Positions 1 to 53,592 of a DNA stretch of 53,592 nucleotides are shown piece after piece. Position 1 is the stretch's first letter; each line of letters begins with the position of its first letter. Position numbers and translations under genes: made by a program. The DNA lies in IMG/VR virus record IMGVR_UViG_3300045240_000178, positions 1 to 53,592 of that record; one strand, 5' to 3'. Source of the DNA: a virus. Its lineage: Duplodnaviria; Caudoviricetes. The notes below the pieces were generated by a model. It did no database searches. It was not told the origin of the DNA and worked only from the letters and a program-made list of their open reading frames with translations.

Positions 1-130
1 CGAACGGACTCACAAGCTCGCGTCCCCCGAGGAAATCGCCCATCACCAGGCGATGCAACAGCAGCAGGCCGACGAACTGGCCGAGATCGAGCTGAAGCGC
101 AAAGGCCAGCTCGCCATGCCGAAGGACCTG
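1..130 (+). repeat. Terminal direct repeat, left copy (circular assembly overlap)
   Basis: Identical to 53463-53592 except position 127 C versus 53589 A. Confidence 0.97.
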
Positions 131-181
131 CAGGATCTGGTGCGGCTGGCCGCCGAACGCCAAACAAAAAAGGAGAAATAG
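1..181 (+). CDS. 3' part of a 113-aa protein spanning the circular junction (starts at 53302)
   Basis: Frame ...AMPKDLQDLVRLAAERQTKKEK ends at TAG 179-181, continuous with the ORF from 53302. Confidence 0.85.
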   Translation, partial: ERTHKLASPEEIAHHQAMQQQQADELAEIELKRKGQLAMPKDLQDLVRLAAERQTKKEK

Positions 182-184
182 CTC

Positions 185-559
185 ATGACGCAACGTGACA
201 TTACTACCGGTGAGCAGGCCGTCGCCGCCGCCGGCGCCGTTACCGGCACGCTCGATACTTCCGCCCTGGCCGCAACCGCGCTCAAATCCCTGAAGGTCAC
301 CGTCCGCGGCCTGGCGGCTGGAAAGCGCGCTCTCTTCGCCGTCGAAGACACCGCGAGCGCGACGCCGTTTAACGACGCGATCCAGGTAGCGGTTTTCCAC
401 TTCCAGGGATCCCAGCCCGTCGAAGGCGATGCGCGGGAGCGGGCGGTCTACGACATCCCCATGACGCGGTTCGGGGTGGCGAACTCCAAGCTGCGCCTGA
501 ATTGCCTGGCGATCGATGCGACGCCGGGAAGCGTTCTGGCGCACGCCTGGATCGAGTAG
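185..559 (+). CDS. Hypothetical virion (head accessory) protein, 124 aa
   Basis: AGGAG RBS at 171-175; position two genes downstream of the major capsid gene. Confidence 0.75.
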   Translation: MTQRDITTGEQAVAAAGAVTGTLDTSALAATALKSLKVTVRGLAAGKRALFAVEDTASATPFNDAIQVAVFHFQGSQPVEGDARERAVYDIPMTRFGVANSKLRLNCLAIDATPGSVLAHAWIE

Positions 560-605
560 CAGGCGGAAGGGTTTCCTCCTGAACCTCCAAGTGGGGGGAT
601 TTTTA

Positions 606-648
606 CGGCGCGGGTGCTGCTTTCCTTGGCACTCGCGCCGCCTTTTTC
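606..648 (+). terminator. Intrinsic terminator-like hairpin after the capsid genes
   Basis: cggcgcgggtgc...gcactcgcgccg stem (one G-U pair) followed by a T run. Confidence 0.65.
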
Positions 649-663
649 ATTTCTGAGGTCCTG

Positions 664-837
664 ATGACAGATACAGCCGAAGAAGCCGTGATGTTTTTGC
701 TGCTCCACGTGGCGCAGACTGCATCATTCCCCGCCACGCACTCTCGCGCGGTGGAACTGATGGACCGCCTGAAAGCGGAACACGCCGTAGACCAGGCCGA
801 AAACCGCGGCCGGAAGCCGAAGCCGGACAAGAGCTGA
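664..837 (+). CDS. Small hypothetical protein, 57 aa (MTDTAEEAVMFLLLHV...)
   Basis: GAGG RBS; TGA overlaps the ATG of the next gene (TGATG); below the ORF-track cutoff. Confidence 0.6.
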   Translation: MTDTAEEAVMFLLLHVAQTASFPATHSRAVELMDRLKAEHAVDQAENRGRKPKPDKS

Positions 838-1805
838 TGTTATTCACCGACTCCGATATCGTGACCGCCGCCGCCCTGGCGCAGATCGATAGCGAAGTCG
901 CGTCCGTGGCTGCCACAACCAAGCCGGTCATCACGATCGAAGGCCCCGCCTCGGTATGCGCGCTCGCCTGGCAGGAGTGCGGCAGGCGCATCCTGGCGGC
1001 GCAACAGATGTACACCTCCTACCTGGCCTCTCCCGGGATGACGGGAGGCGGTTTAGCGGCCGTCTGGAATACGGGCGTGCCGGCGGCGCGCAATCAGTCG
1101 CGCACCCGGCTGAATCAGATCGTGGCCACGGAATCGCAGTACGCCAACTCCGCGTCGGCCGTTGAAATGTGGATGGCCTACACGGCGCTCTCGATGTTCT
1201 ATCGGGACGCGAGCGCGCGCCTCGGGAAAGACCGCCTGCAGGAGAAGTACGAGCGCTACGGCAAGGATGCCGATTTCGCCTGGCGGCAGTTGCGGCAAGT
1301 CGGGCTGCCCTACCTCACGCAACCCCTGGAGTGCCCCGGCGCCAGGCACGGGGCCAACGCGGGAACGTGGGGCCCGACGAACCTCTCGACGATAGGCGGA
1401 TCCGGCACGGCGCAGGCGCTGCAGGTGGCAATCACGTACTACGATTCGTCGCGGTACGTGTCGGAGGTGGCGAACGGCAACGCGGAGTCGGCGCCGTCCG
1501 TGGTGTTCCCGATCGCACAGGCGCTCGGGCAGGTGCTCCGGGTGTCGATCGCTTCGTTGAATCCGCCTACGGGCCAGATGGATCGGGTGGGTCTGTCGTC
1601 AGGGCTGATGACGCCGCTCAACGCGAGCCACTGGATTTTGTGGATTGGCGTGGCCGGCGGGCCGCTCTACTGGCAGGCGGCGACGCCAATCGGGACGAAG
1701 ACGGTTACCCTCGTGGCGGATCCCGTGACGACGGGGTACATGATGGGCGGCGGCCAGGTGCCGGACCTGGCGCTCACGTTTCAGAACACGGTGGGGAGAG
1801 GCTGA
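837..1805 (+). CDS. Putative head-tail connector/neck protein, 322 aa
   Basis: Long coupled ORF between capsid and minor capsid genes; function inferred from synteny. Confidence 0.6.
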   Translation: MLFTDSDIVTAAALAQIDSEVASVAATTKPVITIEGPASVCALAWQECGRRILAAQQMYTSYLASPGMTGGGLAAVWNTGVPAARNQSRTRLNQIVATESQYANSASAVEMWMAYTALSMFYRDASARLGKDRLQEKYERYGKDADFAWRQLRQVGLPYLTQPLECPGARHGANAGTWGPTNLSTIGGSGTAQALQVAITYYDSSRYVSEVANGNAESAPSVVFPIAQALGQVLRVSIASLNPPTGQMDRVGLSSGLMTPLNASHWILWIGVAGGPLYWQAATPIGTKTVTLVADPVTTGYMMGGGQVPDLALTFQNTVGRG

Positions 1806-2641
1806 TGGCCGACCTCCGCGATATTGTCGCCCGCCACAACCGCAGCCAGGACGCCCTGGTCGCCACCTTCGAGTCGCACCTCCGCGACATCACCATGCGC
1901 GCGCAAGGCCGCGTCATCGCCCGGCTGCAGGCCCGCCTTGCGATCACTGACGGGGTGATCGACTCGACCGCCGGCAACATGCAAATCCTTCGCAACGCAG
2001 GGCGGTTGTTCATGGCGGAGATGGACAAGGCCGGCTACCAGCGGCTGGTGGACGCCTTCGTGATGGAGTTCCGCGGCACGCTGCCCTTCCTGCAGGAGAC
2101 GCTCGAACTGTTGGGCGAGCAGGCGGGGCAGAAGTGGGGGACGGACCTCGGCTTTACCACGCGCGACCTGTCGCTGCTCGGCGCAACGCAGGCGAATACC
2201 GTGGCGGCGCTGACGGGTGCGATCGAGGCGGTGGCCGGCCAGGCGGTGACGCGCGGGCTGTTCGGCGTGGCGGGTCTGCGCTTCGGGTCGCTGGTCGAGA
2301 TGCTCACCGCGCGGTTCGAAACGAGCATCGGGAAGGCGCGGACGATCGCCGACACGGGGATGAGCACGTTCTACCGGACGGCCTCGGAGCGGTCGTTCCA
2401 GATCATCGCCAAGGATCTGCCGGCGCAGGTGCTCAAGTACCGGTTTAGTGGGCCCGCCGACTTGCTCGAAAGGCCGTTCTGCCGCGCGTTGACGCTGGCC
2501 GGGAAGAGCTACACGCGCGAGCAGATCGACGCCATGGATAACGGGCAGCTACCGAATACGATGATCACAGTTGGCGGATGGAACTGCCGGCACGCCTGGA
2601 ACCTCTCGGTTAGCGATCTGACGCTTCAGGAGGCCGCGTGA
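1805..2641 (+). CDS. Phage minor capsid / head morphogenesis protein (SPP1 gp7 / Mu F-like)
   Basis: True start MADLRD at 1805 (TGATG overlap); C-terminal RPFC...GGWNCRH motif typical of the family. Confidence 0.8.
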   Translation: MADLRDIVARHNRSQDALVATFESHLRDITMRAQGRVIARLQARLAITDGVIDSTAGNMQILRNAGRLFMAEMDKAGYQRLVDAFVMEFRGTLPFLQETLELLGEQAGQKWGTDLGFTTRDLSLLGATQANTVAALTGAIEAVAGQAVTRGLFGVAGLRFGSLVEMLTARFETSIGKARTIADTGMSTFYRTASERSFQIIAKDLPAQVLKYRFSGPADLLERPFCRALTLAGKSYTREQIDAMDNGQLPNTMITVGGWNCRHAWNLSVSDLTLQEAA

Positions 2642-2802
2642 TCTACCCGCGATTGCTCGTGCCACGCGATCAACTCCCGAAGTTGCTCCTCGGTCAGTTT
2701 GCCGAACGCGGTCATCGAAAGCGTCGGGTGCATCGGGCCGCCGGCCATGACGGCGCGAGCCGCCTGCAGTTCCAGGTACTGCCTCGGGGTCAGATCGCTC
2801 AC
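2626..2802 (-). CDS. Moron operon gene 5, hypothetical 58 aa
   Basis: GTG start overlapping the upstream stop (GTGA); VSDLTPRQYLEL... Confidence 0.55.
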   Translation of the reverse strand: MSDLTPRQYLELQAARAVMAGGPMHPTLSMTAFGKLTEEQLRELIAWHEQSRVDHAAS

Positions 2803-2969
2803 CGCTTCTTCTCCGCCTTCGGCGCAAACCGTAACCGAAATACCGAAGCCGCGACTTCCTCGGCAAGCGCGGCGGCGAACGGTGCGAGCACGCGGCGGCT
2901 CGCTGCATCCAGTTTCGCCGCGCGTTCCTTGCACAGCGCGCACGTCCCGCAGATGCATAGCGTAGTCAT
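2799..2969 (-). CDS. Moron operon gene 4, Cys-rich 56 aa (MTTLCICGTCALCK...)
   Basis: ATG directly after the upstream TAA; CxCxxCxxC motif. Confidence 0.55.
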   Translation of the reverse strand: MTTLCICGTCALCKERAAKLDAASRRVLAPFAAALAEEVAASVFRLRFAPKAEKKR

Positions 2970-3122
2970 TTACGGCTCCGGCTCTGCCTTCGGCATCTCC
3001 ACCACTTCCGCCGGCGCGTCGGGCAAGGGCGAGATGCGCACGTCGAGCGCGTACCGCTTGCCCATCAGGTCGATGGTCACGCGATGCGCGGGGCGGGGGA
3101 GTGGGGTGGGTTTATCGGGCAT
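2970..3122 (-). CDS. Moron operon gene 3, hypothetical 50 aa (MPDKPTPLP...)
   Basis: AAGGA RBS; tightly packed with its neighbours. Confidence 0.55.
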   Translation of the reverse strand: MPDKPTPLPRPAHRVTIDLMGKRYALDVRISPLPDAPAEVVEMPKAEPEP

Positions 3123-3125
3123 GGG

Positions 3126-3299
3126 TCAATCCTTCGCCGGAGCTGAACGCGCCAGCCATCGCTGTCGCGCTTCAGGCGGATCCAAAACGTCCAGGATGTT
3201 GCAGGTCACGTTGAGCGTCCCATTCGGCCCGGGAACCAAGCAGTCCTCCGGAAACTCCACCAGCATGCGGATAGGTCCGTACGTAAGCTCAGCGACCAC
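3126..3299 (-). CDS. Moron operon gene 2, hypothetical 57 aa
   Basis: GTG start overlapping the end of gene 1. Confidence 0.5.
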   Translation of the reverse strand: MVAELTYGPIRMLVEFPEDCLVPGPNGTLNVTCNILDVLDPPEARQRWLARSAPAKD

Positions 3300-3537
3300 G
3301 CTTCGGCACCTTCGTCGGGCCGGACTTGCGCCCCAGTTGGGCGGGGGCCGGGGGGATATACGCGTTCGCGGTGCAGAAGTCGCTGATTCGCTTCTCTTCA
3401 CGGCGCGCGGCGAGGCCCATCGCCTGAATTTCGGCGCGCCGCTTTGGAGTCATGGCGGCGAGTCCCTTGCGACCCTTCACCAGCCCGCCCTTCCTGCCCA
3501 GCGCGACGGCGGCGGGGTCTTTACGCTTGATGGCCAC
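3289..3537 (-). CDS. Moron operon gene 1, basic KGG-motif protein (KDPAAVALGRKGGL), putative nucleic-acid binder
   Basis: Recognisable AAVALGRKGG motif; GTG 7 nt downstream of an extended -10. Confidence 0.7.
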   Translation of the reverse strand: MAIKRKDPAAVALGRKGGLVKGRKGLAAMTPKRRAEIQAMGLAARREEKRISDFCTANAYIPPAPAQLGRKSGPTKVPKRGR

Positions 3538-3543
3538 GACCAC

Positions 3544-3565
3544 AGTGTATCAATAAGCGCTTATT
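3544..3565 (-). promoter_or_regulatory. Extended -10 promoter (TGA-TACACT) with 14-bp palindromic operator AATAAGCGCTTATT
   Basis: -10 at 3549-3544 on the minus strand; perfect palindrome at 3552-3565. Confidence 0.6.
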
Positions 3566-3580
3566 TGCGGGTGGCAATTC

Positions 3581-4276
3581 ATGGCCGCTAGCGCCACTTT
3601 CGTCGGACCGGGCGGAGCCGATGCCGGAACCTCGATCCGCGCCACGGTCGCGGCGTTAACTGTTATCACGGTGGGCGATCTGTTGTTCGTCGGCGAGGTG
3701 TACCGATCGCGCATCAGGGAGCGCACTTTCGCCGGCATCGACGTCAACGGCGCGCCGTTCGCACCCTACGCCAACGGGAAGGCCTTCTACTTCTACCCGA
3801 ATCGCGACTCCGCATCCGGACGCACTCCAGCAGGCCGCGCGGCGCGCGCCACGGCAGCCAAGAACCGCCACGCGAAGACCGGGCGCATCGGGATCCGGAC
3901 GGCGACGGGCATCCGGTACGAATCCTACGCGGCGGCGAAGGCGGCGCACGGCGTGGCGAACGTGAATTTATTCGGCCTCGAACAGCATCCGCACATGCTG
4001 GACGCGATCATGGTCCGCGCCGGCGGCTCGGAAGTAGCCGGAAGCGTCGGGCTTCCGAGTTTCGGTTCCGAGTTCGAAGCGTTCGAGCAGAATCAGCCAT
4101 GCACCAGCCTGACGCTGGGCTTCTACGGCGAAGAGGCAGCGCGCGCGCGGGGCCACAACGAAGGTACGAGCAAGCTGCCCCCGCGGCAGTTCTTCGCATT
4201 GAATGCGGAAGATCTGGCGCTCGGCGAAAAGGCGATCGCGCAGCGGATGGCCATCCGGGCGAGGGGGCGGCGGTGA
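3581..4276 (+). CDS. Phage virion morphogenesis / tail completion protein (Mu G / P2 S-like)
   Basis: C-terminal GHNEG..KLPPRQFF motif matches the family H..G...P.R.F signature; synteny. Confidence 0.7.
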   Translation: MAASATFVGPGGADAGTSIRATVAALTVITVGDLLFVGEVYRSRIRERTFAGIDVNGAPFAPYANGKAFYFYPNRDSASGRTPAGRAARATAAKNRHAKTGRIGIRTATGIRYESYAAAKAAHGVANVNLFGLEQHPHMLDAIMVRAGGSEVAGSVGLPSFGSEFEAFEQNQPCTSLTLGFYGEEAARARGHNEGTSKLPPRQFFALNAEDLALGEKAIAQRMAIRARGRR

Positions 4277-4788
4277 TCTCGAAACTCATCCGCGACGCTA
4301 TCAAGACCCAGCTTTCAGCCGCCGGCACCGGCCTGAACGACCGCATCGCCGCGCTGGCCGCATCCTACGGAGTCGCGCCCTACGCGATCGACTGGACCGC
4401 CAACTCCACCAACTTTATTTTCGGGCGCGTGTCATCAGCCGCCTTCGAGGAGAGCAGCGTCTTCACCTACCCTCTGCTGACCATCGACACCGTGCGAACC
4501 CAGCACACCAACCGGGTCAAGTTCGCCACGTTCGCCGGACCGGTAATTGCCACGGTGGACGTGCATCACTCCTGGGCGGACGAATCGGTGCTGGCGGACT
4601 TCGCATCGCTCGTAGACCTGACGGAAGACGCCGTGATCGCGGCGCTCAACGACATGAATCACCAGTCCTGGCCGGGCAACCTCCTGTGGAACGGGCAGGT
4701 CGGGCTGCAGCGCGGCGGGATTGCGATGGGCGGATACGGGTGGATCCAGAGCGCGCAGTTTATCTTGCAGTTCGAGTTGATCGTATGA
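4273..4788 (+). CDS. Putative tail terminator protein, 171 aa
   Basis: GTGA overlap start; size and position upstream of the tail tube gene. Confidence 0.6.
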   Translation: MISKLIRDAIKTQLSAAGTGLNDRIAALAASYGVAPYAIDWTANSTNFIFGRVSSAAFEESSVFTYPLLTIDTVRTQHTNRVKFATFAGPVIATVDVHHSWADESVLADFASLVDLTEDAVIAALNDMNHQSWPGNLLWNGQVGLQRGGIAMGGYGWIQSAQFILQFELIV

Positions 4789-5201
4789 AGGAGCTTTTCT
4801 TTTCGCTTCAAGACGATCTCGACAGCGTGTGCCGAAAGTTCAAGCATCCGAAGGTGACGCTGATCGTGCGCGCGCCAGAGCTGCCCGACGGCGACGTCGT
4901 GATCGGCAATGACGACCTGGATGAAGCAATCGGCGCAATCAATCGACTGAAGGCGAGAACGCCTGTAATGTCGCCGACGCCTCCGCCCCTGGCGCCAGTC
5001 CCCACCACTCGGGAGGAGGCAGCGGCCTTTTTCGCCCGGTACGGAAACGTCGGAGAAGTGCGAGACCTTCTGAGAACAGGGCCGACCGTCGAACAACTCT
5101 TAGCAGCCGGGAACGCGGCAGTCATGGGAGGGCAGCTACCCTCTACCGTCGACGTTGCCGTGTCCCTGATACAGGAAAAAGGAGTCAAACATCATGTCTA
5201 A
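4785..5201 (+). CDS. Hypothetical protein, 138 aa (MKELFFSLQDD...)
   Basis: ATGA overlap with the previous gene. Confidence 0.65.
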   Translation: MKELFFSLQDDLDSVCRKFKHPKVTLIVRAPELPDGDVVIGNDDLDEAIGAINRLKARTPVMSPTPPPLAPVPTTREEAAAFFARYGNVGEVRDLLRTGPTVEQLLAAGNAAVMGGQLPSTVDVAVSLIQEKGVKHHV

Positions 5202-5550
5202 ATTCGTTCTTATCGGCGGGCCGTTCGAGATCTCGGATCACCCAGAATTCGCCGGCCAGGCGCACGCCGAGCGCGTCTTCGGCGACGTGCTCGAAATGCC
5301 GGATGAGCTGGCCAACCGCGCTATCTCAGAAGGCGCGGCGATGCTGCCCGAGGCGACGTTCCAGAAGTGCAACTTCTCTGTCGAGGAGATCAAGGCCTAC
5401 CCCAACCCGCGCCTGCAGGTTGGCGCACCCGCATCCTGGCACAAGAAGCACCTGGCCGCGCGCCTCTTGCTGCACGACTATCGCGAGCAGCTCGCCAATC
5501 CCAAACCCGTCGCGCCGGCGCCGGCATCCACGAAACCCGAGGTAAAGTAA
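5194..5550 (+). CDS. Hypothetical protein, 118 aa
   Basis: AAAGGAG RBS; co-directional with the structural operon. Confidence 0.75.
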   Translation: MSKFVLIGGPFEISDHPEFAGQAHAERVFGDVLEMPDELANRAISEGAAMLPEATFQKCNFSVEEIKAYPNPRLQVGAPASWHKKHLAARLLLHDYREQLANPKPVAPAPASTKPEVK

Positions 5551-5551
5551 C

Positions 5552-6601
5552 ATGCCACAGTTCACCATCCCCCGTTTAGAACGCGTCATCATCGGCCCGC
5601 AGACCGTGCTCGGCACCGTACCCAACACCGCCGGCGTCTGGACTTCCACCGCGGCGAAGCTGCTGCGCACCGGTGTCAACGGCTGCCAGATGAAGGCCGC
5701 GGCGCCGCTCACGCCCGTGCCGTGGAAGACCGGCACCCGATCGACCCAGCCGGGCATCGTGGGCCGCAAGTCTGCCACCTGGGCGCTTCCCAGCATGCCG
5801 GTGATCCTCTCAGGGACCGCGGGCACGCCGGCGGACTCCGATATCCTGATGGCCGCGATCTTCGGGCAGGCGGCCGGCGCCGTGGCGGCTGCCGTCTCCG
5901 TCACGTACGGCTTCAGCGACACCAACTTCCCCACGTTCACGCTGGCGCGCTTCCAGCATCTACTGGCAGGGAAGAGCGAGCAGTTCGCCTACGGCTGCAC
6001 GGTGGAAGAGGCATCGTTCGCGCTGAACGGCAACGTGTTCGAGATGTCTTCCTCGGGGCGCGCCTACTGGGCGCTCGAATCGGAGAATTTCGCCAACGAA
6101 GACGTGCTCGGCAAGGGCGGGTTGACGGCGTACCCCTTGGAGCTGGCGACGCCCACCGTAGTCGGCGCCATCCAGAACGGCTTCACCGGGATCGCGACGT
6201 TCGACGCCAACGTCATGGATCCGACCTCGGCGCCCCTGATCGCCTGCTCCCTGCGGATCCGCACCGGCACCGTGCTTTACATGGACAACTTCGGCAACGT
6301 CTATGCGTCAACGCCGGGCGGTGGAGAGCGGGCAGTGAGTATCTCGGCAGACTTCCAGGATTCGGACTCGGCGGCGATCAACAACCTGAAAGTGAAGGCG
6401 AAAGCGAAGACGCCATTCAACGTCACGCTGCAGGTGGGAACGATTGCGGGGTCGATCTGCACGTTCAATATCAAGAGCGTGCAGCTTGAGCTGGGCAACT
6501 ACTCCGACGACGGAGCGCGCGTGAAGACGTCGTTCGGCGAGAGCATGGCGCACGCATCGGCGATCGCGAATATCGACGACGTGACGATGGTGCACACGTA
6601 G
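5552..6601 (+). CDS. Major tail tube protein, 349 aa
   Basis: Thr/Ala/Gly-rich beta-type sequence; FAYGCTV-type motif; precedes chaperone and tape measure genes. Confidence 0.8.
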   Translation: MPQFTIPRLERVIIGPQTVLGTVPNTAGVWTSTAAKLLRTGVNGCQMKAAAPLTPVPWKTGTRSTQPGIVGRKSATWALPSMPVILSGTAGTPADSDILMAAIFGQAAGAVAAAVSVTYGFSDTNFPTFTLARFQHLLAGKSEQFAYGCTVEEASFALNGNVFEMSSSGRAYWALESENFANEDVLGKGGLTAYPLELATPTVVGAIQNGFTGIATFDANVMDPTSAPLIACSLRIRTGTVLYMDNFGNVYASTPGGGERAVSISADFQDSDSAAINNLKVKAKAKTPFNVTLQVGTIAGSICTFNIKSVQLELGNYSDDGARVKTSFGESMAHASAIANIDDVTMVHT

Positions 6602-6605
6602 ACCT

Positions 6606-6857
6606 ATGATCGACATCAATCGAGCTACAAGCGTGACGCCGGAAGTCTCGGCGTTAGTAGATGACATGTTCGACTATCACAAGTGGACTCCGGAACAGGT
6701 CGAAGCAGGCGGCCGTATTCGCAAGGCGCTGGCCGATGCGGTCCGGGTCATTATCGCGGACGTGCCGCCATCGCCGGACCGGACCGCCGCCATTCGGAAG
6801 CTGCGAGACGCGCGGATGGACTGCAACTCGGCCATCACGCACAGAGGGAAGTACTGA
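6606..6857 (+). CDS. Acb2/Tad1-like cyclic-nucleotide sponge (anti-defence) protein, 83 aa
   Basis: F-x-YH...EQ....IR...P-S-x-DR-x-x-AIRKL-x-DA-x-M-x-x-N-x-AI pattern of the Acb2/Tad1 hairpin family. Confidence 0.65.
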   Translation: MIDINRATSVTPEVSALVDDMFDYHKWTPEQVEAGGRIRKALADAVRVIIADVPPSPDRTAAIRKLRDARMDCNSAITHRGKY

Positions 6858-6859
6858 GC

Positions 6860-7510
6860 ATGTTCGCACGCACCGTGATACACGATTCAACCACCACTCC
6901 CGGCGTGAGCTTCGAAGTCCGCCGCATGGGCCTGGGCACGCGCACCGATCTCGACTTCGAGACGCTTGCCCACCGGCAGAGACTCCGCGAACTCGAAAGC
7001 GACTACCCCGTGCCCTGCGGAAAGGAAGCGGAGTTGTCCGCCCAACTTGAGATTGCGAAGCGGAAGTCTCTCGCCGTTCCCGCCGATCAATTCGAAGCCG
7101 TACTCGAGGCCGATGTGAAGCCGCTGGCGCTCGAACTCCAAGCAGCCATCCCGATTGACGTGCGGAAGAAACGCGCGGTCATCGATGAGGAGTATGCGCA
7201 GGTCGATGCCCGTCTTCGGGCGGCGTGGATCCGCTCCGGGCTGATCGCAATCAACGGCGGCGAACTCGACGGCATGAACGCGGAGGAGCTGCTGGACTAC
7301 GGGCCGCGGGCTCTGGCGCAGGAGATTTACTTGTTGCTGGTGAATGATGGGCGATTGCGAGGAGGCGAAATCCCAAACTTAGGACCGCCTATCACTTCTG
7401 GCGAAGCGGTGGGTGGGGACAGTCAGAATTCAACTGCGGGAAGTGCCGGGGTCCTGCAGGTGGTTGGTACGTTGAACGAAATTGTTTCAAGTACTTTCCG
7501 GCCAACGTAG
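6860..7510 (+). CDS. Tail assembly chaperone (lambda G-like)
   Basis: Start MFARTV at 6860; lies between tail tube and tape measure; contains the slippery site. Confidence 0.8.
   Translation: MFARTVIHDSTTTPGVSFEVRRMGLGTRTDLDFETLAHRQRLRELESDYPVPCGKEAELSAQLEIAKRKSLAVPADQFEAVLEADVKPLALELQAAIPIDVRKKRAVIDEEYAQVDARLRAAWIRSGLIAINGGELDGMNAEELLDYGPRALAQEIYLLLVNDGRLRGGEIPNLGPPITSGEAVGGDSQNSTAGSAGVLQVVGTLNEIVSSTFRPT
7372..7378 (+). other. Programmed -1 ribosomal frameshift site C CCA AAC
   Basis: X XXY YYZ heptamer in the correct frame; -1 frame open from 7378 to TAA 7809. Confidence 0.8.
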
Positions 7511-7809
7511 ACCCGCGGAGAGCGAAATGGTGGATGCCAACCTACACCGCGAACCGGAGCACACAGCAGGGGCGGGAAGCTTTCCATTGGAGAATACCGG
7601 AGATCTGGGAGAGCGAGTGTCCAGTATCGAGTATTTCCCAGCGGAGTTTTGAGTTAGTGCAGATCGTGAATATGTTGCAGACGGCGAAGGAATCGACGGG
7701 ATCGACGGTAGGGGCGGATGAGATGCCGGGGTTCCTGCTCGATGCGGTGCGGATTTGCGAGAGCGAGAGCAGGACGGTTGAGACGGCGATGGAGGAGGCA
7801 AACAGCTAA
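7378..7809 (+). CDS. Frameshifted C-terminal part of the tail chaperone (GT fusion, about 316 aa in total)
   Basis: LRTAYHFW...NCGKC...ECP...EEANS; no own start at 7378; stop overlaps the tape measure ATG. Confidence 0.75.
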   Translation, partial: LRTAYHFWRSGGWGQSEFNCGKCRGPAGGWYVERNCFKYFPANVDPRRAKWWMPTYTANRSTQQGREAFHWRIPEIWESECPVSSISQRSFELVQIVNMLQTAKESTGSTVGADEMPGFLLDAVRICESESRTVETAMEEANS

Positions 7810-10628
7810 TGGGGAACGGCCCGTACATCCTGAATATCGACAGCAACGTGTCGGGTACCCCCCAAGTCGCGGCGCTGGGCACTGAAACCGAGAAGCTGGA
7901 CGCCCGCACGAAGCTGCTGAATAACGCGCTCTACGGCGCGGGTGTCGCCAGCGAGAAAATGACGATCTCGATGGCGCGCCTTGCCATTGAGGAGACGAAG
8001 CTCGAAGCCCTTCGCGAGAAACACCGCATGTCCACGGAGGGGCTGACAGCGGCGTCAGTGAAGGCGACGGCGGCGCAGGAAGCCGCAACTGCCGCCGCAC
8101 TGAAAGGCGCGGCTGCAAACGACGCGTTGGCGGTGGGAACGACGCGCGTTGTGGGAAGCACGATGGCGGCCTCCACCGCCCTGCGCGTGATGGAAGGCTC
8201 AATGCCGCTACGTTCGGCGGCGGCGTTCCTGGGAACGATCCAGGGCTTCGGCCCCGCGATGCAACTTGCCTTTCCAGTCTTCGGCGCGATCGCGTTGTTC
8301 GGAATAGTTGAAAAGATCGGCCATTCTCTGGGGGATCATCTCTTCTCCTGGAAAGAGATCGCCAACGCGGAAAAAACAGCCACCGACCAACTAAACAAGT
8401 ACGGGGATTCCGCGAGACAGACACTCTTGGCCATCAAGGGACTGCAGCAGGACGTTTTTACGACGCAGTATGGTCCGGTCGCCGGCGCTCAACGCGAGGT
8501 GCAGTCGGCCGGAGTGGATCTGAATCAGGCGCAAACCAAGCAGCGTGATCTCCAGGAACAACGCGCCGCGCTTGAAAAGTACATCGGACAGGCAAAAACC
8601 GGCGTAGGCAATCCGAATCTCTCCGACCGCGAAACGATGGCTTTCCAGAAGGCTATTGGCGGTGTAAAGGGAACCACGGACCGCGCGCCCGAAGTCGTTC
8701 TCCAGTTCGCGCAGTCCGCATTGCGTGACGTCGGCGGGGCGCTCGGAAACGCCGATGCGGACATTCAGAAAGCACGGACGCTGCTCATACAAGCCCAACA
8801 AAAGGCTGCCGCGGCACTGGATGAGGAAGCCAAGGCCAGGCAGGACGTCGCCAGGGAATTGGCAGCGGAGGCGGCCGCGATACGGGAGCAATCCGCCCGG
8901 ACCGCCATCCAGATGCGCAAAGCTGAGCAGGGGCCAACCGCCGCCCTGCTCGAGAAGTACGCTGGGCTGCTTCCGGCTGACCGTGCCGGTATGGCCGATT
9001 TCATGCGGGGCGCGCTGCCACGCACCGCGGATAAACAGTTCATGACCTTCGTGGAGAAGCAACTCCGCGGCGGCATCGGCACCGGCTACGAAGACGCATT
9101 CAGTCCCGATGGCAAAACGCCGCACAAGCTGACCCTGACCGACTTCGACGACTCCGCCGCGGCCGAAGCGCAGTATAAGAACCAGAAAGAGGCGGTCTCC
9201 GTCTACAACACCGCGGAGCTGGGCAGGGTCAACACTCAGGTCGGCACCATCCGCGACACCGCCAACCGCCAGGGCCGGCTGCTCGCCGCGGGCGCATCCC
9301 CCAGCGATGAACTGTCCACGCTCCGGCAGCAGATCCAACTTCGCAAGGATGCGGCCTCCCAGGAATTCGCATTGAAGGCGACGCACTCCGACATCCTCGA
9401 TATCGACAAAGCGCGCCTGGAATACGTGAAGGAAATCGGGGATGCGGATCTGGACTACCAGACCAAAATCCTGTCGTTGAAGAAGCAACAGAAGGAAGAG
9501 ACCGTCTCGATGGCCGTGGGGCTGATCATGGCGGCACAGCACGGCGGAGCGGTGGGCTACCTGAAATCGCAGGCAGAGGGCCTCGAAGGGAAGATCCTCA
9601 CCAACCTCGGACGAGCGGCCATCGACTCCCCCACGGGGACGGCGATCACCAACCGGTTGCACGCGGGGGCGGGTACGTTCCTCGGTACGGCGCTCCAGGG
9701 CACGCCCTTCGGTCCGGACCCGATGAAGTCGGCCGGGGTTTCACTCAACACGGCGGGGACGAACCTAAACACTGCGGCAACTGGACTGATCTCGGCAGCG
9801 CGGGAGCTGGCCATGTCCCGTTCCGGTGGCGGTGGATCGGCAAGCGGCATATTCTCGGGCATGCCGGGTACGCTCGCGGCTGGCTCGGGCGGCGGTGACA
9901 CCGCATACAACCCTGCCGACATGGCAAGCGCAGGTTACGGCACGCCGGAGTTTGACGCTTCAGGCAATGCCGTCACCGTGGATCGCGCGGCCGGGCCAGG
10001 AGGTGTGTCCAACCTCGGCCGCAATATCGGCATTGCAGGCGCGGCGGCGGCGGGCGCATACGGCATCTACTCGGGAGTGCGAGAGGGAGGGGCTCGCGGG
10101 GCGCTATCCGCATCGGCTAGTGTCATCGGTTCGGGTACTGCAATCCTCACAGCCGTCCTCCCCAAGCTGATGGCTACAGCCGGACCGATCGGTATGGCGG
10201 CGGGCATGGTGCTCGGCATGATACCGATGCTCATGGGCGATCCCGTGGCGCAGAAGCGGCAGCAGATCGCCGACACGCTGCAGCACAACCAGTTCATGGC
10301 GCCGGTCTCCGTCAACGCATCGATGTCCACCGCCGGCGGGTACTCGGATATGGACCGGTTCGGCAATGTGCGGGATTCGACGTTCTCGCCGTTCCCGAAC
10401 GTCTCGCAGGGGTTCTTCGATTACCGCAACGGCGTCACGGTGCCGGGAAGGACGAACAGCCAGTTCGGAGGGCAAAACCCAGGGCCGCAGGTGGTGATGA
10501 ACATTCAGAACATGGATGCGAAGAACTTCATCGATCACAGTCAGAACATCGCCGACGCGGTGAATCATGCGCTGCAAACCGGCAGGGCCGCGCCGTTGGC
10601 GGAAACGCTGTCGAGCAGGGGAGCGTGA
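7809..10628 (+). CDS. Tail tape measure protein, 939 aa
   Basis: Long Ala/Gly/Gln-rich helical protein with hydrophobic segments, directly after the G/GT chaperones. Confidence 0.9.
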   Translation: MGNGPYILNIDSNVSGTPQVAALGTETEKLDARTKLLNNALYGAGVASEKMTISMARLAIEETKLEALREKHRMSTEGLTAASVKATAAQEAATAAALKGAAANDALAVGTTRVVGSTMAASTALRVMEGSMPLRSAAAFLGTIQGFGPAMQLAFPVFGAIALFGIVEKIGHSLGDHLFSWKEIANAEKTATDQLNKYGDSARQTLLAIKGLQQDVFTTQYGPVAGAQREVQSAGVDLNQAQTKQRDLQEQRAALEKYIGQAKTGVGNPNLSDRETMAFQKAIGGVKGTTDRAPEVVLQFAQSALRDVGGALGNADADIQKARTLLIQAQQKAAAALDEEAKARQDVARELAAEAAAIREQSARTAIQMRKAEQGPTAALLEKYAGLLPADRAGMADFMRGALPRTADKQFMTFVEKQLRGGIGTGYEDAFSPDGKTPHKLTLTDFDDSAAAEAQYKNQKEAVSVYNTAELGRVNTQVGTIRDTANRQGRLLAAGASPSDELSTLRQQIQLRKDAASQEFALKATHSDILDIDKARLEYVKEIGDADLDYQTKILSLKKQQKEETVSMAVGLIMAAQHGGAVGYLKSQAEGLEGKILTNLGRAAIDSPTGTAITNRLHAGAGTFLGTALQGTPFGPDPMKSAGVSLNTAGTNLNTAATGLISAARELAMSRSGGGGSASGIFSGMPGTLAAGSGGGDTAYNPADMASAGYGTPEFDASGNAVTVDRAAGPGGVSNLGRNIGIAGAAAAGAYGIYSGVREGGARGALSASASVIGSGTAILTAVLPKLMATAGPIGMAAGMVLGMIPMLMGDPVAQKRQQIADTLQHNQFMAPVSVNASMSTAGGYSDMDRFGNVRDSTFSPFPNVSQGFFDYRNGVTVPGRTNSQFGGQNPGPQVVMNIQNMDAKNFIDHSQNIADAVNHALQTGRAAPLAETLSSRGA

Positions 10629-10819
10629 TGCGGTTCATGCACAATTTCAAACTGAACCGAAGGCTCGGCGGCTCCGTGGCGGAGTCGCTCTGGTTCTGCG
10701 TTACCCGTCCGTTCCTGGTCGCGTACGCCGGTGCGCACCTGCGATGGAAGCGCCATCGGAATCTGCAACACCCCGAATGGGACAGCATTTACGGCTTGAA
10801 TTGCGGGAGGCGCCGGTAA
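10625..10819 (+). CDS. Small hypothetical protein inserted in the tail operon, 64 aa
   Basis: Exactly fills the gap between tape measure and distal tail genes with overlapping start/stop. Confidence 0.55.
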   Translation: MMRFMHNFKLNRRLGGSVAESLWFCVTRPFLVAYAGAHLRWKRHRNLQHPEWDSIYGLNCGRRR

Positions 10820-11584
10820 GTGGCTGGATCTCTACCCACGATCCGCGGCGGCGTGCAGTGCCTGACGCCGGTGACGCGCCGTGTGGAGTTCCTGACCGAT
10901 ATCGCGATCGCGGCGAACTCGACGGAGCAGCGCGCGAAGAAACGGCCTGCGCTTACCCGATTCGTCCTGCCGTACTCGCGCATCAACCGTACCGACCTTG
11001 GCACCATGCGCACGTTCTTCGAATCGAAAAAGGGAAGCTGGGATTCCACGTGGAGCTTCACTCTGGGCGCGACGACGTATGCGCACCTGGCCTTCGAGGA
11101 TTCTGAATTCCGTTTCACCGAATCGGCGGGGAGCGCGACCACGTACAGCTTCCAATTGCGGGCCCGGCAGACGCAGAATCCGGGCATGGCCGCGGGCGCG
11201 GCCGGCGCGGCGTTCCCCGTGCTCAGTAGCGGACTGCGCGCGCAATTGCCCTACTCGCAGATGCGAAGGTTCGCCGTCACGCTGAACGACAATCCGATCG
11301 GTCCCAGGTATGCCTGGTCCTGGCAAGCCGCGGGATTGACCGGGTTCCCCACCAGGTCGTTGCGCGGATGGGAGCTTGCCTATCCGGTGCTCACTGATGC
11401 GGACCTGGCCGCGATTGAGACGCACTTTCGAAGCCAATGGGGGCAGTGGGCACGCTTTCAGTGGACCGACCCGGACGATGGCACCGATTATCCGAAGTGC
11501 CGATACGCGGCCGACGCCCTCGAAATCACCCATAACGCGGCGAACCAGAGCAGCCTGACGCTCCGGATCATGGAGACGAACTGA
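10820..11584 (+). CDS. Distal tail protein (DUF2460-like, two internal repeats)
   Basis: STEQR...FFESKKG.W..W.F and HFRSQWGQW..F.WTDP halves; follows the tape measure gene. Confidence 0.7.
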   Translation: MAGSLPTIRGGVQCLTPVTRRVEFLTDIAIAANSTEQRAKKRPALTRFVLPYSRINRTDLGTMRTFFESKKGSWDSTWSFTLGATTYAHLAFEDSEFRFTESAGSATTYSFQLRARQTQNPGMAAGAAGAAFPVLSSGLRAQLPYSQMRRFAVTLNDNPIGPRYAWSWQAAGLTGFPTRSLRGWELAYPVLTDADLAAIETHFRSQWGQWARFQWTDPDDGTDYPKCRYAADALEITHNAANQSSLTLRIMETN

Positions 11585-11805
11585 TGGCACTGAAAGGCGG
11601 AGACCTGGTGACTTGCTCGATATGCGGCCGCACATATGAGCTGACGCCATTGAACGACTATTTCGGTGCCACCAACACTACCGATGGCAAGTGTGAATCG
11701 TGTTTGCTCAAGGGGGCGGGGCTCAAGGCGCCAAAAGTACTGAATCCCGAACTTGGTCAACAGATGGAAGCCGAACACCGTGCAAAGAAGACGGAGACGA
11801 ACTGA
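11584..11805 (+). CDS. Small Zn-finger protein, 73 aa
   Basis: CSIC and CESC motifs; TGATG coupling. Confidence 0.6.
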   Translation: MALKGGDLVTCSICGRTYELTPLNDYFGATNTTDGKCESCLLKGAGLKAPKVLNPELGQQMEAEHRAKKTETN

Positions 11806-14800
11806 GTGGCGTTGACCACCATCATCGTCTCGAAGGAACCCGCCGCATCGGGGCAGGCGTACCAGCCGCTGCTCCTTGCTCAGCTCCAGTTCCCCGACGG
11901 TTCGATTTTCTACGCGTCCACCCACAACCTGAATTCGGCCGAAGGCGGCAACAGCTACGGAGGGAATGACTACCTCGCGCGCATCGACTCCCAGGACATC
12001 GCCGCCATCCAGGCGCGCAGCGAGCAGGGAATCGACCGCATCAGCGATGCGACCCTGCATTTCTTCAACGCGGACAATTTCGTCTACGACGGCTGGGAAA
12101 CGCCGCCGGGCAAGGGCTTCAAGGGAGCGCTGCTAAAGCTCGCGCTGGTCTACATGGACGTCGACCCCGCCACGGGGCTCTACACCTTCTCGACCGACGC
12201 CCCGGCACCCGTTAAGTTCTCGGGCATCTGCGACGCGCCCGTCTGCGAGAACGGCATGCTCACCGTGCGCGCCACCACGTCGCACAGCCTGGGGCGCGTC
12301 GTCTTCCCCAACGTCCCGTGCCAGCAGCGATGCGTGGACCCCTTCCCCGGGACGGCCGCGCAACGATTCTCCGGAGCTTCCGACCTGGCGAGCTGGTTCT
12401 ACGCCTGCGGCTATTGTCCGGACCAGGCGGCGACCGATCCGGTGACGGGGCTCTCGGCGACGCGCGGCAACACGACGACGCCCAACCTTCCCGATCCGAC
12501 TGGCCCGCCGGGAACCCTGCTCACCGATTCGGCGGGCAACTACCTCTCCTGCAACTACACGAAGCCCGATTGCATCGCGCGCGGCATGTGGGACAAGGAC
12601 TCGGCCAATCGGATCACCAGGCGGTTTACGGCGATCCAGTGGGCTCCGGGCAGCACCGAGAATTTCTCGCGGAAATATGGCGGGGATACGGTCCCCGTCT
12701 TTTCACGGCGCAACGATTCGATCTACGGCCGCAATTATCCCTACGTGAGCGGACAGCAGTGGGTCCATTCGCCACTGGTAGTCAACGTCCTGGGCGACGC
12801 GAACTCTACCCGCATGGAGGTGGTGATCGACTGCGGCGACATCGGCGATTTCAAGTCGATTGCGCAAGTGGTGGTGAACGGCGTGATCGTGCCGCGGCTG
12901 GGGGACAGCTTTACCGGGACGGGGCCTTTCGGGACCATTACCCGCAATCCGGCCACCGACCTCTTCCGCTGGACGCTGATCGCCACCGGCTCGCGCACGG
13001 GAGCATTCACGGGGGACTTGCCGTGGAAGGGGCAGGGCGACCCCTACGGATCGCTCGCCATGATCGAGATCGTGGTCTACGCGGAACTCGCCGCGGGGAA
13101 CTCCACGCCCGACGTCCGCGTACTCCTGACCGGCCACAAGATCAAGACGCCGAATACGGCCAACCCCGCGGACCAGCCCTCCTGGCCGTACGTGCAGACC
13201 ACGCTCCCGCCATGGCTGCTGCTCGATTTATTGATCGAGGGGAACTACGTCTACTCGGAGATCGACCTGCAGAGCTTCATCGACGCCGCCAACTTCTGCG
13301 GCCTGAGCTTCGGCGGAAATAACGTCGCCTACGTCGCGCTCGACGGATCGACGCGTCATCACAACCGCTTCATCGCAGAGGTGGCGTTAGAGGATAAGAA
13401 GACGGGCCAGGAGGTAATCCAGGCGCTGCTGCGATCCTTCAACGCGCAGCTTGTGCCCAACTCCGACACCGGCCTGCTCTCCCTGTTCATCCGGCGCACG
13501 CTGGCCGACCAGCAGCCCAATCCGATCGCGGGCTCGAACTACAACACGGCGGTGAAGTCGATCCACGTGGACGGCTCCGCGGGCTCGGGATTCGTTGCCT
13601 ACCTGATCGACGAATCGGTGATCCAGCAGGACGGCAACGGCAATCTCAAAATGCGGGGGCCTTATTCGAACGCCACCGCGCAATCCCCCAACCGGTTGAC
13701 CTGGCCGTTCCAGGACGCGGACAACGCCTATGCGGACGACTCGATCTCGGTGGTCGATCCCGCCGACGTCGCCCGCGCGGGGGGCTTCGCCGCCGGAGGG
13801 CAGCAGATCCCCCAGCAGCTCCCCGTCATCGCCATCTCGAGCTTCGACCAGGGGATCCGCATCGCCAACGTCAATCTGGCCGAAACCCTGCGCTTCAACG
13901 AGAACCGGGACTCGAGGGGCACCAGGCGGTGGGATATCGAAGCCACCTCGAGACTCGAGCACCTGAAGGCAGGGCAGATCATCCTGTTCCAATACCAGCA
14001 GATCAACGGCGCCGGCTCGCCGCCTGGCCTGCGTCCCCTGACGCTGCTCGAATCGCCGGCCGGCACCCAGATTCCCGGCATCCTCGCTCGGGTGGAGTCG
14101 ATCAAACCCACCACGAACTACGAGCGCGTGACCGTGACCATCGCGATGCACGAGGATTACGTCTACACCGACGCCTACGGCCAGCATGCCGCGCCGCCCT
14201 TCAGCGATCCGGGGCAACTGCTCAACCGGCCGCCGTATCCCTGGGATCCCTACGGCGAGCAGCCGGCCACCAGCATCCTGCACGATCTCACCGAATGGGG
14301 TTTTCAGCTTGGGCAATCCTACGACGTGGCGGCCGACGGATCCGCCATGGCCTGCCTCAATGTCGGCGGCTGCGCGCCCGTGAACGTGTTCGGGGCCGTA
14401 CAGCCTCCGCTGTTCCAGGGGGTGCAGGCATCGCAGTCGCCGGCCGGCGGGACTATCAGGGGCGGCCAGACGCTCTATGCGGCCATATCGGTGCAGGATG
14501 CGAACGGAAAGTGGTCACCCTTGTCGAAGCCCTGCCACACCGACATGGGAGCGGTGGCAGGCGTTACCAACACCTTCACAACGCCGACAATCTTCTGGCA
14601 GGGGGCGCCGGCCGCCTGGGTAATCTTCTCCGGCATCAGCGACCAGCATTGGACCGCGCAGAAGGCGGTCGGGCAGGCATCGATCATCGGGACCGGGACG
14701 CCGGGGACGATCACGCTCGACACGCTCGGAATACAGACGTTCGGGGCGCCGGATCCGCTGGCTGACTCGCTGGTGTTCCAGACGAAATTGATCGTGCACG

Positions 14801-15540
14801 GCGGCGACTGGGGCGATGCGGTGACGACGGTGGCGGCGAACACCCTCAGCTTCCTCGCGTCGGCGGCCACCGTGAATCAGTTCGTGGGCCAGGCGATCTC
14901 GCTCTACGCCAATCCGCAAGGCAGCACCGGGCCCGTCCCCATCGCCGATTTCTTCGTGACGGCGAACACGGCGACGGACTTCACGGTGACGCCGGATCCG
15001 GTGGCCGCCGGCATTGTGGCGGGCATGGTGTTCGTCATGCGTTCGAAGTACTCGGCGACGGTGGACGTGTTGACCAATCCGAATTTCATCAATTCGTACG
15101 CGCCTGGCGGTCTGAGTCCCTCGCCTGGGACGCCGCTTGCGCCCGATGAAGTGGGCAACTTCGCGCGCATCCTGATGGGGACCGGGGTAGGCCAGCCGCC
15201 GCGGCAGATCATCGCCAACACGGCAACCACCCTGACGGTGGATCCGCCCTGGGAGATCGCGCCGGCCGCAGATTCGATCATCATCATCGAAGAGGCAGCC
15301 TGGCATCCCAGCCAGCCGGCAAAACAGTCCACGTCGCAGATCAACCCGGCGCCTACGCAGGTAGCCTCGGTTTCCATCCTCAATTACCTCAAGGAGTCGG
15401 TGCTGATTGAAGCGCTGGTGGAAGACGCGCAGGGGAGACCGTCGCTCGAACGCTTCTCCCCTTTGCGCGAAATCTACGTGTGGGGCGGGGCAGGGACGGG
15501 GTTCGGCGGCGGCGGCTACCAACTGGAGGTGCTCGTATGA
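11806..15540 (+). CDS. Tail tip / baseplate hub-central fibre protein, 1244 aa
   Basis: Largest tail ORF; N-terminal Cys cluster (lambda L-like) followed by a J-like region; synteny. Confidence 0.8.
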   Translation: MALTTIIVSKEPAASGQAYQPLLLAQLQFPDGSIFYASTHNLNSAEGGNSYGGNDYLARIDSQDIAAIQARSEQGIDRISDATLHFFNADNFVYDGWETPPGKGFKGALLKLALVYMDVDPATGLYTFSTDAPAPVKFSGICDAPVCENGMLTVRATTSHSLGRVVFPNVPCQQRCVDPFPGTAAQRFSGASDLASWFYACGYCPDQAATDPVTGLSATRGNTTTPNLPDPTGPPGTLLTDSAGNYLSCNYTKPDCIARGMWDKDSANRITRRFTAIQWAPGSTENFSRKYGGDTVPVFSRRNDSIYGRNYPYVSGQQWVHSPLVVNVLGDANSTRMEVVIDCGDIGDFKSIAQVVVNGVIVPRLGDSFTGTGPFGTITRNPATDLFRWTLIATGSRTGAFTGDLPWKGQGDPYGSLAMIEIVVYAELAAGNSTPDVRVLLTGHKIKTPNTANPADQPSWPYVQTTLPPWLLLDLLIEGNYVYSEIDLQSFIDAANFCGLSFGGNNVAYVALDGSTRHHNRFIAEVALEDKKTGQEVIQALLRSFNAQLVPNSDTGLLSLFIRRTLADQQPNPIAGSNYNTAVKSIHVDGSAGSGFVAYLIDESVIQQDGNGNLKMRGPYSNATAQSPNRLTWPFQDADNAYADDSISVVDPADVARAGGFAAGGQQIPQQLPVIAISSFDQGIRIANVNLAETLRFNENRDSRGTRRWDIEATSRLEHLKAGQIILFQYQQINGAGSPPGLRPLTLLESPAGTQIPGILARVESIKPTTNYERVTVTIAMHEDYVYTDAYGQHAAPPFSDPGQLLNRPPYPWDPYGEQPATSILHDLTEWGFQLGQSYDVAADGSAMACLNVGGCAPVNVFGAVQPPLFQGVQASQSPAGGTIRGGQTLYAAISVQDANGKWSPLSKPCHTDMGAVAGVTNTFTTPTIFWQGAPAAWVIFSGISDQHWTAQKAVGQASIIGTGTPGTITLDTLGIQTFGAPDPLADSLVFQTKLIVHGGDWGDAVTTVAANTLSFLASAATVNQFVGQAISLYANPQGSTGPVPIADFFVTANTATDFTVTPDPVAAGIVAGMVFVMRSKYSATVDVLTNPNFINSYAPGGLSPSPGTPLAPDEVGNFARILMGTGVGQPPRQIIANTATTLTVDPPWEIAPAADSIIIIEEAAWHPSQPAKQSTSQINPAPTQVASVSILNYLKESVLIEALVEDAQGRPSLERFSPLREIYVWGGAGTGFGGGGYQLEVLV

Positions 15541-17933
15541 GCCTTGTCCCCGGCAGCACCGCGTTAACGATCCCCCAGAAAGTGAGCGAGCATCCGTCGA
15601 TCCGCGACTTCGGCGCTGTGGGCGACGGCGTGACCGACGACGGCGCGGCGATCCAGGCAGCCATCAACTACGTGGCTGCCCATGGCCGCTATCTCGAAGT
15701 TCCCAGCGGCCGGTATCTACACAGCGCAACGTTGGACATTGGCGCCGGCCTCGTTATTTTCGGCCAGCACGGGGCCAACTTCATCGTCTATACCGGCAGT
15801 GGCACGGCCTGGAATATCCACGACTGCGGCTTCTCGATCGAGCGGATCATCTGCGAGTCCACGCTTGGCCCCTATATTCCTGCCTTTGTGGATAGCCACG
15901 GCGCGGCGAACCCCGGCAACCCGACCGGGGCCAAGATCTGTTTCAACCTCGATACCTGTAGCGAGTGGTTCATCAAGAAGGTCATCGTGGGCGAAGCTCC
16001 GATGAAAGCATTTGGGGAGGCGCTCCGTTTCAAGCAGACCGGGGCCGGTTCAGTAGATGACTTCACGAGCGGCTGGAATCCGATTGCGGTCAACCTCGTT
16101 TCCGGTGCCTACGGCAACGCCAGCAACACCATCAATAACCTGAACGCTTTTGCCTGCTCGATAGCAGCCGTGAAGATCAGGGACGTAGTTGACCTGAAGA
16201 TCAAGAACAGCTTTTTTGAAATCGCCGCCAACTCGATTCTGATGGACAACTCCGTTCCCAGCAGCACGGTCCTGTCTCTGAACCAGGTCATCATCGAGGA
16301 CTGCTACGGATTCCACGTCAACGAAACCTACATGCGGGATGTGCCGGCCGTCGGAGGTGGAACGACTCCCGTTTTTTATCCCAGCACGAGCACGTACATG
16401 TATCCGGACGGCACGCCCAACCAACGGTTCATGCGCCTGGTGGGTGGTTCGCTGGGCGACGGGATCATCCTCTCCCAGGTCAGCGTCAACCGTTGCCGCA
16501 TGAACGTTGCGGATCGGTATGCCGTCGAGATTCTCCAGTCCGGTTCTCCTATCCTGGTGGGCGAGATCGGATTCCGCGAGTGCGATGTGTTCGGCGCCAC
16601 GGTGGCAGCGATTCGCACTGACAGTGACCTCTGGCATGTGAGCGAAGAGGGAAACTACGCTTACCTTTTGCAGAACGACGCGACCAGCGCCCCCATGCCG
16701 TTCCTGACCGGCCCCGCCAGGCAGGTAGGGTATGAGTATTTCCGGCCGACCCGTAGCACCAGGATCCTGTCGGAGACGATCGATCTCGACGGCAACGGCG
16801 ACCACAGCCTGGTCCTGCGCGACAACCTGGCCGCGGCGGGGGCGAGAGCATTGTCCGTTCGCAAGCACCTCGACGGCACTTACTTCGAGGCATCCACCAT
16901 AGCCAGGGGCATCTGCGATGTTTCCGGCCTGACGGTCACCTCGACCAGCGGCGATCAGTTCGACGCCTCCATGCAGTTGGGCGATACGCTGGTCATCCTG
17001 GGCACGGGCTATCCCGTCGATCACTACAATGCCGGGACCGGCCAAATCGTGCTGGCGAGCGGTCCTGCCGGCGCTACGGGGCTGCCATGGACGTTCGCCA
17101 AGACCAGCTTCGGGTTCATGGGCCTGTTCCACACTACCGGCCACGTATTCGTCGGCGACCCGATAGGCCACGTGCCGAGCGATGGAGCCGAGGCCGTGCA
17201 GCTCCAGGGAACAGTTGGGGTGCGCGGTGATCTCGTAACGGACGGGGCCGCGGACGTGGGAGCGAACCTGCATGTTCACGGCGCAAGCACATTCGACAGC
17301 ACGATCACGGCGGCCGGCACCGCGAAAGTAGAAGGCGCTTCGGCGACGCTCACGCTCAGAGACACCAGCGCGGCCCTCGACCAGAAGACCTTTTCGCTCA
17401 GTTCGACGCTCGGCAGCCTGGTCTTCGTGCTGCTGAACGACGCACTGACGGCCGTTGTTCACGGGCTGCTGGGGTTATTTGCCAACGGGCACGTTCGTCT
17501 CGGAGACTCGGGCGCGGGCTTCCCGGTTGACTCCGGCCAGCCGGTCCAGCTCGTGGGCAACACCACCGTCTACGGCAATTTGAACATCACTGGGACTTTG
17601 ACCGGCGGCGGCGGCGGCGCGGTCACCAGCGTCAATGGCCACACCGGCGTCGTCACGGTCACCGCTTCGGACGTCGGGCTGGGGAGCGTTGCGAACGCGC
17701 TGCAGCTCCAGGCGGCGAACAACCTTTCGGACCTCGGCAGCGCCTCGACCGCACGCACTAATCTGGGGGTGGTAACTCCGCTGGTCCCACAGATCTATGT
17801 GGGCGGCGTGTTCTTCACCAATCTCTCCGGCACGGATGTGATTCCGCTCGCAAAACTGACCACCGGAGGCGCACAAGGCTTTCTGGGCATCAACGATAGA
17901 GCTCAGATCATCAGCTACCAGAAGCCGACCTGA
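15537..17933 (+). CDS. Tailspike/tail fibre with pectate-lyase-like beta-helix, 798 aa
   Basis: ATGA overlap start; SIRDFGAVGDGVTDD motif; C-terminal VTSVNGHTG and NNLSDL..ARTNLG fibre motifs. Confidence 0.85.
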   Translation: MSLVPGSTALTIPQKVSEHPSIRDFGAVGDGVTDDGAAIQAAINYVAAHGRYLEVPSGRYLHSATLDIGAGLVIFGQHGANFIVYTGSGTAWNIHDCGFSIERIICESTLGPYIPAFVDSHGAANPGNPTGAKICFNLDTCSEWFIKKVIVGEAPMKAFGEALRFKQTGAGSVDDFTSGWNPIAVNLVSGAYGNASNTINNLNAFACSIAAVKIRDVVDLKIKNSFFEIAANSILMDNSVPSSTVLSLNQVIIEDCYGFHVNETYMRDVPAVGGGTTPVFYPSTSTYMYPDGTPNQRFMRLVGGSLGDGIILSQVSVNRCRMNVADRYAVEILQSGSPILVGEIGFRECDVFGATVAAIRTDSDLWHVSEEGNYAYLLQNDATSAPMPFLTGPARQVGYEYFRPTRSTRILSETIDLDGNGDHSLVLRDNLAAAGARALSVRKHLDGTYFEASTIARGICDVSGLTVTSTSGDQFDASMQLGDTLVILGTGYPVDHYNAGTGQIVLASGPAGATGLPWTFAKTSFGFMGLFHTTGHVFVGDPIGHVPSDGAEAVQLQGTVGVRGDLVTDGAADVGANLHVHGASTFDSTITAAGTAKVEGASATLTLRDTSAALDQKTFSLSSTLGSLVFVLLNDALTAVVHGLLGLFANGHVRLGDSGAGFPVDSGQPVQLVGNTTVYGNLNITGTLTGGGGGAVTSVNGHTGVVTVTASDVGLGSVANALQLQAANNLSDLGSASTARTNLGVVTPLVPQIYVGGVFFTNLSGTDVIPLAKLTTGGAQGFLGINDRAQIISYQKPT

Positions 17934-17940
17934 AAACTTT

Positions 17941-19584
17941 ATGAGGAATTTTATGCTGAACAATTTCCGCCTTCTCGCGCCCCTCCTGCTGCTGACGGCA
18001 GGCGCTCTCCCGGGGCAGGAAACCATGGACCGCTCGAACGCGGAGAAGACCATTCCGTGGAAGCTCCGCGCTCTCGAACCAGGGCACTGCGCGATCGCCG
18101 AGGTCTACTGGAACACCGTCTCGAATAAACTGCGGCGCTGCATCGCGCCGAACGTCTGGGCGGACGTGGTGACGGCGGATGCATCAGGGAACGTAGTGGT
18201 CGGGGGAACGGTGCTTCCAGCATCGCTTCCCGTCAGCGTGCTCGCCTATGGCGCGATTGGCAATGGCGTCGCCAACGACACGGCGGGGATCGCGGCTGCT
18301 TGCGCGGCGGCCAAGGCTGCGAACAAGGGCCTCTACTTACCCGCTGGCACCTATCTGACCGACCCGATCACCTGCATGACGCAAGCGGGGATGACGCTAT
18401 CCGGCGAGGGGTGGGGATCAATCCTTAAGAGCAGAACGGGCGCTACGGTCATCGAAATCACGGCGGCGAGCCCGACCGATATCACGTTTCGGAATTTCGC
18501 CATCGACGGCAATGCGGGAGCGAGCGGGCATGGCATCTACGTGCACGACAACAGCATTCAGCCGTGGGGCCTCAGTATCGATAACGTCAAGATCTCGAAC
18601 GTGGGCGGACGTTGCGTCTTCATGACGCTGGATTACCAGACGCGCCTCACTGACGTGAGTTGCCAGAGCAATGGCGGCAATGGCATCGAACTGGATAATC
18701 GCGTGGCGGATGTGTTGACCCGCGTGTACGTGCATGGCGTCGGGGCGGGCAAGGCGGGGTTTGTGTTCTATAGCGGCACGCCCGCGCTCATCGCGTGCAA
18801 TGGTCTGGACTCCGTTACGGGCGCGAATTCGGATTGGGGGGTGTTCGGTCAAACCGTGGCGGAAGACGGAGTGCTCAACATCAGCCGCCCGGTATTCATC
18901 GGCTCCAACATCGAACACTTTGGACGCTACGGAATCCGCTTCAAGCAGTCGTCAATGGGCAGTTTTCTCGGCACTTCTTTTAACGTGGATCAGCCGGGCG
19001 TGCAGGCGATCCGATACGAATCGCCCGACGATAGCAGCTATCGGGTGGGAATATTCGACGGCAGTTCGTACATCAACTGCAACACGGGCTGCACGTACGC
19101 CAACAGCGTATCGATCCACGCATCGAGGCTCACTGCCCCGCTCGTGTTTGAGAATGGGACTGACGTGCCGTCGGTGTATGTCGAGGACGTTCCCTATACG
19201 ATTCCTGCTATGCAAAGCGGCTGGAAACAGGCGGCGTACGGCATTTTCAGCCCGTGGTGGTCCCTCGCGTACGTTACCCGCTTACAGACCACTCGTGCGC
19301 TGTCCGACGTCAAGGTGGTCACGTTCTCAGCCACGCCAACCTTCGATCTCTCGCTAGGCGATACGCAGAAGATGACATTGACCGCCAACGTCACGTCGGA
19401 ATCGTTCACCAACAAGGTGGACGGGCAAACCGTCAAAATTTTACTTTGCCAGGATTCAACCGGGAGCCGGACAGTCGTTTGGAGTTCCACGGTTCAAGGC
19501 ACACCGAAAACATTGATCTCGACGGCGAACGCCTGCACCCCGTTTCAGTTCTACGGCGATGGCACTTGGCTCTGGTCGTATTAG
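17941..19584 (+). CDS. Second pectate-lyase-like beta-helix protein with an apparent N-terminal signal peptide
   Basis: SVLAYGAIGNGVANDT and LYLPAGTY motifs; N-terminus FRLLAPLLLLTAGALPGQ. Confidence 0.8.
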   Translation: MRNFMLNNFRLLAPLLLLTAGALPGQETMDRSNAEKTIPWKLRALEPGHCAIAEVYWNTVSNKLRRCIAPNVWADVVTADASGNVVVGGTVLPASLPVSVLAYGAIGNGVANDTAGIAAACAAAKAANKGLYLPAGTYLTDPITCMTQAGMTLSGEGWGSILKSRTGATVIEITAASPTDITFRNFAIDGNAGASGHGIYVHDNSIQPWGLSIDNVKISNVGGRCVFMTLDYQTRLTDVSCQSNGGNGIELDNRVADVLTRVYVHGVGAGKAGFVFYSGTPALIACNGLDSVTGANSDWGVFGQTVAEDGVLNISRPVFIGSNIEHFGRYGIRFKQSSMGSFLGTSFNVDQPGVQAIRYESPDDSSYRVGIFDGSSYINCNTGCTYANSVSIHASRLTAPLVFENGTDVPSVYVEDVPYTIPAMQSGWKQAAYGIFSPWWSLAYVTRLQTTRALSDVKVVTFSATPTFDLSLGDTQKMTLTANVTSESFTNKVDGQTVKILLCQDSTGSRTVVWSSTVQGTPKTLISTANACTPFQFYGDGTWLWSY

Positions 19585-19631
19585 GGAACCAGCGCACGCT
19601 TGAACGATGCCTGAGACAAAGGAGAAAACTG

Positions 19632-19727
19632 ATGGGAATCTTTTCTGACTACGGCCCGCCGGTGGTGGTGAAACCCGCCCGGCGCAAGCACAATCGCAAA
19701 GGGTCGAAACGCGACCCGCGGCGCTGA
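19632..19727 (+). CDS. Basic 31-aa peptide (MGIFSDYGPPVVVKPARRKHNRKGSKRDPRR)
   Basis: Strong AAAGGAG RBS upstream of the ATG. Confidence 0.5.
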   Translation: MGIFSDYGPPVVVKPARRKHNRKGSKRDPRR

Positions 19728-19728
19728 G

Positions 19729-19884
19729 ATGATCGAAACTATTTACGTTGTGTGGCTGGTTTTCTGCCTATGGGCGGGCAAGGCGGATTCCCGCAATCTA
19801 GTACCGGTGGCGATTCTAATCTTTGTCTCTCCGGCCTTCTTTGCCTCTCACAGCAACCTGCCTGAAAAAAAAGGGGCAGAGTGA
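19729..19884 (+). CDS. Small membrane protein, 51 aa (MIETIYVVWLVFCLW...)
   Basis: Two hydrophobic stretches; packed between neighbours. Confidence 0.45.
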   Translation: MIETIYVVWLVFCLWAGKADSRNLVPVAILIFVSPAFFASHSNLPEKKGAE

Positions 19885-20074
19885 AGACGTTCGTGTTCCA
19901 ACTTGAAGTCGAGATGGCTGATGACGAGGACGTGCAGCGCGCCGTCCATCAGGCATTGCGGGCGGCAGCAGACAATCTTCGAGAACTACGAAAGCCCGGC
20001 GAAGATCCGCCATTTCGTTTGACGGTGATCCCACTGGGATTGAAGCCGCCGTGTTAGACGTAGAGGCAAGCCCG

Positions 20075-20317
20075 ATGCCTGAAAATCAATGCCCACAATG
20101 CGCGAAACTCCGGGCCGAACTCGCAGAGCAGCTCGCTCAGTTCGACGGGTCGTGGCGCGAGCTGCTGGCGGAGCGCGATGCGCTCAGGGCCTCGGTGGAC
20201 GCGTTCCAGGAGGAGGCGGACCGGCGCGGCGGCTGGCGCGCGTGGCTGCCGTGGCTGATCGCCGCGGCGCTGTTCGGGGTGGGCCTGTGGCTGTGGGTCA
20301 TGCCGCGCGGCCAGTAA
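20075..20317 (+). CDS. Small protein with CxxC, coiled coil and C-terminal TM helix, 80 aa
   Basis: GAGG RBS; CPQC; WLPWLIAAALFGVGLWLWV. Confidence 0.65.
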   Translation: MPENQCPQCAKLRAELAEQLAQFDGSWRELLAERDALRASVDAFQEEADRRGGWRAWLPWLIAAALFGVGLWLWVMPRGQ

Positions 20318-20542
20318 TTAGCGCCGGTGTGGCCGATAAGGGGTTTGTGTCTGTATCGTCCCCTATCCGCGGCGCCGGCCGCCGGCCCTCTTCGGTGGTT
20401 GACACCCGCATCGTCTATCATGACGGAGATCGGTGGCTTCTTCCGCAGGACGGGCAATGTGGTGGTTCCACTAACCGTGAGACAGATCCTCGACGATCAA
20501 CTTGCCCAACGGCTGGCGTGATGGTCTTCGGGGCTATCGGAC

Positions 20543-21178
20543 TTACGCGCGCACGAGTTCCCGGAGGAGGGTATTGCTTCCACGAAATGCAGGCTGATCC
20601 AGAGATAGCGGCCCGAACTTTACCGGGAACCGTCTGCGCACGGCGCGTATGAATCGGGGTACGGCGCCGTCAATCTTCTCTAAATCAACCGTTCCATCGA
20701 GGATGGCTACGGCGAGATCCTGGCAGACTTCGGCTCTGACGGATTCACCCAGGCACTTGGGAACTGCTTGATTGATAGCAAGTAGAAGATCAAGGCCGTC
20801 GTGGCAATCGTTCGGGCCGACATAGGGATACTGGAGTGCAGTGCTTGGCGGTCTCGGTCCTCGTCTTCGCGGTCGTTGCTTGTGTGGCCGCCCATAATAG
20901 TGCTGGTAGTAGTAGTCAAGAGACCATGAGTTCAGCTTCGCCCGGTGTTTCGGGCAGAGCAAAATGTCCCCGCCTCCAGAACCCGGAGCCGAGCAGAAAA
21001 GGCAAAGCCCAGCAGCCTTCTGCCGCACCTTGATGCGCAAGTACCTCTCGCAAGACGCGACCCGTTTCTTTTCACGGTGGTACCGACAAACGACAAAGTT
21101 CTCCTGAACAGGAGACGGGCAATATAGGCAGAGACCACGGCTTCTGTTCTTTTCCCGGTGCTTCTGTACTGCATTCAT
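20543..21178 (-). CDS. Protein with two CxxC...CxxH zinc-finger repeats and a sigma-factor-like C-terminal segment, 211 aa
   Basis: GLCLYC...CRYH and GLCLFC...CPKH; C-terminal QDLAVAIL...LSLDQP. Confidence 0.65.
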   Translation of the reverse strand: MNAVQKHREKNRSRGLCLYCPSPVQENFVVCRYHREKKRVASCERYLRIKVRQKAAGLCLFCSAPGSGGGDILLCPKHRAKLNSWSLDYYYQHYYGRPHKQRPRRRGPRPPSTALQYPYVGPNDCHDGLDLLLAINQAVPKCLGESVRAEVCQDLAVAILDGTVDLEKIDGAVPRFIRAVRRRFPVKFGPLSLDQPAFRGSNTLLRELVRA

Positions 21179-21233
21179 ACGCGAGACGTTCCACGGCCAG
21201 CGAGGATCGGGGCGAAGCGCCCCACTACTACTT

Positions 21234-22094
21234 TTACAGATAGGACGGCGCGCAGAGCTGGTACTCCGTGCGGGCGCGTTTGAATTCGTGGCGCAGGTAC
21301 AGCATCGTGGTTTCGATGTAGGCGTGCCCGAGTTGCTTCTGAATGCTCACCAGGTGCGCGCCGCGGTTGAGCAGATTCATGGCGAGCGAGTGCCTGAACA
21401 AGTGCGGATGCACCCGCCTGTCCAGGCCCGCGTTGCGGGCGGCGACCCGCACGATCTTCCGTACGTCCTGGGTCTGCAGCTTTTTGCCGTGGCGGACGGT
21501 GACGAACGCGAACTCGCCCGGCGCCGCGTTCCGCTCGCGCAGATAACGGGCCACGATGTCGGCGCAGGGACCGGGGATCGAGGCGACGTACGCGTGTTGG
21601 CCTTTGCCCTTGCGGACCTTGATCTGCCCGTCTCCCAGATCGATGTCGCCGATGGTGAGATCGCAGATCTCCGCATTGCGGATGCCGGCGAAGGCGAGAA
21701 CGCACAGCAGCGCCTTGGCGCGGATCTTCTTTACGCTGGCCAGCAGGACGGAGATTTCCGCTTCACTGAGCGTGTTTTCCAACAGCGGCGCCGGTTTGGT
21801 GGGGCGCGGGAAACGGACGGTGATCCCGCGGAACTCCTGATAGCGCTCGATGGCACTCAAGGTGTTGCGGATGTGCCAGTAGGATTTCGCGGATCCGCGC
21901 ACCTGGCCAAGATACGTGTCGAGGGCGCTGTCGTCAGGCAGCGTGCCTGCCTGCGCCATCATGCGGCGGACGGCGCCGGCTTGGAGATTGACGGAGCCGG
22001 CGCTGAGGCCTTTTCGCACGAACAGCCAGTTGCGAAAGCGCGTGAGGGCTTTCGCGGATTCGTCTTCGGGTAGGAGTGCGGGGGCGGGTGCCAT
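21234..22094 (-). CDS. Tyrosine recombinase (XerC/D-sized integrase), 286 aa
   Basis: GIRNAE (R), KGK (K), HPHLFRHS (HxxR), LGH and TTMLY (Y) catalytic motifs. Confidence 0.95.
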   Translation of the reverse strand: MAPAPALLPEDESAKALTRFRNWLFVRKGLSAGSVNLQAGAVRRMMAQAGTLPDDSALDTYLGQVRGSAKSYWHIRNTLSAIERYQEFRGITVRFPRPTKPAPLLENTLSEAEISVLLASVKKIRAKALLCVLAFAGIRNAEICDLTIGDIDLGDGQIKVRKGKGQHAYVASIPGPCADIVARYLRERNAAPGEFAFVTVRHGKKLQTQDVRKIVRVAARNAGLDRRVHPHLFRHSLAMNLLNRGAHLVSIQKQLGHAYIETTMLYLRHEFKRARTEYQLCAPSYL

Positions 22095-22096
22095 TC

Positions 22097-22429
22097 TTAC
22101 AACACCTCCGCTGCGCCGCCGAATACGAACAGTCTCATCGCTTCGAGGGCCACCAGCGCGTTATCGTCGTCAATCGCGCCCAGGTCCGACCAAAGAGCAA
22201 CCTTGTAGTCTGGGTTGAACAGTGACGCCGCCAGCCTCAGCATGCGCAGTTCGCCTCCGGACCACGGCCCTGCCAGGATCGCATCGAACATGATGGAGCG
22301 CCGCTCCAGATAGACGTGAGACCAGACGCCGCCGGCATCCTCGAATAGCGGGCTCGTCAGAATGTGAAGCGCCGCGCGCCAGCCGGGATCACTCAGCAAC
22401 CGGGCAGGGATCTCTCGTTTCGTCGTCAT
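22097..22429 (-). CDS. Hypothetical mobile-element protein, 110 aa
   Basis: GGAGG RBS; WSGGELRMLRLAASL motif; part of the leftward operon. Confidence 0.75.
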   Translation of the reverse strand: MTTKREIPARLLSDPGWRAALHILTSPLFEDAGGVWSHVYLERRSIMFDAILAGPWSGGELRMLRLAASLFNPDYKVALWSDLGAIDDDNALVALEAMRLFVFGGAAEVL

Positions 22430-22473
22430 CTATTTATCCTCCAGAATCGTCCGCCTGATGATCTTCTCGATTG

Positions 22474-23262
22474 TCATTCGGCCACCGTCCCGCCGAAGTC
22501 GCGCTGGCAGTTTCTCCAGGCGCCGCAGTATTTCCTGCTGCACATGTAATGAGAACGATTGGGCAGCCACACGCCGGCACGGATGCTCTGCTGCACCAAC
22601 GGGTACATCTTTGTGGTGGCGTCAACATGCGCGGTGTCGGCCGAGCAACTGATCTGAATGAGTTGCGGGGCCTTTGTCTTCACCAGGGTGTCGAGCCGCG
22701 CTTCGCCGGAGGCGCCATCGCAGAGCTGGGTGTAGGTGGCGAGCTGAAACGCATAGTCGCTTGAAATCTCGCTGGGCTTCTTGGCGGCCGTCTTCAGATC
22801 GATGATCCGCCCCTCGACGTCCAGAAGATCGATGTATCCCTGCACCAGCACGCCGCCGATCCGTCCGGAGACGTGCAACTCCACCGCGGCCGGTTGGATC
22901 GCAGGACAGGCCTCGTCGAGATACTTCAACGTCAGAGCGAGCCCTTGCGCCTTCAAAGTGGACGGGTCTTCATCGTCGCGGAACTCTGTCACCTTGGCCT
23001 TCTCGGTCCAGACGCTGTTATAGATGGCGCTCACGCCGGCGATATCGAGATCCTCGAATGTTTCCATCTTCTGGGCGAAGTTCTCAGTGATCGCGGAGTG
23101 GACGGCGGATCCGAGAGTCAGGGCTCCCGTGGGCGGATCTTCGATCTTCGCCACCTTGCGGTAGAAATATTTGGCGGAGCAGCCGAGGTATTGGCTGGCG
23201 CTGCTGGGGGAGAGGATATCCCCCGGCGCGTCGTAGAGGAGTGCGGCCGTGCGGGCGCTCAT
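22474..23262 (-). CDS. PD-(D/E)XK exonuclease, Cas4/AddB-like with four Cys, 262 aa
   Basis: LSPSS...C, GSAVH, GYIDLL, IIDLKT, QLATY motifs; C-terminal C...C.....C. Confidence 0.9.
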   Translation of the reverse strand: MSARTAALLYDAPGDILSPSSASQYLGCSAKYFYRKVAKIEDPPTGALTLGSAVHSAITENFAQKMETFEDLDIAGVSAIYNSVWTEKAKVTEFRDDEDPSTLKAQGLALTLKYLDEACPAIQPAAVELHVSGRIGGVLVQGYIDLLDVEGRIIDLKTAAKKPSEISSDYAFQLATYTQLCDGASGEARLDTLVKTKAPQLIQISCSADTAHVDATTKMYPLVQQSIRAGVWLPNRSHYMCSRKYCGAWRNCQRDFGGTVAE

Positions 23263-23981
23263 TTCGCGCCCCGCTGCCAACAGGACAGGAAGCCATCGCG
23301 CGCGGCCTGGATCAGCAGAGTGGAAACGGCATCCTGTTTCGCGGCATCGCTCCACTGCTCGCCGGCGGCCTTCAGTCCGTCCACGACGATCTGGAGCAGC
23401 TCGCGAAAGGCGACGTCGTAGGGAATCTTCACTTGCGGCGACGGGATGCCGGCGGCCTCGTACGGCCTGGCGCCGTTGCCATTGAGGGGCTTGCTACCAT
23501 TGCCGTTGTTGTAGGGCGGCTGTGCTGTTACCGGTGCGGCTACAACCGGGGCGGGCGCTGATACGTTCGCTCCGGCCTGTTTCGCGCGTTCGATCTCGGC
23601 GAGCGATGCCCTCAGTTTCTGTTCGAGGTCGCTATCGGGAATGCCGGTCGCCTGCGCCGCGGCAGACGGCGGGGGAGGGGGAGGGGGCGGCGGCGCCTCC
23701 TGGTCGCCCACCGGCCACACGTCCCAAATGGGCGAATCGGTCTTCTTGCCGGTCCAGCGCTTGCAGATCCAGAACGGCTCGCCGCGGCGCGGACCAAGCA
23801 TGTTGATCTTGGCGGCGACGTCCATGTCCAGGTAAAGGCAGGACTCCGGGGGCGTTTGCAGCGAATAGTACATCTGGTCGGCGAATCGCCCCTCGACCTG
23901 TTTTCCGTCCGGATAGCGAAGGCTGATCTGGATAGGAACGTTGGGAGTGACGGTGAGCTTCTGTGCCGGCATTTTAGACAT
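23259..23981 (-). CDS. Hypothetical protein with Pro-rich linker, possibly ssDNA-binding or recombination partner, 240 aa
   Basis: Coupled upstream of the exonuclease; start MSKMPAQ. Confidence 0.7.
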   Translation of the reverse strand: MSKMPAQKLTVTPNVPIQISLRYPDGKQVEGRFADQMYYSLQTPPESCLYLDMDVAAKINMLGPRRGEPFWICKRWTGKKTDSPIWDVWPVGDQEAPPPPPPPPPSAAAQATGIPDSDLEQKLRASLAEIERAKQAGANVSAPAPVVAAPVTAQPPYNNGNGSKPLNGNGARPYEAAGIPSPQVKIPYDVAFRELLQIVVDGLKAAGEQWSDAAKQDAVSTLLIQAARDGFLSCWQRGAK

Positions 23982-24351
23982 CCTCCCCGCGACGCTTCGC
24001 AGCCAGATATTCGCCACGCTCGGCCTTCAGCTTCTCAGCGGCGTCGATTGCCGTCTGCTCGCACAGTTCGCACAACGGAGTTGTGCCGTACACATCGCAA
24101 ACTCCATCGGCATCCGTGTGGTACGGCTTCTGGGCGTTCACGCAGCGGTGAATCTGCTGAGTGCCGCCGTAGGACTGCGGGTCCGCGTTCCACTCGGCCA
24201 GCTCCCGATCGCGCAGCTTCGCCAGCTCGGCGTACATCCGGCTGTAGGCGCGCCCGATTGCCGTGCCATTCGGCGCGGCGTGCTGGTCGAGCACCGCCAT
24301 CACTTCCTCTACTTCCCGAAGTTCCTTGATCGTCGTGTCGGTCGCATTCAT
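23974..24351 (-). CDS. Hypothetical protein, 125 aa (MNATDTTIKEL...)
   Basis: GGAGGAG RBS; CELC motif. Confidence 0.7.
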   Translation of the reverse strand: MNATDTTIKELREVEEVMAVLDQHAAPNGTAIGRAYSRMYAELAKLRDRELAEWNADPQSYGGTQQIHRCVNAQKPYHTDADGVCDVYGTTPLCELCEQTAIDAAEKLKAERGEYLAAKRRGEDV

Positions 24352-24376
24352 GGCTGTTCTCCTCCCTACCGGTCCC

Positions 24377-24580
24377 TTAAAAACAGGCGTTGCACGAGCA
24401 ATGCGCGCGCGTGCCGCCGCTTGCGATCGATCCCGATTCGCACATGCTCGACCCGTGGTGGGACGGATGCATCTTGCCCTTGTTTGCGATGCACTCCGGG
24501 CAGACTGCACGTTCCGCCTCTTTCCGCCGAAAGGTCTCCCGCGCAATCGCCGCTGCCTGTTGTAGTTTGGTGTTCTGCAT
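24377..24580 (-). CDS. Small Cys-rich protein, 67 aa
   Basis: AGGAG RBS; CPEC...C...CSCNAC. Confidence 0.7.
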   Translation of the reverse strand: MQNTKLQQAAAIARETFRRKEAERAVCPECIANKGKMHPSHHGSSMCESGSIASGGTRAHCSCNACF

Positions 24581-24979
24581 TTACGCAATCTCCTTTGCCG
24601 TCGATTCGTATTCCTGCACGCTGGTCACCGCCCGCAGGCGCACGTTCCACGGCGAGTTCGCATCGTGGCACGGGCAGCCCCGCGGGTCGAACATGTCCAC
24701 GTCCGTCTGATGGCACTCGCATTCCGGCTCCTGCATGGCAAGGCCTTCCGCCGCGCAGGTGACGCACAGCCGCTCTCCGCCGAAGGTCAGGCCGTGCGAT
24801 TCGCAGACCAGGTGGTTGCAGGAATCGCACTTGAACGACAGGTGCTCGCAGCCTGCCTTGCAGAGGCGCGTTTCGCAGCCGGGATGCGTGCAGCGGGTGG
24901 TCTCGATGTAGGGCGCGCCGTCTTCGTCGCGGTCTACGTTGCGGAAGGTGGTTAAGCAGGTGGTGCAAGTGGCGTCCAT
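24581..24979 (-). CDS. Cys/His-rich multi-zinc-finger protein, 132 aa; first gene of the leftward operon
   Basis: Many CxxC motifs; ATG about 7 nt downstream of the -10. Confidence 0.75.
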   Translation of the reverse strand: MDATCTTCLTTFRNVDRDEDGAPYIETTRCTHPGCETRLCKAGCEHLSFKCDSCNHLVCESHGLTFGGERLCVTCAAEGLAMQEPECECHQTDVDMFDPRGCPCHDANSPWNVRLRAVTSVQEYESTAKEIA

Positions 24980-24986
24980 GTAATGT

Positions 24987-25015
24987 ATATTATCATTGCC
25001 CGAACCTTATGTCAA
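24987..25015 (-). promoter_or_regulatory. Strong leftward sigma70 promoter TTGACA-17-TAATAT (extended -10)
   Basis: -35 at 25015-25010, TGA-TAATAT at 24995-24987; predicts a leaderless mRNA. Confidence 0.75.
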
Positions 25016-25033
25016 CATAAAGTATGTTATTAT
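25007..25033 (+). promoter_or_regulatory. Operator-like inverted repeats and rightward extended -10 (TGT-TATTAT)
   Basis: TTATGT-CA-ACATAA (25007-25020) and AACATA-AAG-TATGTT (25014-25028); -10 at 25028-25033. Confidence 0.6.
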
Positions 25034-25042
25034 TATTCAGAA

Positions 25043-25225
25043 ATGCCGATAGACCCGAGAAAGATTTGCGACTGTCTACGGTGCGGTCACGCGTGGGTTA
25101 AGCGGATCGATGGCCGGCCTGGTTGGTGTCCGAAGTGCAAGCAGCCAAATTGGGACGTCGCGGCCGGCACGATGAAGATGGGCAGACCGAAGAAGAAGAC
25201 GGCGGGGAAGAAGAAGGGAAAATAA
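25043..25225 (+). CDS. Zn-ribbon protein with Lys-rich tail, 60 aa (candidate repressor)
   Basis: CLRCGHAW...CPKC..PNW then GRPKKKTAGKKKGK; divergent from the early operon. Confidence 0.75.
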   Translation: MPIDPRKICDCLRCGHAWVKRIDGRPGWCPKCKQPNWDVAAGTMKMGRPKKKTAGKKKGK

Positions 25226-25228
25226 GGG

Positions 25229-25459
25229 ATGAGCATTCAGGAAATCCTCCTGTTCGACTTCTCGGAACTTCGATGGCTGGTGATTTCCTGCGTAGCCTGC
25301 CATACCGAGGTCGCCATCGATGCAGGCGAAACCACGACGGCGGTCCCGTCCCAGTGCCCGAGCTGCCACAAAGTCTACGAGGACGCGTTGCGGCAGAACC
25401 TGGACAGTTACCGCCGGCTTTACGCCTCGGCTCAGTGGAAGGTCAGGGTCGCCAAATGA
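25229..25459 (+). CDS. Zn-ribbon protein, 76 aa
   Basis: CVAC and CPSC motifs. Confidence 0.7.
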   Translation: MSIQEILLFDFSELRWLVISCVACHTEVAIDAGETTTAVPSQCPSCHKVYEDALRQNLDSYRRLYASAQWKVRVAK

Positions 25460-25531
25460 TCGCGGGAAGCGAACGCTGAAGTCGCTGCAGACGCCCGGAG
25501 AACATGGGGAAGTGACCGATAAGGCGGTCAG

Positions 25532-26089
25532 ATGCGAAAAGTTAACGTCCTGGCCGCCTTCACGGGGCTGATTCTGGCGGCCGTTCTTGCCACGGCTCAA
25601 AGTGAAGGCCCTCATCAGCTAACCGCCAAGGAGCAGGAAAGGATTTACCAGGCCACCAAACTCACGCCCGCCCAAGCCAAACAGCAGAAGGCCGACGCCG
25701 AGGCGCGAGTCAAACGAGAAAAGGCCGAGGCTAAGGCGCGAGCAAAGCGGGAAAAGCAGAGACTGGCGAATGAGCCATCTCAGCCGTCAATCTCAGAGGA
25801 ATGCGTGATGGTCTACGACATCCGATCCCACGGCTTCGGAATATTAGCCAACATCACGTTTGTTCCCGGACTCAGCGCTAAGGTGCGAAACAATTGCAAC
25901 CGCACGGCTAGCGTGTTCCTAAAGATCGGTTATTTCAACAGTCGAGGAGACCAGTTTGGGGACGGAACTGTAAGCGCCACAGTCGCGCCCGGTGCGGTCT
26001 ATACAATCAACCACGAAATATACCAAGCGATGTACCACGACTTGCTGAAGGCCGCGCGAGTACTGTCGGTTCAAGCGTTTCCAAATTGA
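25532..26089 (+). CDS. Secreted/periplasmic protein with coiled coil and Ig-like (FxLYD-like) C-terminal domain
   Basis: Signal peptide ending ATA-Q; KVRNN...IGYFN..G.Q.G motif. Confidence 0.7.
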   Translation: MRKVNVLAAFTGLILAAVLATAQSEGPHQLTAKEQERIYQATKLTPAQAKQQKADAEARVKREKAEAKARAKREKQRLANEPSQPSISEECVMVYDIRSHGFGILANITFVPGLSAKVRNNCNRTASVFLKIGYFNSRGDQFGDGTVSATVAPGAVYTINHEIYQAMYHDLLKAARVLSVQAFPN

Positions 26090-26106
26090 GGCTTCGATTG
26101 CGTGAC

Positions 26107-27558
26107 TCAGCGCCCGGTGCGCATCAGAAACACCTGTTCGTGCGACATCGAATTGCCTTCATCCGCCCGCCCCAGGTTGCTGTCGTACACGATGTAGCGG
26201 CCGTCTGGACTGATTCCCGCACGCGGATACCACCAGTATGAATCCGAGCCGCGGGCCTGAGATCGATGGAAGCCGAGCTTGATTACGTGATCGAGATCGC
26301 GCAGAAACATGAGCTGGTTGCCGTAGGGCGCCACACCCGAAGATGCCGTCGAGACGACGCACCCAGCCCCCCGCGGGGAGCAGCCTACCCAGAAATCGGG
26401 CCAGTCATACGCGCTGCTGCAGTAGGCCATCGGCACGATCAGCACCCGTTTCGTGATCATGTCGATTCCCGCCGCGATCGGATACGCCACCAGGTCGCGT
26501 TCGCAGGATCCTCCGCCGGCGCCGGCCGTGTCCGCGTACGTCACAAAGTATTGTCGACCGGCGATGTTAGCCGCATCTCCGTGCGGCGCGCCCAGACAGT
26601 TCTCCCCGGGGTCGCAAATGGAGTCGCTGTTCCCCGCGCCCCAGGAATTGAACCCCTGCGAACCAAGAAATTCAGGCCCCCGGGACTCGAAGTGGAGCTT
26701 TCCCCCGGCCATATCCACGCTCCACACACCCAGCGAAGGGTAGGCCACCAGCATCACGTACCGTTTGTTGGTGCCGGTGTCGATGTCGGTCACCATCGAA
26801 AAGTCAACGAAGGTGAAGGGCACCACGGCCGCCCGGGTCTCTGCCGCCAGGTAGTCTGCACAATATTGCGTTCCGTTGGCGAGATTGACGGCACAGACCG
26901 TGTGTTCCGGCTCGGACCAGAGCGCCAGCCAGTTGTCGCTCGATAAATGGGTGGATCCACCCTGAGATAGCGAGGTCAGTTTGCCGGTGAAGTCGGACGC
27001 GACGGTATCCACGCCGCCGGTCATCGAATGACGCATTACCTGCGACCCGCTCAAGAAGTAAAACCAGTCGTCGTTGGCGGCGTCCCACATCGGGGCTGCG
27101 GTCGGGCCGGGGATCCTCACCATCGCGCTGGTGATGCGATCCAGCGCGTAGTGATTGCCGGCGGGGTCCGTGACGCCTACATACCGATTCTGCGCGCTGA
27201 TGGGCGAGGGCAGGCTATACCCGTGAACGAAGGTCTTGTCCGGCGGCGTCAAGGGCTGAGATACTCCCCCGAAATTGAAATCGGCAAATGGCGTCAGTCC
27301 GGATGGCGAGGGCGGCTGAAAGCAAAGCTGGCCGCCCACCTGCAGCTCCGAGGATTGCGGGATCGCAACCGGGCTGCAGGCGTCGGGGCCATCGAGCACG
27401 GAGACGGCCGCGAACTTCCCTCGCGGCGGATTGAGGAGCCCGGCGGCCGCTTTGCTGACGGCGGTATTGCGCTCGACTGCCGCCTTCAGGTTCTCGGTGG
27501 GGGTGGGCTGGGCCGTAGCCGCGAGCGCGAGGACGATAAGCAGTACGGCCGTACGCAT
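26107..27558 (-). CDS. Secreted beta-propeller-like protein (TolB-like C-terminus), 483 aa
   Basis: Signal peptide MRTAVLLIVLALAATA-Q; PRAGISPDGRYIVYDSN motif. Confidence 0.75.
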   Translation of the reverse strand: MRTAVLLIVLALAATAQPTPTENLKAAVERNTAVSKAAAGLLNPPRGKFAAVSVLDGPDACSPVAIPQSSELQVGGQLCFQPPSPSGLTPFADFNFGGVSQPLTPPDKTFVHGYSLPSPISAQNRYVGVTDPAGNHYALDRITSAMVRIPGPTAAPMWDAANDDWFYFLSGSQVMRHSMTGGVDTVASDFTGKLTSLSQGGSTHLSSDNWLALWSEPEHTVCAVNLANGTQYCADYLAAETRAAVVPFTFVDFSMVTDIDTGTNKRYVMLVAYPSLGVWSVDMAGGKLHFESRGPEFLGSQGFNSWGAGNSDSICDPGENCLGAPHGDAANIAGRQYFVTYADTAGAGGGSCERDLVAYPIAAGIDMITKRVLIVPMAYCSSAYDWPDFWVGCSPRGAGCVVSTASSGVAPYGNQLMFLRDLDHVIKLGFHRSQARGSDSYWWYPRAGISPDGRYIVYDSNLGRADEGNSMSHEQVFLMRTGR

Positions 27559-27563
27559 CGGGG

Positions 27564-27974
27564 TTAAGCCGGGACCGGGACGGCGGCGATGGCGGCGGCC
27601 AGGTCGTCGGCGTCGGAGTTGAGGGTCGTGGCGCTATCGTCGATCGCTGCTTGCGCCGCAGCCAGAGCTGCCGGATCTCCGGACGCTATTGCATCCTTCA
27701 GTTGCTGCGCGAGAGCCACCTGGTTGGCGGCCAGCGCCTTCAACGTAGCGGCTGCTCCCTTCTGTACGTCGGTTATCCGCTGGACGGAGGCGATCAAAGC
27801 TGTGGTGTTGAGCATCGTTTGGGACTCCTGGAGTTTGGTGGTTACGTTGTCGGCCTCGAGTCGGCCAACTCTCAGTGAAAGATCCTGCACCTCCCGCATC
27901 AATTCTGCCTGCAGCCAATTCTTTAGAGCGGTGGAAGGGGAGGAAAGCACTGCCCTCACGGTAGCAGCCCTCAC
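27564..27974 (-). CDS. Ala-rich helical phage protein (alternative start at 27815)
   Basis: GDPAALAAAQ motif; AGGAG RBS before ATG 27815. Confidence 0.65.
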   Translation of the reverse strand: MRAATVRAVLSSPSTALKNWLQAELMREVQDLSLRVGRLEADNVTTKLQESQTMLNTTALIASVQRITDVQKGAAATLKALAANQVALAQQLKDAIASGDPAALAAAQAAIDDSATTLNSDADDLAAAIAAVPVPA

Positions 27975-28086
27975 CCGACCGTGTGGTTAGTCCAGGCGAA
28001 CTAGACCTGCCCAAACAGCCAACAACGCCACAAAAATGAGGGCGATAACAACGACGAGAGTTTTCAGTGTCTCCTTCACAGAGCCC

Positions 28087-29079
28087 TCACAATCGCGAAG
28101 ATGGCGTGTACCCCATCCAATCCGCCCTGCCGAGCGCCCCGTACGCTGCCATGACCACCTCGATGTCGCGCCGGCCCTGGATCGCGGAACTCACGTCCGC
28201 CCGGTTGAGTTCGACGGCCGCCAGGAAGTGGCGCAGTTCAGCTCGGTAACCCATCCGGTCCCACCGCGGCACTCGGAACCTCCGCCGCTGCAGCTCCGGC
28301 GACTGCAGTCGTTCCCTCAGCCACCAGGGGCGGATCCGCCCGACGGCGCGGGTGAGCAGGCCGGGCGCCACCGGGTAGAGATCCACCGACGTATTCTCCG
28401 GCCAGATCTTCAGCGCTCCCTCATCTCCGGCAACGACGATTTCGGGACACCTGCCGGCGGAGGCCTGCCAGGAGAGCGAAAGACTCGCCTTCCAGGCGTT
28501 GCCGCGGAGCATGAGCATCAGGTTGTCCTCACCGCCCATCGCATAAACGCCCAACGGCTCGCCTAACAACGAGCGGACGGCGCGAATATAATGCACTGCG
28601 AAATCGAGCATGATGCCGGTATCGTTCTTATAGCGGGGACTGTGCAGTGCCGAGGCCAGCAACAGACGTGGCTCACCAATCAACGGCAGCAGCCTCTTGG
28701 CTTCGAGGATAGTGGGGCGGAAGGGGATGTTCTCGCCGACGGATAGGACCACGTCGTTATCCAGGGCCGCCTCGATCATCATGTCGCAGCCTTCCAGGCT
28801 GATTGCGAGCGGCTTCTCCACCAGCACGTGCTTGCCGGCGCGCAGGGCAGCAATCGCGACCTCGCAGTGCAATTGCGGCGGCAGGGCGAGTATCAGAGTC
28901 GGGATCTTCGGGTGATCTACGGCGGATTCCCACCCGGGCAGGGGATGCGCGTGGAGCAATCTCGCGATCCGCTGGGTCCGGACCGGATCGCGGCCACAGA
29001 TGAACAGCGGTCCGCTGTAGACCTTGCGGAGTTGGGTGCCGAGATAGTAGCCCCATTTGGTACCGATGATGCAGATCAT
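28087..29079 (-). CDS. Gfo/Idh/MocA family oxidoreductase, 330 aa
   Basis: AGKHVLVEKPLA signature and D-x3-H (DFAVH); ATGA overlap start. Confidence 0.9.
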   Translation of the reverse strand: MICIIGTKWGYYLGTQLRKVYSGPLFICGRDPVRTQRIARLLHAHPLPGWESAVDHPKIPTLILALPPQLHCEVAIAALRAGKHVLVEKPLAISLEGCDMMIEAALDNDVVLSVGENIPFRPTILEAKRLLPLIGEPRLLLASALHSPRYKNDTGIMLDFAVHYIRAVRSLLGEPLGVYAMGGEDNLMLMLRGNAWKASLSLSWQASAGRCPEIVVAGDEGALKIWPENTSVDLYPVAPGLLTRAVGRIRPWWLRERLQSPELQRRRFRVPRWDRMGYRAELRHFLAAVELNRADVSSAIQGRRDIEVVMAAYGALGRADWMGYTPSSRL

Positions 29080-29459
29080 CGGGTGGCCTTGCTCTTCAGT
29101 TCCCTCAACCGGGCGATCCATTGAGCCGCGCTCTCGAACGACATCCGCTGTCCGCCATCGTAATCATTCAGCAATTTGGCGTACTGCGCCTGAAGCTTGA
29201 CCAGAGCCTCCAGGGCTGTCATTGTCTCGGCGCACGGATCCTCGGCGCCGTCGAAATCCTTGGCCGTCGGCATAGTCTTCGACATCACGAACCACACCTG
29301 CTGGTCGTTGTGGGCGCGCGCCAAAAACGCGACGTTCTCCCCGCCGAACTTGTCCGGCTCATCGGCAAAGCTCTCCGCCAATAGTTGCAGCGCGAATGGG
29401 TTGATGCCGATATCGCTCGCCTGTTGCATCGTCTCAACGAAGTACTTTGGAGCTTTCAT
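29076..29459 (-). CDS. Hypothetical protein, 127 aa
   Basis: AGGAGG RBS; QYAKLLNDYDGGQR motif. Confidence 0.75.
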   Translation of the reverse strand: MKAPKYFVETMQQASDIGINPFALQLLAESFADEPDKFGGENVAFLARAHNDQQVWFVMSKTMPTAKDFDGAEDPCAETMTALEALVKLQAQYAKLLNDYDGGQRMSFESAAQWIARLRELKSKATR

Positions 29460-29637
29460 CTGTTCCTCCTTGGGGCGCTGGCTCTTCCGGTGAACTTGCT
29501 GCTGCAGTGGTATGCCGCCGCAGTGCCGCCTCGACCGCGTCCAGGCGCCTGGCGAACTTCGCCAGCAGCGCGCGCAGGCGGCGGATTTCGGCCTCGGCCT
29601 CGGCCAGCGGGTAAGTGAGGGGTGGGGCGGGTTTCAT
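29434..29637 (-). CDS. Small coiled-coil protein, 67 aa
   Basis: Packed in the leftward operon. Confidence 0.55.
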   Translation of the reverse strand: MKPAPPLTYPLAEAEAEIRRLRALLAKFARRLDAVEAALRRHTTAAASSPEEPAPQGGTDESSKVLR

Positions 29638-29641
29638 CTGC

Positions 29642-30382
29642 TCAGAGATCGCGCTTATCGACGCGCCACGAAATCATGAAACACAGCCAGCGGGTTCGCG
29701 TTGGGTCGAAGATGCGCCCCAGGATCACAGGGTCTTTCTTGGCGCGGGCGGGATAAATTGCGATATCGTCGAACACCAGCTCGACCATGGCCCGGTTCGT
29801 TGCCTCAATGGATTGCGATCGCGCCATGACAAGAGGGAAGTCGGGCGCGTCGAGCTTGGCCACCGGGTACCAGACCTGCCTTTCGGAAGTACGCCCATCG
29901 CTGGCCGTAGTCTTCTCGATCGCTCCCTTGTGCCAGTGAACGTTCGGGCTCACATAAAATCCATCGCCCGCCGGCAGCACGTCGGCACCTTGTACGCCAC
30001 CAGGAGCGCCTCCCCAGGTTCCCGCCAAGGTGCGCTCGAAGTGGTGCTGCCCATCTTCACTTCGGATCGCCAGAACTTCGATGTTGTCGATTGGAGGAAA
30101 CAGCATGTAGCCGAGTTTCAGCACAGCCAGCACCTTTTCGTAGAATTCGAGCGAGTCAACCAGCTTGCGACTCGCCGCGTCCATGGCGCGGCTTTTGAAG
30201 CCGCCCCTTTTTGCCTCCGTGATAGCCGCTTCGAGCACGCGGTATTCGCGCTCTACCTCATCGCGTTTTTCCTGACACCACTGAACCAGTTGGCCTTGAA
30301 TGGCGGCAAGATGCATCGGGTTCGTTGCCACGTCTGGCGCGGCAACCGTCGTCTCTTCAGCACGGGCTATTTCCTTCGTCAT
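29642..30382 (-). CDS. Hypothetical protein, 246 aa (MTKEIARAEE...)
   Basis: AAAGGA RBS; C-terminal DPVILGRI motif. Confidence 0.75.
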   Translation of the reverse strand: MTKEIARAEETTVAAPDVATNPMHLAAIQGQLVQWCQEKRDEVEREYRVLEAAITEAKRGGFKSRAMDAASRKLVDSLEFYEKVLAVLKLGYMLFPPIDNIEVLAIRSEDGQHHFERTLAGTWGGAPGGVQGADVLPAGDGFYVSPNVHWHKGAIEKTTASDGRTSERQVWYPVAKLDAPDFPLVMARSQSIEATNRAMVELVFDDIAIYPARAKKDPVILGRIFDPTRTRWLCFMISWRVDKRDL

Positions 30383-30405
30383 GGGTCTTCCTTTCTTCCT
30401 CATAA

Positions 30406-30972
30406 TCAGCCTTGCTCGGTTTCCGCCACGGGCAGCGCGCCGACTGCCGGCGCCTCCGCCGCGACCGCCGGCGCGCACATCTTCGTGAACTCCTCCCACT
30501 CGTTCCCGCACGCCTTCAGGAACCGAAAGAGCGTGTCGAGTACGTCCACCGGGTCGCCGGGAGTGAACGCCACCTGCAGCAGACCTGGCGAAACCGACAC
30601 GTTGGGCAGATCTGCGAAGCGGCTCCACTCGTCGTCTTTCGTCACCCGGAGGCGCACGTTTCTGAGCTTCAGATCCGCCTCTGCATGCTGCAGCCTGGCG
30701 GCCAACTTCTTCCGCCGCTCGACCTCCTGAAGAGCGTCCTGTGCCTCGGGTGAGTACTTCAGGTAGTGGAGCAAATTCGACCGCGAGACAGTGAGGTCAC
30801 CGGCGGGCTTGAGGGTGGTTGCCCCTGCCACTTTCATGAGTTCCGCCGCCGCCGAAGCGCTCACGGAGAACAGTTTTTCAACCTGGGTACGCTTGTAGCG
30901 CTCGGCTGTGTCGGCCTGTAAGTACGCCAAAATCACAGGGATACGCGAGATCCAGGACTTTTGACGAGCCAT
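30406..30972 (-). CDS. Hypothetical protein with possible N-terminal HTH, 188 aa
   Basis: RTQVEKLFSVSASAAAELMK resembles an HTH; AGGGG RBS. Confidence 0.7.
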   Translation of the reverse strand: MARQKSWISRIPVILAYLQADTAERYKRTQVEKLFSVSASAAAELMKVAGATTLKPAGDLTVSRSNLLHYLKYSPEAQDALQEVERRKKLAARLQHAEADLKLRNVRLRVTKDDEWSRFADLPNVSVSPGLLQVAFTPGDPVDVLDTLFRFLKACGNEWEEFTKMCAPAVAAEAPAVGALPVAETEQG

Positions 30973-31085
30973 CCCCTACGTGCCCTTCATTTCCGGGAGG
31001 TTTCCGGGAGGTGCTGTGGAAATCCCCGTCTGGCTCAGTCGTCCGATTTCAGCGGAAAACTCCGTTTGGATGTCGCGTTTCCCTC

Positions 31086-31107
31086 CTAATTTCGACATCG
31101 AAATTAG
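31086..31107. repeat. 22-bp palindrome CTAATTTCGA-CA-TCGAAATTAG (degenerate copy at 31561-31582)
   Basis: Perfect 10-bp arms; second copy matches 17/22. Confidence 0.8.
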
Positions 31108-31544
31108 CCCTCCGCCTCCAATTTGGCGACTTCAGATGCGGTCAGACCCCGGTTCGTCCGCGTGTATTTCTCCATGTGCTCCAGCACTGCCTGGAGCCCC
31201 GCAATCCGATCCCGATGCTTTGCGTTCAGGCTCTTCACGTACGTCCGGATCTCGGTGGCTGTGGACCTAGCCAGCAGCGGCCGCTTGCCCTCGGGGGTGA
31301 TGATCCTGGTGGGCAAGTCGGGGATGTCGGGGAAGAGCGGCGTTTGCTCCGGGCGCGGACGGGCCTTGCGGCGTTCGGAGTTGATGGCACGCTCCAGGTA
31401 GCGGATGGCCAGATCGCGCGCCAGATCCTCCAGGTGGTACTCGTTCCACAGGATCAGGGCGAGACTCGCGGCGGGCTCTTCTGGGCGTAGGACGATGGCG
31501 TCCTGAACCAGCTCGAACGGCTGTTTCTCCAAGTGTTTTCTCAC
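31104..31544 (-). CDS. Hypothetical protein, 146 aa, sharing its C-terminal 70 aa with the GIY-YIG neighbour
   Basis: GTG start after a G-rich RBS; 46/70 identical residues with the product of 31612-31821. Confidence 0.8.
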   Translation of the reverse strand: MRKHLEKQPFELVQDAIVLRPEEPAASLALILWNEYHLEDLARDLAIRYLERAINSERRKARPRPEQTPLFPDIPDLPTRIITPEGKRPLLARSTATEIRTYVKSLNAKHRDRIAGLQAVLEHMEKYTRTNRGLTASEVAKLEAEG

Positions 31545-31587
31545 GGCGTTCCATCCCCCCGTTATTTTGAAAGCGAAATTAGTGTAG

Positions 31588-32202
31588 TCAAATTGATGAA
31601 AACTGCAAGCTGGCCTCGGCGTCCATCTCGGCGACATCGGCGGAAGTTAGCCCCCGCCTAACCGGCGTGTATTTCTCCATGACTTTCAGCACGTCTTTCA
31701 ACCCGGCGATCCGCGCGCGGTGTTTCCGGTTGAGAACTTTTATGTGCTCGCGGATTTCGGTCGCCGTTGCTCGCGCGAGGAGCACGCGTTTCCCCTCGGC
31801 TGTGATGATCCGAAGAGGCAGGCCAACAGGGGTTAGGGGAGATGCAACCTTCTTCACTGCACGCGGGGCGCGGCTGCGCCATCCTTTTCGGCCACGACTT
31901 GCTGTAGCGGAGTGAGGAGAAGTGAAGCTGTCGAGAGTCTCCAGCGGAAGCGCTGCGATGAAGGCGCGCAGTTCGGGTGAGTCGTGGAACCACTCGCCCT
32001 GCCCGCGATGCGATGCAAGCGTAATGTGAAAGTTGGCTTCGGTCTGCCTGCTCCCAGGCATCCAGCCGATACAGTGGAGCGAATCGGGGCGGGAAGTATG
32101 CAGCCCTGCGAATCGCTTCTTCACATCCGTGGAAAATCCGATTTTCACGTGTTGGTGGTCTTCGGTCTCGATAAAGTAGACGAAGCCCATATGGGTAGCC
32201 AT
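31588..32202 (-). CDS. GIY-YIG (T5orf172/MUG113-type) nuclease-domain protein with duplicated C-terminal domain, 204 aa
   Basis: GFVYFI...VKIGFS...R...E...H...GEWF signature; AAAGGA RBS. Confidence 0.85.
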   Translation of the reverse strand: MATHMGFVYFIETEDHQHVKIGFSTDVKKRFAGLHTSRPDSLHCIGWMPGSRQTEANFHITLASHRGQGEWFHDSPELRAFIAALPLETLDSFTSPHSATASRGRKGWRSRAPRAVKKVASPLTPVGLPLRIITAEGKRVLLARATATEIREHIKVLNRKHRARIAGLKDVLKVMEKYTPVRRGLTSADVAEMDAEASLQFSSI

Positions 32203-32270
32203 GCGGTCTGTCCTTTTAGATCGGGTGGTTAGGGCCGCGTCGGTGTTCAAGCATCGCCGTGGCCCGCTCT
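32196..32270 (+). ncRNA. Putative cis-antisense RNA (SymR/PtaRNA1-like) covering the RBS and start codon of the GIY-YIG gene
   Basis: Two hairpins (tagccat...gtggtta; gggccgcg...gtgttcaagcat...cgtggccc) whose G-U pairs form only on the + strand. Confidence 0.55.
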
Positions 32271-32318
32271 TCAATTGTACCGCGCGAATGCTCATAAACC
32301 CCAATAAACACGGCCTTT

Positions 32319-32645
32319 TCACAACTGTTCACCACCTACCGAGCCACAGTCTGCAAACAGCGAGTCCTGCCGTGGATCCGGATCGGCCTGGGTGGGGTAG
32401 CCTTTGCGGTTCACCACCGTGCCGAGCTTCGGCTTGCGGCCGCGTTGCCTGGCCACCTCGTCACACCAGATCTTGTACGGGTGGTGGCGCCGCTCGCCGA
32501 AGGGGTACGCATGGCGAAGGGCGAGGCGGATGGTCGGCTCGTCGGTATGGGCGAACTCCGACAGCACCCTGCGGATGATGGGCGCGGAGACGTTGCGCCA
32601 GTAGGATTCGCTATAGTGGGCGGCGACGCGGGAAATTACGGTCAT
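32319..32645 (-). CDS. Hypothetical phage protein, 108 aa
   Basis: AYPFGERRHHPYKIWCDEV motif; ATGA overlap. Confidence 0.75.
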   Translation of the reverse strand: MTVISRVAAHYSESYWRNVSAPIIRRVLSEFAHTDEPTIRLALRHAYPFGERRHHPYKIWCDEVARQRGRKPKLGTVVNRKGYPTQADPDPRQDSLFADCGSVGGEQL

Positions 32646-33577
32646 GGCCGACCTCCGAACGTGCGCACCACGTACGCGCTGACTCGCGGCCAGTTGCGGC
32701 TGGTCAGGTCGAGGACCTTGCGCTCTTCTTCCTGCCGGTCGCGTTGCTTCTCCCACAGTTTCAGGTTGAGATTGGCGAGTATATTGTCACGGATCAGCGC
32801 AACGAGTACGTCCGGGTCGAGAGCGTCCAATTCCCAGGACTCGTGTCCGAACTCCGCGATGTACCCGGATGCGCGCGAATCTGTGACCTTGGTGGGGTTG
32901 GGCGGCGGGTTGTACCGCTCGACCTGATCCATGTTCAGCGCGATGCGGTTGATTTCCACATCGGGGTCGTCGTGGTCATGGCCGATGAACAGCTTGAGCC
33001 GGTCTTCGATATCGCGGCTCATGTCCTTGCCGCTAGGATCGTGGTCACCCAGATGGATGATGCGAACCGCGCGGCCGGCGCGGATCTCCCTCAAGAGCCG
33101 TTGTCCGGCGCCCCACATTTCAGATTGGGATGTGTAGCCACGGCATGAAAAGTAGGGCACGTCCCACTCTTCGCAGATCAGTTCAATGACGCCGATGAGG
33201 GCGTCTTTCTCGATCCACACCTCAACGTGTATTTCCTGGCCGGCCCAAAGATTACGGTGATAGGAAGCGGCAGCGCTTCGGATCACGCCGCCAGGATCGT
33301 CCCACGAAGACTGCCGGTTGAGGTTGCGCGTGCGGTCCTGCAAGTAGTTCCAGTCGATCAGGCCGGCCAGCCGCGCATCGTTGATCACAGACCCGAGCCG
33401 CTTGTATTCGCTCTGCTTGTTTGGAATCAGATCCCGCGCCACGAACTGGTAGTACAACTGGCGCAGAGTGACGATGATTCCGCGCTCGGCGTACTCGGCC
33501 AAGATCCTATTCGCTTGCTTGATGATGGTGAGCGATCCGTCTCCGAAATTGACCGACTTGTAGCGGATCTTGCTCAT
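32642..33577 (-). CDS. Topoisomerase VI subunit A / Spo11-like WH-Toprim protein (Topo mini-A-like), 311 aa
   Basis: TLRQLYY (catalytic Tyr), VWIEKD, RGY, GDHDPSG and ELDAL motifs. Confidence 0.85.
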   Translation of the reverse strand: MSKIRYKSVNFGDGSLTIIKQANRILAEYAERGIIVTLRQLYYQFVARDLIPNKQSEYKRLGSVINDARLAGLIDWNYLQDRTRNLNRQSSWDDPGGVIRSAAASYHRNLWAGQEIHVEVWIEKDALIGVIELICEEWDVPYFSCRGYTSQSEMWGAGQRLLREIRAGRAVRIIHLGDHDPSGKDMSRDIEDRLKLFIGHDHDDPDVEINRIALNMDQVERYNPPPNPTKVTDSRASGYIAEFGHESWELDALDPDVLVALIRDNILANLNLKLWEKQRDRQEEERKVLDLTSRNWPRVSAYVVRTFGGRP

Positions 33578-33858
33578 GCGCACCTCGAACAGTGCGTAGC
33601 CGTGGCCCACACGCAACCTCCCGGACAGGCGCGGGACTCGCTGCACCCGCACGCCGCGCAGGCGTGCTCCTTGCCGTCGGCGATGCGCGCCTGGCGGGCG
33701 TATTCTTCCTCCACGTTGTCCATCTCCGCCTTGATCGCATCGACGTCCGACCAATTCCCGGGCATGTACTTTTCGGCTTCCTGCAGCTCGTTGAGAAGCG
33801 TTTCGAAGGTTACCGCCAACTCCGCGAGGGTGGAGAGAGCGCGCTGTGCGGTGGCCAT
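33574..33858 (-). CDS. Hypothetical protein with C-terminal Cys cluster, 94 aa
   Basis: CAACGCS...C.GGCVW....CSRC. Confidence 0.7.
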   Translation of the reverse strand: MATAQRALSTLAELAVTFETLLNELQEAEKYMPGNWSDVDAIKAEMDNVEEEYARQARIADGKEHACAACGCSESRACPGGCVWATATHCSRCA

Positions 33859-34110
33859 TTACGCGCCCTCCTTTGCCGGTTCGCATACGGGCTCCATATC
33901 GTCAATGACCCCGCCCGTTGAAGAGCTGAGACGCTGAAGCGTGACGCAACAGTTCGCTTCGATTTCCAGAATCCGATAGCGGAGACCCACGCCCTTTCCA
34001 TCGCGGCACAGTTCGCGGATGCTGCGCAGGCACTCCACTGCTTGGTGTAGCCGTTCCTGGGTGCGGCCATGGCGGAATGCCTCCATCATGAGCGGATCGC
34101 TGCTGTTCAC
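33859..34110 (-). CDS. Hypothetical protein, 83 aa
   Basis: AGGAGG RBS, GTGA overlap. Confidence 0.6.
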   Translation of the reverse strand: MNSSDPLMMEAFRHGRTQERLHQAVECLRSIRELCRDGKGVGLRYRILEIEANCCVTLQRLSSSTGGVIDDMEPVCEPAKEGA

Positions 34111-34469
34111 GCGCCCTCCTTCCACAACGAATCGCTCTCCGTCGCCCCGTGCTTGTGCCTCTGCCTCACCAGGTGCGGCGTGCCCGTGTGGTTCGGATCG
34201 CGGACGGCGCGGCCCGCCAGGGCGACGGGAGTCCGCCCATGGATGATCGAGTTGATGTCGTCCACCGCGGCTTTCACGGTCTGGGCTCTCGCCGTCACCA
34301 CCAAAGTCCGCTCGATGGTCACCGAGTAGTGGATCTGGTTTCCGGTTGCGGTTGATAGGCGCACGATCTCAACATCGGCGCCCATGCGGGTGGCTCGCCA
34401 CTTGCCGTGCAAGGGAAGGTGTTGGATGATCGTACAGGCCTCGTGAGTAGATATCGCGTCTATCTTCAT
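34107..34469 (-). CDS. Hypothetical protein, 120 aa
   Basis: AAAGGA RBS. Confidence 0.7.
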   Translation of the reverse strand: MKIDAISTHEACTIIQHLPLHGKWRATRMGADVEIVRLSTATGNQIHYSVTIERTLVVTARAQTVKAAVDDINSIIHGRTPVALAGRAVRDPNHTGTPHLVRQRHKHGATESDSLWKEGA

Positions 34470-34527
34470 GGGGTTGTTCCTTTCGGGGCGGCGAGACTCG
34501 TGATCCGCCGCCCTGTTGAATTGCGGT

Positions 34528-34710
34528 TCACGCCTTCGCGGCTTCAGCTTCCTTCCCTGCCGCGGTCTTCTTCGTCTTCTTCGAATCGCGCGCCGCCGCC
34601 GGTTGATCGCGTAGCGCGTACCCGGCGAGCATGTCCCTGAACTGCTGGCGCTCTGGCGCCGTCAGGCTGGCGTAGCTCGCCATCAACGTTTCTGCTTTCG
34701 ATTGGGCCAT
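34528..34710 (-). CDS. Small protein with Lys/Ala-rich tail, 60 aa
   Basis: AGGAGAGG RBS; preceded by a 9-bp hairpin at 34731-34763. Confidence 0.7.
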   Translation of the reverse strand: MAQSKAETLMASYASLTAPERQQFRDMLAGYALRDQPAAARDSKKTKKTAAGKEAEAAKA

Positions 34711-34803
34711 CCACCTCTCCTTTTTGAAACGGGGCCTGGCAGGCTCTCATTCCACCAGGCCCCAGCCATCCTGTTCGCTGCGGGATCGTCGGCTCTCCGC
34801 TGC

Positions 34804-35016
34804 CTAGCCCGATGAAGCCTTACGCGCCGGGCGCGCGTTCCCCTCGGGCCACGAGGGAATCTCTGAAACTTTATTAACGGATCTCGCTAGGAAGGCCGGC
34901 GTGCAATAGCGATCCTCCCCAGATTCCGGATCGAATACAGGCACCAGTTCGCCCTTGCGCACCAGCTCGTTGAGCGCGGCGCGCAGATCGCGGTTGTCGT
35001 CGTCGCGATGGGTCAT
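34804..35016 (-). CDS. Hypothetical protein, 70 aa
   Basis: ATGA coupling. Confidence 0.6.
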   Translation of the reverse strand: MTHRDDDNRDLRAALNELVRKGELVPVFDPESGEDRYCTPAFLARSVNKVSEIPSWPEGNARPARKASSG

Positions 35017-35327
35017 GCGTCCACTTCTCCGTCATCCGCCGCGCGCCGGCTCGCGTAGAAATCAAGAAAAGCGACGTACCATCCGCGCCGTTTCACCAAG
35101 TCCCACCAGACCTTGGTAACGAACCATCCGACCACAAACGCCCATCCGCCGATTCCGATGAGCAGCGCGCTGTAACACAGCACGGTCAGCACCCACCCGG
35201 GAACCCACAGACCCCTGGCGGCCACACGGAAAAGCGGGAAGGCACAACCCGCGAGATAGCCCGCCGCAAAGAACAGCACTACAACCGTTCTCAAAGCCCC
35301 GACGTTGAATTCGCGCTTGCGGGTCAT
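35013..35327 (-). CDS. Membrane protein, 104 aa
   Basis: Two to three hydrophobic segments; ATGA coupling. Confidence 0.65.
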   Translation of the reverse strand: MTRKREFNVGALRTVVVLFFAAGYLAGCAFPLFRVAARGLWVPGWVLTVLCYSALLIGIGGWAFVVGWFVTKVWWDLVKRRGWYVAFLDFYASRRAADDGEVDA

Positions 35328-35515
35328 GATTCCTCGCGGCGGCACAACGCCTCGAATCGCACGGCCCACTCCAGTGCATCGGTGGGCAGCTTCTCCATCG
35401 CCTGGGCGATCTCCTCGCGCGTGGCGTGGTTGATGCGCCAGGCGAACTCCTCCACTGACATGCCGGCTTCGGCTGCCTGCCGTCTAATCGCGGCTGCGCA
35501 TTCCTGGGGCGTCAT
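35324..35515 (-). CDS. Hypothetical protein, 63 aa
   Basis: ATGA coupling. Confidence 0.6.
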   Translation of the reverse strand: MTPQECAAAIRRQAAEAGMSVEEFAWRINHATREEIAQAMEKLPTDALEWAVRFEALCRREES

Positions 35516-35727
35516 GCGGCCCTCGGCGGCAAGGGAGCGTCGTCATTCAGGCTCAGAGCCACCTTGATCCAATCCACCTTCGCGGCGGGGACCAGATAGC
35601 GCGTGTAGCGGTAGGTCTTCGAGACTTGCGCCTGGAAGGGAATCTCCCACTGGGCGAGAAAGCTTTCGATTTCTCGCCGCTTGTCCGCTCCGTCCTCGTT
35701 CACGTCGATCAGCTTGCGCCAGCTCAT
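35512..35727 (-). CDS. Small alpha/beta protein, 71 aa (possible paralog of the upstream gene)
   Basis: MSWRKLIDV...; ATGA coupling. Confidence 0.65.
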   Translation of the reverse strand: MSWRKLIDVNEDGADKRREIESFLAQWEIPFQAQVSKTYRYTRYLVPAAKVDWIKVALSLNDDAPLPPRAA

Positions 35728-35966
35728 GCGGCACCTCGCTCTTGCAGATCCTTGATCGCAGGCAACACAGATTGCGCGCAGCACAGATCGCGTCCATTGA
35801 CGAAGTAGCGCCAGAACTCGTGCCCATCGAATTTATCGGTGTAGCTGTGTACCTGCCATGAGATCGAGTGGTGCAGCAGGAACGCTTGCAGCGCGTCGTG
35901 GATCGGCGCGGCCTGGGATAGCGTGCCGTGTACGTCTACGAGCTTGCGGAGGCCAGAGCGGGGCAT
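35724..35966 (-). CDS. Small alpha/beta protein, 80 aa
   Basis: MPRSGLRKLVDV...; AGGAGG RBS. Confidence 0.65.
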   Translation of the reverse strand: MPRSGLRKLVDVHGTLSQAAPIHDALQAFLLHHSISWQVHSYTDKFDGHEFWRYFVNGRDLCCAQSVLPAIKDLQERGAA

Positions 35967-36208
35967 CACGAGCCTCCTTTGGCTGTCCGCGCAGGGAACG
36001 TGCCGGGCGCGGCGCCGGACCTGGCCGTCAGTAGGTGCTCGAACACCTGGAAGGCTTCGTCGTCGTCGAGACATCCGAGGAGGCACAAGATCACCGACTT
36101 TGCGGTACGGGGAGTCGTCTCGGCCGCGTCGAGCAGCACCGCATTGAGCACCTCGCGCCACACCCGGATTGGCGGATGTTCGACCGGCGGTTTGCCTCGG
36201 CGTGCCAT
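35966..36208 (-). CDS. Hypothetical protein, 80 aa
   Basis: Packed in the operon. Confidence 0.6.
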   Translation of the reverse strand: MARRGKPPVEHPPIRVWREVLNAVLLDAAETTPRTAKSVILCLLGCLDDDEAFQVFEHLLTARSGAAPGTFPARTAKGGS

Positions 36209-36676
36209 TCAGGATGCCTCCGGCGCGCGGCTATAAACCTGTTCGCAGAACGCGAGGATTCGTTCGGCGCTCTTGTGCTCGCCGTCCCATTCACCCCGGT
36301 AGATCGGGCCTTCGCCATGTGCGGCCGCATGGAACGAGACTTGTCCGGTTGGAAGATCGACGTACAAAACCCAGTCGTGATACTGCTGCGCCGGGTCCCG
36401 CTTCCATCCCCAGGCGATCCCGAGTGCGGGCGCCTCGTTCATCAGCACGCGGCACAGATTCTGCATCGACCAGTTCTTTCGGTCGTAGGCGAGCCCTTTA
36501 TACGAGCCTTGGCCGCGAATGCCGCCGCGGTATACCTTGGCCCGTGCAGAGCACTTTTGCGCGCGGAACAGATTGACGCACACGATCCCGATCGGGCCGC
36601 GCTGCTCCAATTCCGAGTAGTAGTCTCGGGTCAGATCGCCGTCGGATCCGTTGTAAACCTCGACCGCCGTCGGCAT
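36209..36676 (-). CDS. Phage protein with LPTGQVSFH...WDG motif (WDGH-like), 155 aa
   Basis: WVLYVDLPTGQVSFH and GEWDGEH motifs. Confidence 0.7.
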   Translation of the reverse strand: MPTAVEVYNGSDGDLTRDYYSELEQRGPIGIVCVNLFRAQKCSARAKVYRGGIRGQGSYKGLAYDRKNWSMQNLCRVLMNEAPALGIAWGWKRDPAQQYHDWVLYVDLPTGQVSFHAAAHGEGPIYRGEWDGEHKSAERILAFCEQVYSRAPEAS

Positions 36677-36909
36677 CAGGAGGCCTCCGATTCTGAGCGG
36701 CTCAGCGTGAACTCTTTGGTGTTCGGCGTCTCCTTGGTGAGCGTGGCGGTATATCCGCGGGCCTTGAATTCTTTTACGGCGCCATCGATCGAGATACCGT
36801 TCTTGGCGAGTGCGAGCACGATGTCCTTGAGTTCAACACCCTCGGTGTCGGATTCCGCCGAGAAGCGCAGCAAGACGCTGTTTCGTTTCTTCGTAAGCCG
36901 GATCTTCAC
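36676..36909 (-). CDS. Hypothetical protein, 77 aa
   Basis: GGAGG RBS, overlapping start/stop. Confidence 0.6.
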   Translation of the reverse strand: MKIRLTKKRNSVLLRFSAESDTEGVELKDIVLALAKNGISIDGAVKEFKARGYTATLTKETPNTKEFTLSRSESEAS

Positions 36910-37172
36910 GAATCCTCCCCTGCAGCGAGCAGCTTGCCGTCGCGCGGCACCGCGGGCTTCTCAGGCAACACGCACTCGCGGTGCGCCAGCAGCCAGCCGT
37001 TGGCGGCCGCGTCGATGCGCTCGGCGATCGGCTTGCTCAGCCTCGGCGCGATCCCTTCCCAGTAGATATCGCGGCCGTTGGCGGTGGCGAAGTGCGCGAG
37101 GATGTCCTGCGCCAGGCGCCCGGGAACCCCATGATCGCCGAGGTGGCGCAGAGCCAATTTGAGAATGGTCAT
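36906..37172 (-). CDS. Hypothetical protein, 88 aa
   Basis: ATGA coupling. Confidence 0.6.
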   Translation of the reverse strand: MTILKLALRHLGDHGVPGRLAQDILAHFATANGRDIYWEGIAPRLSKPIAERIDAAANGWLLAHRECVLPEKPAVPRDGKLLAAGEDS

Positions 37173-37360
37173 CGGTTGCTCCAGGCGCCGAAAACGAGGA
37201 GCGCGAAGAACACCACGATCGCGGCCAGGAAGCCGAAAATGAGGGAGTAGCTCCAGGAGTAGGCGAGGCCGCCGGCGCCGCCGGCCAGCCCCAGGAACAC
37301 GAACTCGCGCGTGCAGCCGGAGCGTTGTTCACGGGGCGGGGTATAGTCGCGGTGCATCAT
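37169..37360 (-). CDS. Small two-TM membrane protein, 63 aa
   Basis: Hydrophobic segments; ATGA coupling. Confidence 0.6.
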   Translation of the reverse strand: MMHRDYTPPREQRSGCTREFVFLGLAGGAGGLAYSWSYSLIFGFLAAIVVFFALLVFGAWSNR

Positions 37361-37941
37361 GCCATCCCCGTCCTTTCCAGTTGCTCACGCTTGCGGCGCA
37401 TCTCGTCGGCCGCGAAGCGTGCCATCTGTGCGGGAGTCATTTGTGCCGGAGGGCGCTTGAATCCGTCGATAGGCACGGGCTTTCGCTTGACCGTGGTTTT
37501 CGCCCGTTCGGATTTCTCTCGCGCGTGAGCCCGTTCCCCGCCGTATTCGCAGTACGGCGCGCCTGGTTCGCAGTGGACGCAGCGCGCCGCCAGCAGGCCG
37601 CGAGATACCAGGCTGGCCATGTGGCGCGCGTTCTCGGCGGCGCGCTCCTCTATCGTCTGGGTATGCGGCGGCTCCGCCTTACCGAACTTCTGGCGGAACA
37701 GGGCCAGCAACGCCGTGGTGCCGCCTGCCTTATTCCAATCGCCGAAGGTATTGCGGGCCTCGCGCACCAGCTCCGTGGCTTGTTCTAGCGGAGTCCAAGG
37801 GCGGCCTCCGAAGATTCCCCCCTTGCACCACTCGCACAAATCCTGAGCGGTGCCAATGCGAGCCCCGTGGACCGGGGAGTGGCCGATTGTGCAGAGCTGG
37901 TCGGCCAGCAGCTCGGCGTCTTTCATATCGAGTTCAGCCAT
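37357..37941 (-). CDS. Hypothetical protein downstream of the putative initiator (lambda P position), 194 aa
   Basis: AGGAG RBS; overlaps the end of the 538-aa gene. Confidence 0.7.
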   Translation of the reverse strand: MAELDMKDAELLADQLCTIGHSPVHGARIGTAQDLCEWCKGGIFGGRPWTPLEQATELVREARNTFGDWNKAGGTTALLALFRQKFGKAEPPHTQTIEERAAENARHMASLVSRGLLAARCVHCEPGAPYCEYGGERAHAREKSERAKTTVKRKPVPIDGFKRPPAQMTPAQMARFAADEMRRKREQLERTGMA

Positions 37942-39550
37942 TTGCCGTTCTCCTGATCCGGATGGCACGGTCTCGCAGCGACTCTTCGGCCGTCACCGGC
38001 GTTTCCACCTGCTCGCGCGGATTCTTCCACCGTTCCCGCTGGCGCCGGAAGCTCTCGCCCTCGCACCGTTCGGGTACTACCTTCAGCAGCCAGCCGTGCG
38101 GGCTGTCTTTTTTCGCCGCCTGCTTGCCGACCGAATGAATCAATTGGGCGATTTCGGCGGGCGTGACATCGGCGGTTCCGGCTTGGCACGCGGCAACAAT
38201 CTTGCGCTGCCACGTGTCGGATATGGAGGCTCCGTACTGCGCAGCGGCGCGGCCTACCGCGTCCCAATCAGGCGCGGGCTTCGAACTGCGCGGCTGGCTG
38301 AGCGGTGTGTCGCCGGTCTCCTTCTCGAAACGCTGGTTGGCGCCTTCTATTTCGGCGGGCGCGCATCCGGTTTCCGGATCAGCCGATTCTTTGGTCGCGC
38401 CGTTCTTGGCGTGCCCGTTGACCAACGTGGCCCCTAACCCTGGCAGAGGCCTCTGCACTGCGGCGGGCTGTGCCGCTGGTGGCGCGTCTTCCGGCACGAG
38501 TAGCCCTGGGAGTGCCGCTTGCACGGCGGCGGGAGAAAGAACCGGCAGTTTGCCGGTAGCGTGGTACTCCGCTATCACGTGCGGCACGGCCGCAAGGTGG
38601 CTGCTGTACGATTCCGCGGCTTCGGCCTTCAGTTTTTCCGCCTGGACGAAATGCTCGTAGTCGGCCTTCACTGCGGGCAACTCGGCCAGCCATGCTGCCA
38701 GTTTGGGATCGGTGACACCATGGGCTCGCCCGAATTTCATGAGGAGTTGCACGGGCTTGCCCAGTTCGGGGATCGGGCCGTTGCCGTTGCCGTTGCCGTT
38801 GCCGTTCGACGTGTCGCCCGTGAAATCATCTATCGTGCGGCGGCTCAGGGCGGAGAGTTTGGCGGGGCGGGGGCGAATATGACAATAGAGGAAAGACTTA
38901 CCCGCAAGGCCCTGGCGCTGTTTCTTGCTCAACTCACTGATGGGTGTGATCAAATTTTGGGCGCGGGCTTCATCGAAGGACAGGCCCTCTGTGACCTGCA
39001 CCCACTTCTCTTTCCCATCCGCTAAGGCCCGCTTCTCAAACAGTCCGCAGAGCCGCCGTAAATCCTCCCATCCGCGCTCTTTGGTTGCCTTGTCGCGTGA
39101 CAGGAGCTTTGTCATCGTCACGGCGGTGAACACGCCGTCCTCGATTTCAATGCTCTGGATTTTTGCGCGGATGTCCGGCAAGGCGTAGCTCTTTTCTTTC
39201 CTCCTCTTTTGCTCTTCGTCGGTTAGCTCCTTGCCGCTTCTGCGGAAATCTTCGATATCCACCTCAAGCAACGCGGTGCTGATGGCGCTCGGGGTGAGAG
39301 GTACGAAGTTCGGCCGACCTCCCTTCTTAGAGGCCGCCTGCATGATGCAGAACTCACCGCCTCCACCGGGGTATCCGACCGAGTGCAGTTGGCCCAAGAT
39401 GATAATCCGGGCGCGCAAATCGAAGCCGGGCCGCATCAGCACGCCAAGCCCTTTCTTGACGGCGCATGTCCATTCAGATGGCTTGATGCCGTACTTGGCG
39501 AGATAGGCTGGAACGCCTTCTCCTGGGATTGGCAAATTTCGGCTTTTCAT
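37934..39550 (-). CDS. Putative replication initiator, 538 aa
   Basis: Large first gene of its operon with low-complexity linkers (NGNGNGNG; Pro/Ala-rich) and C-terminal SPHGWLLKVVP helical domain; function inferred. Confidence 0.45.
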   Translation of the reverse strand: MKSRNLPIPGEGVPAYLAKYGIKPSEWTCAVKKGLGVLMRPGFDLRARIIILGQLHSVGYPGGGGEFCIMQAASKKGGRPNFVPLTPSAISTALLEVDIEDFRRSGKELTDEEQKRRKEKSYALPDIRAKIQSIEIEDGVFTAVTMTKLLSRDKATKERGWEDLRRLCGLFEKRALADGKEKWVQVTEGLSFDEARAQNLITPISELSKKQRQGLAGKSFLYCHIRPRPAKLSALSRRTIDDFTGDTSNGNGNGNGNGPIPELGKPVQLLMKFGRAHGVTDPKLAAWLAELPAVKADYEHFVQAEKLKAEAAESYSSHLAAVPHVIAEYHATGKLPVLSPAAVQAALPGLLVPEDAPPAAQPAAVQRPLPGLGATLVNGHAKNGATKESADPETGCAPAEIEGANQRFEKETGDTPLSQPRSSKPAPDWDAVGRAAAQYGASISDTWQRKIVAACQAGTADVTPAEIAQLIHSVGKQAAKKDSPHGWLLKVVPERCEGESFRRQRERWKNPREQVETPVTAEESLRDRAIRIRRTANG

Positions 39551-39786
39551 AAATTTCGCCTCATGTTTTCAGCAGGTTAACTCTCCCGTGTTGGGTTTAT
39601 TCCCAACATGGACGTAGAAAAAAGATTTTCTGGCGAGTCGCCGAGAGTCGGCCCGGCTCAATTCGCGGATGGGCGTAATCAGCCGCCAATGGAACGCAGG
39701 AACGTCTACCCGCGACACCGAAACGATCTCGGCTTTTCTCCCACTACGCATAGGAGTACTCCTCTCGAAACTTTGCAAAATTGGGA

Positions 39787-39922
39787 TTGCGCCGAGGAAG
39801 GACTACGGGCAGAATGAATACAGCGGTTGTAGATACCCCTTTACCTCGACAACACCGAGTTCTCACCTCGCGCCCACGGTTTATTCTTGGCAGGATCACC
39901 GTGAACGTTCGGTGTGGATTTT
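39787..39922 (+). ncRNA. Putative promoter (TTGCGC-17-CAGAAT) and about 100-nt antisense RNA in the leader of the 538-aa gene
   Basis: -35 at 39787-92, -10 at 39810-15; nested stems acaccga/tcggtgt (39852-39915) and cacggt/accgtg followed by TTTT. Confidence 0.45.
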
Positions 39923-39948
39923 AAGGGGATCTGCAAAGCGCGGCATGG

Positions 39949-40025
39949 TATTCGTTATCGGGCCAATTTGACCGGGTAACGAACGCAACGTTTGGAACCT
40001 GCAAGTCCGGTTCCGATAACGAATA
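39949..40025. repeat. Perfect 13-bp inverted repeat TATTCGTTATCGG / CCGATAACGAATA with a third partial copy
   Basis: Arms at 39949-39961 and 40013-40025; GGGTAACGAA at 39974-39983. Confidence 0.8.
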
Positions 40026-40087
40026 GACGGTCCACTTATTGTCAACTGAGCGAGGCGCTGGCAATCCCGCTGTCCGGCAGCGCATTT

Positions 40088-40288
40088 TCATGCGCAGCCT
40101 TCCCCGCCGCAATATTTCGGTGGAGCAACAACGGGGCCTCCGGCGCGCTTGCGCCACGTCTCACCGTGGACCATTTTCCAAATCCATACTTCGGAAACGC
40201 CGTATCTCTCGGCGAGTTGTAACTTAGTGAATCGGCCTGTTGCGTAGGCGTCGCGGATGGCGCGCACCTCGCTGGGCAGTAGCTTCAA
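40088..40288 (-). CDS. Small HTH DNA-binding protein, 66 aa
   Basis: EVRAIR...KLQLAERYGVSEVWIWKMVHGETW HTH; TTGA overlap start. Confidence 0.75.
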   Translation of the reverse strand: MKLLPSEVRAIRDAYATGRFTKLQLAERYGVSEVWIWKMVHGETWRKRAGGPVVAPPKYCGGEGCA

Positions 40289-40461
40289 CTTGCCCTCTTG
40301 AGTACGACCCGGTATCCGCAAGCCTCGATCAACGCCACGGCCTTGGCGACGCGTCTCGCTTCTAACGCGGCGCGCAGAGCCTTCCGCGCCTTCTCGGTGT
40401 TGCGGACGCGGACTTCTTTCGAGACACCTTTCCATCGGGCTGTTTGGCCGGTCGCTTCCAT
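40285..40461 (-). CDS. Small basic protein, 58 aa, probably leaderless
   Basis: TTGCAA-18-TAGTCT promoter ends 7 nt before the ATG. Confidence 0.6.
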   Translation of the reverse strand: MEATGQTARWKGVSKEVRVRNTEKARKALRAALEARRVAKAVALIEACGYRVVLKRAS

Positions 40462-40527
40462 GACAACGAGACTACCCTTGTTGCCATGCGCCTTGCAAGT
40501 GAAATTTTCAATGTTCCTTTGCCAGCA

Positions 40528-40733
40528 GAACATCATGTTCCCCGCCACTAGGAACACCATGTTCCCCCGCCAGAGGAAGCGTTGAAAGGAACTTGAAAGG
40601 AACTAAGAAAGAAGCTACTGCGGCTTCCGCGCCGTTTATCAAGTTCATTCACTCATCGTCGTCGTCTTTCTCTTCGAAGTGCCCTTACTCTTCGGCCAAC
40701 GCGTAGGCAATTCCAACAGCCGACGACGACGAT
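40528..40733. repeat. Candidate replication origin / operator array
   Basis: Two GAACAYCATGTTCCCC(C)GCCA repeats, tandem TTGAAAGGAAC x2, and a 12-bp inverted repeat 40655-40666 / 40722-40733 in the divergent intergenic region. Confidence 0.5.
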
Positions 40734-40860
40734 AAAAATTCACCTTTCGAAAACAGCCCGAAAGGTACCGAGGTCAAAGTCCTCACTCCCTCAGAAAGTA
40801 CCCACCCGCCCATGCGAAATCCGGCTGAACCGCTTCGCCCTTCCGCGCGCACTACTGGTA

Positions 40861-41451
40861 TTGACCCTCCCCCAAAGAATTCACAACATCCCTCACGCCA
40901 AATTGTCGAAGCTGGAAGACAGGCCCCTCTTGACCCCGTGTGCCACCATCAGGCTCCCTAACACCTGCCCGGAGAACAAACGCAGCTACACCCACTGCCG
41001 GATCCTGACTGAAGTGCGAACCGACGCGTGGAACGGCGCCGGCTTCGAAGGCCCGCTATTCCGGCCAGGCGCAAAGATTCCACCAGAGGACCTGGGCGAG
41101 CAACCGGTGTTGCTCGAATTCGCGGGTCCACAAGGGAAGTGGCGTCCGGGGAAGCACCGCGAGAATCTCTGGATCCTCTGGCGCTACGACTGGGATCTCA
41201 AGGCGTGGCAGGAGATCGCGCGCGCCATCGCGAACGACTGGCACTGGGCGCTGATTCTCCGCGGTCCGGCGATCCGCGCACTGAAGCCCAAGGCAATCGA
41301 ACAGGTGGATCCGGCTGAACGGGGCAGGGCAGTGACCGACGAGTTGCTGCACACAATAGACGCCGCGCTGGTCACCGAACCGCCCGCCGTGCGCATGGTG
41401 GTGCTGTCCGCGCTCTACGACCGCGTGGCGGGGAGGATCGTGGCAGCGTAA
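40861..41451 (+). CDS. Trp-rich hypothetical protein, up to 196 aa (start uncertain)
   Basis: Long ORF; LWILWRYDW...WQEIAR motif. Confidence 0.7.
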   Translation: MTLPQRIHNIPHAKLSKLEDRPLLTPCATIRLPNTCPENKRSYTHCRILTEVRTDAWNGAGFEGPLFRPGAKIPPEDLGEQPVLLEFAGPQGKWRPGKHRENLWILWRYDWDLKAWQEIARAIANDWHWALILRGPAIRALKPKAIEQVDPAERGRAVTDELLHTIDAALVTEPPAVRMVVLSALYDRVAGRIVAA

Positions 41452-41459
41452 TCTGAAGC

Positions 41460-41618
41460 ATGGACCTCGGGAAGGAAGTCCGGTACAACCGGGCCAGGTC
41501 GAAAGAATCCTACGATCCATTCTTCGAGGCAAAGAAATGGCGGCGAAGATTCTTCTGGTTGCTGGCTCTGGCCGTGGTGCTGTTTGTCGTGGTGCTCGTG
41601 CTGGTGTTGCGCGCCTGA
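41460..41618 (+). CDS. Small C-terminally anchored membrane protein, 52 aa
   Basis: MDLGKEVRY...FFWLLALAVVLFVVVLVLVLRA. Confidence 0.55.
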   Translation: MDLGKEVRYNRARSKESYDPFFEAKKWRRRFFWLLALAVVLFVVVLVLVLRA

Positions 41619-42223
41619 CTCAGCGATCGGGCAGCGTCCGATCGATTACGAATCGGCCAAAGTCTTTGAGCGCATTCTTGTAGGCCTCGGTCACGGGCGC
41701 TCCAGGTTCCCCGCGCAGCAGATTCACCCGCTCCAGCAGCAATTCTTCGATTTCAGCAGTGGACATGAACGTCCAGGGGGAAGCGGGAGGCATCACCGGA
41801 ATCCTACCGCAGCGGCAATTCGCCATACCGCTGGTAACGTGTGAGATCGCGGATAGCAGCGCCGATGGCACGGGTCTGCTCGGCGCGCGGCGCCAGCAGG
41901 GTCTCAATCCGTCGCTGCAACTCATCCGCGATCGCGGCGCGCGACATGACAGACCAGTCCGGACTTTCAACTTTCGTCATCGATCCCTCCCGCAAAACTT
42001 CCCAACGATCTCCGCTTCTGATCGCGGATGAACTCCCATCGAATTCCGGCAGCGGATCGAGTGATCTTCGCAGTGCAACCACGACGCCATGCCGTAAGTG
42101 ATGCTGGCTGTCGACCCTACTGGTTTCGATGTCGAAGGGCCATCCTGATGGAGTTCCCGGCGGCAGACGCTGCAGATCGTCACGCGAGACCAGTCAACGG
42201 CAGCCGGGTCGCCACTCTTCTCA

Positions 42224-42550
42224 TCAGGCGGCGGCGAAACAGTACGCGCAAGGGCACCCGATCGCATGCGCGGTGACTTCAACCGGTCCACCATGCCATT
42301 CCAGCCTTTCTTTATTGTCCGCCCACCAGATCATCAGCTCTCCGCGGCCGCGGATCTGGATCGCCACGAAGAGTACGTGCAGGTGCCATGCCACAGTTTT
42401 GGACGAAATACACAGCGCGTCACCGATCTCTTTGTTGGTCTTCGCGGCCGCCACCAGGCGCACGACAGCCAACTCCCTCGGCGACAGCACCACCTGGAGA
42501 GCAGTGCTGGAGACTCCGTTTTTCTGCAGTTTGCTCTCGAAAAGTGTCAC
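42224..42550 (-). CDS. LuxR/NarL-type HTH transcriptional regulator with C-terminal CxCxxC
   Basis: LSPRELAVVRLVA...TNKEIG..L.ISSKTV..H signature. Confidence 0.85.
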   Translation of the reverse strand: MTLFESKLQKNGVSSTALQVVLSPRELAVVRLVAAAKTNKEIGDALCISSKTVAWHLHVLFVAIQIRGRGELMIWWADNKERLEWHGGPVEVTAHAIGCPCAYCFAAA

Positions 42551-42647
42551 AGCATGCCCAAACTACCCCATCGGGGGGGATAAAACCCATCATTCAATAG
42601 GATGTCAGAGTCCTAAAACGTACGCCATACTGAACTTAGACAGCACA

Positions 42648-43103
42648 ATGAGCACCATTCCCAATCCCCTCGATGCAGCGCAGACGGCGTTAAAGCTGGA
42701 ATTTGCCGCGCTCGATGTGTGGAAGCGGTCCGTCCAATTCAAAATCACGCGCCACGAAAAGCTGACCGAAGAGCTAAAGCCTCTGTACGACGATCTCGGC
42801 GCCGACGCTGAGACCACAGAGCAGGTCGGCGATTACGAGCTCGTCATCGGCGCGCGTTCGATGAAGAAGGACTGGAGATCGACCCGCGAAGTCTACAAAG
42901 CCGCGGGCAGCCTGGCCAAATTTTTGCAAGTCTGCACCGTCACGTTCAAAGCTCTCTCCGGCTCCATCGGCAACGATGCCGCCGAAGCGCTGCAAGTCGA
43001 GACGCAGACCGGCTCCCGCCGGATCAAAGCGTTCGCCAAGATCGCGCCCGCGATCGTCCCTTTTGTCTCCCCCTCGGTACCCGCGCTCCCAATCGCGGCC
43101 TAA
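42648..43103 (+). CDS. Hypothetical helical protein, 151 aa; first gene of the rightward arm
   Basis: Start MSTIPNPLD; divergent from the LuxR gene. Confidence 0.7.
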   Translation: MSTIPNPLDAAQTALKLEFAALDVWKRSVQFKITRHEKLTEELKPLYDDLGADAETTEQVGDYELVIGARSMKKDWRSTREVYKAAGSLAKFLQVCTVTFKALSGSIGNDAAEALQVETQTGSRRIKAFAKIAPAIVPFVSPSVPALPIAA

Positions 43104-43222
43104 TCCGGCCATAGGGCCAACGCATTTTGGAATTGCGTTCCGTCGCGCTCGAAGGGCGACGTTAAATAATCCGACTTCCAATCACCTCACAATCCAGCAC
43201 CTTTGGAACATCAGGAACCCCC

Positions 43223-43585
43223 GTGTCCACACCCATCATCAAAGCCGACCGCTTGCCGTTGTTCGACCGCAACCACGAAGTGCTCTGCTACGTCTCGAAG
43301 TGGGCAGCGCAGATCGGCCTCCGCGACGGCCGCTATATCGGCGTCGGCACCAAGAACTACACGCGCGGCCTCGTGCTGTCGGGGGAGTTCGACACCTCGA
43401 AAGTCACGCGCATCACCGATTACGTCGGGCAGTCGTACTCCCATAAGCATGTGGCAAAGGACAATCCCGAGGGCGTCTGGACGTTGAAGCGGCTGCCTGC
43501 GAAGGTGCTGCCGATCTTCCGCACCGTGGTCACGAGTTGCGTCGTTTCCCCTGCGCGCGAGTACGAAATCTTCAAAGCTGCCTGA
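43223..43585 (+). CDS. Hypothetical protein, 120 aa
   Basis: AGGA RBS with GTG start. Confidence 0.7.
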   Translation: MSTPIIKADRLPLFDRNHEVLCYVSKWAAQIGLRDGRYIGVGTKNYTRGLVLSGEFDTSKVTRITDYVGQSYSHKHVAKDNPEGVWTLKRLPAKVLPIFRTVVTSCVVSPAREYEIFKAA

Positions 43586-43600
43586 TCTTCGGCGCACCTC

Positions 43601-43740
43601 CCGTTAAAAGAAACGTCGGTTTATTTTAACGGCTGACCGCGGAGTAAAATTTTGCTCTGCTTGAGATGCCGCGCTTTACGCCGGCTCCTTGCGAGTGAAA
43701 GGGACGGAGCCCTCCAGTTCTAAGACCTGGCCGGGCTCCG
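43601..43740 (+). promoter_or_regulatory. Chain of three hairpins upstream of the lysis cassette
   Basis: Stems 43601-43632, 43639-43660 and 43705-43740. Confidence 0.45.
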
Positions 43741-43755
43741 CTTCCAATCAATCGA

Positions 43756-44412
43756 ATGTCATTTCCATTTCCAATCCCTATGGCCCGATCCCGCGCGCGC
43801 TTCGGCGGCGACGAGAAGCCACCGGCCCAGTTCACACTCCGGATGGGTATCATTCTCGGCCTGTTGACCATCGCCGGCGCAATCTGGGGCGCTGGATCCA
43901 AAGACGGATCGCTCCGATATATGGTGCTGGAGGACCACGCATTCATGTTACGGCTCGCCGCGGCCGTAGAAAGCAACGCTGCCGCTACCGGTGTGTTGGC
44001 TGTCGCAGTCGGCACCGTGCAGGGCAATCTCGCCGGACGCACCACCGCCCTGGAAGCGAAGGCCGATAGAAACTGGACCGCCATCCGCAGGCAGGGCACG
44101 CAATCTGAAAAGAACAAGGCCGACATCAGCCACTTCGACACCCGCCAGCAACAGCAGGCGACGCAGCAGACAGTCGATCGAGTCACGGCCTCGGAAGCCA
44201 ACCTGACGCAGAGCAAGCGCGCGGATCAATCGGACAACCGCCAGGCCGCTGCCGCCACCGCTGCCATCACCGCCGAGAGCACGCTGAGCAATCGTTTGGA
44301 TCAGGACCGCCACGTCGCCGCTACGGCATCGCAGGCACTTGAAGTACGGCAGGACAAGGCGGAAGAGCAGCAGGATACCGATCGCGCGGCCGCTAAGCAG
44401 AGGAAGAAATGA
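43756..44412 (+). CDS. Single-TM coiled-coil protein (i-spanin-like topology)
   Basis: N-terminal TM MGIILGLLTIAGAIWG followed by Gln/Ala-rich helices; start 43756 or 43780. Confidence 0.6.
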   Translation: MSFPFPIPMARSRARFGGDEKPPAQFTLRMGIILGLLTIAGAIWGAGSKDGSLRYMVLEDHAFMLRLAAAVESNAAATGVLAVAVGTVQGNLAGRTTALEAKADRNWTAIRRQGTQSEKNKADISHFDTRQQQQATQQTVDRVTASEANLTQSKRADQSDNRQAAAATAAITAESTLSNRLDQDRHVAATASQALEVRQDKAEEQQDTDRAAAKQRKK

Positions 44413-44651
44413 CCCTGCAAGAACGCGTCCACGCCCTATTCGCCGAAGTACAAGCGAAGGGCTGGCCAACCATTTCCGAGAACCTAGATCTTTGCATGGA
44501 GCGTGCCTGCGAGTTTGAAACCCGATTTCGCGCGCTGATTTACGACGAGGAGGAATTAACCAATGGCAGCCGCAATCATCCCGATAGCTTTACCTCTGAT
44601 TCTGACCGAAGTTCCCAAGCTGATCGATCTGATCGTCGGCCTGGTCCATAA
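44409..44651 (+). CDS. Hypothetical protein, 80 aa
   Basis: ATGA coupling; overlaps the next gene. Confidence 0.5.
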   Translation: MTLQERVHALFAEVQAKGWPTISENLDLCMERACEFETRFRALIYDEEELTNGSRNHPDSFTSDSDRSSQADRSDRRPGP

Positions 44652-44940
44652 ACAGGCGCCAGTGGCGGAGGCCTCCGGCGGACCCAACACTGGCCCCGTG
44701 AAATTCGCCGACGTGTTCATAGCCACCATGGAGGATCTGATCAAGGCCCATGCCAAGGGCACGATCCCCGGATTGCCCGACGAGGCAGAAGTGAAGGTGA
44801 TCATCCAGGCCGTGGTGACCAGCATGAAGCTGAGCGGAGTACTCGGAAGCACGAGCGTTCAGAGTCCTGCAGAGCTTCCGTCTACGCAAGGGCCGCTGGT
44901 GTTGACGGCGGGGCAGTCGATCACGATCAGCGTGAAATAA
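44563..44940 (+). CDS. Putative holin (LL-H-like), 125 aa
   Basis: AGGAGG RBS; hydrophobic N-terminus; G..K...V and IQAVV..MK pattern. Confidence 0.5.
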   Translation: MAAAIIPIALPLILTEVPKLIDLIVGLVHKQAPVAEASGGPNTGPVKFADVFIATMEDLIKAHAKGTIPGLPDEAEVKVIIQAVVTSMKLSGVLGSTSVQSPAELPSTQGPLVLTAGQSITISVK

Positions 44941-44942
44941 CC

Positions 44943-45170
44943 ATGGAATCCCTCAACCTCATATTGATCATTCAGCTGACCATCCGTGAGTACATAAACA
45001 GGTCCACGGGACGATTCATCGTCTGCGCAAAGGATACCGGAGCAGTAGCAGGAATGGGCGCGATGACTCTCGCCCAGGCCCACTTCGTCGCCGACGGCTT
45101 GCCCAGCTATGAGATCCGCCCAGTTGGCCAACCCTTGCCCTGGGCGCCGCAACACACGAGTCGGGCATGA
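44943..45170 (+). CDS. Hypothetical protein, 75 aa
   Basis: Fills the gap; ATGA coupling to patatin. Confidence 0.5.
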   Translation: MESLNLILIIQLTIREYINRSTGRFIVCAKDTGAVAGMGAMTLAQAHFVADGLPSYEIRPVGQPLPWAPQHTSRA

Positions 45171-46084
45171 CGAAGAAAATCCTATCGATTCAAGGAGGGG
45201 GGATCCGCGGAATCATCCCCGCGTGCGCCTTGGTTGCCCTGGAAGCCCAGACTGGCAAGCTCGCCCGCGAATCCTTTGACTTCTGCGGTGGATCCAGCAC
45301 CGGCGCGCTGCTCACCGCGGCGATCGCGGCAGGAGTTCCAGCGCAGCAATCGCTTGACGTCTACCTGCAGCACGGCCGCCAGATCTTTTCGCCCACCAAC
45401 GACGTGGAGCGGAAGGTCAACCTGGTCGCGCGCGGCAGGCAGTTCGATGCGAAAACGCTCTACCAGGTGGTGAAGGACACGCTCGGCACGGCCGCAGTGT
45501 GGACGATCAACGACAGCCCCATCAATATCCTGCTCACCGCGGTCGACCAGCTCGGCGACACGATGTATTTCACCCGGGATGGATCCACGAACGCCGGCAA
45601 GTTCGGCCAATTTGGACTGCTCGATGCGGCCGTTGCATCGGCATGCGCCACCACATATCACGATCCCTGGATGGTTCGACGTCTCGGATATTGTGCTGAT
45701 GGAGGATGCGGAGGCGTGGCGGATCCGGTCTACCAGGTCTGCGTCGAAGCCTTCACCGGCGCCAAATGCTACGGCTCGATCGACCCGGCGGCCGCGGCCG
45801 TGATCTCGCTCGGTACCGGATTCTTCAAACCCACCACGATGCCCCAACCTCCCGGCAATCTGCTCCAGCGGATTCAGTGGGTGACTGGCGCGCTCGTTGG
45901 ATCGAGCAAAACGATCGCGGCGCAATCGGTCGAACGGCATTGGCCGAACGTTCTGCGGGTGTTGAACGCGGCTCTGCCCAACGATATCGATGAAGCGGAC
46001 GTGGACGCGATCCCAATGTTGCTCCACATTGGCCAGGCCGCGGCGGCGAAGATCGACTGGCGAACGATTCTGGGGCTGGCGTGA
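45167..46084 (+). CDS. Patatin-like phospholipase, 305 aa
   Basis: GGGIRG oxyanion loop, GSSTG nucleophile elbow and DGG catalytic Asp. Confidence 0.92.
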   Translation: MTKKILSIQGGGIRGIIPACALVALEAQTGKLARESFDFCGGSSTGALLTAAIAAGVPAQQSLDVYLQHGRQIFSPTNDVERKVNLVARGRQFDAKTLYQVVKDTLGTAAVWTINDSPINILLTAVDQLGDTMYFTRDGSTNAGKFGQFGLLDAAVASACATTYHDPWMVRRLGYCADGGCGGVADPVYQVCVEAFTGAKCYGSIDPAAAAVISLGTGFFKPTTMPQPPGNLLQRIQWVTGALVGSSKTIAAQSVERHWPNVLRVLNAALPNDIDEADVDAIPMLLHIGQAAAAKIDWRTILGLA

Positions 46085-46521
46085 TGATCCGCAGAACCTC
46101 ACCCGCCGGCATCGACGTGATGAAGGTCTTCGAAGGTTGCAGGCTCGTAGCCTATCGGGACGCGTCGCCGGAACGTATCTGGACGATCGGCCGGGGTCAT
46201 ACCGGCGCCGGCGTTACCCAAGGCCTGCGAATCGACCAGGTGCGCGCCGATCAACTGTTCGCCTGCGATCTCCTGAGTTTCGAGACGGCCGTCTGCAGCG
46301 CGGTTCACGTGGAGCTGACTCAAGGCCAATTCGACGCGTTGGTCTCCTTCGCGTACAACTGCAAAGGTTGGCGGACGTCCGATCTGATTCGGCTCGTGAA
46401 TGCGCGCGACTTCAACGGCGCCGCAAACGAGTTTCCAAAATGGTGTCATGCCGGCGCCGAAATACTTCCCGGCCTGGTCACCAGGCGCGCGGCCGAGCAG
46501 AAACTCTTCAGCGCAGTATAG
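46081..46521 (+). CDS. Endolysin, GH24 phage lysozyme
   Basis: FEGCRLVAYRD....WTIG.GHT, QFDALVSFAYN and LPGLVTRR motifs. Confidence 0.95.
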   Translation: MMIRRTSPAGIDVMKVFEGCRLVAYRDASPERIWTIGRGHTGAGVTQGLRIDQVRADQLFACDLLSFETAVCSAVHVELTQGQFDALVSFAYNCKGWRTSDLIRLVNARDFNGAANEFPKWCHAGAEILPGLVTRRAAEQKLFSAV

Positions 46522-46536
46522 AATCGAATCCCCAAT

Positions 46537-47124
46537 ATGAGCATCCGAGCAGCAATCTACGCGCGCGTATCGACCAAGATCCAGGATTACGAACTGCAGC
46601 TCACCGAGTTGCGCTCCTACGCCGCCCGCGCCGGCTGGGAAATCGTGGAGTACGTGGAGAAGGCATCGAGCGTCAAGAAACGGCCGGTGTTCGATCGCAT
46701 GCTCGCCGACGCCAAGCTCCGGAAGTTCGATGCAGTGCTGGTCTGGAAACTGGACCGCTTTGCGCGCTCCATCTCCCAACTGGTCGAGAACGTTCGCCTG
46801 TTCGATTCGCTCGAAATCCGTTTCGTATGCGTGACCCAGGGGATCGACACACACCTGCAGAATGCCGGCGGCCGGATGTTCATGCAGATCCTCGGGGTCT
46901 TTGCTGAGTTCGAGCGCAACCTGATCGTGGAGCGGGTGACCGCCGGGGTGGCCGAAGCCCAGAAGAGGGGAGTCCACTGCGGCCGCAAGCCGCGGATCTT
47001 CAAGCGCGACGAGGCCATGCGGATGCGGAGACTGGGGATGAGCTTCCGAAAAATCGCGGTCGCCCTGGGCGTTCCGACCATGACGATCGTCGATGCGGTG
47101 AAGCTGTACGGAAAGCCTTCCTAG
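46537..47124 (+). CDS. Small serine recombinase (resolvase/invertase) with C-terminal HTH, 195 aa
   Basis: YARVST, LDRFARS, FAEFER..I.ER..AG and GRKP motifs. Confidence 0.95.
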   Translation: MSIRAAIYARVSTKIQDYELQLTELRSYAARAGWEIVEYVEKASSVKKRPVFDRMLADAKLRKFDAVLVWKLDRFARSISQLVENVRLFDSLEIRFVCVTQGIDTHLQNAGGRMFMQILGVFAEFERNLIVERVTAGVAEAQKRGVHCGRKPRIFKRDEAMRMRRLGMSFRKIAVALGVPTMTIVDAVKLYGKPS

Positions 47125-47204
47125 TTTCTCGGGAATCGGTGACGCAAGGAGTAGACTTGCGGGCGCCGAAATGGCAGTACGAAACCAATTGGTTGGCGTA
47201 CGTT
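47105..47204. promoter_or_regulatory. Putative res-type recombination site
   Basis: TGTACGGAAA at 47105 and GTACG-A-AACCAATTGGTT-GG-CGTAC at 47177-47201 (12-bp perfect core palindrome). Confidence 0.5.
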
Positions 47205-47310
47205 CCGGTGGTGGAAACCAGCAAAACAAACGACTTAAGCGGCAAACGTCCGCATTCCGCGCGCCGCGGTGCCCCAACGGAAGTAGACGCCTCACGCGCG
47301 CGCGACCAAC

Positions 47311-47784
47311 ATGCCCCGATTCGGCCCCAAGATTACTGCTTTTCTGCGCGCCATCGAAGTGATGCCAAATGTCACCCGGGCGGCGAAGGCGGCCAGGATC
47401 AACAAGTCCCAGCACTACGCGAAGCTGAACTCGAGTCTGGAGTACCGCGCCGCCTTCGACGCCTGTATGGCGATCGGCTGCGATGCCATGAGCGACGTCG
47501 CGATCGAGCGGGCCCAGATCGGCTGGGACGAACCCGTCGTATATAAGGGGCAGCTCTCCTACCCGGAGATCTGGAGCGACGAGCTGGGATATATGGTCCC
47601 CGACCGAACCCAGCAACCGTTCAGCGTCCGCAAGATCGACAACAACCTCCTGCAGTTCGTGCTTCGCAACCGCCATCCCGATTACCGGGAGCAGCGCGAA
47701 GAGCGCAACCCCGAAGCCGCCACGGCGCCGCCGCTGGTGATTCAGACCTACACCGATGATCCGCCTGAAAAGATTGAAGCCTGA
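47311..47784 (+). CDS. terS: Terminase small subunit
   Basis: N-terminal HTH and ERA..GWDEPVVYKG...RK.D..LL.F.L motif; upstream of TerL. Confidence 0.8.
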   Translation: MPRFGPKITAFLRAIEVMPNVTRAAKAARINKSQHYAKLNSSLEYRAAFDACMAIGCDAMSDVAIERAQIGWDEPVVYKGQLSYPEIWSDELGYMVPDRTQQPFSVRKIDNNLLQFVLRNRHPDYREQREERNPEAATAPPLVIQTYTDDPPEKIEA

Positions 47785-47929
47785 GACTGAGAATCTAATC
47801 TCTGTTCTTCTCGCGCCACCGTCGATTAGCTTCCGCTTGCTGCGCGCGCGTGCCCATCACTCAATTTTGTTCCGAAACCCCTGTATTTACTAGGCCTAGA
47901 CGCATATTGAGTGTACCGGTACAATCCTC

Positions 47930-49240
47930 ATGATCCGCCTCAGCAAACCGCAGTCCCGTATTTTTTTGTCTCCAGCGCGGTTCCGTGTTGTGGTTGCCGG
48001 CAGGCGTTTCGGCAAGACGTACCTGTCGATCCCCGAGCTGGTTCGCAAGGTCTGGAACCGGCCGAAGTCGCTCGCCTGGTATCTGGCACCGACATATCGC
48101 CAGGCGAAGCAGATCGCGTGGCGCGAACTGAAAGAGACCGGCGGGCCCTACTTGGCCGAGAAGCCCAACGAGACGGATCTGTCGGTCGAACTGATCGGCG
48201 GCGGCCGGATCGCGCTCCGCGGCGCGGCGAACTACGACGCCTTGCGCGGACCGGGCCTCGACTTCGCGGTGATGGACGAATACGCCGACATGAATCCGGT
48301 GGTGTGGACGGAGATCATCCGCCCCATGCTGTCCGACCGGATGGGTTCGGCTCTCTTCATCGGCACACCGAAGGGCATGAACCACTTCTACGAACTGCAC
48401 CAGTCGGCAGCCACGATGCCAGATTGGGCGGCGTTTCAGTACACCACGCTCGATGGCGGGCGCGTTTCGGCCGCGGAGCTCGAATCCGCGCGCCAGGACA
48501 TGGATGAGAAGACGTTCCGCCAGGAGTACATGGGCGGCTTCGAGAACTTTGCCGGCCGCGCCTACTTCGCCTTCAACCGCGGCGCCAATCTGCACGCAGC
48601 CAACTATCAGCCGCGCCTGCAGCTCTGCTGGTCGCTTGATTTCAACGTGAACCCGATGTCCAGCGTGATCTGCCAGCTCGAAGACACCACCACGCGCGAC
48701 CAGGCCATGATCGGCAAGCGATCCTCCCTCGTGCACGTGCTCGATGAGATCGTGCTGCCCAATTCCAACACCCAGGAGGCTTGCGAGGAATTCGCCAGGC
48801 GCGTGCAACCCTGGATCGCGCGGCAAGGGCAAGTTTCGCTGAAGCTATACGGCGATGCCGCCGGCAGCGCGCGCTCGACCGCGGGCAAGTCGGACTACCA
48901 GATCATCAAGGAATTCTTCCGCCGGACGCCCGAGTTCCAGGTGAGCTACCACGTGCCGCTGGCCAATCCCGCGGTGCGCGATCGCGTGAACGCGATGAAT
49001 TCGAAGCTGCTGAACGCCGCGGGTGTGGTGGGGCTGTTAGTGGATCCGCGATGCAAAAGATTGACGAAGGATCTGGAGCAGGTCGCGTGGAAAAGCGATT
49101 CGAACGGCAACATGACTGGCGATATCGACAAGAGTAACGCGGAGCTGACGCATATCTCGGACGCGCTCGGCTACTTGATTGAGAGTGAGTTCGGATTGCG
49201 GCAGGCCGGCGGGCCGCGGAGCGGGAGTATCGCAGCATGA
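47930..49240 (+). CDS. terL: Terminase large subunit
   Basis: Walker A AGRRFGKT, Walker B VMDE, IGTPKG, nuclease LDFN and HISDALGY. Confidence 0.97.
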   Translation: MIRLSKPQSRIFLSPARFRVVVAGRRFGKTYLSIPELVRKVWNRPKSLAWYLAPTYRQAKQIAWRELKETGGPYLAEKPNETDLSVELIGGGRIALRGAANYDALRGPGLDFAVMDEYADMNPVVWTEIIRPMLSDRMGSALFIGTPKGMNHFYELHQSAATMPDWAAFQYTTLDGGRVSAAELESARQDMDEKTFRQEYMGGFENFAGRAYFAFNRGANLHAANYQPRLQLCWSLDFNVNPMSSVICQLEDTTTRDQAMIGKRSSLVHVLDEIVLPNSNTQEACEEFARRVQPWIARQGQVSLKLYGDAAGSARSTAGKSDYQIIKEFFRRTPEFQVSYHVPLANPAVRDRVNAMNSKLLNAAGVVGLLVDPRCKRLTKDLEQVAWKSDSNGNMTGDIDKSNAELTHISDALGYLIESEFGLRQAGGPRSGSIAA

Positions 49241-49488
49241 TCCTCGATTCCCACGGCAACCAACTCCGTCGCACCATCGGCTTCCTCGGCGGCTTCGTGC
49301 GCGTGTGCAAGGCGCAGGTGCCGACGGTGGAGTTGAGTCTGGTGGGATCGGAAACGATTACGTTAGAGGAAGACGAGGAAGAGGACGCCGCACGCACTCT
49401 GGAGCGAATGCGGCGCAGCCTGACTACTTCTTCTTCGCTTTTGGCGCGGACTTCTTTTTCGCTTTCGGTGCGGTCTTCTTTGCCATAA
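49237..49488 (+). CDS. Small hypothetical protein with acidic patch, 83 aa
   Basis: ATGA coupling to terL; EEDEEED; 3' end overlaps the antisense micro-ORF. Confidence 0.55.
   Translation: MILDSHGNQLRRTIGFLGGFVRVCKAQVPTVELSLVGSETITLEEDEEEDAARTLERMRRSLTTSSSLLARTSFSLSVRSSLP
49424..49486 (-). CDS. 20-aa histone H1-like peptide MAKKTAPKAKKKSAPKAKKK
   Basis: AAAGGAG RBS 9 nt before the ATG; upstream TTAACT-17-TACATT promoter-like element. Confidence 0.65.
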   Translation of the reverse strand: MAKKTAPKAKKKSAPKAKKK

Positions 49489-49555
49489 ACTAATTCTCCT
49501 TTCTTGCAATGTAGCGCATGATGGTAGAAGAGTTAAAGAAAAACTTGAAGAAGGA

Positions 49556-49894
49556 GTGAGCCCACAAATGCAAGCCTATCCCCAGGGAAAAGTCGCGCCC
49601 GTTACCGCCGGAACCCCCGTGCGGCTTGCGGCGCCGCCGTCCGGCACACTGGTTGCCGAAATTCAGATCGCGCAGATTGCTGGCACGACTGGCAGTGTGT
49701 ACTTCGGGAAGGTGGGCATGGTGAAGGGCACGTTCGTCGGCGTGATGCGGCAGTTCATGGCGCCCGGTGCGACCGGTTTCCTCGATTCGGAAAACTATGG
49801 CGACGGCGAGACAAACCGTCTCGATCCGACCGATTATTGTGTCGATGCCGACACCAATCTAATGGGCATGCTGGTCACCTACATCCAAGCCTGA
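49556..49894 (+). CDS. Putative small virion protein, 112 aa
   Basis: AAGGAG RBS; beta-rich; TGATG coupling to portal. Confidence 0.7.
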   Translation: MSPQMQAYPQGKVAPVTAGTPVRLAAPPSGTLVAEIQIAQIAGTTGSVYFGKVGMVKGTFVGVMRQFMAPGATGFLDSENYGDGETNRLDPTDYCVDADTNLMGMLVTYIQA

Positions 49895-51453
49895 TGGACT
49901 TCCCCTCCTCACTGCCGATCAAATCCATTGGCGCCACAGCCTCGGAATACAACCGGTACGCCGAGGCATGGCAGACCGCTGCCGATCTCTACGAGGGCGG
50001 CAGCGTGCTCAAAGACAAGGTGGTCCGCCGCGGCCAATACCTGTTGAAGAAGCCGAAGGAACAGGAGGAAGTCTACGCCACGCGGCAACTGCGCTTCTCG
50101 TACACCAACCTCCTCGGCAACATCATCGGCTGGTACGGCGCCGCGCTGTTCAAGACGCCGGCGCAGATCGTAAAGAAGCGCGACGGCGCGGAAGGCGATG
50201 CGGCATTGAAGGTCCCGGCCGACGTGGAGACTTTCTGCGCGGCGTTTGAGAAGGACGCGGATCGCGCTGGCACCAGCTACGTGGATTTCTGGCGCAAGGC
50301 CTTCGAAAGCCTGGTGCTGCACAAGGCCGCCTACGTGCTGCTCGACCTGCCCGGCCACGACGACGACGCTCCGGCGGCGAGGTCTCTCGCAGACCAGCGG
50401 GCTAGCGGGGAACTCGACCCCTTCCTGGTGCTCTACACGCCCAGCCAGGTCATCAACTGGGAGACCGACCGCTACGGCAACCTGGAGTGGTGCATCATCG
50501 CCGTCTCGACCGAAGAGCGCGAAGCGTTCCAGAATCCCGTCACGATGGACTACTGGTATTATTTCGACCGCGAGCAGGTCGCATGCTATTCGGCGGAGCG
50601 GAACGACAAGCGCACCGATGACGACGTGGCCAACCTCGTGGACGGCTATCCCCGCCGGCACGCCATGACGGACCTGCAGCGGATCCCGGTGCGCAAAATC
50701 GAAGTGCCGGAAGGACTGTGGCTGGCCAATCGCGTGGCCCTACCGCTGCTCAACCACTTGAATCTGGACAACGCCTACGACTTCGCTCTATTCCAGTCGG
50801 CGCTTGCCCAGCTCGTGATCACCGGCAACTACGACGACTCGGCGACACTCTCGGAAGTCAGTTACCTGAAGCTCAACACGGGCGACACTGCCACGTATCT
50901 CGAGCCTGAAGGCCGCGCCTACGAAGCGATCGACAAACGCCTGGGCAGCCTCGAGGAGCGGATTTACAAGGCCTGCTACCTGATGGACCAGGCGCGCAGC
51001 AACAAGGCGACGCCGGCGGCGCAGTCTGGATTGAGTAAGCAGCAGGACAAGACTCCCAGCCGCGACGCGCTCTCCGGTTTCGGCGATGTGATCCGGCCCG
51101 CCATGCAGCTCGTGTACGCCGACGTGCTGGCGATCCGCGGCCTGGCGGAGATTCTGCCCGACGTGCGCGGCTTCGATTTCCAGGACAAGGCGGGCGTCGA
51201 AGAGATGGATTTCATGGAGAAGTCCACCGTGCTCGATGTCCAGTCGGACACGTACCGGCGGGAGCGCGATAAGAAGTTCGTCCGCGTGGTGCTGCCGGAT
51301 ATGAATCCGGAAACGCTGGCCAAGATCGACGGAGAGATCGAGGCCAATCCGACGCCCGAAGGCGCCGCGGCGTTACTCGCGGAGCAGCAGCAGGCCGACC
51401 AGCTCAACAAGTTCAGCCAGTCGTTCAAAGGCACCGCCGGCATCGGCGCGTAA
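49894..51453 (+). CDS. Portal protein, 519 aa
   Basis: Size and position after TerL; E..E.Y..R...Y.N and INW motifs. Confidence 0.85.
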   Translation: MDFPSSLPIKSIGATASEYNRYAEAWQTAADLYEGGSVLKDKVVRRGQYLLKKPKEQEEVYATRQLRFSYTNLLGNIIGWYGAALFKTPAQIVKKRDGAEGDAALKVPADVETFCAAFEKDADRAGTSYVDFWRKAFESLVLHKAAYVLLDLPGHDDDAPAARSLADQRASGELDPFLVLYTPSQVINWETDRYGNLEWCIIAVSTEEREAFQNPVTMDYWYYFDREQVACYSAERNDKRTDDDVANLVDGYPRRHAMTDLQRIPVRKIEVPEGLWLANRVALPLLNHLNLDNAYDFALFQSALAQLVITGNYDDSATLSEVSYLKLNTGDTATYLEPEGRAYEAIDKRLGSLEERIYKACYLMDQARSNKATPAAQSGLSKQQDKTPSRDALSGFGDVIRPAMQLVYADVLAIRGLAEILPDVRGFDFQDKAGVEEMDFMEKSTVLDVQSDTYRRERDKKFVRVVLPDMNPETLAKIDGEIEANPTPEGAAALLAEQQQADQLNKFSQSFKGTAGIGA

Positions 51454-51581
51454 GTGAAGAAAGTCCGCTAACACCCCAAGTTTGCAGTAAAAGGCCCGCC
51501 GTGAGGCTTTCATATTCACGGGCTAACTCACACAAAACACACAATGGCCGCGCATTCTCGCGGGTTCAGGAGAACGCATAG

Positions 51582-52301
51582 ATGCTACGATTCAATAGAA
51601 GCTCCCTGTTTGCTGCCAACGATGACGGCGCAGGCGGAGGTGGTGGAATTCCGGCGGCCTTTGATCCGGCCGCGTTCCAGACCTCCCTCTTGGGGGAAGT
51701 GAACAAAACCCTAAACGGTTTTGCCAAATCCTTCAAGCTCGATCTCGGCAAACTCACGGCCGCGGCACAATCCGCCCTCGTGACCGACCCGAATCCCGAC
51801 ATCGACCTCGCCGCTGGCGCGGTCAAACCCCCGTCCGACCCCGCTCTCGCCGCCCAATTCAAGGCGATGGAAAGGCAGAACCGATTGCTTACCGAGCAGT
51901 TCGCCGCTATGCAGAAGACGAACGAAGCGACCACGGCCGCCGCGGAAGTGAAAGAGCGTCACAGCTCGATCCGCGACACCCTGGCCGGCTTCCAGTTCGG
52001 TTCGGAATCGCAGCGCGATACCGCCTTTCGCATTTTCAAAGATGACATCAAGCGAACGGCGGACGGATCGCTCGTAGGCGGCGCAGACGAAGCCCCGCTG
52101 AAGGAATATGTGACGGCGCAGATGGCGAATCACGCCTATCTGCTGGCCGCAAAGTCCGTCGACTCTGCTGGCGCGCGCAATGGCGGCCGACAGGCGGGCG
52201 TGAAGTCCGTCGATTTCGACGCGATCAAACAGGGCATGTCGGCCGCGGATATGAGCGCCGCCGCGGCTCAGATCAGCGCCGTCCTGGCAGGACAGCGCTA
52301 A
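51582..52301 (+). CDS. Capsid scaffolding protein, 239 aa
   Basis: AGGAG RBS; helical, DGAGGGGG N-terminus; between portal and capsid. Confidence 0.75.
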   Translation: MLRFNRSSLFAANDDGAGGGGGIPAAFDPAAFQTSLLGEVNKTLNGFAKSFKLDLGKLTAAAQSALVTDPNPDIDLAAGAVKPPSDPALAAQFKAMERQNRLLTEQFAAMQKTNEATTAAAEVKERHSSIRDTLAGFQFGSESQRDTAFRIFKDDIKRTADGSLVGGADEAPLKEYVTAQMANHAYLLAAKSVDSAGARNGGRQAGVKSVDFDAIKQGMSAADMSAAAAQISAVLAGQR

Positions 52302-52324
52302 CGTAGTTTCACCGCACATAACCC

Positions 52325-52350
52325 AAGGGGGGGCAGGCGATGCCCCCCTT
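52325..52350 (+). promoter_or_regulatory. G/C hairpin immediately upstream of the major capsid RBS
   Basis: aagggggggca-ggcga-tgcccccctt followed by CAGGAG. Confidence 0.5.
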
Positions 52351-52369
52351 CTCAGGAGCAACTTTTCGA

Positions 52370-53287
52370 ATGCCGGATATCACCTCAGTAAATGTATCTC
52401 AGGCGATTTTGAAGCTGATCGGAGTGAAGGCGATGCCGGCGTTGCTGGCCAACCTCGTGATGGGCAATCTGGTCAACCGCGATTACGAAGCCCAGCTCGG
52501 CAACACCGGCGACACGGTGAACATCGTAATCCCGCCCACCATGGTCGCCAATGACATCAATGAAGGCGGCAGCGTCCAGCTTCAGAACCCCTCTCTCGGC
52601 AACGCGCAGATCGTGCTCAACACGCATGCCGAAGCAAGTTTCCAGATCCCCGATGTCACCAAGGTCCTGGCGTTCCCGGATCTGTTGAGCACCTACATGC
52701 AGCCGGCAGTGAACGCCGTGGCGACGAAGATCGAGACGGATCTGCTCAGCCTGTGGCCGCTCTTCACCGCGAACGCCGCGCTCGGCGCCACGACCGCGAT
52801 GGACGAAGCGCGCATCGATAGCGCGGAGAAGGTGCTGTTCGACAATTTCATTCCGCAGAATGAGCCGAAGTTCTTCGTAATCGCCTCGAGCTCCGCCGCG
52901 GCCATGCGCCAGATTCCGCGATTCTCGGAATATCAGACGACGGGCGAGAAGGACACCATGCTCACCGCCTACATGCCCGGCGGATCGCCTGGGCAGTTCG
53001 GCAAGATCAAGGACTTCTTCGTCTTCCGTTCGCAGCTCGTGCCGCTCTCGACCAACTACAAGAACATCGCCTTCCACCGGAACGCGATCGGAATGGCCAT
53101 GCGCCGCCTTCCGGCGCCTTTGCCCGGAACCGGCGCCATTGCCGAGTACGTCGAGCTTGGGAACTTCGGTTTCCGCCTGCTGTTGAGCTACGCGCCGGGA
53201 ACCCTGGCTTCGCAGGTGACCGTCGACGCGCTCTATGGCGTGGCCGTCATCCGTAACAATCACGGCGTGGTCGTCCAGTCAACCTAA
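52370..53287 (+). CDS. Major capsid protein (P22 gp5-like coat family), 305 aa
   Basis: VNRDYE...GDTVNI..P N-terminus; AFHRNA and DALYGV C-terminal motifs. Confidence 0.9.
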   Translation: MPDITSVNVSQAILKLIGVKAMPALLANLVMGNLVNRDYEAQLGNTGDTVNIVIPPTMVANDINEGGSVQLQNPSLGNAQIVLNTHAEASFQIPDVTKVLAFPDLLSTYMQPAVNAVATKIETDLLSLWPLFTANAALGATTAMDEARIDSAEKVLFDNFIPQNEPKFFVIASSSAAAMRQIPRFSEYQTTGEKDTMLTAYMPGGSPGQFGKIKDFFVFRSQLVPLSTNYKNIAFHRNAIGMAMRRLPAPLPGTGAIAEYVELGNFGFRLLLSYAPGTLASQVTVDALYGVAVIRNNHGVVVQST

Positions 53288-53301
53288 GCGGGTATCAGCA
53301 G

Positions 53302-53592
53302 ATGGATCTTCAAAAATACTGGAACGATGTGCGCGCCGCGCAGGAAAAGCTGCCGCGGCAGATGGTCTATTACCTGGTCTCGCTGGAGAACCCCGAAAAG
53401 GGCACCATCGCGGGCAGGGTAATGGATATGTCCAATCCCAAAGAAGTGGCGCGGCGCCTGGTCGAACGGACTCACAAGCTCGCGTCCCCCGAGGAAATCG
53501 CCCATCACCAGGCGATGCAACAGCAGCAGGCCGACGAACTGGCCGAGATCGAGCTGAAGCGCAAAGGCCAGCTCGCCATGCCGAAGGAACTG
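53302..53592 (+). CDS. 5' part of the junction-spanning 113-aa protein (MDLQKYWNDV...)
   Basis: Open to the window end and continues in frame at 1-181. Confidence 0.85.
   Translation, partial: MDLQKYWNDVRAAQEKLPRQMVYYLVSLENPEKGTIAGRVMDMSNPKEVARRLVERTHKLASPEEIAHHQAMQQQQADELAEIELKRKGQLAMPKEL
53463..53592 (+). repeat. Terminal direct repeat, right copy
   Basis: 129/130 identical to 1-130. Confidence 0.97.

Follow-up and report, generated by a model that had tools for sequence, protein, structure and literature searches.

The lysis genes of the soil phage studied here raise the question of what a patatin-like phospholipase, its gene joined to that of the endolysin by overlapping start and stop codons, contributes to the lysis of a bacterium with two membranes. 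To our knowledge, the last lysis step in diderm hosts is known to proceed via spanins or, rarely, cationic 'disruptin' peptides, and a lipolytic enzyme is established in this step only in mycobacteriophages (LysB). The window, that is, the whole stretch of DNA analysed (53,592 nucleotides; IMG/VR record IMGVR_UViG_3300045240_000178), belongs to a temperate-type, tailed phage of soil origin, the record being 81% complete by estimate. Its host is probably a member of the Acidobacteria, and probably of the order Bryobacterales (Acidobacteriota, two membranes). Of the 301 Bryobacterales genomes sampled, 223 contained relatives of the terminase large subunit (TerL), with about 25 places at 46-59% identity, which supports this host clade.

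The region concerned, positions 43756-46521, opens the series of late genes and is closely followed by the genes for a resolvase and the terminase. It was found to hold six plus-strand open reading frames (ORFs) in the order given by an initial annotation of this DNA: a 218-aa protein with a single transmembrane (TM) segment (43756-44412, from the ORF and its translation), an 80-aa ORF (44409-44651), a 125-aa protein with a hydrophobic N-terminus (44563-44940; referred to here as TM125), a 75-aa ORF (44943-45170), the 305-aa patatin (45167-46084) and a 146-aa endolysin (46081-46521). The overlaps described on either side of the patatin gene are also real, as its start overlaps the upstream stop codon (ATGA at 45167-45170) and its own TGA is overlapped by the endolysin start (GTGATG at 46081-46086); the ATG of the 80-aa ORF likewise overlaps the stop codon of the 218-aa gene (ATGA). 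No terminator-like site was found on the plus strand between 43.7 and 47.1 kb, and neither a promoter-like nor a terminator-like site of the patatin gene's own was found. As genes for the small (47311-47784) and large (47930-49240) terminase subunits, both on the plus strand and both assigned from Pfam and PHROG matches, come directly after the region, its position is lambda-like, and its reading as a tightly packed late-operon lysis cassette directly upstream of terS/terL is supported. Between the two modules, starting 15 nt past the endolysin gene, lies the plus-strand gene of a 195-aa small serine recombinase of resolvase/invertase type (46537-47124; PF00239, E 3.3e-41; phrog_125, DNA invertase), a context gene for which no lysis role is claimed. 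The arrangement is not an assembly artefact, as seen from contigs of an independent soil run from another study (X2). One of these covers 45655-46575 with 2 differences and contains the 3' part of the patatin gene, the junction, the whole GH24 gene and the start of the resolvase gene, while a second joins the 125-aa gene to the patatin gene.

The patatin matched PF01734 at 50.9 bits over residues 6-181 (cut-off 27.7, E 2.9e-13), which places it in the family, and a six-frame search of the window with the same model was in agreement (51.9 bits). Patatins are recognised by an oxyanion loop GGGxRG, a nucleophile elbow GxSxG and a catalytic Asp in DG[GA]. Here, the corresponding motifs GGGIRG (residues 10-15), G42-S-S44-T45-G46 and D178-G179-G180 are invariant across 28 aligned family members, so that the Ser-Asp dyad motifs initially described as intact are borne out, and the catalytic dyad Ser44-Asp178 and the oxyanion loop are intact as far as sequence can tell. 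Among the differences listed for the X2 contigs, 12 of 15 fall on codon position 3; together with the invariant motifs, this was counted in favour of a gene that appears intact and under constraint. The third-position GC of the gene is 0.75, against 0.70-0.84 in its neighbours. The protein has no signal peptide or TM segment, and its pI of 6.4 is near-neutral within a family that is acidic (median pI 5.1).

The lysozyme assigned to the cassette was confirmed by a match to PF00959 of 133 bits (E 9.5e-39, model positions 2-125 of 125) and by one to phrog_7 (endolysin; E 4.8e-47). GH24 enzymes carry a catalytic Glu/Asp/Thr pattern near the N-terminus, and E18, D27 and T35 are readable in the translation, in keeping with a GH24 protein of the T4/lambda type that starts at GTG 46081 or ATG 46084. 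As no N-terminal hydrophobic (SAR) segment or TM segment was found in it, the endolysin is presumably holin-dependent, and since the patatin lacks a signal too, both enzymes would need a holin to leave the cytoplasm.

Two proteins encoded upstream are candidates for that function. The 218-aa protein has a short basic N-terminus, a single hydrophobic segment (residues 25-48) and a polar, Q/A/D/R-rich C-terminal domain of about 170 aa that ends in KQRKK (pI 9.7), so that the TM part of its first description as a 'TM/coiled-coil protein' stands, with one segment. The ATG at 43780 may be its real start; its Atlas entry begins at residue 9, and the Atlas models it as a long helix and places it nearest to clusters of viral hypothetical proteins of 159-178 aa. 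No family was found for it in Pfam, PHROG, NCBIfam or PADLOC. Two homologues were recovered (63% and 59% identity), one of them on a 3249-bp contig, and a 78%-identical homologue of TM125 is also on a contig of 3249 bp. The protein is a candidate for a holin with a large periplasmic domain or for an i-spanin-like protein. The 80-aa ORF that follows showed no TM segment, signal or family in the same four collections, its last 89 nt overlap the 125-aa gene, and its status as a real gene is uncertain.

TM125, the second candidate (holin or membrane anchor), is preceded by a strong ribosome-binding site, GAGGAGGA; its N-terminal segment (residues 2-28), which includes E16, K19 and D22, is hydrophobic or amphipathic. 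Holins are typically small, with at least one TM segment, a charged C-terminus and a gene beside that of the endolysin. By this standard the 218-aa protein, with its one TM segment and KQRKK end, is large, and the C-terminus of TM125 is uncharged. The initial designation of an LL-H-like holin (Holin_LLH / Phage_holin_6_1, PF09682) found no backing from profile searches: TM125 gave 0 Pfam families even at E <= 10 and 0 PHROGs, and hhalign of a 25-sequence TM125 alignment against one acidobacterial ORF above the PF09682 cut-off returned a probability of 0.1. What leads there are come from the Atlas and are weak, namely a feature similarity of 0.81 to a cluster in which 23% of the members carry PF09682 and a structural TM score of 0.52/0.45 to one in which 66% do. 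The 53 homologues of TM125 (68-157 aa) include none with a Pfam family or functional name. The family recurs directly upstream of patatin genes, as in viral locus L004, where the homologue stops 9-12 nt before the patatin; the same pairing was inferred from equal-sized contigs in two further cases (P0122/P0001, 2010 bp; P0140/P0098, 10407 bp), and five viral loci (L205-L209) carry the family without a patatin. The 75-aa ORF between the two genes, with a weak match to PHROG 14307 (E 0.0038), is not conserved, 184 nt there being swapped for 126 other letters in the X2 relative, and has no counterpart in L004; it is perhaps a variable spacer, or else a small gene specific to the lineage.

The absence of a visible o-spanin, claimed from inspection by eye, was upheld: a heuristic regular expression (used in place of SignalP or LipoP), run over all frames from 38 to 49 kb, turned up no ORF with a lipobox, and neither Rz (PF03245), Rz1 (PF06085) nor DUF2514 (PF10721) had a match at E <= 1 when the whole window was searched in six frames. 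An ORF embedded in the +1 frame at 43991-44206 is proline-rich, begins just after a stop codon and lacks a signal sequence. The 218-aa protein is i-spanin-like in topology (N-terminal TM segment, long helix), and an unrecognised partner may therefore exist; the window has no PF03245 or PF10721 match, and no lipoprotein partner for the protein was seen in any frame. In many phages of diderm bacteria no spanin can be recognised, and its absence is therefore weak evidence.

The proposed linkage of patatin and endolysin was followed across other loci, where it was found to recur in separate lineages without being general. A Bryobacteraceae MAG and a metagenome contig (L054/L155, also present as L283) carry genes for a patatin, a signal-peptide protein of 182 aa, a TM protein of 64 aa and a GH24 enzyme. 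Two low-GC IMG/VR prophages (L032/L033) carry a lipoprotein, a secreted protein, an M15 endolysin (PHROG endolysin, E 4e-30) and a patatin, to which L033 adds a 76-aa ORF with two TM segments. L004, with its TM125 homologue directly before the patatin, is a further case, and Wolbachia phage WO carries tail genes, an ankyrin protein, a small protein and a patatin. Endolysin-type M15 proteins accounted for 3 of the 150 ORFs neighbouring 28 IMG/VR patatin loci. Another cassette protein lay near the patatin in 5 of 203 fetched patatin loci, and no patatin was found within 5 kb in any of the 73 viral loci carrying the most similar GH24 genes. In the nearest viral relatives the patatin gene precedes a Mu-type portal gene (L002/L003) or lies between helicase and primase genes (L007). 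Given the recurrence in other lineages, a phospholipase-based lysis step is a reasonable hypothesis.

The patatin family itself is mostly chromosomal, its members adjoining dnaJ, transporter genes and the like, and the protein therefore has a cellular role unrelated to phage lysis. It occurs in 30 of the 301 Bryobacterales genomes (best identity 59%, in a trmFO/xerC-type chromosomal context), and the closest relatives with a readable context are Acidobacteriota chromosomal genes beside housekeeping genes. The source of the phage gene was most likely this chromosomal family of the host lineage and not a CBASS operon.

The patatin had also been taken as a possible domesticated immune effector, and in that case it could serve prophage-borne defence or abortive infection as a CapV-like lipase without a partner, opened by a cyclic nucleotide that the host or the trigger of a superinfecting phage would make. 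NF041079 CBASS_lipase is indeed its best NCBIfam match (E 1.8e-26), yet with 93.2 bits it falls well short of the equivalog cut-off (200). The PADLOC CBASS phospholipase-effector models, for which PADLOC supplies no cut-off, gave 116.5 and 103.1 bits and so outscore the generic Pfam model, which puts the protein among the compact, CapV-like members of the patatin family. It was not specifically nearer to CapV than to other patatins, however, as the family profile scored CapV (8zr9) and plant patatin-17 (1oxw) about equally (100.5 and 96.3 bits) and the single sequence gave 55.3 bits with 1oxw and 50.5 with CapV. Phmmer and hmmsearch alignments to 8zr9 place the catalytic R21, S58 and D192 of AbCapV at R14, S44 and D178. 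The residues F147, K149, D159, E207 and R279 have been shown to be essential cGAMP contacts in AbCapV (PMC12480259). Two of the four that can be aligned are kept, F147 as the aromatic Y134 and E207 as E194, which is nearly invariant across the family; K149 and D159 are lost (T136, with R137 adjacent, and F146), R279 lies beyond the aligned part, and the alignment of the loop is uncertain. SMODS cyclases make up 3 of the 150 neighbouring ORFs in the 28 IMG/VR patatin loci, from which it follows that genuine CapV genes ride on viral contigs. On the other side, no SMODS was found in the window at E <= 0.1 or on the patatin contig in any of 21 family-bearing Bryobacterales genomes (16 of which have no SMODS at all), and SMODS was not among the 25 families listed, out of 90, for 110 immediate neighbours at 70 family loci. 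Neither the sponge-like gene described in the late arm nor any Tad2-like match was found in the window; with the missing cyclase and two of the four alignable cGAMP contacts kept, the suggested nucleotide gating of lysis is unsupported. CapV was thus rejected as an identity for this protein (score below the equivalog cut-off, no adjacent cyclase, not specifically nearest CapV), a case in which HMM names alone would easily mis-file a patatin as a CBASS effector. With the housekeeping contexts of its relatives and a location among late lysis genes instead of an immunity or moron region, a defence role is considered very unlikely.

Two further explanations differ in what the enzyme would do. It could be cargo (a moron), a host-derived lipase made in bulk from the late operon and freed at burst, acting on competitors, predators or soil lipids or else serving the lysogen. 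Stx and similar late-operon cargo genes also sit beside lambdoid lysis genes. A family that is mainly chromosomal and patchy, in varied housekeeping contexts, and that occurs outside lysis modules in other phages (L002/L003, L007) would suit cargo, as would the lack of an export signal, which leaves lysis as the sole exit, and the attack of pathogen patatins on foreign membranes (PMC9203015). The overlaps on both sides and the neighbour-like third-position GC disfavour a recent, self-contained moron, however; the lack of promoter-like or terminator-like sites of its own and the recurrence of endolysin adjacency in unrelated lineages count against cargo too, and we regard it as unlikely. The patatin could instead act on the inner membrane, as a holin-independent or holin-assisting permeabiliser or a timing factor, with the outer-membrane step left to something unrecognised, such as the 218-aa protein and a non-canonical partner. 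A patatin in the cytoplasm has the inner membrane's inner leaflet directly within reach, CapV kills from within in this manner (PMC12480259), the membrane-associated TM125 is repeatedly paired with patatin, and i-spanins share their topology (N-in, single TM segment, long helix) with the 218-aa protein. Unregulated activity in the cytoplasm would, however, kill the cell before assembly ends, and no regulator is evident; the missing lipoprotein partner and a pI of 6.4 (family median 5.1), compared with the strongly basic membrane-binding surface that the same source gives for CapV (PMC12480259), count against this role too, which we hold to be distinctly doubtful.

We tentatively favour, on the basis of gene position, a host-derived patatin that acts as an accessory membrane-degrading lysis enzyme. 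The patatin and the endolysin would be produced together late in infection and build up in the cytoplasm until the holin (one or both of the 218-aa and 125-aa proteins) is triggered. Both enzymes would then reach the envelope, where the endolysin would cut the murein and the phospholipase would hydrolyse glycerophospholipids, both those of the inner membrane and those in the outer membrane's inner leaflet. This could either speed up lysis or take the place of spanins, LysB or disruptins, which in other phages complete lysis at the outer membrane. The bolder claim is that a cytoplasmic patatin phospholipase A, released with the endolysin through holin lesions, is the outer-membrane lysis effector of a phage of a free-living diderm, a spanin- and disruptin-independent Gram-negative counterpart of LysB that several lineages (Acidobacteriota, low-GC prophages, Wolbachia WO) recruited independently from cellular patatins; this seems to us rather unlikely. 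The idea is directly testable in this compact cassette (five or six genes), and the locus offers a clear case of a host-family lipase taken into a phage late operon.

Among known systems, LysB is a signal-less lipolytic enzyme encoded beside the endolysin of mycobacteriophages, and is thought to reach the envelope once the holin has acted and to remove the outer lipid layer. It is a mycolylarabinogalactan esterase of the cutinase/esterase fold, found in phages of mycolata, whereas the protein described here has the patatin fold and would target the glycerophospholipids of a classical outer membrane; a functional analogy between the two is proposed, and no sequence kinship is expected. Spanins (Rz/Rz1, gp11-type u-spanin) and the disruptin of phiKT (gp28) supply the third function, outer-membrane removal, after holin and endolysin. 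The slot proposed for the patatin is the same, although these proteins are non-catalytic and work through membrane fusion or, in the case of the disruptin, as a cationic peptide. CapV resembles the phage protein in being a compact patatin (about 300-360 aa) with aligned catalytic residues and no separate sensor domain, and destroys membranes from inside the cell (PMC12480259). It differs in its cyclase partner, which is absent here from the window and from relatives, and in being strongly basic where the present family is near-neutral to acidic; the phage gene, moreover, belongs to a late operon.

The closest parallel is the module of Wolbachia phage WO, which its authors (Bordenstein & Bordenstein 2022) proposed as a patatin-based lytic cassette (PMC9203015). 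The WO papers were the only relevant ones found in the full-text literature on patatin with phage lysis or spanin with phospholipase, and WO patatins, which the initial annotation had named, were all that the protein matched in 50,697 deposited phage records (27.5-32.6% identity, covering 55-56% of the query, in 5 records). Both systems place a phage patatin of about 300 aa beside a small single-TM protein ('holin-like' in WO), and the lysis role is putative in both, that of WO being proposed for exit through membranes. WO has no endolysin or detected peptidoglycan target and the patatin was proposed as a replacement, whereas here the patatin gene is translationally coupled to that of a canonical GH24 endolysin and no spanin was found. 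The WO cassette also follows the tail genes and includes an ankyrin protein and, in some cases, a PLD nuclease (PMC9203015), whereas the present one precedes the terminase genes. WO infects an obligate intracellular alphaproteobacterium, whereas the probable host here is a diderm of the Acidobacteriota that lives freely in soil.

The gene order proposed in the initial annotation was recovered among the open reading frames (ORFs) found in the window, a 218-aa transmembrane (TM) protein, an 80-aa ORF, a 125-aa protein, a 75-aa ORF, a patatin (305 aa, 45167-46084, + strand) and a GH24 endolysin (146 aa, 46081-46521, + strand) following one another between 43756 and 46521. The patatin scored 50.9 bits with PF01734 (cut-off 27.7), and the endolysin matched both the GH24 model PF00959 (E 9.5e-39) and a PHROG endolysin (E 4.8e-47). 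The catalytic motifs of the patatin were indeed intact, with the oxyanion loop, the GxSxG elbow carrying Ser44 and Asp178-Gly-Gly invariant in 28 aligned relatives. Overlapping start and stop codons on both sides of the gene were likewise borne out: the patatin ATG shares ATGA with the stop of the 75-aa ORF upstream, and the GTG and ATG of the endolysin both overlap the patatin TGA downstream. Hydrophobic segments were absent from the patatin and from the endolysin, and the + strand showed no terminator-like site from 43.7 to 47.1 kb. The 80-aa ORF shares 89 nt with the next gene and its status is uncertain.

Contigs from an independent soil run, produced by another study, spanned the 3' part of the patatin gene, the junction, the entire endolysin gene and the start of the resolvase gene with 2 differences in 921 bases, and a second contig of the same run joined the gene for the 125-aa protein to the patatin gene. 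The arrangement of the cassette is therefore real. Within the patatin gene, 12 of the 15 listed differences from this run fell at third codon positions, a bias indicating that purifying selection acts on it in the phage lineage. In the same independent run, the place of the 75-aa ORF was taken by a shorter stretch unrelated to it, and the ORF was missing from comparison locus L004. A gene for a 195-aa resolvase/invertase-type serine recombinase (46537-47124, + strand) follows that of the endolysin and precedes that of the small terminase subunit. Because a serine recombinase adjoins the cassette, an invertible segment was considered, and was rejected when no convincing flanking inverted repeats were found from 39.5 to 48 kb.

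The viral record, 53,592 bases long and with a G+C content of about 59-66%, is listed as linear and has an estimated completeness of 81%. No tRNAs were found in the window, and no Rfam family reached its gathering score anywhere along it. A simple gene call divided the window into three blocks, comprising packaging, head and tail genes (47.3-53.3 kb and 0-19.6 kb, + strand), a block including a XerC-like recombinase (20.5-39.5 kb, - strand) and a block leading into the terminase genes (from 40.9 kb, + strand). The patatin/endolysin cassette forms the end of the last of these, in a slot equivalent to that of the lambda S-R-Rz genes. The tail genes end with one (17941-19584, + strand) for a 547-aa protein whose N-terminus resembles a signal sequence and which contains a pectate-lyase/right-handed beta-helix domain; it is probably a tail-spike depolymerase.

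The order containing the Bryobacteraceae metagenome-assembled genome (MAG) of comparison locus L045 was sampled at 301 genomes; TerL (47930-49240) had relatives in 223 of them, and it matched at 46-59% identity in about 25 places among these Bryobacterales genomes. The closest named relatives of the patatin, among the matches listed, were from Bryobacteraceae and other Acidobacteriota MAGs. Together, these two lines of similarity point to a host that is probably a member of the Bryobacterales, which are two-membraned bacteria. The TerL relative was mostly single-copy per Bryobacterales genome, at about 35-41% identity (genomes G005-G303), a pattern that looks like that of a conserved domesticated prophage or GTA-like element and not of ordinary prophages. 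A blastn search of 43700-47200 against 50,697 phage records returned no matches, and single-protein scans of IMG/VR with the patatin and with the 218-aa protein returned nothing from either. At 73 IMG/VR loci that encode GH24 relatives (34-47% identity), no second window protein was present. Twelve prophage regions of Bryobacterales, in which TerL is 46-51% identical, had nothing but TerL in common with the window within 12 kb upstream, and PF00959 was present in two of these 12 genomes, distant from the TerL sites.

The patatin itself has at least 261 relatives in a collection of 5.8 billion proteins, the 17 closest database entries (P0001 to about P0018) being 62-96% identical to it, and its family was present in 30 of the 301 sampled Bryobacterales genomes. 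Among 110 nearest neighbours at 70 loci, counted as the closest ORF on either side that passed a GC3 filter and lay no farther away than 1.2 kb (with the duplicate L152 dropped), housekeeping genes were found, such as DnaJ (7), MFS (5) and B12-binding (4). These families are the top 25 of 90, which could hide a single SMODS cyclase, a gap covered by a same-contig SMODS search of 21 genomes. The best GTDB match (59% identity) was flanked by sigma/anti-sigma-like and trmFO/xerC-like genes. Taking its occurrence, its housekeeping neighbours and the lack of SMODS on the same contig together, the sequence evidence places the patatin in a patchy, orphan, chromosomal family of the host lineage. In a FastTree analysis of 256 patatin rows, the window fell in a starred 18-row clade of protein-database entries only, nested in a starred 94-row clade including two viral and seven metagenome rows; this tree carried several long-branch warnings, and no donor or direction of transfer was drawn from it.

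The coupling of patatin to lysis genes that had been claimed is not general among relatives, as another cassette protein lay near the patatin in only 5 of 203 patatin loci and patatin occurred in none of the 73 GH24 loci, but it does recur in separate lineages. No endolysin was found beside the nearest viral patatins, whose neighbours were a Mu-type portal and DUF6527 (L002), a 1,891-aa DUF4815 protein (L005), DnaB/primase and a weak PEP-CTERM match (L007), and CHAT and HNH (L008); the portal comes after the patatin in both L002 and L003, and the patatin of L007 sits within a replication module. In L004, where the patatin is 58% identical, a homologue of the 125-aa protein is encoded immediately upstream, and equal contig sizes suggest the same adjacency on two further contigs. 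In two loci at 45% identity, L054 and L155, the patatin is accompanied by a 182-aa protein bearing a signal peptide, a TM protein of 64 aa and a GH24 protein (43-45% identity). This compact patatin/GH24 set occupies L054:6600-8792 in a Bryobacteraceae MAG (the same locus as L283 and G002:C10) and L155:165-2237 in a metagenome contig. The genes around it look cellular, none within about 7 kb encoding a phage structural protein, and the set could be what is left of a prophage, or an autolysis module that has been domesticated. An independent, distant instance of patatin in a lysis module is provided by two IMG/VR prophage records of about 35% G+C (L032:4211-7023 and L033:4189-7316), in which a lipoprotein (127 aa), a secreted protein (about 170 aa) and an M15 endolysin (PHROG endolysin, E 4e-30) are followed by a distant patatin of 345-363 aa, directly preceded by the M15 gene. 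A 76-aa two-TM ORF follows the patatin in L033, and a weaker M15 match was seen downstream in another locus, L040. For phage WO, a putative 'patatin-based lytic cassette' has been proposed (PMC9203015). M15 peptidases and CBASS cyclases were equally frequent (three each) among 150 ORFs neighbouring patatins at 28 of 43 IMG/VR loci. Counted here were ORFs that measured 100-480 aa and lay no more than 3 kb from the match; left out were every ORF above 480 aa, six identical-match loci, seven near-duplicates (L015, L017, L028, L034, L036, L043 and L044), L010 (whose sole ORF was too long) and L042 (which went beyond the 150-ORF size of the set).

The 125-aa protein had been annotated as an LL-H-like holin, an assignment that could not be upheld. 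Pfam models did not recognise it even at E <= 10, PHROG, NCBIfam and PADLOC models gave no match either, and a profile of 25 relatives failed to align with an acidobacterial ORF scoring above the cut-off of the LL-H holin family PF09682. Its sole link to that family was a weak, two-sided ESM Atlas lead to clusters with a partial PF09682 annotation (features 0.81; structure TM 0.52/0.45). Deposited phage records contained no tblastn match to it at E <= 1, and no informative Pfam family was found among its family's neighbours in L004 and L205-L207. With E16, K19 and D22 inside its hydrophobic N-terminus and an uncharged C-terminus, the protein is perhaps a membrane anchor and not a holin of the classical type. 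Early in the same + block, a 52-aa ORF (41460-41618, + strand) has a charged N-terminus and very hydrophobic C-terminal residues (27-52); no family was found for it, and it is possibly a further holin, antiholin or membrane regulator.

A heuristic six-frame lipobox scan, in which every possible start including rare ones was allowed, found no lipobox ORF in any frame from 38 to 49 kb, and six-frame HMM searches for Rz, Rz1 and DUF2514 returned nothing at E <= 1. From these negative searches, the earlier observation that no spanin is visible stands, with the caveats that spanins are diverse, that the scan is heuristic and that about one-fifth of the genome may be missing. A proline-rich +1 ORF within the gene for the 218-aa protein (43991-44206) was rejected as an embedded o-spanin for lack of a signal and because of a stop eight codons upstream. 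The sole convincing lipobox in any called gene, a good LAGC, belongs to a small early-arm protein (35013-35369, - strand), which was judged not to be spanin-like on account of its early-arm location and of a further TM segment that follows the Cys after about 10 residues; it may be a membrane protein of the superinfection-exclusion type. The 218-aa protein, with only two homologues, has a predicted N-in topology, a single TM segment and a long helix, a build that would fit an i-spanin and also a holin with a large periplasmic domain.

The patatin had also been viewed as a possible domesticated immune effector with nucleotide-gated lysis timing. Its best NCBIfam model was CBASS_lipase (E 1.8e-26), at 93.2 bits against a cut-off of 200, and PADLOC CBASS phospholipase-effector models scored 116.5 and 103.1 bits. 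It was about equally close to plant patatin-17 (PDB 1oxw) and to the CBASS effector AbCapV (PDB 8zr9), both as a single sequence (55.3 versus 50.5 bits) and as a family profile (96.3 versus 100.5 bits). Of the five cGAMP contacts that mutagenesis identified as essential in AbCapV, according to PMC12480259, F147 and E207 align with Y134 and E194 of the patatin, K149 and D159 align with T136 and F146, and R279 lies beyond the alignable part. The patatin is near-neutral (pI 6.4) and its family acidic (median 5.1), whereas that paper stresses a strongly basic CapV surface. The window contained neither a SMODS cyclase nor a Tad2-like protein, and the late-arm ORFs that were scanned matched no family; the sponge-like gene was not recovered. 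SMODS was present somewhere in 5 of 21 family-bearing genomes and on the patatin's contig in none, and the family is orphan and chromosomal; a CBASS origin is thus not supported by the sequences compared. On other viral contigs, three ORFs adjoining patatins (IMG/VR loci among L012-L041) were SMODS cyclases, and DncV-like and AGS-C domains were also found; some viral or prophage contigs therefore do carry a complete CBASS operon that includes a CapV-type patatin. That the window patatin is an orphan CapV-like defence effector is very improbable, its CBASS model scores notwithstanding.

The reading we tentatively favour, which we hold somewhat short of an even chance, is that a patatin of a host family was recruited into the late lysis operon and would work there as an accessory membrane-degrading lysis enzyme. 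The patatin would be released or activated at holin firing, and could possibly provide the outer-membrane step of lysis. The sequences establish the layout of the cassette, the intactness of the catalytic motifs, selection on the gene and the recurrence of the association; timing, route to the envelope, substrate and any replacement of a spanin are the parts of this reading that we infer. The patatin might instead be a cargo lipase released by lysis, which we regard as unlikely. Slightly less probable again is an inner-membrane permeabiliser, which would act alongside a spanin that has escaped recognition. Full-text literature searches turned up, apart from the WO papers, no account of a patatin coupled to an endolysin. 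Lipolytic lysis accessory enzymes are a known kind, of which LysB is an established member and the WO patatin a proposed one; the patatin described here is grouped with both, and its coupling to an endolysin would add a variant.
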